Shown one piece after another: positions 1-64,000 of a DNA stretch of 64,000 nt (positions within the stretch are counted from its first letter, which is position 1; each line of letters begins with the position of its first letter). Both the position numbers and the translations under genes were made by a program. A model generated the notes under the pieces. That model ran no database searches, was not told where the DNA came from, and saw only the letters and a list, made by a program, of their open reading frames with translations. The stretch is taken from contig CP075495.1 of assembly GCA_021613535.1 (NCBI GenBank), forward strand, positions 8,680,001 to 8,744,000. Reading direction: 5' to 3'. Source of the DNA: Adineta vaga. Its lineage: Eukaryota > Animalia > Rotifera.

Positions 1-174
1 AATATAATAAAGTTGTCTATACTAATGATGATTATATCATACTTGTTTCCTTTTAAATATTCTTTCGATGATTACAATTGTATTACATGATGATGATGAA
101 AAAGAAAGAAAAAAGTTAATTTGTTCTATGGTCTATCGTTGTTAAAGAACGACAACGCCTGCTCTTAATTCTTG

Positions 175-594
175 TTATGTGTCTATGTATTGATGATGGA
201 TGGAAGAAGTGTCACAAGGCAAGTCGAAACAAGACGATGATGTAATAGATCTTTTCTTTATTCTTTCTATCTTGTAATTTATACTTACAGAACCAACTTC
301 TTTATTATTTGAATTTTGTTGATAATGACGTGGACGCAATGACGTTGGTAAAAGATTAAATAAGGAACGACAATGCTCATCGGTTTTGTTCAAAGTACTT
401 TTGCCTATTATTTTACGATATGGTCGCCGATGATGATGTTGATGATGGAGCGTTTCCGTTCGTCGTGATGGTGTTGGTGGTAATGGTTTTAGATCAATCA
501 CAGACGCAGATATTCTGCTGGGTGTTGTACCAAGTGTAGTTTCATCTTTATAAGCTAAATGACAATAATCAACAGTTAGTGCTATTGTGAACAA
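175..594 (-). CDS. Possible exon/ORF of an unidentified gene (low-complexity S/T/H-rich)
   Basis: 139-aa ORF with no recognisable domain; a minus-strand GTAAG donor at ~1155-1159 suggests an upstream exon of a minus-strand transcript. Confidence 0.25.
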   Translation of the reverse strand: MFTIALTVDYCHLAYKDETTLGTTPSRISASVIDLKPLPPTPSRRTETLHHQHHHRRPYRKIIGKSTLNKTDEHCRSLFNLLPTSLRPRHYQQNSNNKEVGSVSINYKIERIKKRSITSSSCFDLPCDTSSIHHQYIDT

Positions 595-703
595 TAAAAT
601 AATTGAAACATATCGGATTTCCGTTCATGTAGTATATAGTAATATCGAATGCATTATTTATTCTCGCGTGATTTCATTTTTTGACATTGTCAACTACGAA
701 TAT

Positions 704-724
704 TATATATATATATATATATAT
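704..724. repeat. (TA)n microsatellite
   Basis: Direct reading; similar (TA)n tracts at ~1453, ~1735, ~19365, ~24742. Confidence 0.9.
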
Positions 725-1515
725 GCAGACAGAAAAAGGCCAAGGCAAAAGAACCTTGTCTTTTAACGAGAACTAATCAAACAAATTCACGATTTCTTTC
801 TTTCAATGAACATTTCCTTTAGCTAATATTGACCATGCTTTTTATATTAGCTATCTATATCTTCTACAACATTGAAAACTTAGTGCTTATATCACATCTC
901 ATTAATGCTTGTCTCGTCCAAGTCTTTAGAGTGAAGTATAAGCCAAAGGGAAATGCTTATCTTCTCATGTATCGTATCTATTTGATATGATTTGAGGCAT
1001 TCTATAGACGTCATTCATTAGTATGATCGTCTGTACAAAACACATGTAGTCAATATAAGGTGAAATGATGCCAGCTGTGTTCTATATCGACAGAGTGAAA
1101 GAGAAAGATATCGAGTGCATGTCTTCGAATGAAAGAACAAAAATAATAAGAAAACTTACCAGTATGCTTACATAAAATCTCTTTGATTTTTTTCCACATC
1201 GTCAAACGTTAGTAAAATTCTCGTTGCTCAATTAATCAATTAAATTAATGTTGTTGTTATTGGTGTTGTTGTTGTTGTTACTATTAATATTTTTTGTTTT
1301 TATCATATTCAAAACGGTAATGGTGATAGGAGAAAAAGACAAATAGGATGTCAAAAGCAGTAACAATCTGTAATAAATGAAAATCATTTTTAATCAAAAA
1401 AAGTGTAACATGTGAAGTTATTGACATCGATGTGTGTTCATGCAACATTACATATATATATATATATATAAACTTGAATGCAGATGTATGTGTGCGTCTT
1501 CTAGACACATACATG

Positions 1516-1537
1516 CACACACACACACACACACACA
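1516..1537. repeat. (CA)n microsatellite
   Basis: Direct reading. Confidence 0.9.
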
Positions 1538-2816
1538 TATGATTAGAGCTAAACACAAAGGCACATAAGAATAAGAAGAGGGAGAGAGAGTGAGATGACG
1601 GAGAAACGAGGGAGGGAAAGAGACGATTTTCATTTTTCAGCTACGAAGAAAGAATAAAAGCAGAGACTATGGAAGCATCAACACACACAGTCGGGAACAA
1701 AAAATAGAAAAGAAAACAGACAGAATGAAGACTATATATATATATATATGTAAAACATAACTGAATTTTTTACGATCTTACATTGTCAATCGGTCCGTAG
1801 ATTAAGCATTCGAGCGCAACTCATCAGAAAGCTGTTCGACGATTGCAGCAATACAATAAAAACAAAATCGGTCAGAGAATAGATGAAAGAAAATAATGTC
1901 CATGCCACTTCATCTTTTCTTGTCACATCATGTACTTTTACATAAACAATCTGACGTCGCCAACGACAAGACTCATATAGACTGCAGAGTAGCTGAAAAA
2001 AGAACGAAAGACTGAAGGCAGAGGAAGAGAGCGAAAGGAAGAGAAGGCATCTTGTATATGCTACTATACTTCTTTCTTTGAAGGTGCCCGTCAAATACTC
2101 ATCATTAGTTTGATGATATGGTGCAATAATGGTGACGACGGCCGTGTTGATACCTATGTTGTATAGGTAATGTGTGAGAAAATGAGTTGCTTACCTCGGC
2201 AAATGCTCTTAATCAAAACGAAAACAAGGTCGAAATTCTTCTTCTTTTTTAAATTGGAAGCATTGTGTGTATATCGAATTTCGTCATATATTTATATAAA
2301 TGAAAAGAAGCAAGCGTACATAAGAAGGATATCTACCTAGTATACTCTGTACTGTTGTTAATTCTGTTTCTCTCTCTCTTTCTTTTTCTTCTTTTTTTCT
2401 CATACTTACTTTTCTTTCTGCACATTTGTTTGTTCAGCGATTAGACATTATATATGAAGGATACAATGTTTCATAACTAGATGCACTATACTTTGTATGT
2501 TTATATGGGTGTTAAAATCAAGGAAAGAAACCTTTGTTAACTGTAGGTTTTTATTAGAGAAAAATAACCTTTCAGTTAGACGCGAAACTGTTGATAGAAA
2601 TGATATTTGTCAATAATGTCTATATGCGAATAGGAAAAGTTTCCTTATGCAATTCTAATCTGTTTGCTCGTACGAGAGACACCTGTTTTGTGTGCCTACG
2701 TTCAATTTCCGGTCAATTCTTTGTATTCTTTCTTCGTTTACTCATCTAGAAGTAATACATACATACCTCAACGTCGATTTGACGTGTGTTCGTATTAAGA
2801 CTAGAAGAAAGTGATG

Positions 2817-2821
<5 letters not shown>

Positions 2822-2852
<31 letters not shown>

Positions 2853-2860
2853 CAGAGAGA
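2822..2860. repeat. (GA)n microsatellite
   Basis: Direct reading. Confidence 0.9.
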
Positions 2861-4589
2861 AAGAATTTGTTCGCTCAAAGTAATAACCGTGTGTATATGA
2901 ATATATAAGCTGAAAAAGTGACCGAAGTGCTCTTCACTTTATCCGAGAGTCTAAGGAAGAAGAACAAAAGAACAAAGAGGAAAAGAAAGGAGTAGACCAT
3001 CGGTCAGTGAATGTCGTTCTTTTTTTTCCTATCATGATAATACGTGCGATGTATTGTGAAAGTTTTTTTTTCTTAATGTCTCATGGTATGTGTGTGTTCA
3101 TTGTGAAAAAACATTACTTAACATCATTCTTTTAAGATAGGAATGATAATAAAACATCATCAATACAAATCGCTCTTTTAGCTTATCCATTGAATTTCTT
3201 TCAAACTTATCATACTCTTTAATTTCTTTTTGTTCACATAAGAGGTTAATCTCTAATTGTTTAAAATAAATGTCGTGCTCAATCTTCTCTAATGAAGATC
3301 TTTACCATATGTAGAGGTGTTATTTTTCTATATTGTCATTATCATAGGTCAAGTAGTTTGACATTCAAATATAAGAAATGACCTGATATGGACGTGTGTG
3401 TGAATATAAAATTGATGTCGAAAGAATATATATACAAGCCAGCGTGTTGTTTTCAATATATTATTTCGTTTACAACTACTACAATGAGCACGATTAATGT
3501 TCTTTTGTTTTTTTTCTTCTTCTGACTATACGATAAGCGGTCAAGTAGAGTGAGATGACATTGAACTGATAAATAATTCCTTTTTTATCTTTATGTAGCA
3601 CTAATGAAGGTCATGTGCCTATGTGTTCATTGCTTCGAATTTTACTAGTAATAAAAACGAAATGATTCAAATCATATGTGTATATTTGTAAAGAAAGATG
3701 AACAGCATGTGTCGAGTTAATATTGACGCCAACTGTGCATATACGTTGATATCAGATGAATGAAATGAACAAACATCGATAATCACCGCCTCTTTTTTCG
3801 GACACACTCACCATGTGGTCAAATTACAGGAACAAAACATATGCGTCTACCCTTCAATCATATCATATAAACTTACTTTCAAATCGATTGAATAACTCTT
3901 TTTTAAAAATGAATGAAACATTTTACGTTTTGTACATGAATAGTTGCGACTAATGTAAATTTGAAATCTCAAATATTATTGAATAATATCAAAATATAAT
4001 TCTAAACTGTGTACATATTGATTGTGAATAAATAGAAATATGTCTGTCATTTATCGATTTGAATCTGATAGAACATTCAAAAAAGAAAGAAAAGTTAAAA
4101 CGGAAAGCAAATTTCTTTAACTACCTCCGTCTCAATTATATACAGTCTAATGCGTGCAGTTATTCTTCATCTATTTTCTTTCTAATTTGCTTCAAATTAC
4201 TGTAATAAGTACAAACGACAAAAATCAATGATTAATTATTTTCTTACGGCAGACAATTACCGTCATTAGGTAACAATATCAATAACAGTCAAAGTCAGAA
4301 GATATAACCGACAAACGTTGAATGCGAAGACTTTCAATGTTCACAGACAAATAAAGCCTTAGAATTGTGTTGTAACACGTTGTTCTTGTACGATATGATG
4401 CATTAGTAATGTCCTTTCTTTGAGTCATATAAATATAAACATTTATTACATGATATCTAAAAACGTAGACTGTCCAATTAATTAAACTTTCAGACATAGA
4501 TGCAAATCTAAGGTTTCCGCTCATCAAAGCCTTCAACATTATTAACACAGGTTGGATTATCCTTTTTTAGCATTTGTAATTTTTAAAAA

Positions 4590-4694
4590 GTGTTGCTCTG
4601 GCAAGCTAGTATTGCTACCGGCCCGCTACTTTTCGTCATCGCAACATGTATTATATCCGTGAAGATATTTACCTCTTGGTAAGTTGTAATAAGC
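4590..4694 (-). ncRNA. Spliced-leader (SL) RNA gene, copy A
   Basis: Minus strand reads GCTTATTACAACTTACCAAGAG|GTAAAT (SL exon 4694-4673), matching the known rotifer SL exon followed by a GT donor; UUACC/GGUAA stem spans the donor; 105 nt to a T-rich tract. Confidence 0.92.
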
Positions 4695-4825
4695 AATTTT
4701 ACTAGTCGACAGGCGGAGTACGACATCTCTCGTGTCTTTACACATCCTATACATCGTCGGGCTCTCAATAGTAAAATGTGCTGGGACATAGTAAAAGACT
4801 AGGTTTTTCAGACAGGACTTCAGGT
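4695..4825. promoter_or_regulatory. Putative bidirectional snRNA-type promoter between SL copy A and U2 copy 1 (central GCTCTCAA at 4761-4768)
   Basis: 131 bp between divergent starts; motif and flanks align without gaps to the centre of the SL/SL cassettes. Confidence 0.6.
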
Positions 4826-5017
4826 ATCGCTTCTCGGCCTTTTCGGCTAAGATCAAAGTGTAGTATCTGTTCTCGTCGGTTTGAAAGCCGGCGCTGGTCC
4901 CATTGGGGCCAGGCTCTTTCAAGCAGATTTTTGGACATGGGCCAGGATTACCCGAGTTCACTCGGACCTGTGCCAACGGATCGTCTCGACACTGCAGTGC
5001 CGTCGAGTTCGGTCCAC
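4826..5017 (+). ncRNA. U2: U2 spliceosomal snRNA gene, copy 1
   Basis: 5' ATCGCTTCTCGGCCTTTTCGGCTAAGATCAAAGTGTAGTATCTGTTCT with GUAGUA branch-site recognition; stems IIa, IIb and IIc (UUGAAAG/CUUUCAA) maintained by compensatory changes; Sm site GAUUUUUGG; stems III and IV with UGCAG loop. Confidence 0.95.
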
Positions 5018-5379
5018 TCCCGTTTCTTTCGGGAAACGGGAACCCATTATATTAATCAATGTTTATATGATAACACTTTAACTGATATAATTCATCATCT
5101 CTGTAACGGTGAACTAAAATAAACTGTAATTCTACGCACAGTATGATAGTGATCAATAATATAGTATTGCAATGTCTTTCCTCATTGATGATCAAAGTTT
5201 TCTCCAAAACTCAAACCAAACCGTGAAACTATGTTTATTCATAATTTCGCAAAGGATAGAAACAAAGCACAAGAATCTTCCTAGACTGACTACGCAGAAC
5301 AGTCAATCAGTGACCTTTGTAGTCAGTTTACAAAACGTCTGTTCTATTCTCTTCGTTTTCTTTTTTTATTTTATAAAAA

Positions 5380-5484
5380 GTGTTGCTCTGGCAAGCTAGT
5401 ATTGCTACCGGCCCGCTACTTTTCGTCATCGCAACATGTATTATATCCGTGAAGATATTTACCTCTTGGTAAGTTGTAATAAGC
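5380..5484 (-). ncRNA. SL RNA gene, copy B
   Basis: Identical to copy A. Confidence 0.92.
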
Positions 5485-5615
5485 AATTTTACTACTCGAC
5501 AGGCGGAGTACGACATCTCTCGTGTCTTTACACATCCTATACATCGTCGGGCTCTCAATAGTAAAATGTGCTGGGACATAGTAAAAGACTAGGTTTTTCA
5601 GACAGGACTTCAGGT
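5485..5615. promoter_or_regulatory. Putative bidirectional promoter between SL copy B and U2 copy 2 (GCTCTCAA at 5551-5558)
   Basis: Copy of 4695-4825 with one substitution. Confidence 0.6.
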
Positions 5616-5806
5616 ATCGCTTCTCGGCCTTTTCGGCTAAGATCAAAGTGTAGTATCTGTTCTCGTCGGTTTGAAAGCCGGCGCTGGTCCCATTGGGGCC
5701 AGGCTCTTTCAAGCAGATTTTTGGACATGGGCCAGGATTACCCGAGTTCACTCGGACCTGTGCCACGGATCGTCTCGACACTGCAGTGCCGTCGAGTTCG
5801 GTCCAC
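5616..5806 (+). ncRNA. U2: U2 snRNA gene, copy 2
   Basis: As copy 1, with one fewer A in the linker between stems III and IV. Confidence 0.95.
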
Positions 5807-6168
5807 TCCCGTTTCTTTCGGGAAACGGGAACCCATTATATTAATCAATGTTTATATGATAACACTTTAACTGATATAATTCATCATCTCTGTAACGGTG
5901 AACTAAAATAAACTGTAATTCTACGCACAGTATGATAGTGATCAATAATATAGTATTGCAATGTCTTTCCTCATTGATGATCAAAGTTTTCTCCAAAACT
6001 CAAACCAAACCGTGAAACTATGTTTATTCATAATTTCGCAAAGGATAGAAACAAAGCACAAGAATCTTCCTAGACTGACTACGCAGAACAGTCAATCAGT
6101 GACCTTTGTAGTCAGTTTACAAAACGTCTGTTCTATTCTCTTCGTTTTCTTTTTTTATTTTATAAAAA

Positions 6169-6273
6169 GTGTTGCTCTGGCAAGCTAGTATTGCTACCGG
6201 CCCGCTACTTTTCGTCATCGCAACATGTATTATATCCGTGAAGATATTTACCTCTTGGTAAGTTGTAATAAGC
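6169..6273 (-). ncRNA. SL RNA gene, copy C
   Basis: Identical to copy A. Confidence 0.92.
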
Positions 6274-6407
6274 AATTTTACTAGTCGACAGGCGGAGCAC
6301 GATATCTCTCATGTCTTTACACATAGCATTTAGTTGAGAGCATGAAGAAGGATGCGATGTGTAAAGACACGAGAGATGTCGTGCTCCGCCTGTCGAGTAG
6401 TAAAATT
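6274..6407. promoter_or_regulatory. Putative bidirectional promoter between SL copies C and D (GCTCTCAA on minus strand, 6341-6334)
   Basis: 134 bp between divergent SL starts; same central motif as in the SL/U2 cassette. Confidence 0.6.
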
Positions 6408-6512
6408 GCTTATTACAACTTACCAAGAGGTAAATATCTTCACGGATATAATACATGTTGCGATGACGAAAAGTAGCGGGCCGGTAGCAATACTAGCTTG
6501 CCAGAGCAACAC
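6408..6512 (+). ncRNA. SL RNA gene, copy D
   Basis: SL exon 6408-6429, GT donor 6430-6431, terminal stem TGTTGC/GCAACA, then TTTTTATAAAAT. Confidence 0.92.
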
Positions 6513-7193
6513 TTTTTATAAAATAAGAAAAGAAATTAGAAGTACTTGTGCCGTTCTGCTATTTGTTGCGTTCTATGTTTCATTGCATAATCGGAATCAC
6601 AGCACAAATAACAAACTGAGTTGAAATTATACTGATCATAATGTTTGTATAAAAAAAATTCGCAATATCTTGAGAAATAAATATTTGATTCCTTTATAAA
6701 ACAGAATGAAAAATGATTTATTGCATATGTCAAGTGAAACGTTTGGTACTCTATAAGAAAATAATACAATGTGGTATTTATTGATGGCGTTCATGTTGAA
6801 ATTGTTAATGTGACAACATTGACAATGACGTCTATAGTATTAGTGTGAATTGCAACAGAGAGAGAGAGAGAGAGTGAGTGAGAAAGAGAAAATGAAAGAA
6901 GGAAAAAAGAGAAAGAATAACGAATGTAAGAAGTGGGTAGTTCCTCTGTTTGTATTGACGATTTAGTTTGTAGAAAAGAGCAATCGACGACATTAATTGA
7001 ACGGATTGTCATGGTTGGCGTATGCTACTATCAGACAATAATAAGAAGAAATAGAAAAGAAGTGAAAACACAAAAAACGACAAGTGCAATCATTTGGAAA
7101 TTGTCTTTTATAAGCAAGGAAATACGCTTATATTAACAAAAAATATCGTTTTTTGTCTGTACTTCATGTATGCGTTTACATTCTAATGTAAAA

Positions 7194-10100
7194 ATGGAAA
7201 GTCCAAAGATTAGGGCGTCTACTCTGCCTGAAGAATCGGAAACGGTTCCACCAGTCATCGAATCAAACAGACGATTATCATTTCAATCAACGGTATGTTC
7301 AAAGCGATAAAAATAGAATATTCCGTGACTTGTTTAAATAACAGTCAACTGCCTACAAAAAATGTTTTCTTCCAATAATAAAAATTCCTTTTCATATTCT
7401 ATTTTCTATTTAGGTTTTTCGTACACAACGATTAATGCGTGTTCTAAAAACAATAACTCCTTCGAATGAAATGAAAAAAGAAAACTATATGGGATCTACA
7501 ATGGTTGAAGGCACACAGCATCAACGACGTGGTGCTAAAACATTAGAAAAGGTATATAAATATATATATATAACTTATAAATCACAATGACGACAAACAA
7601 TCGAAATAAACTATATGCATATGTTTGTCTTTGTTGACGAAGCGAAAATAATGAAATGTGAACTGATTATAACAAACGATTGTGAGAAAGAAGTAGATAT
7701 ATATCTATATATAGTTTTCTTATGTTAATCTTAATTTACAATATGCTTGAGTAATTTATGTTCAAAGAACAATGATTCCTTCATTCTCTTTCTTCTTTTC
7801 ATGACTTTGAATAGTTTTCTAAATCTCTAGCAATTCCAAAAATTGACATTTCCCGTTTGCATTGAAACTAGTCATTTGCCGGTCGATCATCAAGTGAATT
7901 GTTGGTGCTTTGAGCTGACAAACAAGGTTGTAGTCTTTCCGATTTTTTTTGAATAAAAAAGCGAGAAAAAAGAAAAAAATGCTGTAAAAGAATCAACAAA
8001 GAAAAAAATTAAGATCGCGTAACTCTAAGTATGTTTAAAGAAAAAGAGCTGTTTATTAGATCTTTGAATAGAGAAGGAGAAAAATGTCGACGAGAACAAT
8101 GATGACGACAACAACAACAACACCTCATAATGAACCAACATGTCAATGAGGAGACATTCAAAATTTTCCGCATTTCCTAACGCTGAAACTCGATCACACG
8201 TAAGAATATGACCAGAAATCTTTTTTTCTTTGAAATTCAATTCAATTAATTGAATAAGAGATCTGATTATTATTTATTTATTTAGGCAACTTCAGGAGAA
8301 AGTAGTGAAACATCTAGTGTTAGTCCTGTATTAGGTCAATCAGACAATGCTACTTCTGCTGCTGTTGCTGCAAGTTCACGTCGACTTGGTCAACGCTTCA
8401 TTATTCTTCATTATTCACCATTTAAGGCTGTGTAAATTCATTTAAAATATTTTAATTACTATCTAATATATTTAATTGTTTAGATGGGATTGGGTAGTTA
8501 TTTTACTTGTCTTGTATACTGGTATAATTACACCCTATACAATTTCATTTCTCTCTGATGACGATCAAAAACGAACGCATTTAAATACATTTGCAGCAAC
8601 ACGACAATTTAATCGTGAACGAACAAGTATTCATGTCTTAGTCATTATTGATGTTCTTGTAGATTTTATGTTCATATTTGATATATTAATTAGTTTTCGG
8701 TATGGTTTAAATTTCGATTAAATTAAAATGTAATATCCATTTCTTTTCTAGAACAACATTTGTATTAAAAGAAACGAATGAAGTAATAACAAATCCAATT
8801 TTAATTGCTAAACATTTTGTAATTGATTCATGGAGACGATTTGGTGCCGATATTCTTGGTGCTTTACCATGGGATATACTATTTTTTGGTAATGGAAGTC
8901 ATTCGGTAATGTTTCATTTTGATAATTTGAGCATACACATATTAAATTTTACTTTTATTTCGTTTTCTATAGACAATGCGTCTTGCAAATTGCTTTAAAT
9001 TAGCACGTCTATTACGACTTGTTGCATTCGTTCGAAATTTTCAAAAAACAGAATATCGCTCAGCAGTTCTTTTTCTTTTGATGCTTCTCTTTGCTATTGC
9101 TGCACATTGGTTGGCTTGTATCTTCCATTTTATTGCAATTCTTGAACGACCTAATCTCCAAGTCAAATATTCATGGTTGGATCATCTTGCCGATAAATAT
9201 AAAATGCCTTATCGTATGTTAATTAAAGGAATGCATTCTTATCGATTATTATGAAGAATTTTATTTTCTTTTTAGTGGCGAATGATACGTTAAGTGGACC
9301 GGATACAAAATCAAAATATGTAACTGCACTTTTCTTTGCGATGACTTCATTGACATCAGTTGGTTTTGGAAATGTAGCAGCGGTAAACAATAATAATCTT
9401 TTCTTATAGATTTCTATTGTTATACTAATTTTTCTCATAGAATACAAATGGTGAAAAATTATTTTCTATTCTTTCGATGTTAGCTGGATGTAAGTAACAA
9501 TTTGAGAAAAAAAATCTACTAGATGATATGTCTCATATTGATTTTCTTGTTTGACAGCATTTTTAAGTGCTTCTATTCTTGGAAGTGTAACAACAATCAT
9601 TATTAAATTATATCAAGGTGCAGAAGAATTAAAAGAAATGAAACAAAGTATTGATGATTTTATCAAACATCATCGTATTAATAAACAACTTGCCAAACAA
9701 ATGCAAGAATCATTTGATCATGAATGGAAAAATACGAAAGGTATCGATATGAACAGTATATTGAAAACATTTCCCGAATGTATACAAGCCGACATATGTC
9801 TTCATTTAAATCGAGATTTATTAAATAATTGTACTGTATTTGATGATGCCAGTGAAGGTATATTTCATTATATTTATCTTTGAAAGAAAACTAATTTTAT
9901 TTATCAGTGACACTTCGAGCATTAGCTCTGCTTTTCAAATCAACTCATGTACCACCAGGTGATACACTTATTCATCAAGGTAACTTATAAATTAAGATAT
10001 ACGTCGATGATAATTAGTTTTAAACTACTAGGTGATGTTCTCTATTCGATCTATTTCATACGTGGTGGTCAAATGGAAATATTATTGAATAATGAATCGC

Positions 10101-11361
10101 AAGCTATACTTGGTCAAAATGATACATTCGGAGAAAATCCATGTAATACTGTTACACCAGGAAAATCTCGATGTGTTGTTCGAGGTATTTATTTATAGAG
10201 AAATTATTTTATTACTGTCAATGTTTTCTTATCATTGTTTAAGGTGTAACATATTGTACATTAAATAGAATTCATCGTGAAAACTTATTACGTGTTTTTC
10301 AATTATTTCCTGATTTTGCGAAATCATTTGCAGAACGTTTTCAAGTCACGTTTGATGTTCGACAAGTGAGACAAATTTGTTCGATCTATTTGTATCGAAT
10401 CCTAATCATCATTCTTAACTTTTAGTGTGAATTAAATGAATCAAAACCATTCTATAAATTGGATGAAGAAGTACAAGCATTGATTCGACAGCGTCGTCCA
10501 AAATTACAACGAGAAAAACGATTTAGTATGATGAGTGAACGTGAAGAAGGTAGATTAATATTGAGTAAAAAAAATCAATCTACACATTTTATCGGCGATA
10601 CTTTTTTCAGAAGCAAATCGATTAGCTATTCTACGATCCTGTCGCGATGTTCGTATAAGTGCTGATGCCAATTCCAGACGATCGATGAACACTATTGTTG
10701 AACTATCTCCAAATCAAACACAGGGATCTGATGACGAGATACAATTTGATAAAGAAATACGAAGATTATCCTTAACATCATCAGCTCAAGGTAGAGAGGT
10801 TTTTCATGATTAATCATAATATTCCTTTTTTCTATATCTTTAGGAAGCGCAACCAATGTATGCTCAACTGTTGTTGCTGTATCCAAAAGATCTAAACTAC
10901 ATACAATGAAACTTCCAGAAGAGGAAGAAGAAGAACAACATCAAGAGAAGCGACCATTAACAATGGAGACCAATGTTACAATAGGACAAAACAAGTAATA
11001 AATTCAAAATGACATCATTCAATCAATTAGAAAAAGAAGTTTTTCTCGTTGTAGTTCGGTACAAAAATACGAAACGGGTGCGATACGTAGTCTAGCTGAT
11101 GTAGATGCTGAATTAGCTCTTCTTCAAACGTAATATAGACTAAACAAAATATGTTTTATTCTAACATATCTTTCTCAATCTTTTTTTAGACGTTTCGATA
11201 GTTTTCAACAAGCTCTAGATGATAAAATGAAGATATTATTTAATTTTGCGAATAATATCTCTCAAACAAATATCAGACATTCAACAACGATTTCAAATCC
11301 AAGGAATACTGCAACTACGAATAAAACCTATGCTGTAATAGATAAATTAGTTTTCACATGA
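7194..11361 (+). CDS. ERG/KCNH-family voltage-gated K+ channel (multi-exon), apparently lacking the N-terminal PAS domain
   Basis: [13 protein letters not shown] (S1), KLARLLRL (S4), AHWLACI (S5), [12 protein letters not shown] pore, C-linker [18 protein letters not shown] and CNBHD; ATG 7194 and TGA 11359-11361 inferred by eye. Confidence 0.9.
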
Positions 11362-11718
11362 GTAAAATAAAAAAAGTAGCATTTCTATTCCATATCAACA
11401 ATAAATGAATTTTCAAAAAGATACTTACATTACTCATCTATATTCAACTATAATTTCATTTTCGTCTTTAAAAGTATTTTCTTGGTTATGTATTATCTAT
11501 GCAGATACAATAGCTATATCTCTATTGCAGAAAAAAAATATAGATCATAATTTCAAGATAGTATTAGCGTTTCTCGTATCTAATGATATTGACGCGTACA
11601 CGTGTACCAACACAATTTGATCAAAACAGTATGGCTAAACGATTCAGTGAATAACTACAATGACATGTGACGGCACTTATTTCTCTCTCTCTCTCTTTCT
11701 TTTTTTATTTTATAAAAA

Positions 11719-11823
11719 GTGTTGCTCTGGCAAGCTAGTATTGCTACCGGCCCGCTACTTTTCGTCATCGCAACATGTATTATATCCGTGAAGATATTTA
11801 CCTCTTGGTAAGTTGTAATAAGC
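11719..11823 (-). ncRNA. SL RNA gene, copy E
   Basis: RNA body identical to copy A; upstream flank diverged. Confidence 0.92.
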
Positions 11824-11957
11824 AACTTTTTCCATGGATGTGCAGAGCACGACATCTCTCTTGTCTTTACACATAGCATTTAGTTGAGAGCATAAAGAAG
11901 GATGCGATGTGTAAAGACACGAGAGATGTCGTGCTCCGCCTGTCGACTAGTAAAATT

Positions 11958-12062
11958 GCTTATTACAACTTACCAAGAGGTAAATATCTTCACGGATATA
12001 ATACATGTTGCGATGACGAAAAGTAGCGGGCCGGTAGCAATACTAGCTTGCCAGAGCAACAC
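11958..12062 (+). ncRNA. SL RNA gene, copy F
   Basis: Identical to copy D. Confidence 0.92.
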
Positions 12063-12684
12063 TTTTTATAAAATAAGAAGAGAAAAGACGTCTTGTCTAC
12101 TGACTAAAAAATAACCACTATGATTTAATCTTAATCTTTCCCGAAAGAAACGAGGGTAGCTAGATCAGTATGATCCTCGATTAGATCCATGTATACTTGG
12201 ATAGTCCTAATGAATGTTGAAAAATCTGCTTGAAAGAGAATATTACATAATTATTTCACAACTTTCATCCTTGTAGAAAATCGCGCTATGTTAATTATGT
12301 TCGTTTGATTTCGATTTGTTAACTCATTCATAAGAGTATAATAATGTTGGTTTATATTTTAGGTGACATTTTAAATGTCCTTCATTAAAGTATATTTGTA
12401 TAATGTATAAGATTAATAAAGAGAAAAAGAATCGTAACATCAACGAAAATATTTGTGTTGAAAAGAGAATGTAAAAGAAGATAAAAAGAATTACAATTAA
12501 AAAAATTCGCTTGATGGCGAGTAAAAGGTATTTATATCTATATCCGTCATGATGATATTTGTAGTTTGTCACTAATGGAATAATAGATTGATATGTTTCA
12601 GATGCATGAGGAAAAACTCGCTGGAAATGAGTGTAGGAACAAGATAAATACAAGCTAAAAGTATAGAAATGTCAACGAAAATTT

Positions 12685-15600
12685 CTAATGATATGGCACT
12701 AAAAACTGTACGAGACACTTTATAACTAAGGATGAACCATTATTCAAGTAGATTGTTCGTGTAAATGCATTCGGTGGTTGAGTAAGAAATGTTTCGAGTG
12801 AACATGGTAATATATCTGCTAGACGTATTGCTGTTGAACCAATATTATCTAGCAGGAGAATTAAAAAGATTTGGTTTGATGAAGAAAAATACAGTTTTCC
12901 TAAACAAACCATCAGCTGAAAAATATTTATTGTCATAGAGATTGATATGAATGATATCTTCGACAAGATTATGAAGAAGAAATTGCATAGGAATATTCCA
13001 TTTTGGATTAGCTGATCGTTTCACATATGGTGTTTTCAATGTTAATGCGCCAACAGTTATCTCACAAAACGGATTAACAATACCTATTCAGTAAAAAGAA
13101 ATGATTAAATATTTTCATTCTTTCAAAACAAAAAAGAAAAAATGCTACGAACGAAATCGTTCAAGTGTTGGAATAGATGGCATTAAATTATGAGCTTCTT
13201 GTACAACTAGAATGAGCCGAGCAATAGCCGGTTTCGTTTCATATTCATTATCATCATCAATAGCTAATAATGCTTTATTAGTAACAATTAATTTCTCTAT
13301 AGTATGAAGTTCATTTAGAGCATTATTAATTGCTCGTACCCATAATGTACTAAAAATAGAAATAAAATTCATTTATTTGGAATAAATCAATTATATTTGC
13401 AATTGTACCGAATATTCGCTTGTTGTGTTCTTAACACTAATGGTTTCTCATAGATTTTTGTAACAATCGAAAAAGTTAATTGATCTGTGACTGATTCACT
13501 TGCAGCTATAACATCAGTTAAAAATAATGGCTAAAATAAAAAGAGAGAAAATGAGAAATATTCTTGAAGAAGATTTCGTTTATTTTGAAAACGAACGAGT
13601 CGATAGATTTTCAATTGTAAATTTGCTTTTCGTTCAAACAATTGTGCTTGCCAATTAGTTGATGATACTTTTGAAGTTGAAAAAAGAAGAAAATCATTGA
13701 ATAAAAATACTAATAATTCTTTTCCACTTGGCATCTAAATCAATGAAATAAAACAGAATTTTTCAACTTAATCTGATTTACTTTCGCTATAAAACCGTGT
13801 AGAAGTAGTTGTCGTTGCGTATGAAATTTCGTACGAGAATTAAATTTGACGAATTCATCGAAAATATATCCATCCGATGAGTCCTCATCGCAACTAAAAC
13901 TGAAATGTCGTTGTAACCAATCTAAACGGACACTATTTTCTTGTTCACAAATTTGTTTATTGATACGTTCATTTAATTGTCGTGCACATTCATATGCTCG
14001 TTGAATAAATTGATAATCTGGATGATCAAGACTTGTATGTTTAAGAATTTTTTCGATTAATAATGGATAACGTGTCACACGTTGTATTGGCTTGGTAAGA
14101 AAACCATTTAATGATAAACCACCAGTTTTAGTTTGAAAAATTTTTAAATATGATCGAAATTGTTTATTGGAAGTAATTTTTGATTGTAAATATTTATTAG
14201 CTTGTGAACGACAATTACAATATTGAAAATAAACATCAGCCATATAAGGAATATAGGAACAAAGAATTTCACCAATGCGTGTTGATTCATTAATTATCAT
14301 ATTCGATGAAACATGAGATGATGATAATGATGATGATTGTGGAACGATATTATCATCTAATCGTTCAATAGTTAAGGAACGCTTTCCTGTAAACATATTC
14401 GTTGATGAAGGTTGATTAAGATCACCTTCAGCAAATAGTTTCATTGGAATCTAAAAATTGAATATATAATTCGATCCATATCTATATGCTTTCTTTTTTT
14501 AATGATACTAACATTTGCAATTCCTGCAATATTCGACATTGATGCTGAACGTGGTGTTCGAATACAAATATTGTCATCATCAAATGTCAAAACATGTTCT
14601 CTATAATTTACTTGATCTTGTAATGTAGATAGAAAAACACTATTGCATGCAATTAAACTAAACCAATTACTGAATAATTGTTCTATTTCATGATCACTTA
14701 AAATTCGACCATTACTTAATGGTTTAATAAATTCATTAGCAACTGTACTTAAATCATTAACATAACGTTGTTCCGTTTCAATTAATTCTCGAATAGCTGA
14801 TATTCGAGAGAAATTATTTGCTATTATATGATGAGATGATAATGACTCAGTGATTAATGTCGATGAATCATCAGTTGATGTGATAGTCGTATCATCACAG
14901 AAAGGTTGTTGAGATGAGTTCGCTGTTGTTGGTGTACATGGAATTATATTGGGAGAGAGATAACATGATTTAGATGAAGCTGAAAAGAAGTAATTCAATA
15001 TAATGACAATTGATTTGATTCAAACAATAGATCATGCATAAGAACGAAAGTTTTTTTTTGTAGAAAATAGTGGATATATCATGCAGCATTGATTTGATTT
15101 GATTTTTTTTTTCAACTTATTTTTAACTTACGACAAGTAATAGTAAAAGCTGTTTTATGATTATGAAGTGAATGACGTTTATGTTTGCTGGTCGTTGGTG
15201 CTGAAGCTGATGTAAGTGTTGGAAAACAACAACAAACAAAAGAAAGCACCTTTTCCAACATATTCTTTTTCTATTAAAAGAAAATATTAAATAAATGAAA
15301 ACACAATAGGATACTTTTTTGTTATACATATTTCATCTAATTTTTCATTTAAACCTATATATTTAAATATTTCTGCGTTTTTTCTTTGCATACGAATGAG
15401 ACAAAACTAACAGTAGGCGAATATAAATAAGAAAAATACACTGATGTGAAAGTATAGAAAAATACTACTGACTGGTGACATGAAGGCATATAAATATATC
15501 CTACGAAAGGTTTGGATCATCGTTATCACCAGGTTTAACAAAATGAATATGAGAACAAGAAATAGGAAATCACTATGGACTGATTAACTAAAACATATAT

Positions 15601-18600
15601 ATGACTATTGGAGAAGGCATACATGAAAAAAGAAAAGAAAACGAATATAGAAGATACAATTGTAAAATGAATGATAACACAATCAGACAAAATAAACGGA
15701 AGAGAGAATAAATTAAATAGAATAAAATGTGAATGTATGTGAATTATTTTTTCGAAGACAAGAAGAAAAAAAATTGTCTATGAGTAGTAACGTCGAATGT
15801 GATATATATTGAATAGAAAAAAGAAACAGAAGAGAATAAGAGGGTGAGAAGCATGGGTTAATCTTTTAGAAACAAAACAAAAAAAAAGAACACATCAGGA
15901 ATCGTCAATACCAGCTCTCTAGATAGCTATTTGTCTTATCGGATGCTCATCATTGTCCTAGAAACATATGTAAATATTTAAAAAGATGTGGTATTTTTAT
16001 TTCATTTGACTTACATTGATTATGAGTATCGATTTGTTGTACATAAGTCGATGGAATTAAGCCAACTTGATCGCCAAGACGAGCTTTAAACCAACCACTC
16101 GTATTTTCAGGATCTAATATATCTAAAACGGCATCAGCTGGAAAACTTAATTCATCATCATGTTGAGCATCATATGAAAAAATGGCAATGTAATGTTGTG
16201 AATCTAAATAGAAATCAGTTAAATTAATGAGTTTTGGCATATAATAGATATTTACCTGTTGTTTTCTGATCAGAAGATGCTGATGGAAGTGTTGATGAAA
16301 CAGTTGTGTCTGTTCGTACGTGATCAGCAGGAAACCAACCGATACGTACCGGTTGATCCGGAAGCTGTGCGAAAGGAAAGATAATGATTTGTATAAAGAA
16401 ACAATAAATAATATACTCGAACTTCCCCTTGATACCAGCCATTATCATCTTTTTTTGTGATAAAAATCGTTTGATCCTTCTCAAAAGTTAGATGATTTTC
16501 TTCTGTACTTTCAAAAGATTGCAATTGCAATTGCAATTTCTTCAATATTTCCAATTTTCTGAACGTAATTATTAGGAAATGTTCCTGTACGTTCACCAAT
16601 CTGTCCTGTCCACCAATCACCATCACGTTTAAGAACAATAATATGTTCGCCAACATCAAATGATAAATCAGAGGAATCAGTAGCTTCATACGAATAAATA
16701 GCTTCATAGATATTATCTAAGAATGATTGAAATATATTTTGAGTTTACAATGAAAACTAATCAATCTTACCACATTCAACATCATTCGTTGATACACTTT
16801 TCTGTGTAACGATAGAATTCGAAGATTTTTCAATAGTTGGTGAAGTTCTAAATCGATAGAAATATTCAATTCAAAATGACACTTAAGATAGAGAACAGAA
16901 AAAGAAAGTTACTTTGATAAATTTTCCTTATTTGCTATTTCAACTTCAGTTGCTGGCCGAACGTAAGTTCGTGGAAACCAACCAATCTATAACAGAAAAT
17001 TTCTGTAGTATTGAAAACAGTTTCGAGAAACTATTCGTAATTTACTTTGTCATGTAGTTGTCCACTATACCATGTGTCATCTTTTTGTTCTCGTACATGA
17101 ATAAATTCATCCTTTTGAAATGATAAATGTTTATCAACTGTTTTGCCTTGACATTCAGCTAATGTTATCACCCAAGAACCAGACTAAAAATGAATGAAAA
17201 GAACAAAATAAAAAAATATATATATTAATACACTTTTTGAATCTTACTGGTAATTGTGATGATGTTGTATCATTTGTTGATGTTGATCTAGAGCAAGAAA
17301 TATATTTTCACAATGCAACATGTGTCATTTCTAATTATAATTAAAATGATGTATTTTGTTAACATACATGATTCGTTCAGCATAACCTGCTGGAAAAAAT
17401 CCTTGTTTATCATCACCAATTCGACCAAATAACCAATGATCATCTTGCTGTTTCGTTGGATCTATCTGTAAAAATGATTGTCGACTTTATCTATCGAGAT
17501 GAAAATCTCGTCCGAAATTACTTACCGCGATGATATCACCACTATATATTGTCATTTCATCAGGACGTTCAGATGCATAGTCATATAATACTCGATATTG
17601 AATGATTTCTAGAGAAATAAAAGATTTCATTAAATCTTACACGATATCAAAGAACTTGTCTAACCTGCTGCAGGATTTTCATTAACTGCAGGCGTTGATT
17701 GTGGCCAATCATTGTTTGTCCCAAAGGATGAATTTGACTTATCGTTATTATCAAATTGTGCCCAAGTATTCCCATTATTATTTGTTGTTGCCGGAGTTCC
17801 CCATGGATCAACAGTTGACGATTGTTTTGGTGCATCTACAGGATAAAAACAAAGTTGTTCTTCTCATACAAAGTACAAATAATCATCAAACCTTTCAAAT
17901 TAGGAGTTGCTTTTGGTGCAGCTTTCTTAACTTTTGGTGATGCCACAACAGATACAGTCACAGATGGTTCAACTTTAGGAAGAAATGGATCAACCATAAC
18001 GGGAGTACTTTCATTATTCGATGGTTGAAACCAGCCACTATTTTCTGTTGTTGAAACTACATCAGAATGAGAAGAAAATGGATCCACAGCTTGAAATGGA
18101 TCAACATCGACGGTAGGCGGAGGAGGAGGAGGAGGAGAAGAAGAAGTAATAGTTGCTGTTTCTGCTGCTGCATCTGCTGTTGTTGTTGGTGCAACATTCG
18201 GTAATGAAGAAGAAACATCAGAAGATTGCATATTTATATCATCAGAAGTTACATTAGCATTAAATTGATCAAAATTAGCTAAGAGAAAAAAAATGAATAC
18301 CGAAGTTATATTCAATATATAAAATTATATTTACCAAATTCAGCAGGTGAATTAGTTGGAGAAGCGACATTGCTAAATGAAAATGATGATACTAGAATTT
18401 ATTTTCGGAAAAAAATAAAAAATAATCTATTACCTAAGTGGTTTCTTGTCTTTTGCTTCTTGTTCCAATTGTTCAAGTTGAAGACGAAGTTGCTAAAGAA
18501 TAACAATAGTTTGCATCCATATGTTTCGTTTCTATTGTCATAAAACAAAGTAACAAACCTCCATTTGATTTTGATAATCTTTACATTGATCATTAGTTAC

Positions 18601-19362
18601 TGTGATTTGCTCATCGACCTGTATACTTTCTTGATTCATAGTTTCAATTTGACTTTGTAAATACTGTATTTGATCCAATTCTCGATTACCATTACCTACA
18701 AAAGTGAAAACAAAATTTCTTCTACTTTTCAAAGAAACATTTTCATAATATTTCTTACTGAATTCTTTTGATTGAATAAGTTGATTAACTGATGAACCAA
18801 GTGATTCACGTTCTACTTGTAAAGCATTTAATTGGACCATTAAATCCTTTTTTTGTTGTTCAACATTTTCGAATAGATTTCTCTCTGTTGCTATATTTCG
18901 TTGTACATCTGCAATTGCTTCATCAATCGAATGAATAGTAGTTTCAGTTTGATTGATTTTCGTTTGACACGTTTGCATAGTATCATCCATACTTTCTAAT
19001 TCAAGTCCAAGAGCTTTTTCACGAGATTTCAAATCATTGCTTTGTTCAAGTAAACGTGATTTTTGTGATAATAATTCTTGCATACGTTGACGTTCCCATT
19101 CAAGACGATTTTTACGTTCCAATTCTTTTCGTGCGGCCTAAATAATAATCATAAAGAAATATATAAGAAAAAAAACTGTCTGGACACATAGATCTTGATG
19201 TTTACACACAAATGATTGTATATCGTTAATTATGTGTCAAATGAAACTTCGAAAGATTCATGCATAACGCATGATAACGAAGTTTAGAATGGATACTTTT
19301 GCATGGATATGACTCAAACTCGTCTTATTGAATATTAAGACGTGATCTCCTGATCCATGCGT

Positions 19363-19396
<34 letters not shown>

Positions 19397-21732
19397 TAGA
19401 TGATTTTTCTTTTCTCAGAAGTAAAATTTACCTCACGTTGTTCATATAATTTTTTTCGTTCTTCTTCTTTTTGTTGTTCAATTTGTCGTTGTTTTTCTAA
19501 TTGTCGTTCGATTTCCATCTGTTTTTTACGTTCTTGTTCTTCACGATATTTTTGTAATTCAGCTTCACGTTTACGTTCTAAATGAGATTCGAACTATTAG
19601 CCCTATGATATATTCAACAGATGCATACGACTATAACCATTCAACTACTTCTATTCATTGTTTTCAAAAGAAGAAAAAAGATTGATGATGTATATATATA
19701 CCTCGTTCTTCACGTTCTTTTTGTTCGCGTTCTTCCAGTTCACGTAATTGTTGCCGGCGTCGTTCCAATTCTCGATTACCATCCTAATAAAAACAAATAT
19801 AGAACATCAGTTTTGAGAAAATTACAGTCTCATACTTCATAATTCTTCAAACGTTTCTCTTCATATGTTGCCAAGGCAGCTTTTCGTTCATTTTCTGCTG
19901 ATTCTGCTGATTGTATTGGAGAATTTCCTGGAATACGTTCTGGTGTATTTGTTGCATTGATGGTTTCCTGAAGTTTCTGATTAAGATTAGCATAGGTTAG
20001 ATTATCATTCGATTTTGACGATATATCTGTTCTATCATGTTGCATTGCACTGATTTGTAACCATTCTTCAGGTAATTGAGATGGTAATGTTTGACCATTA
20101 CGTGCCATATCGCAACAATGCATTGCAATAACAAATTCATCAGCGGACAGACGGCCATCTTTATCATAATCAGCTAAATTCCTATTTAAGATTCAATTAG
20201 AATGATTTAATCGTCGTTTAAAACTAGAGAACCACTCGTGTCTAAGAAAGAAAACCTATTTACACTTTCTAATGCTGAATGTGCTAAAATAAGCTACTAT
20301 ATAGATTATTCAATTTCCTTGGGCTCAAAAAAAGAAAGGTGAGGAAAAATTCTTTTCTGCTTGTCTGAACATTTTGAATTGTAGGGTAAAGCGCTGTCAT
20401 TAACCAATCTATTTGTAGTAGGGTTTTTTCTTTCTATTAAAATCTTCTCGCGTTCAAAGAATCAGAATTAAACTAAGAGAACAAATTTCTCAAAAAAAAA
20501 CGATCTAAGCGTAAGAAACCATCAATGCATGATCTAATTATCTAAATATTTACATTTCAAAGGTGAGTCTTATATAATAAATGTAAACCTAATATATGTT
20601 AACACAAGAGAAAACTATGCAACAGTTTAAAATCATTTAATGTTTACCAGATTTGATGAAGAAGAACATGTGATAGACCAGTTTGTTGAAGTATAGTTTT
20701 TGCTTGTAAACCAGTTATAAATCCGCCACTTTGTGTTCCATTGCATAATAATTGAAATTGTTGGAGATATTTCGATCGATTTGCTGGTGTTAATTGTATA
20801 GATGATGATACATTCGTTGCATCGGTTTGTTTAATTGTTTGACTGAGAGAGAAGAAACTATTGAGAAAACTTCGATCTTAATGTTTTCTTTATTTACCTT
20901 GTAGGTTGTTGATTTGATAGGATAGATTGACCAGATGCTAAAAAAGATATTTCATTCAAACTATTATTATAAACAGGAATTAAATAAACTAAATAATTAA
21001 GATGTTCTATCAAAGCATTAGTTTTGTTAGAAATAGCAGTGTATTTTTTATTTGGTCTTACCACTAGAACAACGAAATATTTCTTTCGTCAGAATAATTT
21101 CACTGCAATAATTTCATTATTTTACATATATATATATGGAACAAATACTATAAAGAATAATATGGGAATAAAATGACTTACGATTATTTGCTATTGGTGT
21201 AGCATTTGTTGCTATTCCAGAATCCGACAGAAGACTAGAAGGAAGAGTTGCTGGTAATGGTCCTTTCTTTTGAACCTGTTTCAGAGAGAGAAATTGAGAT
21301 AGAACAAAAAACATTACTGTGAACTGTTTACTTGAGCTGAAATTAAACAGCAAGCAATAGCGAATTCTCGTTTATCTAAACGACCATCGCTTGTTACATC
21401 AGCCAAATCCCTAAACATTAAGTTTCAATCATTAGAATATTAAAATAATGATCTTACCAAATTTTTCGTAGTATATCTCCAGGTAAACCTGATTTAACAA
21501 AAAAATCTCTTGCTTGTTCACCTATAATGAAAGTTCATTTTATTTAAAAAATTCGTTTTATTACGAAAAATAACTTGCCCGAAAGATAACCTTGTACTGG
21601 ACCGCATTGTTGAAAATATGTTTCGTACCTCTGCCGTTCATCGGCACTAATTCTCCAATCATCTTAAAAGATAGTATGTAAACATGAGAATTAATCATTA
21701 AAGAATTGGTTCAATCGTTTCCTACCAGTCAT
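12685..21732 (-). CDS. ITSN: Intersectin, long form (2 EH, coiled coil, multiple SH3, DH, PH, C2; multi-exon)
   Basis: EH motifs ([20 protein letters not shown]), [16 protein letters not shown] coiled coil, SH3 exons, DH ([12 protein letters not shown]; [15 protein letters not shown]), PH ([14 protein letters not shown]), C-terminal C2. Confidence 0.93.
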
Positions 21733-22116
21733 GTCAACACTTTTTTTTCTTATTTCATTTTGAATTGAAATCTATTTGAAGTCGAAAACAAGTTCTTCGA
21801 CAGAAATCTATAAAAGAAAGTTTAACGATATAATGAAAATCCGATAATTGATTTTCTGGAAAATAAAAATCAATAACAATCGTTCATCCTATATCATCAT
21901 TTAGTAAAAAACACATGAGAAAAAAATGGATCAACCATTAATCTATCGGAGGAAACCATTCTTTAGAAAACAACATGGCATGGTGTTCACAGATGTCACT
22001 GAAGAACAAGAAAATTTTCTTTAAGACAATTTCAGTTTGTATTGTCTTTGCGCGGGTGATTCTAGTCGATTAATATTATTATTATTATTTTTTCTATAAT
22101 ATGTAAATGTTCGATT

Positions 22117-22497
22117 ATGGGTTGTACAACCCTCAAGTCTTCGAAAACGTTTTTTACTAAAACTGATTTAATTGAATTACAAAAACATCCTGAAGAATTA
22201 CATGAAAAACGTATTAAAATTCTCAAATGGATGGAAGATAATATCGAGTGTCAAATAAAAAGCAACAATAATTATTCAAAAATTAAATCGAAAATTATTC
22301 AAGAAAATATACAACTACTATATTGGCAAGAAGCATGGGAAAGAGAACAACAATTAGTTCAACATCCTTCACTAATGGACTTGTCTAATTCAAAAATATC
22401 ATGTATTACATTAATTGATGAAAATCTACGACTTCCAACTGATCAGGAAGTAGACGTATTCTGGAAAAATTTCGATAAAATATCTTTTTCAATCTGA
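22117..22497 (+). CDS. Small unknown protein with MGC N-terminus (possible myristoylation/palmitoylation)
   Basis: Intronless 126-aa ORF with coding-like composition, divergent from intersectin. Confidence 0.55.
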   Translation: MGCTTLKSSKTFFTKTDLIELQKHPEELHEKRIKILKWMEDNIECQIKSNNNYSKIKSKIIQENIQLLYWQEAWEREQQLVQHPSLMDLSNSKISCITLIDENLRLPTDQEVDVFWKNFDKISFSI

Positions 22498-22809
22498 AAC
22501 AACGCTGAGTTATTTCAACACATACATGAATGCTTTATATGACAAGAAAAGATTGACAGATACTAGAAAAATATGAATTCAGAAGAGCTCCCTATTAAAA
22601 CGCTAAGTTTGACTAGATAATAATATGCATTCCTATGTTTAAATATATGGTATTACTATGTAACTGTAAGCAGTTAAAGTTGAATCGATGATATTTATTT
22701 AAAATGAAGGTTGAAACTACAGAGTGATTAAAAAGAAAGAGAATTGGAAAAATAAATGAATAATAAGCAAGTGATAGAGAAGTCTTTTGAAAATGAATCA
22801 TAAAACAAG

Positions 22810-24527
22810 TTATTTTCCCCAAGGATAAGGTGAATTAGTCGTTTGATAGTTGTATGCACCTTCTTCATATGGTTCACATCCTGTTTCGGCAGCAAGAGAA
22901 CTTGTTGCAAAATTGTTATATAAAACTTCACCATAATTTATGTTATCCCAATAGTCATTGATTTTGCTTATGATCGTTCCTGCATTATTTGTTCCCCAAT
23001 AATTACCAGTTGCTGTCACATCATAGATACCTTTGCTATCAATGTTATATTGTGTATTTGAATAGAAATTGCTTTCGGAAATGTTCACTGAGTTTATACT
23101 GAGTGGTCTAACTCGAAGTCCAATAGCAAAATTCTTGACGGTAGAACGTGATAGAATTAAACCAGCTGCAATAATGCCAACACTATCCGTTTGTGAAATT
23201 GAACCGGAACGACCGATGGAACTACATGAAATAGTTGATGTACCATTGATTGTTAATGGTGAACGTACTGTAATGTTCGAATACATTATTTTAGCTTCAT
23301 GGTAAGGTAAACGAAGATCACCATCGATAAATGACACATTGCGCATAATTAATGATTTCGGAATAGTATAAGTGAGATCTGCGACACTAACTATTGTGAT
23401 GTTAACCTTAGTTAAGACTGAGTTTATAATTGATATCGAATGTTCCTGATAATTCATTAATAAAGTCAGATTGCCAAGAGTGAATTTGCAATTACGAAAT
23501 GTGATACTAGGTGGCATTGTAGAATAATAAGAATAGTAATAGTAATACAGATTAATATATGCTGTAGTAATATTATACAGAGAAGAATCTTCGAAAATTA
23601 TCTGTGCTGGATTGTATTGTTCATAATTAGAAATAATAGAAATTGTAAAATCACGTATTACCGATTGGCCAACAATAAATTTATAATTCGTAGACATCCA
23701 ACTACGACCTCCATACTTAACTGTTGCATTTATTACATTAGAAGCATTAAGTCGAAACATGCTAACCTGTGTCTGGGCACCGTATTCTATAGTAATATTT
23801 CGAATTGTACAATTATTGATTTCTATACCTTCGTTTCCTGCTTCAGGATAAAATGTTCCGTAGAAAATATTACTATTCAACATACGAATTGGTTCACTCT
23901 CTGTATTACCACTTGATATAGTTGTTTGCGAAAATGAGCATGAACGAAATGTCATAGACGGAACAGATGGAAAAGAAGCACGGGGATAAATACCTGAAAA
24001 ACAAATTAAAATATACGAAAAACATGTACACTCTGTAGTCAGAAGAACTTACCATTTGCTGAGACTCGGGTACCATCAGAAAAAGTGCTTGAGTCTACTA
24101 CTAATTCACCACTATTCTGTTGCAAGCCAGTACCTGAATGAATGATTTGTATAGCACTTTTTGGTCCTTTGAATTGGGCATAGCGAATAGATGTTAATGC
24201 GAGTTGAGTACTCTGGAATTTCAGCATATATTTAAGATCAGTTGCTGATCCACCTTCCAATGTTACTCGCTGTAATGATGTACCTTCAATTTTCAGATTT
24301 CCTTTCACCAAAATTTCAAAATCTCCTTGCACAAAATTGATCACGACGCCAGCTTGAATCGTGAGTGTAACATTGCGCGGGACATGAAGATCTTTCGTGA
24401 GATAATATGGATTAGCTGAACCAACATTGCTCCAAACTGTATTACCAAGCAGAACACCACCGACATTCGTAGCTGCTTCACTTGAACTGCATAGTAGACC
24501 AAGTATAACAACAAAGTATACACGCAT
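22810..24527 (-). CDS. Secreted right-handed parallel beta-helix (pectin-lyase-like) protein, ~552 aa, 2 exons
   Basis: Signal peptide; PYYLTKDLHVPRNVTLTIQAGV and ATGNYWGT...INDYWDN motifs; single intron 24052-23994 joins the two ORFs in frame. Confidence 0.7.
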
Positions 24528-25145
24528 ATTCGAATGATTGATTCGATAGATTTAGTTGTGATTGTGAACGGATCATACTCAGCTACTTATATATTCAGTG
24601 CTTTCGCCACTTCGTTCTGTTTCATCTCGATAGGTAGGAAGACGCGAATACATGACTTTACTTGATAATCATTCAGGTATAATACTGTGTTGTTTAATCA
24701 TTCTTATTTTCACTACCTAACTATGTCAGCTGTCTTCCTAGATATATATATATATATATATATATTAGGAATGTTAGTAAAGATAAATCATGTATGCATG
24801 ATTTATTTATACATATATTGGTTGGTGTGACATAATAGTTCTGAAGACTAGAATACTTGTGTCGAGTTTCTTTTGCATTTACTCGCTTAGTCATTGCAAT
24901 ACATTGACGTAGATATTATATTTTGGAGGAAAAGATGATTTTCAAAGTATATATGACAATATATACCGTAGTAAGATTAAGATCAATCGGTAGATAGACG
25001 TAAGTCATTACTTTAAAGTTCTTATACAGTCACTTCTTAAAAAAGAATTCTTTTCGATTTTTTGAACTTTCTATCAAACAAAATATCTTTATTTTTCAAA
25101 TATTAAATGCACAGAAACTACTAATCAAGAAAAAAGAAACAAATT

Positions 25146-26466
25146 TTAGATGAGACATTTTAAATACTTTTTATGACTAGAACTTAAATTACAAAATGTT
25201 TTCTCTACTTGAATGAGTACACAGTGTTTCTTTCGAATAGAATTACGAATATGTAATCGACATATTTGTTTTAATGATAAACATTTATGAGTATTTTTAT
25301 CATGGATTTCATTTAATAGATTATTTAATTGCAAACAAATTCGCTTCACTGCACGATATTCATTGCATTGATGAAAAATTTCTTCAATATAATGATGACA
25401 TTCATTTAAACGAATCAAATCTGTTTCTGACGGTTGAAAACCACAATGAGTAATTAAATAAGTAAATAATTGTATTTGTTTATCAATTAAATCATATAAT
25501 GCTCGTAATAGACGTGGATGAAATTTCATTCGAAGATCAATTAATTGTTTATTGTATAATTGAATTAAATAGAGATAAACCGGTTCAAGAATGAGAGCAA
25601 ATGGTGAATGAGATAAGAAATGATCTTCATCATTAATATCATCATTGTACAAATGAAATGGATTAAATTCAGTATATTCAATAAGAAAACGAAAACATTC
25701 TATTGAACCACATGGGCGAAGAGATTGATTTTTGAACCATTTGATATTATATTTATCAATCGTAACTTGCCGATGTTCGGCTAATAGACAAAGATAAAAA
25801 ATTTGTTGTTTGTGTTGGTGAGTAAGATGATCAAATGAAAATGATTTGAATTGAACTAAAATTTCTAGAAGATCACAACGATCATTACGAATAATACATG
25901 CTAAAGGTATTTCATTTTCATAGGCTTCTAATTCACGTTGAAGTAAATGACGAGGTTCATCATGTAAAAGATAATTATGCGTTTGAGTTGAACTACTAAT
26001 ACCATCAAGTGATGCACAAGGAAAATATTTCAGAATCAATTTCAAAATATTTCTATCACCTGAAAAATAAGATTGATCGATTATAAGCTTGACATAATGT
26101 CTTTATAATAATTAACGAACCTCTTTCACACGCGACTGGTACAAGTATTTTTCCACCTTCGGTTGATTGATTAATAAAATCAAAATATTTTGTAAAGATA
26201 TTTTCAATAAATATATCTGTTGATCGTTCGAGAATGATTTGGTAGATATTAAAATGATTATAACCAACTGGTATTGGACAGTCGACTAATGATCGATCAT
26301 CTTCAAGTAATTTATCAAATGTATCACAATCGGATTTCATGATTGCTTCCAATAGAAATTTTCGTTTTTCTGATTGTTGAGTTAATTGAACAATTTTTAA
26401 TGCAACATCAATGTATGACCATTGCTTTTTTAGGCGATTTTTCTTTCGATTATAATCTGTTGACAT
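25146..26466 (-). CDS. SOCS-box protein with degenerate ankyrin-like N-terminus (ASB-like)
   Basis: C-terminal LSLKQICRLHIRNSI...LSSSHKKYL SOCS box; ACERGSLIIIKTL ankyrin-like; start uncertain. Confidence 0.65.
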
Positions 26467-26815
26467 GTGGTATCTGACACACAATATCTAAAAATTAAAT
26501 TTAATCTTGGATTTCGGTGAATATCATTGAACAACGATAACATGCAAATGTTCATATTCGATTATTATCTGCGCATGTAAACGACCATCTTTCTCAAATT
26601 GTTGGTTTGATTTAACAAGAATAAAACATTTTGTTTTCATTCATTCATTCATTCATTCGATGGCTAAGAAAAAAATTCATCAAAAAACCAAAAAGAAAAC
26701 GTCAAATAAAATGACAATGACTACAAAAAAAACACTTGACTAATTTTATATATGCATTAAAAAATGACTGAGAGATTATTGAAGAAAAACGTTGACTGTA
26801 AAGAAAAATATACAT

Positions 26816-28677
26816 TTATACATCGCCCTCAACTAGAGGTGTAAGAGAAGATGGCTTTCGTGCTGTTAATAACCCATAACCATTATTTGTTTTCTCGGTT
26901 GCTGATGATGATGATTGTGGTGTGTTTTGCGACGATGGTGGTGGTGGTGGAAAACTTGAAGTTCGACGTCGAATTGACTCGTAACTTTCAGATAAATCTA
27001 CAGGATCCGAGATTTGACGGTCGATTTCAGTTTTCGTTGGTTCACCACCTAATTCGTGTTTACGTTTACGTTTCATTTGTTTTAAATCTTTCGTATAGAA
27101 TGCTTGCCATAAATGATTAATAACCTAAAATTATAATTTTTCATTTAGATTATTATTCAATATCAATTCATTCTTTGATTTACTTCAGTACAAACAAAAT
27201 CACTTGTATTGGATGATAAGAGACGAAGCATAAATATTCCATCTGGTTCAAGATAACCAAAAATAAATTCTCGATACCATCCTTTGACATATTCGGGTGG
27301 TTGAGAATGAAAATCTGTATCGCGTTTCATTAATTGTAAACGTCGTTTTATATAATTATATTGTTTATCAGGAAAAAATCGTGTTACCCATACGATGACA
27401 TCAAATATTGACTAAATAAATAAATAAATCGAATAGATTTTTCGAAGGATATTCAATTCAATACATACGACAATGAATACCATCATATACCAAAACCAAA
27501 TAAAAGTGAAGATCTAAGCAGATGCATTTGTGAATATAGATAACATCCTAAAATAAATTTTGTTTTTACCTGTTGAGAGAATAAATTCAATGGAAGAACA
27601 CATTGGACTGTATAACGATGAGAATCTCTTGGATGAAGGGCTTCTCGAATTTGAAAATCGCATAGAGTCACTTTTGGAAAATAGACTGATTGTGTATCCC
27701 ATCCTAAGTGAAATGAATGAGTATACAGATGAAAATTTTTGAGTGAAATTCAATTTTACCTCGTCCTTGAAGAATACGTTGAAGAACTTGAATACCAAAT
27801 AAATGAAATTCTTGTCCCAAAAACAGATTTAATAGAAAGATTTGACACACAGAATTTGTAATAAACAATGCTTTGGTTGTAAAATATACAATAATCAAAT
27901 AATTACCCAAATATTTACCCATAAATATACAAATCGTCATCAGTATACGTTTTAAATTCATATGTTTATCACGTTCTTCAGCTTGTCGACGTGGATCATC
28001 AACATATTTATCAATTGCTTCAACAATATATTCCATTAATTCATTTTTATGTTTATCATCTTTTGTTGCCGTATCAACAGATTTATAATTAATTGCAGCA
28101 TCAACAATATCACGAACATCGATTCCACTACGACGTGATAACGAACGCCAAACAAGATGCGGAAAATAGAAACAAAATGCTTGAAGAAGTAATATAAATG
28201 GTATCCATTGATAATAACGTAGTTCATTTTGACGTCGTTCACGATCAAATTTTGGTACTTTATGATCGAGAGGAATATAATATGTATTCGATACCCAACA
28301 TATATCATTGACATATTCCTAAAAGAAAAAAAGATTTTTGTTTCATTCTATTACTAAATCATTTCTTCTAATGTAAAGATGAACATGAGTAAAGTTTCAA
28401 TGAATATTTACCTCATAGTTTTTTGTAAACTGTGCAGGAACCCAACCTAATATATAGACAAAAAAATTATCAGATAAAATATGGCATTTAATTTTTTTGT
28501 TTCGATCTTACATTGGATATGTTTTGTACCAAATTGTTTATTTGTAACAATAATTGCAAAAAGAACAAGCATTAAAACGGTATACTTATATGACAGTCGA
28601 TCTGCAAAACTATCATCACAACGTGAGGCACCGAACACAAGTGTCGGTAAACGCGTTACCATACCAACGATATCCAT
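26816..28677 (-). CDS. Innexin (gap-junction protein), multi-exon
   Basis: DDSFADRLSYKYT, IQCWVPAQFT, YYQWIPF, FPRVTLCDF, QCVLPLNLF motifs. Confidence 0.95.
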
Positions 28678-30076
28678 TTTAGCCTTTGTTCTTAATCTGA
28701 AAAAAAGAACCAAATCAGTTAAACTAGTCATGCTGAGAAAATCGAACAGAAATAACATATTCTTTTGCATTCTTAAATGATAAATCAGACACTAAACATA
28801 GAAACAAAATTATAAGCGTTAGGAAAGAGAATATTAACTTGTCGATAAATTATAATAATATTCACGGGAACTGAATATCTTTTTAATGTATCATCATTAG
28901 CAAACAGAAATCATCAAAAATCGATTAAGCTAATTACCTCAGAAAACTATCATTGACTAAGAGTTACGATAATAGTATTGGTTAAACTTAATTGCCATAT
29001 ATACATTAACAATACTTGCCTTTGCACCGTTTACAATTAATATACCTCTATTTTCCATTCATAAATGCAGTGAACATATGAAAAATTCGTTCATTAGATC
29101 GAGAGACTAATACCAAAAGATACTTGATTATTATCAATAATAAGATCATAATGACGTGTTTTTCATTTATTTGTTCCTATAATCAAAGTATCTTTAAGAT
29201 GTCTTATGGAAATGCCGTAGTAGATCAAGATATTTTTCTTTTGAACATGAATCTACTAACCGATTCGATTCACATTTTTTGAAGAAAAACAATCAATTAC
29301 AACTAAGCTTACCAGTATTCTTCTTCATCATATGTTTCCAAACGATAATAAACTCCAGATTATTCGAATAAAGATTTTCCTAGAAGAAACGAAAAAATAA
29401 CAAACCGTCTTTGTTTCTGCATGATCATATCTGAAAAATATAAAAGAAAAGTTCTTTGTTAAATCAAGGCAAAAAAACTAGTTATCGATCAATGCCTTGT
29501 ATGTCAATAGAAAAGAAATCAAATGACAAATCACGATTTCTATTCATTAATCAATTGCTTTTCTTCAAATATGATTCGAGACTCTTGTCATAATTCGATT
29601 CAGTTTTTTTTATAACAATTTGACTTGTGTTAAAAAAAATTATTGTAACTTTCGTAAATTTAAAAGGTTTAAGATTTCTTACCACTTTGTGTTAACTCAT
29701 TTGGAATGGAAAGTTTGTTCTCTTAGCCTTTTTTCTGCTTTCCGTTCATTACTCCGAATGTATTTTGCTTTTTTTTCATCTGATTTATTTTGTCGTCTCA
29801 TGATCAATTGGATGAAAAAATCTTCTATTGAAAAGTATGGGTAATTAACTTATCGTAAATAAATAACTAAACCGACTAACCAACCAACACTACCACTACC
29901 ACAACCACAGAACCATCAAATTTGGTCGATTTGTCCTTAGGAAATGACCAATCAAAAATACTCGTGTGTCGCTAGACATCGATCGGAAGAATTTTTTTCA
30001 GCGTTCTTTCTTTTATTCTTCAAGAACAAGGAATAAAGAAGAACAATTGGAGCTATATCTTTACAGTCAATAATCA

Positions 30077-31238
30077 ATGAATAGTGAACAAACTTCACTC
30101 CCTGATTCTTCTTCTTCCTCAATATCTTCAAAAGATGCTCATCCATTGTCATTACCACTTTTTCTAACAGCTTCATCATCGTCATTGAAGCCATTACGTG
30201 AACGCAATCGAACAAATCTTAAACGACGTATTAATTTATCACGCAGTCAAGTATTGAGTAATGATTTTGAAAATGACGATAATCTTACAACTACAGCAAC
30301 AACTACGATAGATAAAACATCGACAAATATAACTAATTCTCAATCAACATTGTCATCCACACGTTCGTGCTTTTCTTCGCATTTTCTCAATTATCTTTCC
30401 GTTTCCTTTTTAGCATCAATTCATACTTATACAGAACTCTATTCGAAAACAGTTAGTCCAAGAACTCCATCACCTATTCATACAACAGTTACCTGTAGTG
30501 AAGTATGGGAAAGATTAGCTTCCAATGATGAGCAACACACTTTAACATCACCTAAATCATCAACATCAGTAACATCTTCAACGACAATCTCTGTTTTACC
30601 AACACATATTTCTTTTTCATATGATCCAAGTGATGATGAGGAAGGAAATGATTTATTAACTGATGGTAAAAATGATTTTCAATATGTACCTGTCAGTAGT
30701 CAATCGAAACTAGTTCAGTTTCAATTTTTAACATTTGCAAAACAACAAAATTTAGATACAAATAGTGCTACTGATGATGTTAACGGTAATGAAATCGATG
30801 ATAGTGATGATGATGATGAGGATGATGATGATGATGAAGACGAAGATGAAGCAGAAAATTTATATACAGTTTACAATGGTCACGAGATCAACGAAGAGGA
30901 GCAAGAAGAAGTAAGATTGAAGAAAGTCTATTCCATATGTTGTGCATATTTCAAAATTCCTTTAGAATCGAACAACAAAAAAACGAAAACGATCAGTATC
31001 AACGGCGGAATCACTTGATGCTTTCTCATCAGCTCATACTGAAAATGCTGCTGCATCTTCATCTACAAACACTAAAGAACCCTGCACGAAGAAACCTAAA
31101 ATCAAAGATCCTAATGCTAATTTTCAACGTCTAAACATGCGTAAGAAGAATTTTTCGCATGCCAAAAAGCATCAATTTGGTAAAAATAAACGTAATGCTT
31201 TCTATCGTCGTATGCGTAATGCCGGTGGACATAAATAG
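30077..31238 (+). CDS. Low-complexity S/T-rich and acidic protein with basic C-terminal NFQRLNMRKK motif (possibly Sld2/RECQL4-N related)
   Basis: 313-aa ORF plus last exon after intron ~30911-30965, ending TAG 31236-31238; family assignment rests on one motif. Confidence 0.55.
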
Positions 31239-31337
31239 GCTTTCTTACTTGTTCATTTCTTTATTTTTCTCATTAAAAAAAGTTTATTTTTGTCTAATGA
31301 TAAAGTAGCAACAAATATATATGTATCATGTGCAATT

Positions 31338-34061
31338 TTATACTATTGTTTTCATTATTGTTGTCGATGAAGTAATATTAACTTGGAAAAAAATTTCTGT
31401 TGATTCATCATTTAGATTATAAATTTTTGGCATCCATGTCATAGCAGCAAGAAATACAACTGCAAAACCAATTAAATTCATTACAATACCAGCTTTGACC
31501 TAAAATAAGCATTAAAACAGAAGTGAAATTCTTCTTTTTCTTTTGTAATTCAATGTGAATATTACCATATCAACGACTCGAATAACACCACTACTGAAAA
31601 CAATCGAATTCGGTGGTGTTGCTTAAAACAGAATGAGAATAAAAATGATTGTCATTGATGTACGTTTTGTTTGAAATACTTACCAATTGGTAACATGAAA
31701 GCAAGAGAGACAGCTAATGTACAAGGAAGAATAAGATATGCAGGATGAATACCAGCTGAACGTGCCTATAGAAGAGATTAAAAACAAAATATTCTTTTGC
31801 GAGAAAAAAAACCCGTTATGAACAGTTACCACAGCATCAAGTACTGGAAAGAAAATACTTGCTGTACTAAGATTTGAAGTTACTTCAGTGAATAGACCAC
31901 TAATAACAATGATTAAGAATATAACAGCTGCATGTGGTACACCAGTTATAAATTTTAATGCTTGTGCAACACTATCCGATAATCCCTGATTCCTTATTAA
32001 TCAAAAGAAGAAAAAAAGAACAGTTTAATTAATTCTCATATATGAGCATACTTTAAATGCTGCTGCAATAGAAAGACCTGCTCCTAGTAAAAATATAGCA
32101 TCCCATGAAATATGTTTGACAAGAACATTCCATGAAACAATTGGTTGATATTTCCAATTACCTAAGTGAACAGATAACATATAAGGATCAATGTTTAGTT
32201 GTTGTTTAAAAGTACTTTTAAATGGATTAGAATTAGGTATTATTAATGAAAGTACACCACCAAATACTGCAACGGTACTGTCACTGATATAACTATATAA
32301 CAAGAGAAAATATTCAAGCGAATCCTTTTATTTTAATGGTAAGATATATAAAATACCCTTCTCGAAAGAGAATATTCCATCCATGTACGCCACCAAATTC
32401 TCTTGTTAACCATAAAATAATCATGAGTACAAAAACAACTCCTACACAATATTCACTCCAACTAAGTATCAAACAAAGAAATCGATCAAAAACAAAGGAA
32501 CAGAACAAGAATTTATTCGATACTTTACTTCGGTTTTCCAAGTTCTTTGTATTGTTTAACTAACATAGCTTTTAGCTTTGTTTCAATTTCTCTTGTTTCA
32601 GGATCTTTTCGACATCGGCATAATCTAGAGACATAAAACTATATTACATGAAGGAACAACCATTATTATGCACTCTTTTCGATTGTACAAGATTTGTAGC
32701 CATAACCAACATAATATTAGCATTATTATTGCAACTGGCAACGCAAAAAGAAGAAAATTAAGAAAATTCACACGAAAAGCTGTGTCTTTGTATGTTCTAA
32801 AATATGAATATTCAATAACCATTAGGAACCGAAAACAAACTTGTGATATTTACTTTTCAATATAGCCTTTAACAAAAACATTAGGTGCTGTACCAACAAG
32901 ACTTGATAGACCTCCAATAGTGGCTGAATAAGCCGTAGCAAGAAGATACGCTAAGAAAAAAAGGGTCACACAAAATTGGTCATTAATGTTCGATGAGTAT
33001 GACTGAATTACCTTTCTTGATTGCTTCATACTTTTTATGATGTGGTGTAACTACTGGCGCTCGACTTTGTTTCCGAAATGGAAATTGAAAACGTTGTTTT
33101 ACTTCAATCACAACTTCAGATTTTCTAGAATATTAAATATTCATATTCAAAACTGATTTCAGTGTATCTCTTATACATACGGTTCTTCACTTTGAAACGT
33201 ATCAAGAGTACCTTCTTTTGTTGTACGTTCAACAGACATGGTCGTTTCCGTTAATTCAAATGCTTCTAAAAATAATAGATTTCTTCATAAGTATTTATTT
33301 CATCTCACAGATGTGTTACCATTCCCACTAGAAATTGCTTGTTTATTCGCTTTATTTTGATTATGAAAATCTCTTTCATGATGTTCAAGTTCATCACTAA
33401 TGGCTATAGCGACTGGTAACATAATCGATGTGGCAGCAGAATTATTAATCCACATAGAAAGAAAAGCTGTAACCCCCATAAGACCAGCCATTGTCCTAGT
33501 TCCGATTAAAATATATAAAATCTCTTTAAAGTTGATAATGAATCTAACAAAAGAACATCATTCATACCATTGTGTCGATGTACCAACGAAACTCAACACA
33601 AATAATGCTATTCTTCGATGTAGGTTAACAAATTCAACAGCATAAGCAAATGATAGGCTACCGAAAAATAGTGCAATTATATCTTCAGCATATGATCCTG
33701 CCACTGTTTTCGGTGTTAGAATACCAGCCTACACATAAATAAGAGGAATACTGTGAAGCAAAGCGAACAAGAAATAATTATGTTCACCATTGGAAAAAGA
33801 AATATTGGTAAAATCGATGTAACTGGTAATGGAATCACTTCAAAAATCCAATAAATCATAAGAATGAGTACAATATAACCACATTTTGCTTGCTAGAAAG
33901 AAAGAAAGACAAGAAAATTAATCAACATAGATCGTTTTTAAACATAAACATCATACTTGAGATTGATGTACAGTAGGTAAAGGTAGAAGAATCAACGGAA
34001 CAGCTAACAGCATTAATAAACGCCATCGTTGTCTAATCCAACTTAATAAAGGATTTCTCAT
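31338..34061 (-). CDS. SLC13 family Na+/dicarboxylate-citrate-sulfate cotransporter (INDY-like), multi-exon
   Basis: FLSMWINNSAATSIMLP, AYSATIGGLSSLVGTAPN, FTEVTSN, AFMLPIATPPNSIVF motifs. Confidence 0.93.
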
Positions 34062-35398
34062 GATTAATTTTTGTCGTCTATGAAAGTACGTTTCTCTAAA
34101 AGCAGAAAATATGAAATGAAAATCATTAGTTGTTTTCAATTTGTTATCAAATGTCAATATAATCTTTATTTTTACTGATTTACAATGGTCTTTAAAAGTA
34201 CATGAAATAAAAAAAAGAAATCCTTTTTCTTTTATCTATTCTTTTCGTTTCAATCTTAGTAAAATAACATAGGTATGCAAGTTTTACTTGTCTAATAAAT
34301 CGAGTCAACCAAATGTAAAATGAAAAACCCTTTGTACGAAAAGTAACAAGGATACTTAAATCATTTTTATGGGTATACATATGGTTTTAACCTGTGAGTC
34401 AGTAGACAGATTAAGAATTAAATATCTCGTGAAAATACACATATGAAAGCGTATGATTTTATCAGAAAATAAAAACATACATGTCTATTCGATTACATAA
34501 CAAAAGTTATTATCAATAATTAGTAGAGTTAAGAAAGAATGATTTATATCGTAATGACAATGAAATGTTTATTCTCAAATCTATCTCACTAGAAAGTAAC
34601 GAATTTGTATTGTACTTAATTCTTTAAAACAAACGGACTATATGCATTGACTTATGATCAACTTTACAATTAAATCTAGTTATATTTCATTTAAATATCG
34701 ATGCAGTTTCGAATGAATTAATAGACAGATTAAAGAAATCTTTTCACATTAAATTTCAATTGTCTACTCACTAATTTGATGAGTAAAGCATTGGTGATTT
34801 TGCTAAAATATTCAAAAAAACATTCTTTCAAATGAAGTATCATAAAATGATTTAAAAAGTACTCAATAAAACTATCACAAATATTTGAGTTTTGAAAGAA
34901 GCAGTTGCATGTTGTGTAATAAATACGTACTTGTGAAGAAGTGTTACTTATATTTTCACCTGTAAGGTCTGTTATCTCTTTAGTGTGCTGATAGTCGTTT
35001 TTTGTCTATATCCGTAAAATAATATATTCAAAATGGATAAACAAAATATTTCATTTTCTATCTTTTCATATTTTATCGACATTGAGATGAATATCTTATT
35101 TACAATAGGTATTTTCCATCATCACTTTTGCTACATAATTTTAACAAAAAGTATATTTGCTATCAAAGAAGATTATATGAAAATATCTGTATGAATAGAA
35201 TCAACAATGAGGATAATGATTCATGTATTTAAATGTTAATGTAATAAACAACTGAGAAGTAATGCTAATGAAATGGCAAAGAAGAAAGAAATTTCAATGA
35301 TCCTTGAATATCAAGCAATGTAATACATACTAAATAGAAAAAAACCTATTTTTCCCAGTATATAAAAGTGTGAAAATAAACATCTATCCGCCAGTAAA

Positions 35399-36072
35399 AT
35401 GCCGCAGTGTGTCCTGTTCATCTATTTTGTTATCAGTTTATTGTGTATTGTTTTACATGGTAGTAGACATTCTAGTCATACTCGTTCAAATAAAGATGAT
35501 CTACAAACAAAATTTCATCCACGTGCAGTTACAAGTTTCACAACTGCTCAACGTCAGGTACAAAAGCAAATGTTGAAAGATCATAATGCTCTTCGACTTT
35601 TGCATTGTGCACCAGAATTGAAACTTGATGATGAACTAAATCGTTTGGCACAAGATTATGCGAATACTCTGGCGAAAACGAATAAATATGAACATAGTGA
35701 TTTATATCATTTAGGAGAGAATCTCTTTCGGATGAGAAGTAGTTCTTCAATTAGTGATCTTAATGGAGCTGGTACATATTTCTCGTTTCATTATCAACTG
35801 ATGCATGAATATCATTTTTCTTCTTTTTAGCTAAACAAGCTTCGAAGGGTTGGTACGATGAGAATTCACTCTATAATTTTGATAAAGCAGAATTCTCTGA
35901 TGATACAGGTCATTTAACTCAACTGTTATGGAAAGAATCAGAAAGACTTGGCGTCGGTTATGCACTTGGTAAATTGGGATCTGAATATACAATGTATATA
36001 GTTGCTCTTTATGATCCACCTGGAAATACTGACGAACTCTTTCTTGAGAATGTACTCTCAACATCATGTTAA
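35399..36072 (+). CDS. Secreted CAP/SCP (GAPR-1-like) protein, 2 exons
   Basis: Signal peptide, HNALRLLHCAP, GENL, WYDE, GHLTQLLWK, YDPPGN. Confidence 0.9.
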
Positions 36073-36688
36073 CTGATTGTCACACAAAATGATCGAATGA
36101 ACTTCAATTTTTCTATGAAAACAACCTTCGAACATATGTTGTATTTCTATTTTATTCAAGCAAGACATTCTTTCTCTTCATCTCTCATAAATGCATAATT
36201 ACTCATATGAATAAGAGATTTTGCTTATTATCGCATTTTAGTATTTTTATTCATTAATTTCTGTTTATCAATTCTAAATGATAATAAAAATAATGATCGT
36301 CTATAATAATTATCAATAAATCTTCTAAATAGATATAGCGATTATTTCTGTTATGTACGGATTGAAATCGCATTGAATAGAATTGATAAATTCACAGTGA
36401 TTTTATTCAATTACTTGACGATTTCAAAGTTTATTCTTTTGATGAACACATGTTCTCTTCTCTATTAACGAAACATAATTGTTAAGGAATTGCTTTCGTT
36501 TACAGTGCCTGTTTCTACTTTTTCAGCTACTCAGTAATCTCATTTGAATGTATCATATCGAAAGATTTATGATGTGTTATATGTTATTGACACATAAAAC
36601 ACATTAATCAGTCCACTAATATTAAGATTCCATTAATTTGACGTATATATTTATTCGATTTTTATAGTCATTTCTAAGTCAAACAAAC

Positions 36689-37410
36689 ATGTTGAATATG
36701 AAAGGACAGGTATTACTTGTAATCTTTCTGATTATATTTGTGTTCACCAAAGCCAAATGGATTAGTGATGAAGAAGATGATAATGATTCTGATTTCGATT
36801 TATTCCTTCGATCTATATTTCATCATCAGAATTTACGAAAACATTCTCCAGTTAAACAAAGAGAAATTCTAGAATTTACCGAAGATCAACGAAAATTGCA
36901 AGATGAAGCATTAATTACACATAATATTCTGCGTGCTAAACATTGTGTACCACCATTAATATTGGATGATGAAGTGAATACAAGAGCTCAAATTTATGCT
37001 GAATTTTTAGCTATAAATGACACTACTTTATTTCATAGTACTGATCGACTTGGTCAATTTGGAGAGAGTCTATATTCGATAGAACGTTCGCGTCCTATCA
37101 CTAATGTTACAGGTATGCAGTGACTTCTTTTTTCTTCCAATTTAAAAAAAGATTTTACATAATTGTAGGTTTCGGTGAAAAGGTTACACTTACTTGGTAT
37201 GCAGAAGCTGCTTTATATGATTATACAAAGCCAGGTTATGCAAAGAATATTGCTCATTTTTCTCAAATTGTTTGGAAAGATTCAGAACGACTTGGCGTAG
37301 GATTTGCATTCTCAAAAGCAGGACGTAAAATGTTCGTTGTAACACAATATGGACCGCCTGGCAATTATGGATATGCTTTTAGTACCAATGTTTTAGAACC
37401 AACATGCTGA
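36689..37410 (+). CDS. Secreted CAP/SCP (GAPR-1-like) protein, tandem paralogue, 2 exons
   Basis: Signal peptide, HNILRAKHCVP, GESL, AHFSQIVWK, YGPPGN; intron at the same position as in the upstream paralogue. Confidence 0.9.
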
Positions 37411-37823
37411 TTATAACATAAAACATCACTTATTTTCTTTGCTTTTCCTTATATTATCATTTTTTTTTGACTTATCAAAGTCTTTTGAAGTAAATATAAT
37501 AACACAATAATAAGAGAATCCAATTTTTCTCTATGCTTTCACTCGAAACATTGGTAATCGAGGTCAGTTATTCATACAATATGAATAATGTGTTAATCTC
37601 AACATTATTTTTGACATGCATCATAAAGATCAATCGTTACATTCTCAAGAAAGAAAAGTAATATAATCTTAATGTTTTAAATATAATGTACATCACGAAC
37701 ACACAATTGTTCGCGAAACATTAGAAGAAAAATGTCAAATATCCGTCAATGAATAAATAAATGTATACCTTTTTTATTAGTTATTTTTATTGTTTTCAAT
37801 TAAACAAAACAAAAAACAATCTA

Positions 37824-40475
37824 TCAAATGATACGAATATCATTCACTGGTGTTGTATATTGAATATCGGTTGTTGTTAATTTCTGTGTACCAAATAAGG
37901 ATGTAAACAGATCAGATCTACAAGAAAAAAATACGAAATATATTTGTTTTTTTTCTTTCTAAATGACTATTTACTTTGCTTCATCAGTAAAAGAACATCG
38001 ATCAATTGGTGCCATGTAATTAACTAATTTCTTATGAACGTTATAACGAATTTTACGATCTTTACTTGCTTTGGTATCAATATTTTTCTTTAATTTAGTG
38101 CGTAATTTTCTTAATTGTGCCCAATGTCTAAATAAATAAGATAAAGTGAGAATTTGGAATATATATATATATATGTTCAACTTACTTGCTTATCTGATCT
38201 GGATCAGTAATTGATGCTGTTTTTCGTTCGATGTATTCACGTAATAATTGATGATAAAAATCACCATCATCAAAAAGTTCACAATTGAATTTTGTTGTTA
38301 AATCTGTTAATGTTTCAGATGTATTGTTTGGTGATGAAGGTGGACATACAAGATCATAATCTATGCGATTTGTTTGTGTTCGTTTGATAAGACGATCTGG
38401 TAAAGACATAATCTAAATAATAGAATTAATTTTAGCATCATTTACAAAGTTAAACAGAAAGAATTCCTCTTTTTCTCCACTGGAATGACAGTGAAAGTTA
38501 AGATCATATATACTGTAATCTTTATCGATATTAAAAGTCAGATTTTAAAAGACGTTTTTGTTTTTCAAGACTTAAATTTCGTGACATATTTAACAAAACA
38601 TTATTTACCTCTTTGATTTGCACAAGTGGTGATTGTTCAACAGTAGTCGTTTTACTCTGTTTTGAAAAGGCACGAGTACGTTCGAACCATTTTTGTATCA
38701 CAGCATCTCTAATCCCAATATAAATTCGATTATATAAAGTAACTCAAGAGATATCTTCTTAATCTACCTTTCTGGTACAAAATGTTCATAAGTTTTGTTC
38801 AGTTCTTCATCAACTGCTTGTTCACCATTTTTCAAACGTTTTGATAACGTTTTAAAAATTTCGGTTGTATCTGTATTATCATCATGATTTTCATCTTCAC
38901 TATGTTTTTCTTCGTCATCATCGTCACGCATTCGCTTATTTGAACGACGACGATTAACCGCCAGAAGAAGTGCAAGTGTTTTACGGAAGAGTTTTGCATC
39001 TTGAAAAAAAATCATATATGACAAATGAAAAACAAAATTCATCTGCATCATTTTACTTTCATCAATCACTTCTTGTAGTTCACCATCATCGTCATCATCA
39101 ACAACAACATTATTGTTATCAGATATAGTCGTTGTTGGTAAACAATTGCATGTTATTGTTGCACGTTGAAGTTTAATACGTAATTCAAGAAAGGAATCCC
39201 ATAAAGCTAAAACATAAATCGATATACATATATCCAGGGATCGTTTTTACATACAATAGATATAAGCGAAAAATCCGACGTGTTCGACTGTGTCCTTTGT
39301 TTTCTGTATCTACTATAAAAGTCAGCTATATTCATCTAAATCATATCATTCAGTTTATTCTATTTCAAACATGCGTCTCGTATTATTCACTATTCTTCTT
39401 TTATCATGTATAGTCAATTCATTGGCTTCACTTGGGTCATGGTTTGGTAAAGGCTCATCTAAAGATCAATGTCCAATTAAATTATATGATATAAAAGATT
39501 CTTCATTTACGGGTAGTAAAATTCATGCCAATATCGATACATTTCATCCATTACTTCGTACATTATCCAAATATGCCAAAGAATGTCACGTTAAAATTCA
39601 AATAAAACAAGGTTTTATTCAAGAAAATCTCGGTTTAACAACATTAAAAATAAATGATCACACTGAAATGGCTTTTCGACTTGGCGAAGGAATTGAATTT
39701 GAATTAATCGATCAAAATAATAAACTTTTATGCAATCGATTATGTCTTCAAAAAGATATAACTCAATTAAAAGAATTACCTGATGCAAAATGTTTCTTAC
39801 AAAAAGTTTCGATAAATACTGACTTTAGACAAGATGCTATTAAGCCAAATCTTTTAATTAAACGACCACAACTTAGTGAATCTCTTATCATACTTGAAAA
39901 TAAACGAAAAGATATACAACAAAAATGTAGTCAGTTGAAAATGAATGCTTAAATCTTTCTTTTTTTATACATTTTCTTCAATAAATTTAATTTAATTTAA
40001 ATCAACCTTTGCTTTATTCATCAATGTAATAAGTACCTAGCAGAAACGTGGAGGTTTATGACTGACTGAACGCTCGCTCAATCGCTTTTTAATAAAGCAA
40101 AGCTATACGTTTTCGTGTGGAAACTGAAGTTTAGTGACATATACTTGACGATATCTAAATCTGTAATTTAATTGTAAAGTATGGAACACTCTGTATCATT
40201 GTTAAAACTATAGATAAATAAGAAATTTAACTTACCAATTTGTTTTTTCAATGCATCAGCTTTTTGCTTTTCCGAACCAATATTTGGCTCTTGTCGATTT
40301 GCTGAATCTTCCATTTGCATAGATGATGCATCTTCTTCATCTTCATCATCACTTGTTATTTCTTCATCATCAACATCTAATAAGTAAAACTAATATAAAA
40401 ATCTTTTTTTGTAATAAAGAGAAAATAAACTTTACCTTCAGCTTCATTTTCACTATAATCTTCTTCAGAATTCAT
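37824..40475 (-). CDS. AATF: AATF/Che-1/Bfr2 (TRAUB domain), multi-exon; start uncertain
   Basis: LWDSFLELRIKLQR, FDDGDFYHQLLREYIERK, DTKASKDRKIRYNVHKKLVNYMAP. Confidence 0.9.
39371..39952 (+). CDS. Intronless secreted protein of unknown function nested antisense in an AATF intron
   Basis: 193-aa ORF with signal peptide MRLVLFTILLLSCIVNSLA and six further Cys; AATAAA at ~39979; lies within AATF intron ~40235-39208. Confidence 0.75.
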   Translation: MRLVLFTILLLSCIVNSLASLGSWFGKGSSKDQCPIKLYDIKDSSFTGSKIHANIDTFHPLLRTLSKYAKECHVKIQIKQGFIQENLGLTTLKINDHTEMAFRLGEGIEFELIDQNNKLLCNRLCLQKDITQLKELPDAKCFLQKVSINTDFRQDAIKPNLLIKRPQLSESLIILENKRKDIQQKCSQLKMNA

Positions 40476-41184
40476 TTCGTTGAATCGTATATGTTTTTCT
40501 TTTTCTACAACTATATGATAACACAATGAAATAAAATCATTTCTCTTCCACTTCGACGAATATCTCTCATCTTCTTATGTTTTTTGTTTATTATTCACAT
40601 ATCAAAAAGAAAAAGGAGAGAAAAGAAGATCAACTATGATAGTTGAGAAAGAAGAAGAACAACAACAAAACCAAAAAATGTTCAAGGGAGAAAAAGATGA
40701 CAGTGAAAGAAAAACAAACAAACAAAAAACCAAAACCGACATTATACACACAGTTCTTCTTGTTTTATTTCTTTTTCTTCATGTAAAAACGAACGAGAAA
40801 GAGCAAAGCACGCCACAAACAACAACGAAACACACACAAAACAAAAAGTAAAAAAACGAAAGAAAGAAAGGAACCGAGCGCATGTTTTCAGGACATATCT
40901 TTCTTACAATTCTATGTACATACGCACGCAGGTTCTCATACCCGAGCAGAAAAATAAAAATGTTTCTGTTTTCAAAATGTAACAAGTTTTCAGTTCTTTA
41001 CATGTGTTTATGGTGATGATAGATTGTAAGATGAACAGACGAACGGACACATATACACGAGCAAAAGTCAAAGAAAAGAAATGTGTGTTGGAACGGAGGT
41101 GAATAGTGTGTGTATCAAAGATAGACGTAAAAAAGACAGAAGAGGGTAAACACAAAAGATATACATGTACAAAGAATGTTCTAA

Positions 41185-44100
41185 TTAACGTTGAGATGGA
41201 TCTTGTGGTGTTTGTTGTTGTTGTTGTTGTTGTTGTTGCTGAGATGTGAACTGAGATGGTCGCGCTAATGTTACATTCAATGGTATTCGCGTTAGATTAG
41301 GCGTTGAACCTGTTCGTGTTATGTATGTTGGAGGTGGAGGTGTTGAAGAATTTGCTCTTAATGGTGCTATCAATGTATGTGGTGTGGGTTGAGTAGATCC
41401 TTGTTGTTGTTGTTGTATTATTGTGGGATGTCGAGGACGTGTTGCTGTAGTATAACTAGGAGGTGGATTTAAGTGAGATTGCGATATTGATGTATGCCAT
41501 TGTTGTGGTTGATTTGCTTGTTGAATAAACGTTGTTGTTGTTGTGGCGGCTGCTGTTGTTCCTGTAGATGGTAAACGATGAACAGGAGTTTTATTTATTA
41601 ATGATGAATAAATCAATTGTTTGGAATCATTCATATCTGAACGTTGTTGTTGAGGTTGTTGATCATCCATTGATGGATCCTGTTTGACACGGCCAATCAA
41701 TACACTCAATTGACTTGCTGTTTGTTGTATTGGTTTACCAGTATTAGGTTTTTGTGGTACTGTTATATATGTTGGATTTGGCCACGCTCCTTGTTGTGGT
41801 GCACGGATTAATGTGACTGGAGCTGGTTTACCAGATGAATCAAATGAATTCGATGGTATAGATGTGGCTGTTGAAACTAAAATTTATCATAATGAATTCA
41901 ATGATACATATGATTTCATTTACATCTTTCTTATATTCTCTTGTAAGTATTTCACAACTGATTCATTTTACAGATAGTCTATAAAAAAGACGACCAATGA
42001 AAGTGGATCTCTCTCAACAAACTAATCTATTCATGCATTCTCCTTTTTTTCTAAACCAAACTTTCAAGTGTAAAATAAAAGTGTTTCAAATGAATTAGTA
42101 TTTTAGATTATACGTTAATTTCTAACCTGATTGTGATTGTGACTGTTGCTGTTGTGTTTGCATTGTATTCGGTCTTTGTTGCATCATTGCTTGCATACGA
42201 CGTCGATCTGTTTGCAAACTAGTTGCACGTTGTTTTTGAATTTTAGTTTTTAAATTTGTACAAAATGGTACTTGACAATTTTGTTCATTACAACTCTTTG
42301 CATGATACCAACAAAGAAATATAACTTGTTTACATACATTACATTGACTATTTTTGCCTTTACATTCTTTTGTATGTTGTATAACACGTTTATAACGAAA
42401 ACAACTACGATTAACACAATTAGCATTTCGACAATTAACAGCATGTAATAATGCTTCAATACAACGTTGCATCGATTGTTGCCGTTGCAATTGTGGACTT
42501 GCAAGAGATTTATCATTACTATTTAATGAATTATGTTCACTATCATGACTAACATCTACAATTGAAGGAACTGAACGTTCCATTTTATGTTCATGTTTTG
42601 GTTCCGTATTATAACATTTTTCACATAGATCGAAATCATCACATACTGTACAATGGTAACGAATTTCACATTGATGACGACATGCATTACAATTATAAGT
42701 AAATTTATCTGTAGTGGATGTATGTAGTTCATATAATAATGCCATTGTTGAAAATTTTGCACGCCGTAATGAAGAAAATTCATAATGTTTATCTCGAGCA
42801 AAATTTAGAAAGGCATCACGTGTATCCATTAAATCACATTGTATTAAAACATCCGTATCATTTACAGCTGGATATGTTGCGATTGGATTACGTAAACGAA
42901 TAACAAAGAATGCCTTGATTAAAAAATAATGTTGAATGAATTTTTTTTTCGAAAAACAAAGAAAATATCATCTACCTCTTTATGTTTCTCCATTGTTGCA
43001 AATATTTTCGATAATAAATCAGTACAATTTGACATTTGTTTTTTTGCTACTTTTCGTTGACTTGCTGTTGTTTTCTTCAAATTTTTCTTCTTATGTGTGT
43101 TAGCTGATTTACGCTTATCCGAAATCTAAATTGATATGAAATTAAAAAAAACGAATTGAATTATTCATCTATTGAATTTACCTCTGTTGGATCTTCAGGT
43201 TCGATAGGATCATCAAAACCGCCATCATCCAATGCTCTTGATGCTTCAAGTTCTTGTTTCTTTCGATCTTCTTCTTCTTGATCAAGTTCTATAAATATAT
43301 AAATATTTGTAATATTTTTCAATCATTCAAAATGATCTTCATACCTTTAATACTTTCTTCTATGATATTTGACCAAAAATCACCTTCAAAATATGGAATA
43401 TCCAATGCATTTTGTACTTGATTATCAAGACAATCTTTCATTACATCCTAGAAACAAAATTTGAATTGATTCGAATGAAATAAACATTCTAGAATTGTCT
43501 CTTTTATACTTTATAATCAATAACAACACGTTCTACAATTGCCTTATCAAGCATTTTCTTATACCAATCTTGTAAACGTTTTGGTTTTGGTACACGTTGT
43601 TCAGGTGGATGACAATGAAAAATATAATCATCACCTTCACTCGGTGGACATGCCCATATATGTGCATAAACATAACCAAGTTTTTTTGCATAATCCAAAT
43701 ATCCAATTAAAAGTTCATGATAAATTTCTGTACGATAACGTTTTGGACGAAAAAAGTGTACGGAATCCAAGTATGAAACATAAACACGTCGTGTATTCGG
43801 TGCATGACAACGTCCATCATATTCTTGTACATGCATACCAAATAGAACAACATCAACACCTTCAATTTCTTGAAATGCAAATATAGCTTTTGTTCGATAT
43901 GGATAACCATCAGGTACTTGATTTTGATAATATTTCTTTAAACGTGGTTTTACTTCACATACTTTATCACTTGCAGCTAATATACGTATTGATACAGGGC
44001 CAGTTATACAACGTTCATTACGAAGATATTCATTGACACGTTTTTCCAATACTCGTGCTAAATCTGTTTCTGTTAATTTGAATGCTGTATATCGATTATC

Positions 44101-47100
44101 TTTTCGTTTAATATTGTAATCATGTCGACAGGTTTCACATATGAAACCTTCAGGCCAAACTTGATCTAAATGTAATGCACAAACTTGATGCCAACGACGT
44201 GTACAAACAATACAATCAACAGTTGCTTCAGGTTCTTGTATGTCATTTTTAGCTGATTGGAAAAGACTTTTTGGTAATTCAACTAGAGTTTGAGCTGGAT
44301 CATCACCGACAAAGATTGATTCACCTTTAACTGAATCAAAACATTTCGAACAAAATGTATATTTATCACCGGACAAATTGAAACGTGCTGGTTCAGAATT
44401 GTTATAATAATAATAACTACCATCGCGTGGAATTTGACAACATAATTGATTACCATAACAAAACATGACTTGAGGCAAATATACATATTGCCGACCGCAA
44501 CAATAACCTAATGTTCTCATTATAGGATCGATTGCATCGAGATATATTTCCGAAAGCTAGAATTAGACAGACAAAAATGAATAATTATTCATTGTTATAT
44601 GGTGCATGAAAGTAAAATATTTACAAAATGAGAACATTCAATATTAACTCATAGGATAAAGAATGTTCTTCGTGTCATGACTTATATATACAAGATACAC
44701 TTTTAAAAGAATTTCTCGTACAGTCAATATAATTGATTAGAGATTTTGAACGAGAAAAAAACGATGACTTACTTTTGTACACATTTTATAAACTTTTGTT
44801 GTCTTCTTATTATACGACCAGGCATTATTAAACATCAACCAGGCATCATCACAAAACTTTAATGGATTTTCATATTGACCTTGTGATAATTTAGTTTGCA
44901 TTGTTGATATATCCATTGGCTTTTTAACAATCAATGGATAGTCCAATATACCCAATGCAACAGGATCGACTGGTTGACGAAATGGATGTGAATCTTCACA
45001 TGCAATCATTTTGTGTAGGACTGGTTCGAGATGTGTACGTAATTCTTCGGATGTAAATCTTATCGGATGTTTAGGTAATTGTTTACTAGTGGATTCAATC
45101 TGTGGTATTTTTGGTTTGATATCTTCGTTCACAGTTAGTTCGGATTTGATCATTACAGTTGAATGTAAAAGATCATTATTTGTTAACTCTTCTTTTTTAA
45201 TGATTCCATAGGTCGATGACTAGAATGTAGAAAAAGAATTTATAGAAAAAAACACGAAAAAAAGAATCAAAACAGACTTGAAAAGAAGTTTTCGGTGAGA
45301 TTAATTCAGTTTTTATTTGATTTGATGCATCTGTCATGTCAATATCATGTGATTGATTCGTAGTTATTGTATCACCATTTAATAGAAAATTTAAATTTTC
45401 ATTTGGTGGTACATTTGTGATTGTGAATGTTCCTGTACTAGTATTTGTAGAGCCATTTAATGGTGTTCGATTTGAATTTGTCACTGTTGTTAAGGGTTGA
45501 TGAAGAATATTTCCAGCCGATGCTGCAGCTGCTGGTGATGCAAAATCAGATAATGGTGCCGTACGATTTGGCGGACCACCATCAGCAGTTATTGTATCAA
45601 TAGCTAAATTAATTTTTCCATTATAATCATTTGTTGTTGATGATGATTGTCCTGTTGTAGAAGATATTTGTGCAGCTAATTGCATATCTTGTAAACGTTT
45701 TTTCTCCCTTCGTTCTTCTAATTCTTTTTGAATTTTATAAATTTTTTCAGCTAATTTATGAAAATATTCTTCTTGATTATTTGCGACATCGAATGTTTCA
45801 CTTTCTACCCGTCGTGCATAATTCGCAAGATTTATAATACGTTTATCACGTACAGCTCCCGTATCAGTAATAGGAATTAGAGCTGTTATTATTTTCTGTA
45901 CAAGATGATTGCGCATTTCAGATGTTACACGTCTTTGCCAATCTTTTGTTATAGGTCGATCATTCGTATTCGATATCAGATTAGTTGATGATACTCCAGT
46001 TGAATTTGTTGTTGCTGTTGTATTCGTAGTTACTAGATTAAGTTTAGCTAATGTTGATGGTGTTTTCAGTGGTTGACATATTGGACATTGAGGATTAGTA
46101 CATTGTTTCCAATGTAAAATTATTTGCCGAGAAGTAACACAATGAGGTACAGTACAATTTTTATGATCATTGCATTTTGTCATATGTTGTAAGACACTTT
46201 TCATTGTATTACAATGTGGTAATGTACAAGTAGTTGGACGTGCTGTTTCACCATTGATTATTTGTTTTTCCCGTTGTTGACATTTATGTGCATGTAATAG
46301 TAAAACAAGTTGTTTTTGAATAAATTGTTTTCGTTGAATTTCAGTATGTTGACCAGGATTATTTGATGCTTGTTGAGATTGTTGCACGAGCATATGATTT
46401 GTTTGTGGTTGCTGTTGTGGTTGTTGTTGTTGTTGTTGTGATTGAGGAGCTAGAATATAACTTGTTGGTGCTTGATCTATCAACTGAGTCTAAAGAAAAG
46501 AAACTAATAATAAAAACAAATGAAATAGATTAGTTCGACATACTCGTATTGTTGCAGTATTATAAGATTGAACAGTATTTTGTTGTTGCATATGAATTTG
46601 TTGTGGTTGTTGTTGAATTTGAAATTGATTGACTTGTTGCGTTGACAGAGAGGGTAGAACAGTCGAAATTGTTTTATTTGTTTGAACTGTTGGCATTTGT
46701 GTCACTGTTTGTTGTAAACCGAGTAAAGTCGACTGTTGTTGTTGCTGAGAATTCGTAACAAATACATTATTATTATTTGGATCACTTGCCTAAGAAAAAC
46801 GAATAGAAACAAACTTTTACTTTTTTCATTATCTAATTGATATTCTGCAATTTACTTTAACAATACTCATTTGTGGTACATTTTGATTCATATTAACCAT
46901 GCCTGTGGTATTATATTGCTGTCGAACCAATGTAGATGACATATTTGATTGTTGTGTTACTGTTGGCATACGTTGATATAATGGTCGATTAAGTCCACCT
47001 GATGAATTGATCATTTGTTGTGGTTGTTGTTGTGTATAAATTGTTGGCTGTTGTTGAATACCATTTGATATAATATTCGTTGGTCGAACAATTGTTGATG

Positions 47101-47561
47101 TTGGTGTCATTGTTTGTATACGTTGTAAACTCGGTGTTTGATAAGTAGATAATTGTGGTCGTGTTTGTGCTATATACGTAAGTCGAGTTTGTACTTGTTG
47201 TTGTGGTTGATAAATATTGGTTGATTGTTGGTTTAATATTGGATTTGCTGATGATGGCACTGTTGATTGTATGGATGTTGATGTTTGTAATTGGGCATTA
47301 TCGAGTGTGTCAGTAAAATCAGTGGCAAGATCGAATAAATCTTGAGTATTATTTGTATCGGATGTATCATATTGTGAAATCATTTTAAAACCAAAATCTA
47401 AACATTAGAGAAGAAAAGAAGTTGATTATTTATCAACAGAAGAAAAAACAAACAAATGTTCTTTCTAGGAATTTTTTTTATCTACCTGATTCGTTTGAAT
47501 TTGTATCCGAACGAAATTTTTTTGTCGGTGGTTGTTGAACACCAACAAATTCAGCCATCAT
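41185..47561 (-). CDS. CBP: CREB-binding protein / p300 histone acetyltransferase, multi-exon
   Basis: TAZ1 (QKQLVLLLHAHKCQ), KIX (MRNHLVQKI), bromodomain, RING/PHD, HAT (YLDSVHFFRP; WACPPSEGDDYIFHCHP), ZZ, TAZ2, Q-rich termini. Confidence 0.97.
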
Positions 47562-49038
47562 CCATTGTTATATACAGATGTTTTCTTCTTTCTTATTGAA
47601 CTATTCTAATGATAGAACAAACGCCGATAATCTAAAGACAAATAATTAAAAAGTTTTATTTCAAAGAATTTTATTTAAATTTTGTTTTAAACATTATTTT
47701 TCGGAGAGATATCGATCCCGGATGCTCCCATACATACATTCGACCGATCGAGCATGCATAACTTACGGCACAAAGCGGAAGTACTAGCGACAACTGGCGG
47801 ACAAATGGTCAACATGTTAATCTGATTGGTATGAGTTATTTCTCTAATGCATTTCTGTGTTGAATGAACATTTTTCAGAAGGATAGGAAAAATTTTTTTA
47901 TTGGATCAAATATTCACCTGTAAATATACTTCTTACCAAACAGCTGATTAAAAGAAGCAATTTATTCCAAATTATAAAACGAAAATCTCAATAAATAATA
48001 ACCGGAAAAATAACGATTATCAATAATATAAACTTTAATTTAATACAAACTGTGTTTTTTTCTAATCTCATTTAAAAAATGCACTGGGTTTTCTCCAATA
48101 TATACGTATTCTCCTCTATTTTTCTTTCTGTTAAAACAATACAGCGGGCGTTGTCGTCTAGTAAGAAATGGTTTGAAATGAGTAAAAATAGAGGACACTA
48201 ACTTATATGACAAAATGCGAACGATAATATTTTATTTGATTACTGAAAATTAGTCATTAGAAAGATACGTAATTCTCAGGTATGCTTCATATATCTCTAC
48301 ATTCTTTTTAAATATCAAATTTAATAGAAAGAATTTTACACGTATTATTTTTCTAATGATATTATATTCTTTTCCACATTATTGTTTTCTGAAACTATAA
48401 ATGTTTTGACATCTTGTTTGATTGATTGTACCCAACAAACTTTTATGGAAATTATTCGATTTATTTAAAAAAATCGACCCAAATAAAAATATCGATATTT
48501 ATTTGAATTATGTTTTGATCGAATAATTCGTGAACCTACTGAGGATCAGAATGATTCTTACTGCAACGATATAAAATTATGAAAAATGTATAAATATCAA
48601 GAGACATACTTTTAAATGGTATTCTTCTTTCATAATCTCAACCAAAGTAAGAAAATCTATACAGTGGGAATAGAAAAGTATTCCTTTCTATGAGAATTCG
48701 AATTTTACCATAGGATTTTTCCATGTATTTTGTTTTATTTTACATATGCGAATAAAAAACAGTTTTGACTTGAAAATTTTGTCATTAAAGCCACCAAAAA
48801 ACATATTTGTACAACAAATACATACAAAATGTTATAAAGCAAAGTAAAACAACAAATAGAAGAGATTCTTCGAATTGAATTATGCATTAGAAAACAAGAC
48901 AGATCAGTAGAAAAAAATTATAAATGCATGAATATGAGTATTGAAGAAGAAGAAGAAGAAGAAGCCCAGATCAACAAGAGAGAAGCTCGCCATAATTGCT
49001 ATTCGTCAATAATTAGAAGGAGAAGTATGAAATATTTT

Positions 49039-49765
49039 CTTAACAGCAATTGGATTTCACCGGTTTCGTTTGTTCATTTCCATTAGGAAATACACCATGT
49101 GTATTATCCGATGCACCTATAGTTGATTCTTTAGCTTTCATTGTTAAGTCTTCAGCAATGGTTTGAAATAATTTTCCAACATTATCACTATTTTTTGCTG
49201 ACGTCTCAAGATACCACATATCATTCTTTTCGGCAAATTGTTCAGCAACATGTGTAGGTACTTCACGCTCATCAATGTCACATTTATTGCCTAGGAAAAT
49301 TTTTCAAATGATTGATGTAGATTTCGAAACAATTGTACATACCAACAAGTGTACATATAACATCGTTATTAGCATAAGCTTTTACTTCACGAACCCAATC
49401 TGGAAGACTTGAGAATGTAGCAAGATTATTTATATCAAAAACAATAATTAAGGCATTTGCTGAACGATAATATGATTGTGTTATTGAGCGAAAACGTTCT
49501 TGCCCAGCAGTATCCCATATTTGTAGCTAAAGAAAACAAAAAAAAACACTATTTTAAATACAAATTTTGACGTTATTTAATAACAAACTTTTATCTTTTC
49601 TCCGTTCACTTCAACAGTTTTAATTAGAAAATCAACGCCAATTGTTGCTGCTTGACCAGCTGGAAAGACATCTTGACAAAATCTCCGAACGAGACATGTT
49701 TTTCCTACACTCGCATTACCAATTAAAACAACTTTGAATAAATATTTATAATCATCCATTAACAT
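49039..49765 (-). CDS. RAB30: Rab30 small GTPase, 3 coding exons
   Basis: MDDYKYLFKVVLIGNASVGKTCLVRRF...GQAATIGVDF; WDTAGQERFRSITQSYYRSANA; C-terminal CC. Confidence 0.9.
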
Positions 49766-50044
49766 CTTTTTTCGAAGAGGAATAAACAAAAATGAATCTA
49801 TAAAAAAAAATCAAATAGAAAATCAATCTTTTACATGTATGTATATACTTCGTTCTCCAAACTAATTTATCATTGATCAAGAAGATAGAAAAAAAACGAC
49901 AAAAGAAAATATAAGTATTTATACAAAAAAAATCAAACAAATTCTTCATAACCTGAGATAGAAAATAAAGGAAAGACGAGAAGAAACGCATATATATATA
50001 TATATATTGATTTCTGTTACTCGTATTGATTTTCTTTTGTTTAA

Positions 50045-53000
50045 TCACTGTTGAAAGACAAACGATGATTTCGAAGTAAAACGTTGTACGATACCACGCG
50101 AACGACGATTTTGAGTATCACGATCTTTACATCGATGACCACAGCCATAAGGACATTCGTCATGAGTACTGAACCAGACTCGTATATGATCATTATGACC
50201 ACCATGAAAGCAAACACCACAAAATGAAAATATACCACGACATGGAATTCGACTAAAGCAACAAATAGATCATAGTTTCAGTTGTTTAATATTACTAGAT
50301 TCATTTTTAAACTAACCAAATCGAACACATAAAATCTTTTGGTATGAGTGGAAGATTTTTGCTTGTATTTGATGTTGTCGATGAATATGATGAACTTGGA
50401 AGTCGTTTCAAGACTGGCGATTGTGCAGAAAGTATAAGTATACCATCGAAATCTGCCGACTCATACGTTAAAGGTATTTTTTCTTTTTCTACACAATGCT
50501 TCGTTACTTGTTTTGCTTTGACAAATAAACGTAATTTTTGTAATAATTCTATTGATAAATAAAGAAATCAAATCAAGACAAAACAAACTATTCAATATTT
50601 CACAATACCAATATACATTCCAATCCATCGAAAATGATCACCATTGAATAATTCCATCGCTTTATTTTCACCTAGTTTCGGATAAAGTACGAGCAAAAGA
50701 TGAACTGCTACTTGAAGTTCATTCTAAAGATAAATTAAAAAACAATAATCAACTCTTATTTTCTTAATCGAATCTTACATTTTCAACATAATACCGAATT
50801 GTTTCTCGTATAATATTATCAAAAACAAGCGGATGATTTTGCATTGTTGGACAATAACCCTCATCAATAGTAAAAAAATTATCGGAACCATCTGATAATA
50901 CAGGTGCTATCGATTCTTGCACCACACTATCAGGTCTATGAACAAAAAGAAAATGATGATCTTTAATTGAATGAAATGCATTTTCTTACCCATCAAAATC
51001 ATTTGTTGGTCCAAATTCATTCTCATACATCATTATATCGACATATTGGCGTGATAATCGATCGAACGGAAAACCATTCATATCACCTTCACCATTTATC
51101 ATTGATGGTGTATCATTTGACATTACAGGCATTCCATCATGCATTGTTTCAATATCAACCTGTAAGAAATGACGAAAATAAGTTAATCTAAACAATCAAA
51201 TTTCGTTTTGATCATATTCGTACTAATTTTTCTTGTGAGTAATTTCGAAAGAAACTATTCTGATTGGTTAATATTTACCTCATTATCATATGACATATCA
51301 TAACCATTACTATTATTTAATATATCTTCTGGCGTAATAAACATGATATCATCTGTTAAGACATCTCGTACAATATACGTATCAGCATCATCAATCATTT
51401 CTAGAAAAAACAAAATGATGTTAATAAGATATAGAATTGTTAAAAGAACAAATGTATTCCTTTACCTATTTGTGAATTTGGTGGCATAATTTGATCTTGG
51501 GATTTAACTCGTTTTCTTCCATTTAATTCATCATTAAAATCAGATTCTTGTTGTTCTATATCAAGACTATTTAATTTTCCATCCTTTTGTTGATAATGAT
51601 GATGAAAATGATGATGATGATGTCTATGACCACTTAACGAATCACTAATATGACGATTTTTTGTTGCTGATGGTGTATTTCTTGATGAACGTGCACGATA
51701 ACTTTGTAAGCCATCATAATCAGCATATATCATTTTAATAACTTCCCATGTTGCTTTTAAATCTGGTCGTTTCAATTGTTCAGCTACATAACTATTAATA
51801 TCACATATTTGCCCTAAAACTTCCGATGATTTATCACCATTTCCAAATGACCATCGTCGTGCAAATTGATGAAATAATTCGACGGAATTATCCGTAAAAG
51901 AATTCTTATAAATACCAATAATTGATTTTGCATTAATTTGTTCATTCCATTTGTCAAATGTTGACATAATTTCCTGAGAAAAATACTTTTTTAAACTTGT
52001 AAATGTTAATGGAATATGACGTTCAGAATACAATGAACGAATATAATCATTATCAATGTTTGGCATCGCACTATAGACATGACCTTTGGATGAAACATTC
52101 AAAGAAAATAATGATACAAAATTATCTGTTTTTATTGCACTAGATATATTTGTATGAACTAAACGTTCATCACGACTGACAGATACGAGATTATCAGAAT
52201 TCGGACGCCATGAAAAATCACAAATTCGATCTAAAAAGAAGGTAAATAATCAGATTAAACATTTCAAAACGAACAAAAGAATTTTTTATTCATACTCTGA
52301 TGATGGCAAAATGATGCATAGGGTAAGTAAGCACGTCGAACATCCCAAACATGAATACGTGGATCAACTGAGAGTGTCGAACATGCGATATGATAACGGC
52401 AAGCTGGTCGCCAACTAAGTTTAGCTACTGTGCCAAATGATTGAACTTTAAATAAAGGTTCTTGTCGACTATTGGAATCTTGTGCATTCCATATCTTCAA
52501 TTAAAAAATAAACAAAGTATCGATCCTGTCGACAATAATTAATCGTAAGATGATTTTACTCGAATTGTTCGATCACGACCACCAGTAGCAAGCCAATAAG
52601 GTTCATTTACATTCCATGAAAGACATAAGGTTCGATCTGCAGCTGTTAACACCATAGCAGGTGATTCAATTCGTCGCATATCCCAAAGCTATTTAATAAA
52701 AGTAATGACTCTTCTTTTTTTTATCTTTTAAATTAATGATTTAATCGACAAACCGGCACAATACATTGATCATTCAATGCTGCAGCAAACAGATTTGTAT
52801 TAGCCATATTAATATGTATATCACGAAAACCATCTTCGCTAACATGACGAAATGATGCTACAACTTTGTTGGTATTATATGTACGAAAATCAATTAACTA
52901 TAAATTGATAATAGTATTAAAACGAATTTCTAAAAAGTACATCGTTACCTTTGCATATCCATCTTGAGATGCTGTTAATAATAGTTTTGGATCTAGAAAA

Positions 53001-53604
53001 ACAAAATATGTTCAATGACTTTTTCTCTTTTGTTTTCTGTTACTTGTTGGATGAAATTGAAGACGATTAATTCTTGAATTATGAATTTTAATTTGACTAA
53101 TCATCGCTAACTGATTCGCATCCCAAATATTCAAAAGACCTGTTGTGCTACCTGATGCAAAATAATGCTCTATCAAAATACAACGAATATAAGTTACTAT
53201 CTGAAAACAAAAAATCAAGGTAGTTTTTACCATCATTTGCATTCCATCCAATATCAGTCGGTTGTAATGCAGTACGTGCTTGTCTTGGTGCATTACGAAA
53301 ATCGTAAATTTCACTAAATTGTTCCGTATCATCAACTGTTTCAATGGCCAATAATTGAAAATCTGTGTAATTATACATAGTAAATAAAGAGATTTCGTTA
53401 TTAAAAACTTAGCATACTCTGTTGTCCAGCTACAAGCAAACGATTTCCATTGTGATTTAGACAAACCACCGTGTTACTATCAGTACGTACATGATATGAA
53501 AATGTCGATGAATTATTTAAATCTAAATAGTCAAACGAAATAGATAAGTATCACAAAAAAAGAAGTAATAGAATCATTTTACTTATTGAAGTTTTTTCAT
53601 CCAT
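50045..53604 (-). CDS. WDR24: GATOR2 subunit WDR24/Sea2, multi-exon
   Basis: N-terminal WD40 (LATGGRDRTI; VAKLSWRP; IHVWDVRRAYLPYASF), C-terminal zinc finger VWCLLCGHGGH...CPYGCGHRC. Confidence 0.85.
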
Positions 53605-53836
53605 TCATGCGTGTGAATATTATGCGTGTATATAAATAATATTTTGTCTACTAAGAAAAAAAAATCAGACTCATTTCGTCAGACAATAGAGAAATTATCA
53701 AATAAAAATTGTGCTAGTTTATTTTACGTATAAAAAATAATAATGTCATGTGGGAAAATCATATTTATCCAATCACACCGAGATTTATGTTGTTTAGTAC
53801 TTAGTAGAAAAATAACAAGAAAGAAGAATCATTAGC

Positions 53837-55005
53837 CTAGATTGATTTGAAAGAACGATGTAGAAGTGATTGAACATATTCATATGTAATGAAAAGAGTT
53901 CCGGTCGCAAAAAACGTACGAATAAGTGTTGGTAATAAACCAGCGTACAATGGTGTAACACCTATAATTATATATACATTTATCTTGCTCGTAAAGACAA
54001 ATATATTATTTTCTAACCTTCATTTCTTATTATATGAAGTGTATATTTCAATACATTCATATTTGGTTGAAAAACTTGCACACGTGATTTAATTGCATCA
54101 ATAGGAAACATAACTATCCAAAAACAAATACCAGCCATGCCACCTGAAATCCATGTTTTGACAAATCCTATTTACCAATAAAGATTGTATATCATAAACA
54201 AATATTTAGTCATTTATTACCGATATCTTTTTTCTTCTCATTTGCTTTTGTTAATAAAGATCTCGTCAATTCATATCCACCAAAAAAACAACCATAACCC
54301 GGACATTCTCTTATTAAAGTTGCAGTCAGTCCACGATATAATCCAAGTGGACCTTCCGTACGTAAAATATTTCTTGTTATATCCACCGGTGAGCTAAAAA
54401 CAAAACAATCGAATTTTTATCGAATTTTTTTTTACATTTAAGTAAATTTTAAATTACATCGTTTTACGTATTTGTATATCTTTATTATAACTCATTTCGT
54501 TCATTGTTTGTATGCGACATTTAACTAATTCTGTTGGACATAAAGCTAAAGACGCAAATGCTGCTGCTAAACTTCCAGCTGCCATATTTTCTAATGGAAT
54601 TAATTGTTCATTATGAGTCTTATTATTTAATAAACAAATCATATTTTGACATTGTCCATATGCCATAAATAAAACTCCATTTTCTTCCAAAAACAAAACA
54701 TATACAAATAAACAATTAAATGATTGTTTTCCAAACTGAATTACCTGCAGCCGTTGCAAGCAATGAAGGCACTGTGCCAGCGTACAAACCATGTATTCCA
54801 TCTCTATAGAAGATTTTCTGAGCACAATCAAGAAAATTTTTGTAACGATTTGGAAATATTTGTAATTTCGTTTTGATTGTGTCAAGTGGTTGACCGATGT
54901 AAACTGATACAGTTGCACCTAAAATAAATTGATTACATCGAATGAATTCAATAAGAATTTACCAGCTATGCCACTGAGAAAATCATATAGAGCAGCTGAG
55001 TTCAT
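53837..55005 (-). CDS. Mitochondrial carrier, ornithine transporter-like (SLC25A15 family)
   Basis: GQPLDTIKTK, LCPTELVKCRIQ, REMSGYGFFFGGYE, FPIDAIKSRVQV carrier motifs. Confidence 0.85.
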
Positions 55006-55167
55006 GTTTGACAAATAAATCAGATTGCGCTAGTAAACATTTGTTTAAGAAGTTATTTTCATTGGTGAAAAACCATGATCCAATAAAATTGACTTGTTTA
55101 TTCCTCCTTGAGTTATTATACATTCTTCTCCTTGAGATCACTTTTTTTTGACATTAGTTGGTTAAAA

Positions 55168-57021
55168 ATGTTATTTCGAAAAGATCCATGTGGAATAATA
55201 TGTATTACATTGACATATACAATGCTTATACATTGTCTTTATGCTATTTTATTTGTCATTATTATCCCATTATTGACAGAAAGGTTTGATTTCGATAGAA
55301 TTGAAAGGAAAATAATATTTCTTTGAATTTTAGTTTATTTGGCACATTAAATGCTTTGATTGTCTGTACATTTGTTACTCTTTCAATTATTTCACATGCT
55401 CGTGCAGCTTATTCAGATCCCGGTTTTGTACCCTTACCAAAAAAAGGCATTGATTTTTCCGATATGAAAGCGAATGAAAATAATAAGGTAGAATTTCCTT
55501 TTGAACGAACGAGTTTTACAAAAGAAATTTTCTATGATATTTTTAGCAGAATGGTGAAGGTTGGACGGGTATGTTTGAAAAAGTATGATATTTCAATAGA
55601 CATTTATCTTGATTGTTTAGTTTGCAATCGATGTGATACATATAGACCAGCTCGTTCTCATCATTGCAGGTAAATGAATTGAGAGTATATTGCAATTTAT
55701 TTACAAAACTTTGTTTAGAATCTGTAAACGATGTGTTCGAAAGTAAGATTTTCAAACTTTTATTTGAGTTAAATTAAAACGAGACATGCAAAAGAAAGAT
55801 ATCTATGTATGAATTCAAATGAAGAATATCACTGAAATTAATCCGTTCCATACAGATACTTTTCTTTGTATCTATTGAACAGTATACATAAGATCAAATT
55901 GCAGATATATGATGCGAGAAGTCAATACCGTTTTTTTTCATCTTCCATAAGTATAACTTGAGCTACGCTATTTTACTCAATGTCCTGATTGATAACTAAT
56001 TAATATTTTGAAGATACTTACCGATTCTTTATACACTAAAGAAAAAAAAAGAGTATATTTAACTTTGTCTCGTGTAACATTTATACGCTCTATTTCGTTG
56101 AATAGTTTTTTCTGTCAGACTACTTCATTCAGCGAAAATAAAAACGAATCTATTCTCTTTCGCCGAAAGGTAGAAAATTGAAATGAAAAAAAAAACAAAA
56201 TATAACTTATCTCAGTCTATTAAATTTCGTGATTAATCTAGTCAAAACGAGATGTATTCTTCCTGTTGCTTGTATCCTTGATATTCATGGTTATTATATC
56301 CTATTCTTCTATGAAATTCTCTTTATGTTTTTTTTTCTCTTATATTCTAGACTAGATCATCATTGTCCTTGTAAGTTAAATGTTAACTATTGATCTTATT
56401 TAAAATAAACATATAATTTGTTGCTTAGGGATCAATAATTGCGTTGGTGAATTTAATCAAAAATATTTCATCCTATTTCTTTTTTATATCGGTAATAAAA
56501 TAAATCATAAAAAAGAAAAAAGATTATTTCGAAGTCATTCTTTTCACATAGGAGTGACTAGTCTGTATGTTTTGTCGTTTGTTATTTGGACTTTAATCGT
56601 TTTTCCGCATAAAACGGATACTCAAATGTATGTATGAATATATATATCTATATGTTTTTTTTCATTTCAAAGAAAAATCTCGTTCATAATAGAATTCATT
56701 CTATAATTCTTTGCATTGAATCATGTTTATTTGGCTTATTTGTCGTCGCTATTTTTATCGATCAAGTTCAATCTATAACCAGTGATCGAAGTATGATTGA
56801 TGCATTGAAATCTAGTGAAAGTTCTCGTGGATCACCACAAGCCTTACCACCAACGAAAGTTTTATTTCGAAAAGTTTTTGGTCCTGGTAAGTGAACAAAC
56901 TCAATGAAAATCTTATTTAATTCATCATTTCCTTCTAGGTTCAATGATATTTTGGTTGATACCATGCGATTTGAAAAAATCAAATCAAATCACAGATTCA
57001 CAAAATATGTATCATGTATAA
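55168..57021 (+). CDS. DHHC palmitoyltransferase, ZDHHC3/7-like, multi-exon
   Basis: [53 protein letters not shown]. Confidence 0.92.
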
Positions 57022-57280
57022 ACTATTCGATTCCGAACCGATGTGATCTCACATGCGAACAAAACAAAACCTATTGTCTTACAAAAGAAAAATCATCGAG
57101 AATTTATTTCTCACAGTCAACAAATCAAAAAAAAGCTTCATTTGTTTTTTCTTTTTAATGATTTATGAGTTGTACAAACATTTTATTTATTTTTTTTCAG
57201 TTAAAAGAAAACATTGAAAAATAATTCGTTTTTTTCTAGATGAAATAGTACTAATCACCTTTACGGAATTTAACATCACA

Positions 57281-59876
57281 ATGGCTCAAGCAGCAGCATC
57301 AAATCTACGTCGACGTATTCTTGGTTCACGACAAGATTCACCCTCAGTACTTCCGACTCAATCAACAATAACAACTGATCTTCCATCGACGGTCAACATG
57401 ACTCTAAATCCAATTTTACCTACGATACAACATCGTTCAATAACACGTATTGATCGACGTTCCATTGAAAAAGTCTGGAAACAAATGGATCGAATTGTGA
57501 AATATTGTCAGATGCCAAAAATGAATTTAAAAAATTCTCCACCCTATATGTTAGATATTCTTCCAGATCTTTATCAGACATTACGTGAAATCCTTAATAA
57601 TTATGATGATCGTTTACATATATTAAATGATATTGAATATTTTCGAATATTTATTGATAATCTTATTGAACAATGTACGAAAACAATCGATTGTTTTAAA
57701 CGTGCTGGTCATCATATGTATGATGAACAATCAACTCATCGAAAATATTTAACAAAATTATCATTATATTTTTCACATAATTTAGCTGAATTGAAATCTT
57801 TATTTAATCGAGGAATATATGAAGGTGAAAAATTTCGGTTAACCAAACAAGAAGCAACTGATTTTTGGAAGAGTAATTTCAATGAACGGTAGGAGAAAAA
57901 ATATCAACAAAAGATGTTATCTATTCGATCTTTCTTGCTTTTTAGTACAATTGTACCTTGGGAAGAATTTAAAGAGAAACTAAATCGTATACATCCAATT
58001 CATACAATTAATGAAACAACAGCATTACAGAATACGATCGATTTAACGAATAATAATCATGTATCAATATTTGAATTTGATGTTTTTACAAGGTAATTCG
58101 TTTGTTCAATTTTTGATTGATGGATGAACATTCACAATTGAATTTCTTTGAAATAGATTATTTCATCCATGGTCTTCATTATTAACCAATTGGAAACTAT
58201 TAGCTGTCACTCATCCAGGTTTTATGGCTTTTATGACTTATGATGAAGTGAAAGCAATTCTTACTGATTATATTGATAAACCAGGTAGTTATGTCTTTCG
58301 ATTAAGTTGTACACGACTTGGTCAATGGGCTATTGGTTATGTTACTACTCAAAATACAATTCTTCAAACAATTCCACAAACTAAACCATTAATTCAATCA
58401 TTAATCGATGGAGAACGTGAGGGATAGTATGTATATTATAGACTTCTTATTTGAGATTAATATCGAATTTTCTCTTTTTTTTATAATTTAGTTATAAGTA
58501 TCCCAATGGAAAAAATATTCATATTGATCTATCATCAGCATTAAGACCAACTGAATCTGATCGTATTCTTGTTTCTGAAGAACAATATGCTATCTATTGT
58601 GATATGGGTACTTGTTTTGAACTATGCAAAATATGTTCAGTGAATAATAAAGATTGTAAAATTCAACCATGTGGACATTTAATTTGTCAAAGTTGTTTGA
58701 TCGCTTGGCAGGTTAGTTGTTGTAGCTTTGTTATTTTAATTTATGATTTGAAATCTATTTTAGAATCAAAATAGTGCTAAACCACCTCCATTATGTCCTT
58801 TTTGTCGTGGAGAAATCAAAGGTTTTGAATCAGTCGTCATTAGTCCATTTGATAGCGCTGCAACAGCAAATAAAAAAGAATCAAGTCCAAATGGTTCGAA
58901 TGAATTTGATGATGTAAAAGTTTTTTTTCGAGAACGATTGTTTCTTTATTACTTCTTATATGTATATATTTTTTTAGCAAACATTAGATGCCAATCCTGA
59001 TGTTCAAACTTTACAATCACTTGCTACTGCCCGTCCAATATACAATGAAACTACTCAACAAGTATGAATTGATATTTCTTGATGTACTATTTACAAGAAT
59101 AGTTTTCTATTAATAGACTAATGGTACTAGTATAATATCAGATAATACATCTTCCACACCTCCACCTATTCCACCTCGACCTGTGAATATCAAAACGAAT
59201 GGAACTCGTGTATCGAATGATGTGATACCAAAAGGAACATTACAACAACGTTTTCAACAATTTTCATCACCTGTTATACCACCACCATTGCATAATAATG
59301 ATGTTTTATTATTACCACAAAGATCATTTGCTAAAACTCAACGACCACTTTCATCAGCATCATCAAGTGAAAGTTTGAACGATTCACTTGGTAAGATTTG
59401 ACAAGAAATTTATCTATAAAAATCATTTCATTTTTCAATTTTCTCATAGCACTTCTTTCAACTGTATCGACAGATCAAACACAAACACGTCCTGTGACTT
59501 TACAAAATAGTACTGATAATCACACGAGAGCAATCAATCACACAACTAGGTAAATCATTCTATGCATAAAGTCTAGTTCGAATGCAAAGAAATTGTTATC
59601 TTTTCTTCTAGTCCAATTCCTGATTCAATATCGAATAATATTGAACAATTTCGCACAATTGATGATATTCGTTCACGTCTAATCGAAGAATTTAATCAAT
59701 TAGAACAAACGCGTATCGATGCAGCATTAACTCTAACGGATGGTTTATCTTTAATCAAACAATATGAATTATCGAAATCATTTCTTACACAAGTTCAATA
59801 TGAGCAAATATCAAATCATAATAATAATACGAATCATACATTTATTAATGAATCATTTATAAATGAATTTGATTGA
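57281..59876 (+). CDS. CBL: Cbl E3 ubiquitin ligase (TKB, linker, RING, Pro-rich), multi-exon
   Basis: [66 protein letters not shown]. Confidence 0.96.
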
Positions 59877-60787
59877 AAACCTGTGTTTATATTTTATTAA
59901 TTGTTATCGACAGTGAATACAATAGTTATTATGAGATAATTCTGTAATAGAAAAGAAATATCTATTCGTATGTCAAAAATAGATATTTACTTTTCTCTTT
60001 CCTTTTTTTTTCACTATAAAAAGTCTTCTTTTTCTTCTAATGTATAGATCAAAACGTAACTGTTTTCGATCCTATAGATATGTATTTAAAATCAATGTGG
60101 TTTTTTTTTCTATGTATTATGTTGAAGTATGCCTTGAATAATAAAACAAAATAAATGCGTGTCTTCTAAATCAAAAAATAATAGGAACATTTCAACAACG
60201 AGAGAAACAAATCTGTCTTGATTTACATTGATTGAAACTTACAGAAATATCTAGCATGTTTCTTATAACTTCAATTTTCAATATCATGTTAATTAGTATA
60301 CAACTATCTCTCTTGTTTCTTTCTTTTATCACATGTTACTGTTAAACCACCATTTTCTGTTCTTTTTCTTAGAAGAATAGTCAACAAATGACGTCATGAT
60401 TCTTTTTCTTTCTGTAATTTCTGAATGGCAATGCAATAACAGCTTCAGTGGAAATTGAACAGCTGTATATATGTGTTAGTTTTCACGCTATTCGCTATCC
60501 AATTTGTATCATCTCTCTTTCTTCTCTTTCACATCCAGTTTGTCTCGCTCATTAATTCGTCGGGGATTTGTGAACATAGACAAAGACGAATATTTTTCAT
60601 TGGTTTATTCAACTTTTCAAATAAACAGAGACAAAATCGTTGCAAACATAATAGAGGTTATTGTTTTTCCAATATAAATAGACGACAAATGCACAGAGAA
60701 ATATCATTCAATAGAATTTTATATCATAGATATCCTAGACTAATCTCAACAACAACAACATGCGTGATATTACCGTTACAACAACTA

Positions 60788-62159
60788 ATGGATTTGATAA
60801 TCTTGAAACGAAAGTATCAACTGTAAGTTATATTCATGTTGTAATTGAACATTTTTATTTTTCTATATGAAATATCTTATTAAGAGTTCAATTGAAGATG
60901 ATGACGATGTAAATCTATTCGAAAATTATATTGAAAAACCTATGGTTCGTTATTTTGATTCAAAAGTCATTAGAAATCATTGATAAAAATGTTTATTTTC
61001 TCTAGGGTGAACATGTTAAATCAATGGAAGAAGATGAACCACTTTTACGTGAAAATCCATCACGTTATGTTCTATTTCCAATAAAATATCATGATATATG
61101 GAAATTCTATAAACGTGCATTGGCATCTATTTGGACATGTGAAGAAGTTGATTTAGCCAATGATATGAGAGATTGGTTACGTTTAACTCCCGATGAACAA
61201 TATTTTATCAAACATGTCTTGGCTTTTTTTGCTGCAAGTGATGGTATTGTCGGTGAAAATTTAGTTGAACAATTTTCCGGTGAAGTTCAAATACCTGAAG
61301 CACGTTGTTTCTATGGATTTCAAATTGCAATTGAAAATATTCATTCAGAAATGTATAGTTTACTTATTGATACATACATCAAAGATCCACGTGAACGGTA
61401 AATTGATCGTGAAAGAATACGTTTCGATGGTTTCATATTTTGTTTCTCTAGTGATATATTATTCAATGCAATTTCAACTTTACCTTATGTAAAAAAGAAA
61501 GCTGATTGGGCTATTCGTTGGATAAATGATAAAACACCATTCGCTGAACGTTTAGTTGCATTTGCTTGTGTTGAAGGAATCTTTTTCAGTGGTTCATTTG
61601 CATCTATTTTTTGGTTACGTGAGCGTGGTGTTATGCCTGGTTTAACATTTAGTAATGAATTAATTAGTCGAGATGAGGTTAGTTTCGATGAAATTATTTA
61701 ATCGATTGAAACCAATGAAGAACATATGTCTATTTCTAGGGTTTACATACAGATTTTGCTTGTCTACTTTTTGAACATATTGTTCATAAACCAAGTGTTG
61801 AACGTATTGAAGAAATTCTTCGTGAAGCTGTAAATATTGAAATTGAATTTCTCACTGATGCATTACCATGTTCCTTAATTGGAATGAATGCATCAGCTAT
61901 GGCACAATATATTAAATTTGTTGCTGATCGTCTTCTTGTTGAACTTGGTTGTTCAAAAGTAAGTTATTATTCTTTGTTTTATTTTCGGTAAACAGTTTTC
62001 ATTTAGATTTATCATTGTGATTGTCCGTTTGATTTTATGAATAATATATCCATTACGGGTAAAACAAATTTCTTCGAAAAACGTGTTGGTGATTATCAAC
62101 GAGCTGGTGTTATGGCTGCAATAACTGAACATAAGTTAACACTTGATGCTGATTTTTAA
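60788..62159 (+). CDS. RRM2: Ribonucleotide reductase small subunit, multi-exon
   Basis: [61 protein letters not shown]...LDADF. Confidence 0.97.
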
Positions 62160-62993
62160 AAAACAATACGTTTCATTTTTCATCTCTACAATATCTCATT
62201 TGATTATGTCTAGCTCTGATCTTCAAATCATATATGTCTGTGTCTATAGTTTCTTTTTCCTTTTGTGTTCGGATATTTTTCTTTTGTATGCACTATGTGT
62301 AGCAACTAGCGAAAAGATTAAAGTGTGTAGATGATGAAAAAAAAGAATAAAACAAAAATTTCTATGAAAATACATACTCTTATCTTTGTTGTGGAAGAAA
62401 CAATGCTTTTGTAAAAGTAGCATAGATTTAGTATTGACTATTGAGTATAAGTCGATTAAGTCAGTATGTGAAAACTGAATGAATGTGGATATGACATGAA
62501 TATGATATTAAAATTCTCTTGATTGTTATTTTGATTATTGAAAATCAGATAAGGATTTCTTTTCATGTTATTTTGTACACTCTATACCTATGAAAAATTT
62601 TCAGTGTAAAAGCATAAGAATCGATCGATATTTCGAAATTGCATCTAAGAAAATCCTTGCTGAGTCATTTCAATCTTTCTAGAAAAAAAAGAATATCATG
62701 TTTGTCATTTAAACAGAAAGAAAGAAAGAAAACATACTTCAATGACGTTTAATTAGATAGAACGCAATTTCTTCAATTGTTTCAAGTCTATTTGATTTAA
62801 AACATCGTCAAATACTTCATTCTCTCTTACGAAAAACTAATCCATCGTTTTATTGATCCACGTATATATACATTATTCATCAAATATCTACCCACCTTTT
62901 TCTTTTCTTCTCTTCCGATTCTTTCATCAGACATACATTCGTACAAAAAAAAAATATTTTAGGTGATTTCATTCTAGAAATCATAACGACAAA

Positions 62994-63307
62994 ATGAATA
63001 AGGTGATTACAACGTTTATTATTCTTGCGTGCTACATGATCGTATTGATCAACTGTGAAAGACCAGCAGAATGTGAATTACCAGCGGTAACCGGTCCATG
63101 TCGAGCAATGTTTCCATCATTTTATTTCAATTCTACGACAGAACGATGTCTTGAATTTACTTATGGCGGTTGTGGTGGTAAGTGTAAATATTATTTTTCA
63201 TACAATCAAGAAGATTTTTATAATCTATTTCAGGAAATGATAATCGTTTTGAAACGGAAGAAGAATGTCTTCGTCATTGTGGAAATCAAACTACTCGTAA
63301 TGGTTAA
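62994..63307 (+). CDS. Secreted single-domain Kunitz protease inhibitor (P1 Arg), 2 exons
   Basis: Signal peptide, [19 protein letters not shown]|[16 protein letters not shown] across intron ~63178-63233. Confidence 0.92.
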
Positions 63308-63744
63308 ATCTATACAATGTATATATCATTTTCTTTTTCATTATCATGAAAAACTAATAATCTCAATATCAACTTTTCTCTTCATTGTATTCTTAATAAA
63401 GATAATCTAAATAAATTATAACATATGATTTTGTTCGTCTTTATCCTTTCATTCATCTGGTTGAATTGAATTATATCCTGTTTTCGAAAGAGGTCGTTGA
63501 TTATCAAATATTTGAGATTGGCTGAAATATACTAGTAACATTTTCTTATACATATTGATCATTTTTACCCGACCGACCGATTTGCACATAAGTTAAATAG
63601 GATTATTTGTTTATCATTTCAATTTTTTTCTCTTGGTCTCTATTCTTTTTCGATCATGATCTTTTAAGTTACTAGTAAATCTATCAAACATGAAATATTT
63701 TTGATGATCATCTGTATTATCGTCTGTTTAGAACTATTACCATC

Positions 63745-64000
63745 ATGCCAGAAGAACCGATTCCTTCATATACAATTAAAGATGTTTGGGCACATAATGT
63801 GGAAGAAGAATTTCGTGCTATAAGAAAATTAATTCTTAAATATCCCTTTGTCGCTATGGTAAGCGATATTTGAAAAGAATCTTATAATCATTCGATGTTT
63901 TGTTTAGGATACGGAATTTCCGGGTATTGTTGTTCGTCCATTAGGAGAATTCAAAACTACAGCAGAATATCAATATCAATGTTTGAAATTAAACGTTGAT
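63745..64000 (+). CDS. CCR4-NOT deadenylase CAF1/POP2 (CNOT7/8), 5' part, truncated by window end
   Basis: [14 protein letters not shown]...YPFVAM|[15 protein letters not shown]...[11 protein letters not shown]. Confidence 0.93.

Follow-up and report, generated by a model that had tools for sequence, protein, structure and literature searches.

Spliced-leader RNA and U2 snRNA genes of the bdelloid rotifer Adineta vaga: head-to-head pairs and a shared PSE-like block not found at U1, U4 or U5 genes

Passages in two papers put the rotifer spliced leader (SL) on more than half of bdelloid mRNAs (PMC1925144, PMC3795323). How the genes for such a consumable RNA are arranged, and with which other genes they share their promoters, is the question raised by a cluster of small palindromes in Adineta vaga. 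The window analysed here is a stretch of 64,000 nucleotides (positions 8,680,001 to 8,744,000 of contig CP075495.1, assembly GCA_021613535.1), in which a preliminary description had recognised paired SL RNA and U2 snRNA genes. The bdelloid SL RNA is known from Pouchkina-Stantcheva and Tunnacliffe (2005, Mol Biol Evol 22:1482) as an RNA of ~105 nt with the same leader and a GT donor; to judge by later papers citing it, the study dealt with the RNA and its use, and not with genomic arrangement. As far as the citing papers tell, the head-to-head pairs, the linkage to U2 and the promoter block set out below are new, and a search of the literature turned up no rotifer paper that describes the arrangement, in keeping with the preliminary description.

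Six SL RNA genes of 105 nt, pairwise 100% identical, lie where they had been placed (Table 1), and the 24-mer GCTTATTACAACTTACCAAGAGGT occurs six times in the window against zero occurrences expected by chance. In all six copies the leader GCTTATTACAACTTACCAAGAG is followed directly by a GT donor. The published rotifer SL is the 23-mer GGCTTATTACAACTTACCAAGAG (PMC3795323, Table 1), of which the window leader represents nucleotides 2–23, so that the proposed identity of this 22-mer with the rotifer SL exon holds; the extra first 5′ G of the published leader has no counterpart in the window genes, where a T precedes GCTTATT. Alignment of 25 diverse SL copies revealed that conservation stops at ...GCCAGAGCAACAC, which supports a predicted RNA of ~105 nt. 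The stem formed by the leader and its own splice donor is invariant among these copies, and six base pairs of the 3′ stem stay paired despite changes on both sides; the window variant retains the leader-donor pairs and all of the covarying 3′-stem pairs. None of the 25 copies has a canonical Sm site (RAU3-6GR) in the part that runs from the donor to the 3′ end, and the invariant single-stranded stretch of the RNA is AUGUUGCGAUGACGAAA. Pouchkina-Stantcheva and Tunnacliffe are said to have reported, in 2005, a putative Sm-binding motif for the rotifer SL RNA. Downstream of the 3′ end is a T-rich and A-rich stretch, the T run of which is short (3–5) and unconserved, arguing weakly against an RNA polymerase III terminator. 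An Rfam scan of 3500–13500 at a permissive threshold gave no match to an SL family. Matches to MIR6217 (34 bits, threshold 110) and MIR1919 (29 bits, threshold 85) at a palindrome centre, 11839–11941, were rejected as hairpin artefacts.

Both U2 genes are intact, as had been claimed: they match RF00004 over the full model (1–192) with 138 bits for gene 1 and 143.8 bits for gene 2 (gathering score 46), and the alignment includes the GUAGUA that pairs with the branch point as well as the Sm site AUUUUUG. Gene 1 carries a 1-nt insertion relative to gene 2. Their 3′ ends needed correction, since the Rfam matches run to 5022 and 5811 rather than 5017 and 5806, and a conserved UUCG hairpin, covered by RNA-library contigs, extends the predicted transcripts to ~5044 and ~5833. 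All eight genes stand in divergent pairs, again as described, with a head-to-head arrangement in four of four pairs and spacers of 131, 131, 134 and 134 nt. Two tandem SL-U2 units are followed by a third with the same beginning, in which SL (+) replaces U2; the resulting SL genes 3 and 4 form a 97% palindrome with arms at 6146–6329 and 6352–6535. The span first given for the cluster, 4584–12079, is right as to its genes but not its end, as a decayed U2 3′ half lies just beyond, convergent with SL gene 6 and keeping its Sm site and 3′ hairpin. The ion-channel exons between the third and fourth pairs are outside the RNA gene cluster.

Table 1. Features of the SL–U2 locus (positions in the window; distances relative to the gene start)
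Feature	Position	Strand	Details
Two tandem units, 790/789 bp	4551..6129	.	each: SL(-), 131-nt spacer, U2(+), 357-nt tail
SL RNA gene 1	4590..4694	-	22-nt leader 4694-4673, GT donor 4672-4671
PSE-like block ATGTGTAAAGACA of SL gene 1	4733..4745	-	-51 to -39; matrix score 19.8
PSE-like block AATGTGCTGGGACAT of U2 gene 1	4775..4789	+	-51 to -37; score 11.1, p=0.0018
U2 snRNA gene 1	4826..5044	+	Rfam match 4826-5022; remainder is 3′ UUCG hairpin extension
SL RNA gene 2	5380..5484	-	leader match and sequence identity
PSE-like block of SL gene 2	5523..5535	-	block match
PSE-like block of U2 gene 2	5565..5579	+	matrix match
U2 snRNA gene 2	5616..5833	+	Rfam match 5616-5811; 3′ hairpin to ~5833
SL RNA gene 3	6169..6273	-	leader match
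PSE-like blocks of SL genes 3/4	6312-6324 and 6357-6369	- and +	back-to-back, 32 nt apart
SL RNA gene 4	6408..6512	+	leader match
Ion-channel gene exons	8476..10198	+	Ion_trans and Ion_trans_2 pore matches
SL RNA gene 5	11719..11823	-	leader match
PSE-like blocks of SL genes 5/6	11862-11874 and 11907-11919	- and +	back-to-back
SL RNA gene 6	11958..12062	+	leader match
Decayed U2 remnant	12136..12238	-	U2 nt 89-210, internal deletions; score 73 vs shuffle maximum 31

Sequencing runs, in the form of short assembled contigs, were compared with the window over 4400–6700 (2301 letters). Contigs of an independent 2013 run with the same species label cover 30 of 30 bins of this interval, and are too short for the number of 790-bp units to be confirmed from them. 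RNA-library contigs span U2 gene 2 (5615–5833) with five differences; as U2 contigs differ from the window at 5–7 places, they derive from other copies or other species. A single contig on the SL intron is a low-depth variant. One contig (94 nt, depth 744) has the leader at its end, joined to non-window sequence with an ATG; it belongs to a run, probably of RNA, with the same species label. On sequence grounds, it is likely that the window contains a genuine multicopy locus of bdelloid SL RNA and U2 snRNA genes, each its own small transcription unit.

A search of the whole genome (100.8 Mb, six contigs) returned 60 leader matches and 19 U2 genes. Head-to-head SL–SL pairs take in 72 of the 76 SL-like copies, with a spacer of ~133 nt (mostly 132–135), giving ~36 pairs on five of the six contigs. 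The census comprises ~50 intact-looking SL genes; the six copies of the window have at most 87% identity to any other. U2 adjoins SL genes in 14 of 19 cases. The preliminary description had envisaged a cassette of SL plus an exchangeable partner, U2 or a second SL. Both partners are indeed present in the window, but the direct two-part SL-U2 form is in the minority (3/14 SL-linked U2 genes), the other 11 following a degenerate SL arm in a unit of intact SL, decayed SL arm and U2 (SL<->SL'->U2). These three-part units make up the two other U2 clusters of the genome (C5 and C6), in which the SL arms beside U2 are decayed, and U2 remnants also adjoin SL pairs. U2 genes with no SL nearby are found at C3, C4 and C6:5.17 Mb. 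An Rfam scan of 136 kb covering the genome's other SL loci detected U2 only, with no U1, U4, U5 or 5S linked to SL.

The survey of partners across bdelloids that had been suggested was carried out on 93 environmental bdelloid contigs from metagenomes (489 kb, 186 SL genes). SL–SL pairs account for 132 of these genes and a further 12 are head-to-head with U2, while ten U2 genes lie in tandem behind SL; U1, U4 and U5 were not found in the 489 kb. The direct head-to-head SL–U2 pairs of these contigs have spacers of 133–144 nt, or 235 nt in one group. U2-SL geometries are head-to-head at 122–144 nt (235 nt in one group), tandem at 141 or ~300–345 nt, and convergent, the tandem and convergent forms being present among the metagenome contigs. 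SL and U2 are linked in no fewer than four distinct sequence groups of environmental bdelloids. When 165 unique SL genes were placed in a tree and marked by their partner, the U2-facing genes were not a clade; since the SL gene is too short for the tree to be resolved, no orthology between species is claimed for the direct SL-U2 cassette. Head-to-head SL pairing is a rule both genome-wide and across species, and by these comparisons the SL–SL pair is the ancestral repeat unit of bdelloid SL genes.

SL and U2 genes have no TATA box and share a PSE-like block, ATGTGTARAGACA, at about -51 to -38, the same distance in both. Each head-to-head spacer (131–134 nt) holds two such blocks back-to-back, ~30 nt apart. 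A matrix trained on metagenome SL genes only has its best match at -51 to -37 in 17 of the 19 genome U2 genes, an eighteenth being matched best at -50 to -36 (p <= 0.013 for each gene). With the same matrix, none of 12 U1/U4/U5 upstream regions of the genome gave a significant match; these regions have CTACTGNGCAATTTTTGC or TTCACCGATTTTGTTTTGCA together with a TATA-like box near -30, so that a rule of one PSE for all Sm snRNAs fails in this genome. Stacked upstream profiles (genome and metagenomes) have the block in both SL and U2 while the rest of the spacer diverges, and upstream of metagenome SL genes two intervals are conserved (-51 to -39, -32 to -21) whereas -75 to -52 holds almost no information. 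The SL-distant U2 genes carry the same block, which indicates a shared promoter class rather than a shared bidirectional promoter, for which adjacency is not needed. The exact 13-mer block has 30 matches genome-wide, against 16 for a reversed control, and 12 are at SL or U2 genes; matches elsewhere are at background level, so that the motif marks no other large gene family. The sharing of the block by SL and U2, and not by U1/U4/U5, is a new result. As to the U1/U4/U5 element, its exact patterns were not found near the seven U6 genes, and its TTCACCGAT pattern has nine matches against two for the control.

It is highly unlikely that both genes are driven by a single, oriented bidirectional element located centrally in the spacer. 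In favour of one, the spacer centre GGAAGAAGCAAACGAA is similar among the dispersed pairs of the genome and is not palindromic; in the metagenome copies, however, the centre holds almost no information and conservation falls on each side separately, a separate block stands at a fixed distance from every gene, and partnerless U2 genes keep theirs. The similarity of GGAAGAAGCAAACGAA is accordingly ascribed to common descent within one genome. Also highly unlikely is the idea that these palindromes represent a MITE-like or transposon-borne mobile element, whose leader-like arms are not working genes. Their palindromic form and their dispersal over five contigs are MITE-like, one pair has the weak, below-threshold miRNA-hairpin matches, and dispersed pairs share 200–700 bp of flanking similarity at 77–89% identity. 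The borders of that similarity vary by copy, however, and with no fixed or common termini target-site duplications are not definable; the two arms of dispersed pairs represent two old, distinct gene types instead of homogenised terminal repeats. Copies number in the tens, not hundreds, the arms, in which leader and donor are invariant and the stems covary, are structured RNA genes, and the leader ends the abundant contig from the run that is probably RNA. The earlier warning against a MITE label was therefore sound.

A neutral origin deserves more weight, though it too is rather doubtful: SL genes may multiply as inverted duplications in which U2 has been caught and co-amplified, pairing and linkage having no regulatory role. 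This would accommodate the many U2-SL geometries, the decayed SL arms of the C5 and C6 clusters, the U2 remnants at SL pairs and the block on unlinked U2 genes, and hitch-hiking predicts the copy numbers of the genome, 19 for U2 against 3–7 each for U1, U4, U5 and U6. It accounts less well for an SL–SL spacing of ~133 nt that 132 metagenome genes of many samples maintain despite divergence of the spacer, and for a linkage to U2 that recurs across environmental sequence groups, while a block common to SL and U2 and lacking at U1/U4/U5 is left unexplained. Set beside it, and equally tentative, is the proposal that bdelloids have two snRNA promoter systems, a TATA-less one based on ATGTGTARAGACA and dedicated to SL and U2, and another using a different element with a TATA-like box for U1/U4/U5. 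SL and U2 would then form a small trans-splicing regulon served by a specialised initiation factor (in this old tetraploid, for instance, a SNAPc subunit copy that has diverged), with the back-to-back SL/SL and SL/U2 cassette as a selected genomic unit.

Multicopy SL genes in a short repeat unit with another small-RNA gene have parallels elsewhere. In C. elegans, SL1 lies opposite 5S, and the nematode SL-5S orientation is divergent; to our knowledge, the SL RNAs of different phyla have no common sequence. SL-5S repeats are also described in Euglena, with a 0.6-kb unit (PMC2784804), and in dinoflagellates (PMC3101222). Their partner, 5S rRNA, depends on RNA polymerase III and an internal promoter, whereas the rotifer partner is a second SL or a U2 with the upstream motif of SL, and Rfam detected no 5S rRNA gene in the window or in the 136 kb of other SL loci. 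In the alveolate protist Perkinsus marinus, S-type SL RNA genes are clustered with U2 and U4 snRNA genes, and SL is physically linked to U2 in repeated units as in the rotifer; there, however, U2 and U4 lie downstream of SL, U4 is included, and head-to-head SL pairs and a shared promoter motif are unreported (PMC3101222). The rotifer block resembles the PSE/SNAPc snRNA promoters of animals in being a conserved block ~50 nt upstream at a fixed distance, and snRNA promoters without a TATA box are those of the polymerase II class in vertebrates (PMC9652321, PMC6004067). In sequence the rotifer block bears no relation to the PSE of human or fly, and factor binding is putative.

The block would be a proximal sequence element read by a SNAPc-like, snRNA-type initiation complex with RNA polymerase II, and with promoters of one class the cell could adjust the consumable SL RNA and U2 up or down in concert. 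Functional coupling of the SL supply to the spliceosome is likewise inferred. Units would spread through duplication of whole pairs, and gene conversion may keep copies identical within a cluster, as the uniformity of the window copies beside their distance from all others suggests. U2 is attached to the SL–SL unit in various ways, directly head-to-head in the window, behind a decayed SL arm, or in tandem; the many decayed SL arms beside U2 favour turnover over a strictly selected cassette. It is also possible that, as trans-splicing emerged in the lineage, the promoter of an adjacent U2 gene was captured by the rotifer SL gene.

These results bear on how trans-splicing animals sustain a supply of consumable SL RNA, and on the origin of SL genes. 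The census of SL genes, their pair structure and diagnostic intron variants should aid the annotation of bdelloid genomes, in which repeat finders would mask the palindromes. A testable handle is offered by a short motif at a fixed distance, common to SL and U2 and not U1/U4/U5, and conserved in wild bdelloids. If it does mark a dedicated promoter class, it would represent a rare split within the Sm-snRNA promoter system, and may provide bdelloids with a route for tuning their trans-splicing capacity, for example during recovery from desiccation.

The window contains six matches to the 24-mer of leader and donor, GCTTATTACAACTTACCAAGAGGT, where chance would give none, and they lie exactly where the preliminary description had placed SL genes (6/6), and the six 105-nt genes are mutually identical. 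The Rfam model likewise recovers the two U2 genes reported as intact, both matches spanning the whole model at scores well over its gathering score of 46; the first copy differs from the second by a one-base insertion. All eight SL and U2 genes (8/8) lie in head-to-head pairs, as had been described, and their positions and spacers are collected in the table. The ion-channel gene between the third and fourth pairs is multi-exon and matches Ion_trans and a K+-channel-like pore (TSVGFGN), with one exon similar to a cyclic-nucleotide-binding domain; the identity of the SL genes across this gene points to gene conversion.

Features of the SL/U2 cluster, in window positions
Feature	Position	Strand	Spacer or basis	Remark
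SL/U2 pair, two instances		SL -, U2 +	131-nt spacer	inside two tandem 790-bp units
U2 gene, first copy	4826-5022	+	Rfam, 138 bits	
U2 3' hairpin, first copy	5023-5044			
U2 gene, second copy	5616-5811	+	Rfam, 143.8 bits	
U2 3' hairpin, second copy	5812-5833			
Third pair, SL/SL	6169-6512	-, +	134-nt spacer	palindrome 97%
Ion-channel gene, exons	8476-10198	+		between third and fourth SL pairs
Fourth pair, SL/SL	11719-12062	-, +	134-nt spacer	palindrome 92%
Decayed U2 3' half	12136-12238	-		just past fourth SL pair
Predicted blocks, first pair	4733-4745, 4775-4789	-, +	matrix/motif	
Predicted blocks, second pair	5523-5535, 5565-5579	-, +	matrix/motif	
Predicted blocks, third pair	6312-6324, 6357-6369	-, +	matrix/motif	
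Predicted blocks, fourth pair	11862-11874, 11907-11919	-, +	matrix/motif	

The 22 nt of the leader are identical to nt 2-23 of the leader published for rotifers, GGCTTATTACAACTTACCAAGAG (PMC3795323 Table 1), which bears out its identification as the rotifer spliced-leader exon; the first G of the published sequence is not encoded in the window, where every copy is preceded by T. Over half of all bdelloid mRNAs are reported to carry this leader, which is donated by an RNA of ~100 nt (PMC1925144). Twenty-five diverse copies, aligned from this genome and from metagenomes, show little or no variation in the leader, the donor (GT), the stretch AUGUUGCGAUGACGAAA or the 3' end UGCCAGAGCAAC. In the consensus fold the leader is base-paired to the donor of its own RNA (UACC/GGUA), and a helix, GUUGC/GCAAC, closes off the long 3' domain; six pairs of an inner stem are maintained despite changes on both sides. 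On this alignment the SL RNA is a conserved, structured RNA, with no canonical Sm site in any of the 25 aligned copies. Beyond the GUUGC/GCAAC helix lies a symmetric internal loop, GA/GA (alignment A1 columns 63-64 and 108-109; window 4590-4694), which, lying within the invariant GCGAUGACGAAA...CCAGAGC, is a possible tandem sheared G-A motif. The window variant, with its diagnostic 3' stem GUAGCGGGCCGGUAGCAAUACUAGCUUGCC, shares at most 87% identity with any other copy in its own genome, and looks intact because its differences are mainly compensated stem changes. A leader variant, GCTTATTAAAACTTACCAAGAG (C9 to A), belongs to one arm type of the dispersed SL pairs, at 8 or more loci (e.g. C4:2216454, C6:1428195, C6:6374888), in copies whose promoter and RNA body look intact.

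Evidence at the RNA level comes from assembled contigs only. A 94-nt contig at a depth of 744, from a run bearing the same species label whose RNA origin is only a guess, terminates in the leader (window 4663-4694), with a further 61 nt of non-window sequence that contains ATG. An abundant trans-spliced mRNA would look like this at its 5' terminus. The contig is likely a chance longer match, since 22-nt leader-only contigs are probably too short for placement. In an independent 2013 run under the same species label, all bins of 4400-6700 were covered. For U2, contigs of 214-222 nt from soil and other metatranscriptomes extend from the first U2 base to about 5830-5833, crossing a UUCG-capped hairpin beyond the Rfam end; with 5 differences from the window, they come from relatives. 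Because the soil contigs cross this hairpin, the stable form of U2 may reach about 215 nt instead of 192. A UUCG-capped hairpin of 9-10 bp lies directly 3' of all bdelloid U2 genes examined (L060, L064, L056, L063 and L036 included), with the stem CCCGUUUCU-UUCG-GGAAACGGG in the window; variation in this stem among the examined genes is mostly G-C to G-U, with no clear two-sided pair change.

The chromosome-level assembly of Adineta vaga has six chromosomes, 1-3 being homoeologous to 4-6 (PMC8494291). Throughout this genome (six contigs, 100,824,805 bases, with the window at C2:8680001-8744000), a search with the leader 24-mer, allowing up to two mismatches, gave 60 matches, 30 per strand, against none for the reversed pattern, and sensitive blastn on the retrieved loci put the SL-like copies at 76. 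Head-to-head SL/SL pairs hold 72 of these, mostly with gaps of 132-135 nt; three copies face U2 directly (two in the window, one at C5:10934566) and one lies behind U2. About 50 of the 76 look intact by simple criteria (no more than one leader mismatch, core and tail both conserved, and a promoter score of 9 or above), and the six window copies, at 18.7-19.8, score among the highest. From the U2 side, 3 of 19 genes face an SL gene directly, 11 lie 149-223 nt behind a degenerate SL arm, two face each other and three have no neighbour. Apart from the window, U2 is clustered at C5:10.91-10.93 Mb (eight genes) and C6:4.52-4.53 Mb (four genes), and the 11 genes behind a degenerate arm make the unit of these clusters an intact SL, a decayed SL arm and U2, with SL and U2 still divergent but 360-580 nt apart. 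The two-slot cassette with an exchangeable partner that had been proposed describes 3 of the 14 U2 genes linked to SL, and gives way to a three-part unit in the C5 and C6 clusters.

Remnants of U2 next to SL pairs (C1:2170112, C6:2897166 and window 12136-12238) suggest that U2 is a long-standing part of the unit and is often lost. On C1, C4 and C6 every dispersed pair combines two arm types that are old and distinct: a ..TTAAAAC.. leader with an upstream sequence of its own in one, ..TTACAAC.. in the other. Whole pairs were therefore copied as units. The borders of the 200-700 bp of common flank (77-89% identity) vary from copy to copy, which does not match an element with fixed ends and is in keeping with segmental copies of some age, now decayed.

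The same layout recurs in environmental bdelloids. An exact search of public metagenome contigs from moss, soil and other samples, using the leader followed by GTAA, returned 93 contigs (489 kb in total) with 186 SL genes, whose upstream neighbour was scored within 650 nt. This was another SL gene, head-to-head, in 132 (gap 132-135 nt in nearly all); U2, head-to-head, in 12 (gaps of 133 nt in seven, 137, 144, and 235 nt in three); and an SL gene in a different orientation in three. Nothing lay within 650 nt in 20, and the contig was too short to tell in 19. The seven 133-nt cases form one sequence family, and the direct SL/U2 cases together at least four distinct groups. Ten further U2 genes stand in tandem behind SL, at 141 nt or about 300-345 nt. 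Having been selected for containing SL, these contigs are uninformative on the share of SL-less U2 genes. In one group of them (L063, L068 and L081) two SL genes are tail-to-tail, with ~145 nt between their 3' ends, and one of the two is also head-to-head with U2 at 235 nt, a layout absent from the window's genome.

The link to U2 is selective. Rfam detected U2 and no other family across 136 kb of the genome's SL loci, and no U1, U4 or U5 was found on the 93 metagenome contigs. Other snRNA genes in the genome are few (6 U1, 3 U4, 3 U5 and 7 U6) and lie away from SL loci. One U1 pair on C6 is itself head-to-head (4233946-4234107 on the minus strand and 4234356-4234518 on the plus strand, 248 nt apart; loci L153 and L149), so SL genes are not the only ones to be paired divergently here.

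What SL and U2 genes have in common became apparent when the 75 nt upstream of all of them were stacked on the first gene base. A conserved block, resembling a PSE, was found in each of four independent sets (SL genes and U2 genes, taken separately for this genome and for the metagenomes), reading A..TGTARAGACA at -51 to -39 in SL genes and AATGTGt..AGACa at -51 to -38 in U2 genes. Positions upstream of it carry nearly no information in the metagenome set, and across groups of direct SL/U2 cassettes the two blocks are the only alignable part of the spacer. A position matrix was built from metagenome SL genes alone (-52 to -38, 71 unique sequences), which avoids circularity, and applied to the 100 nt upstream of the snRNA genes in this genome, with 5000 random 100-nt windows as background. 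Its best match fell at -51 to -37 in 17 of 19 U2 genes, and one further gene had it at -50 to -36 (each p ≤ 0.013); the 12 U1, U4 and U5 genes gave no significant match (best p = 0.03, at -93). All 12 of the latter (loci L149-L160) carry CTACTGNGCAATTTTTGC or TTCACCGATTTTGTTTTGCA at about -62 to -44, together with a TATA-like box near -30 that is absent from SL and U2. As U2 genes without SL nearby also carry the block, there are two predicted promoter classes for Sm-type snRNA genes here, and among these genes the SL RNA shares its class with U2 alone. Every window spacer thus holds two predicted back-to-back promoters, 29-32 nt apart, which speaks against a single oriented element at its centre, and SL/SL and SL/U2 spacers are near-equal because both gene types hold the block at the same distance from their start. 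The paired U1 genes on C6 each have a different one of the two U1/U4/U5-type elements. A search pattern for these elements, TTCACCGATNTNGTT, has nine genome matches against two for its control, and the six outside U1 and U4 genes may mark further small-RNA genes.

Rotifer SL RNA and its use have reportedly been known since 2005. In nematodes, SL genes are linked to 5S. The same linkage is found in Euglena (PMC2784804) and dinoflagellates (PMC3101222), and Perkinsus marinus has U2 and U4 downstream of SL (PMC3101222). No publication on rotifer SL gene arrangement or snRNA promoters was found in a search that covered the subscription literature in part. What appears to be new is the head-to-head pairing of SL genes as the bdelloid-wide basic unit, the linkage of SL exclusively to U2, and the predicted promoter block common to SL and U2 and absent from U1, U4 and U5. 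The preliminary description was sound in its observations and in part of its interpretation; the main point, the predicted shared promoter class, differs from the point it put forward. Together, these features offer a testable approach to the co-regulation of trans-splicing components and to their origin.
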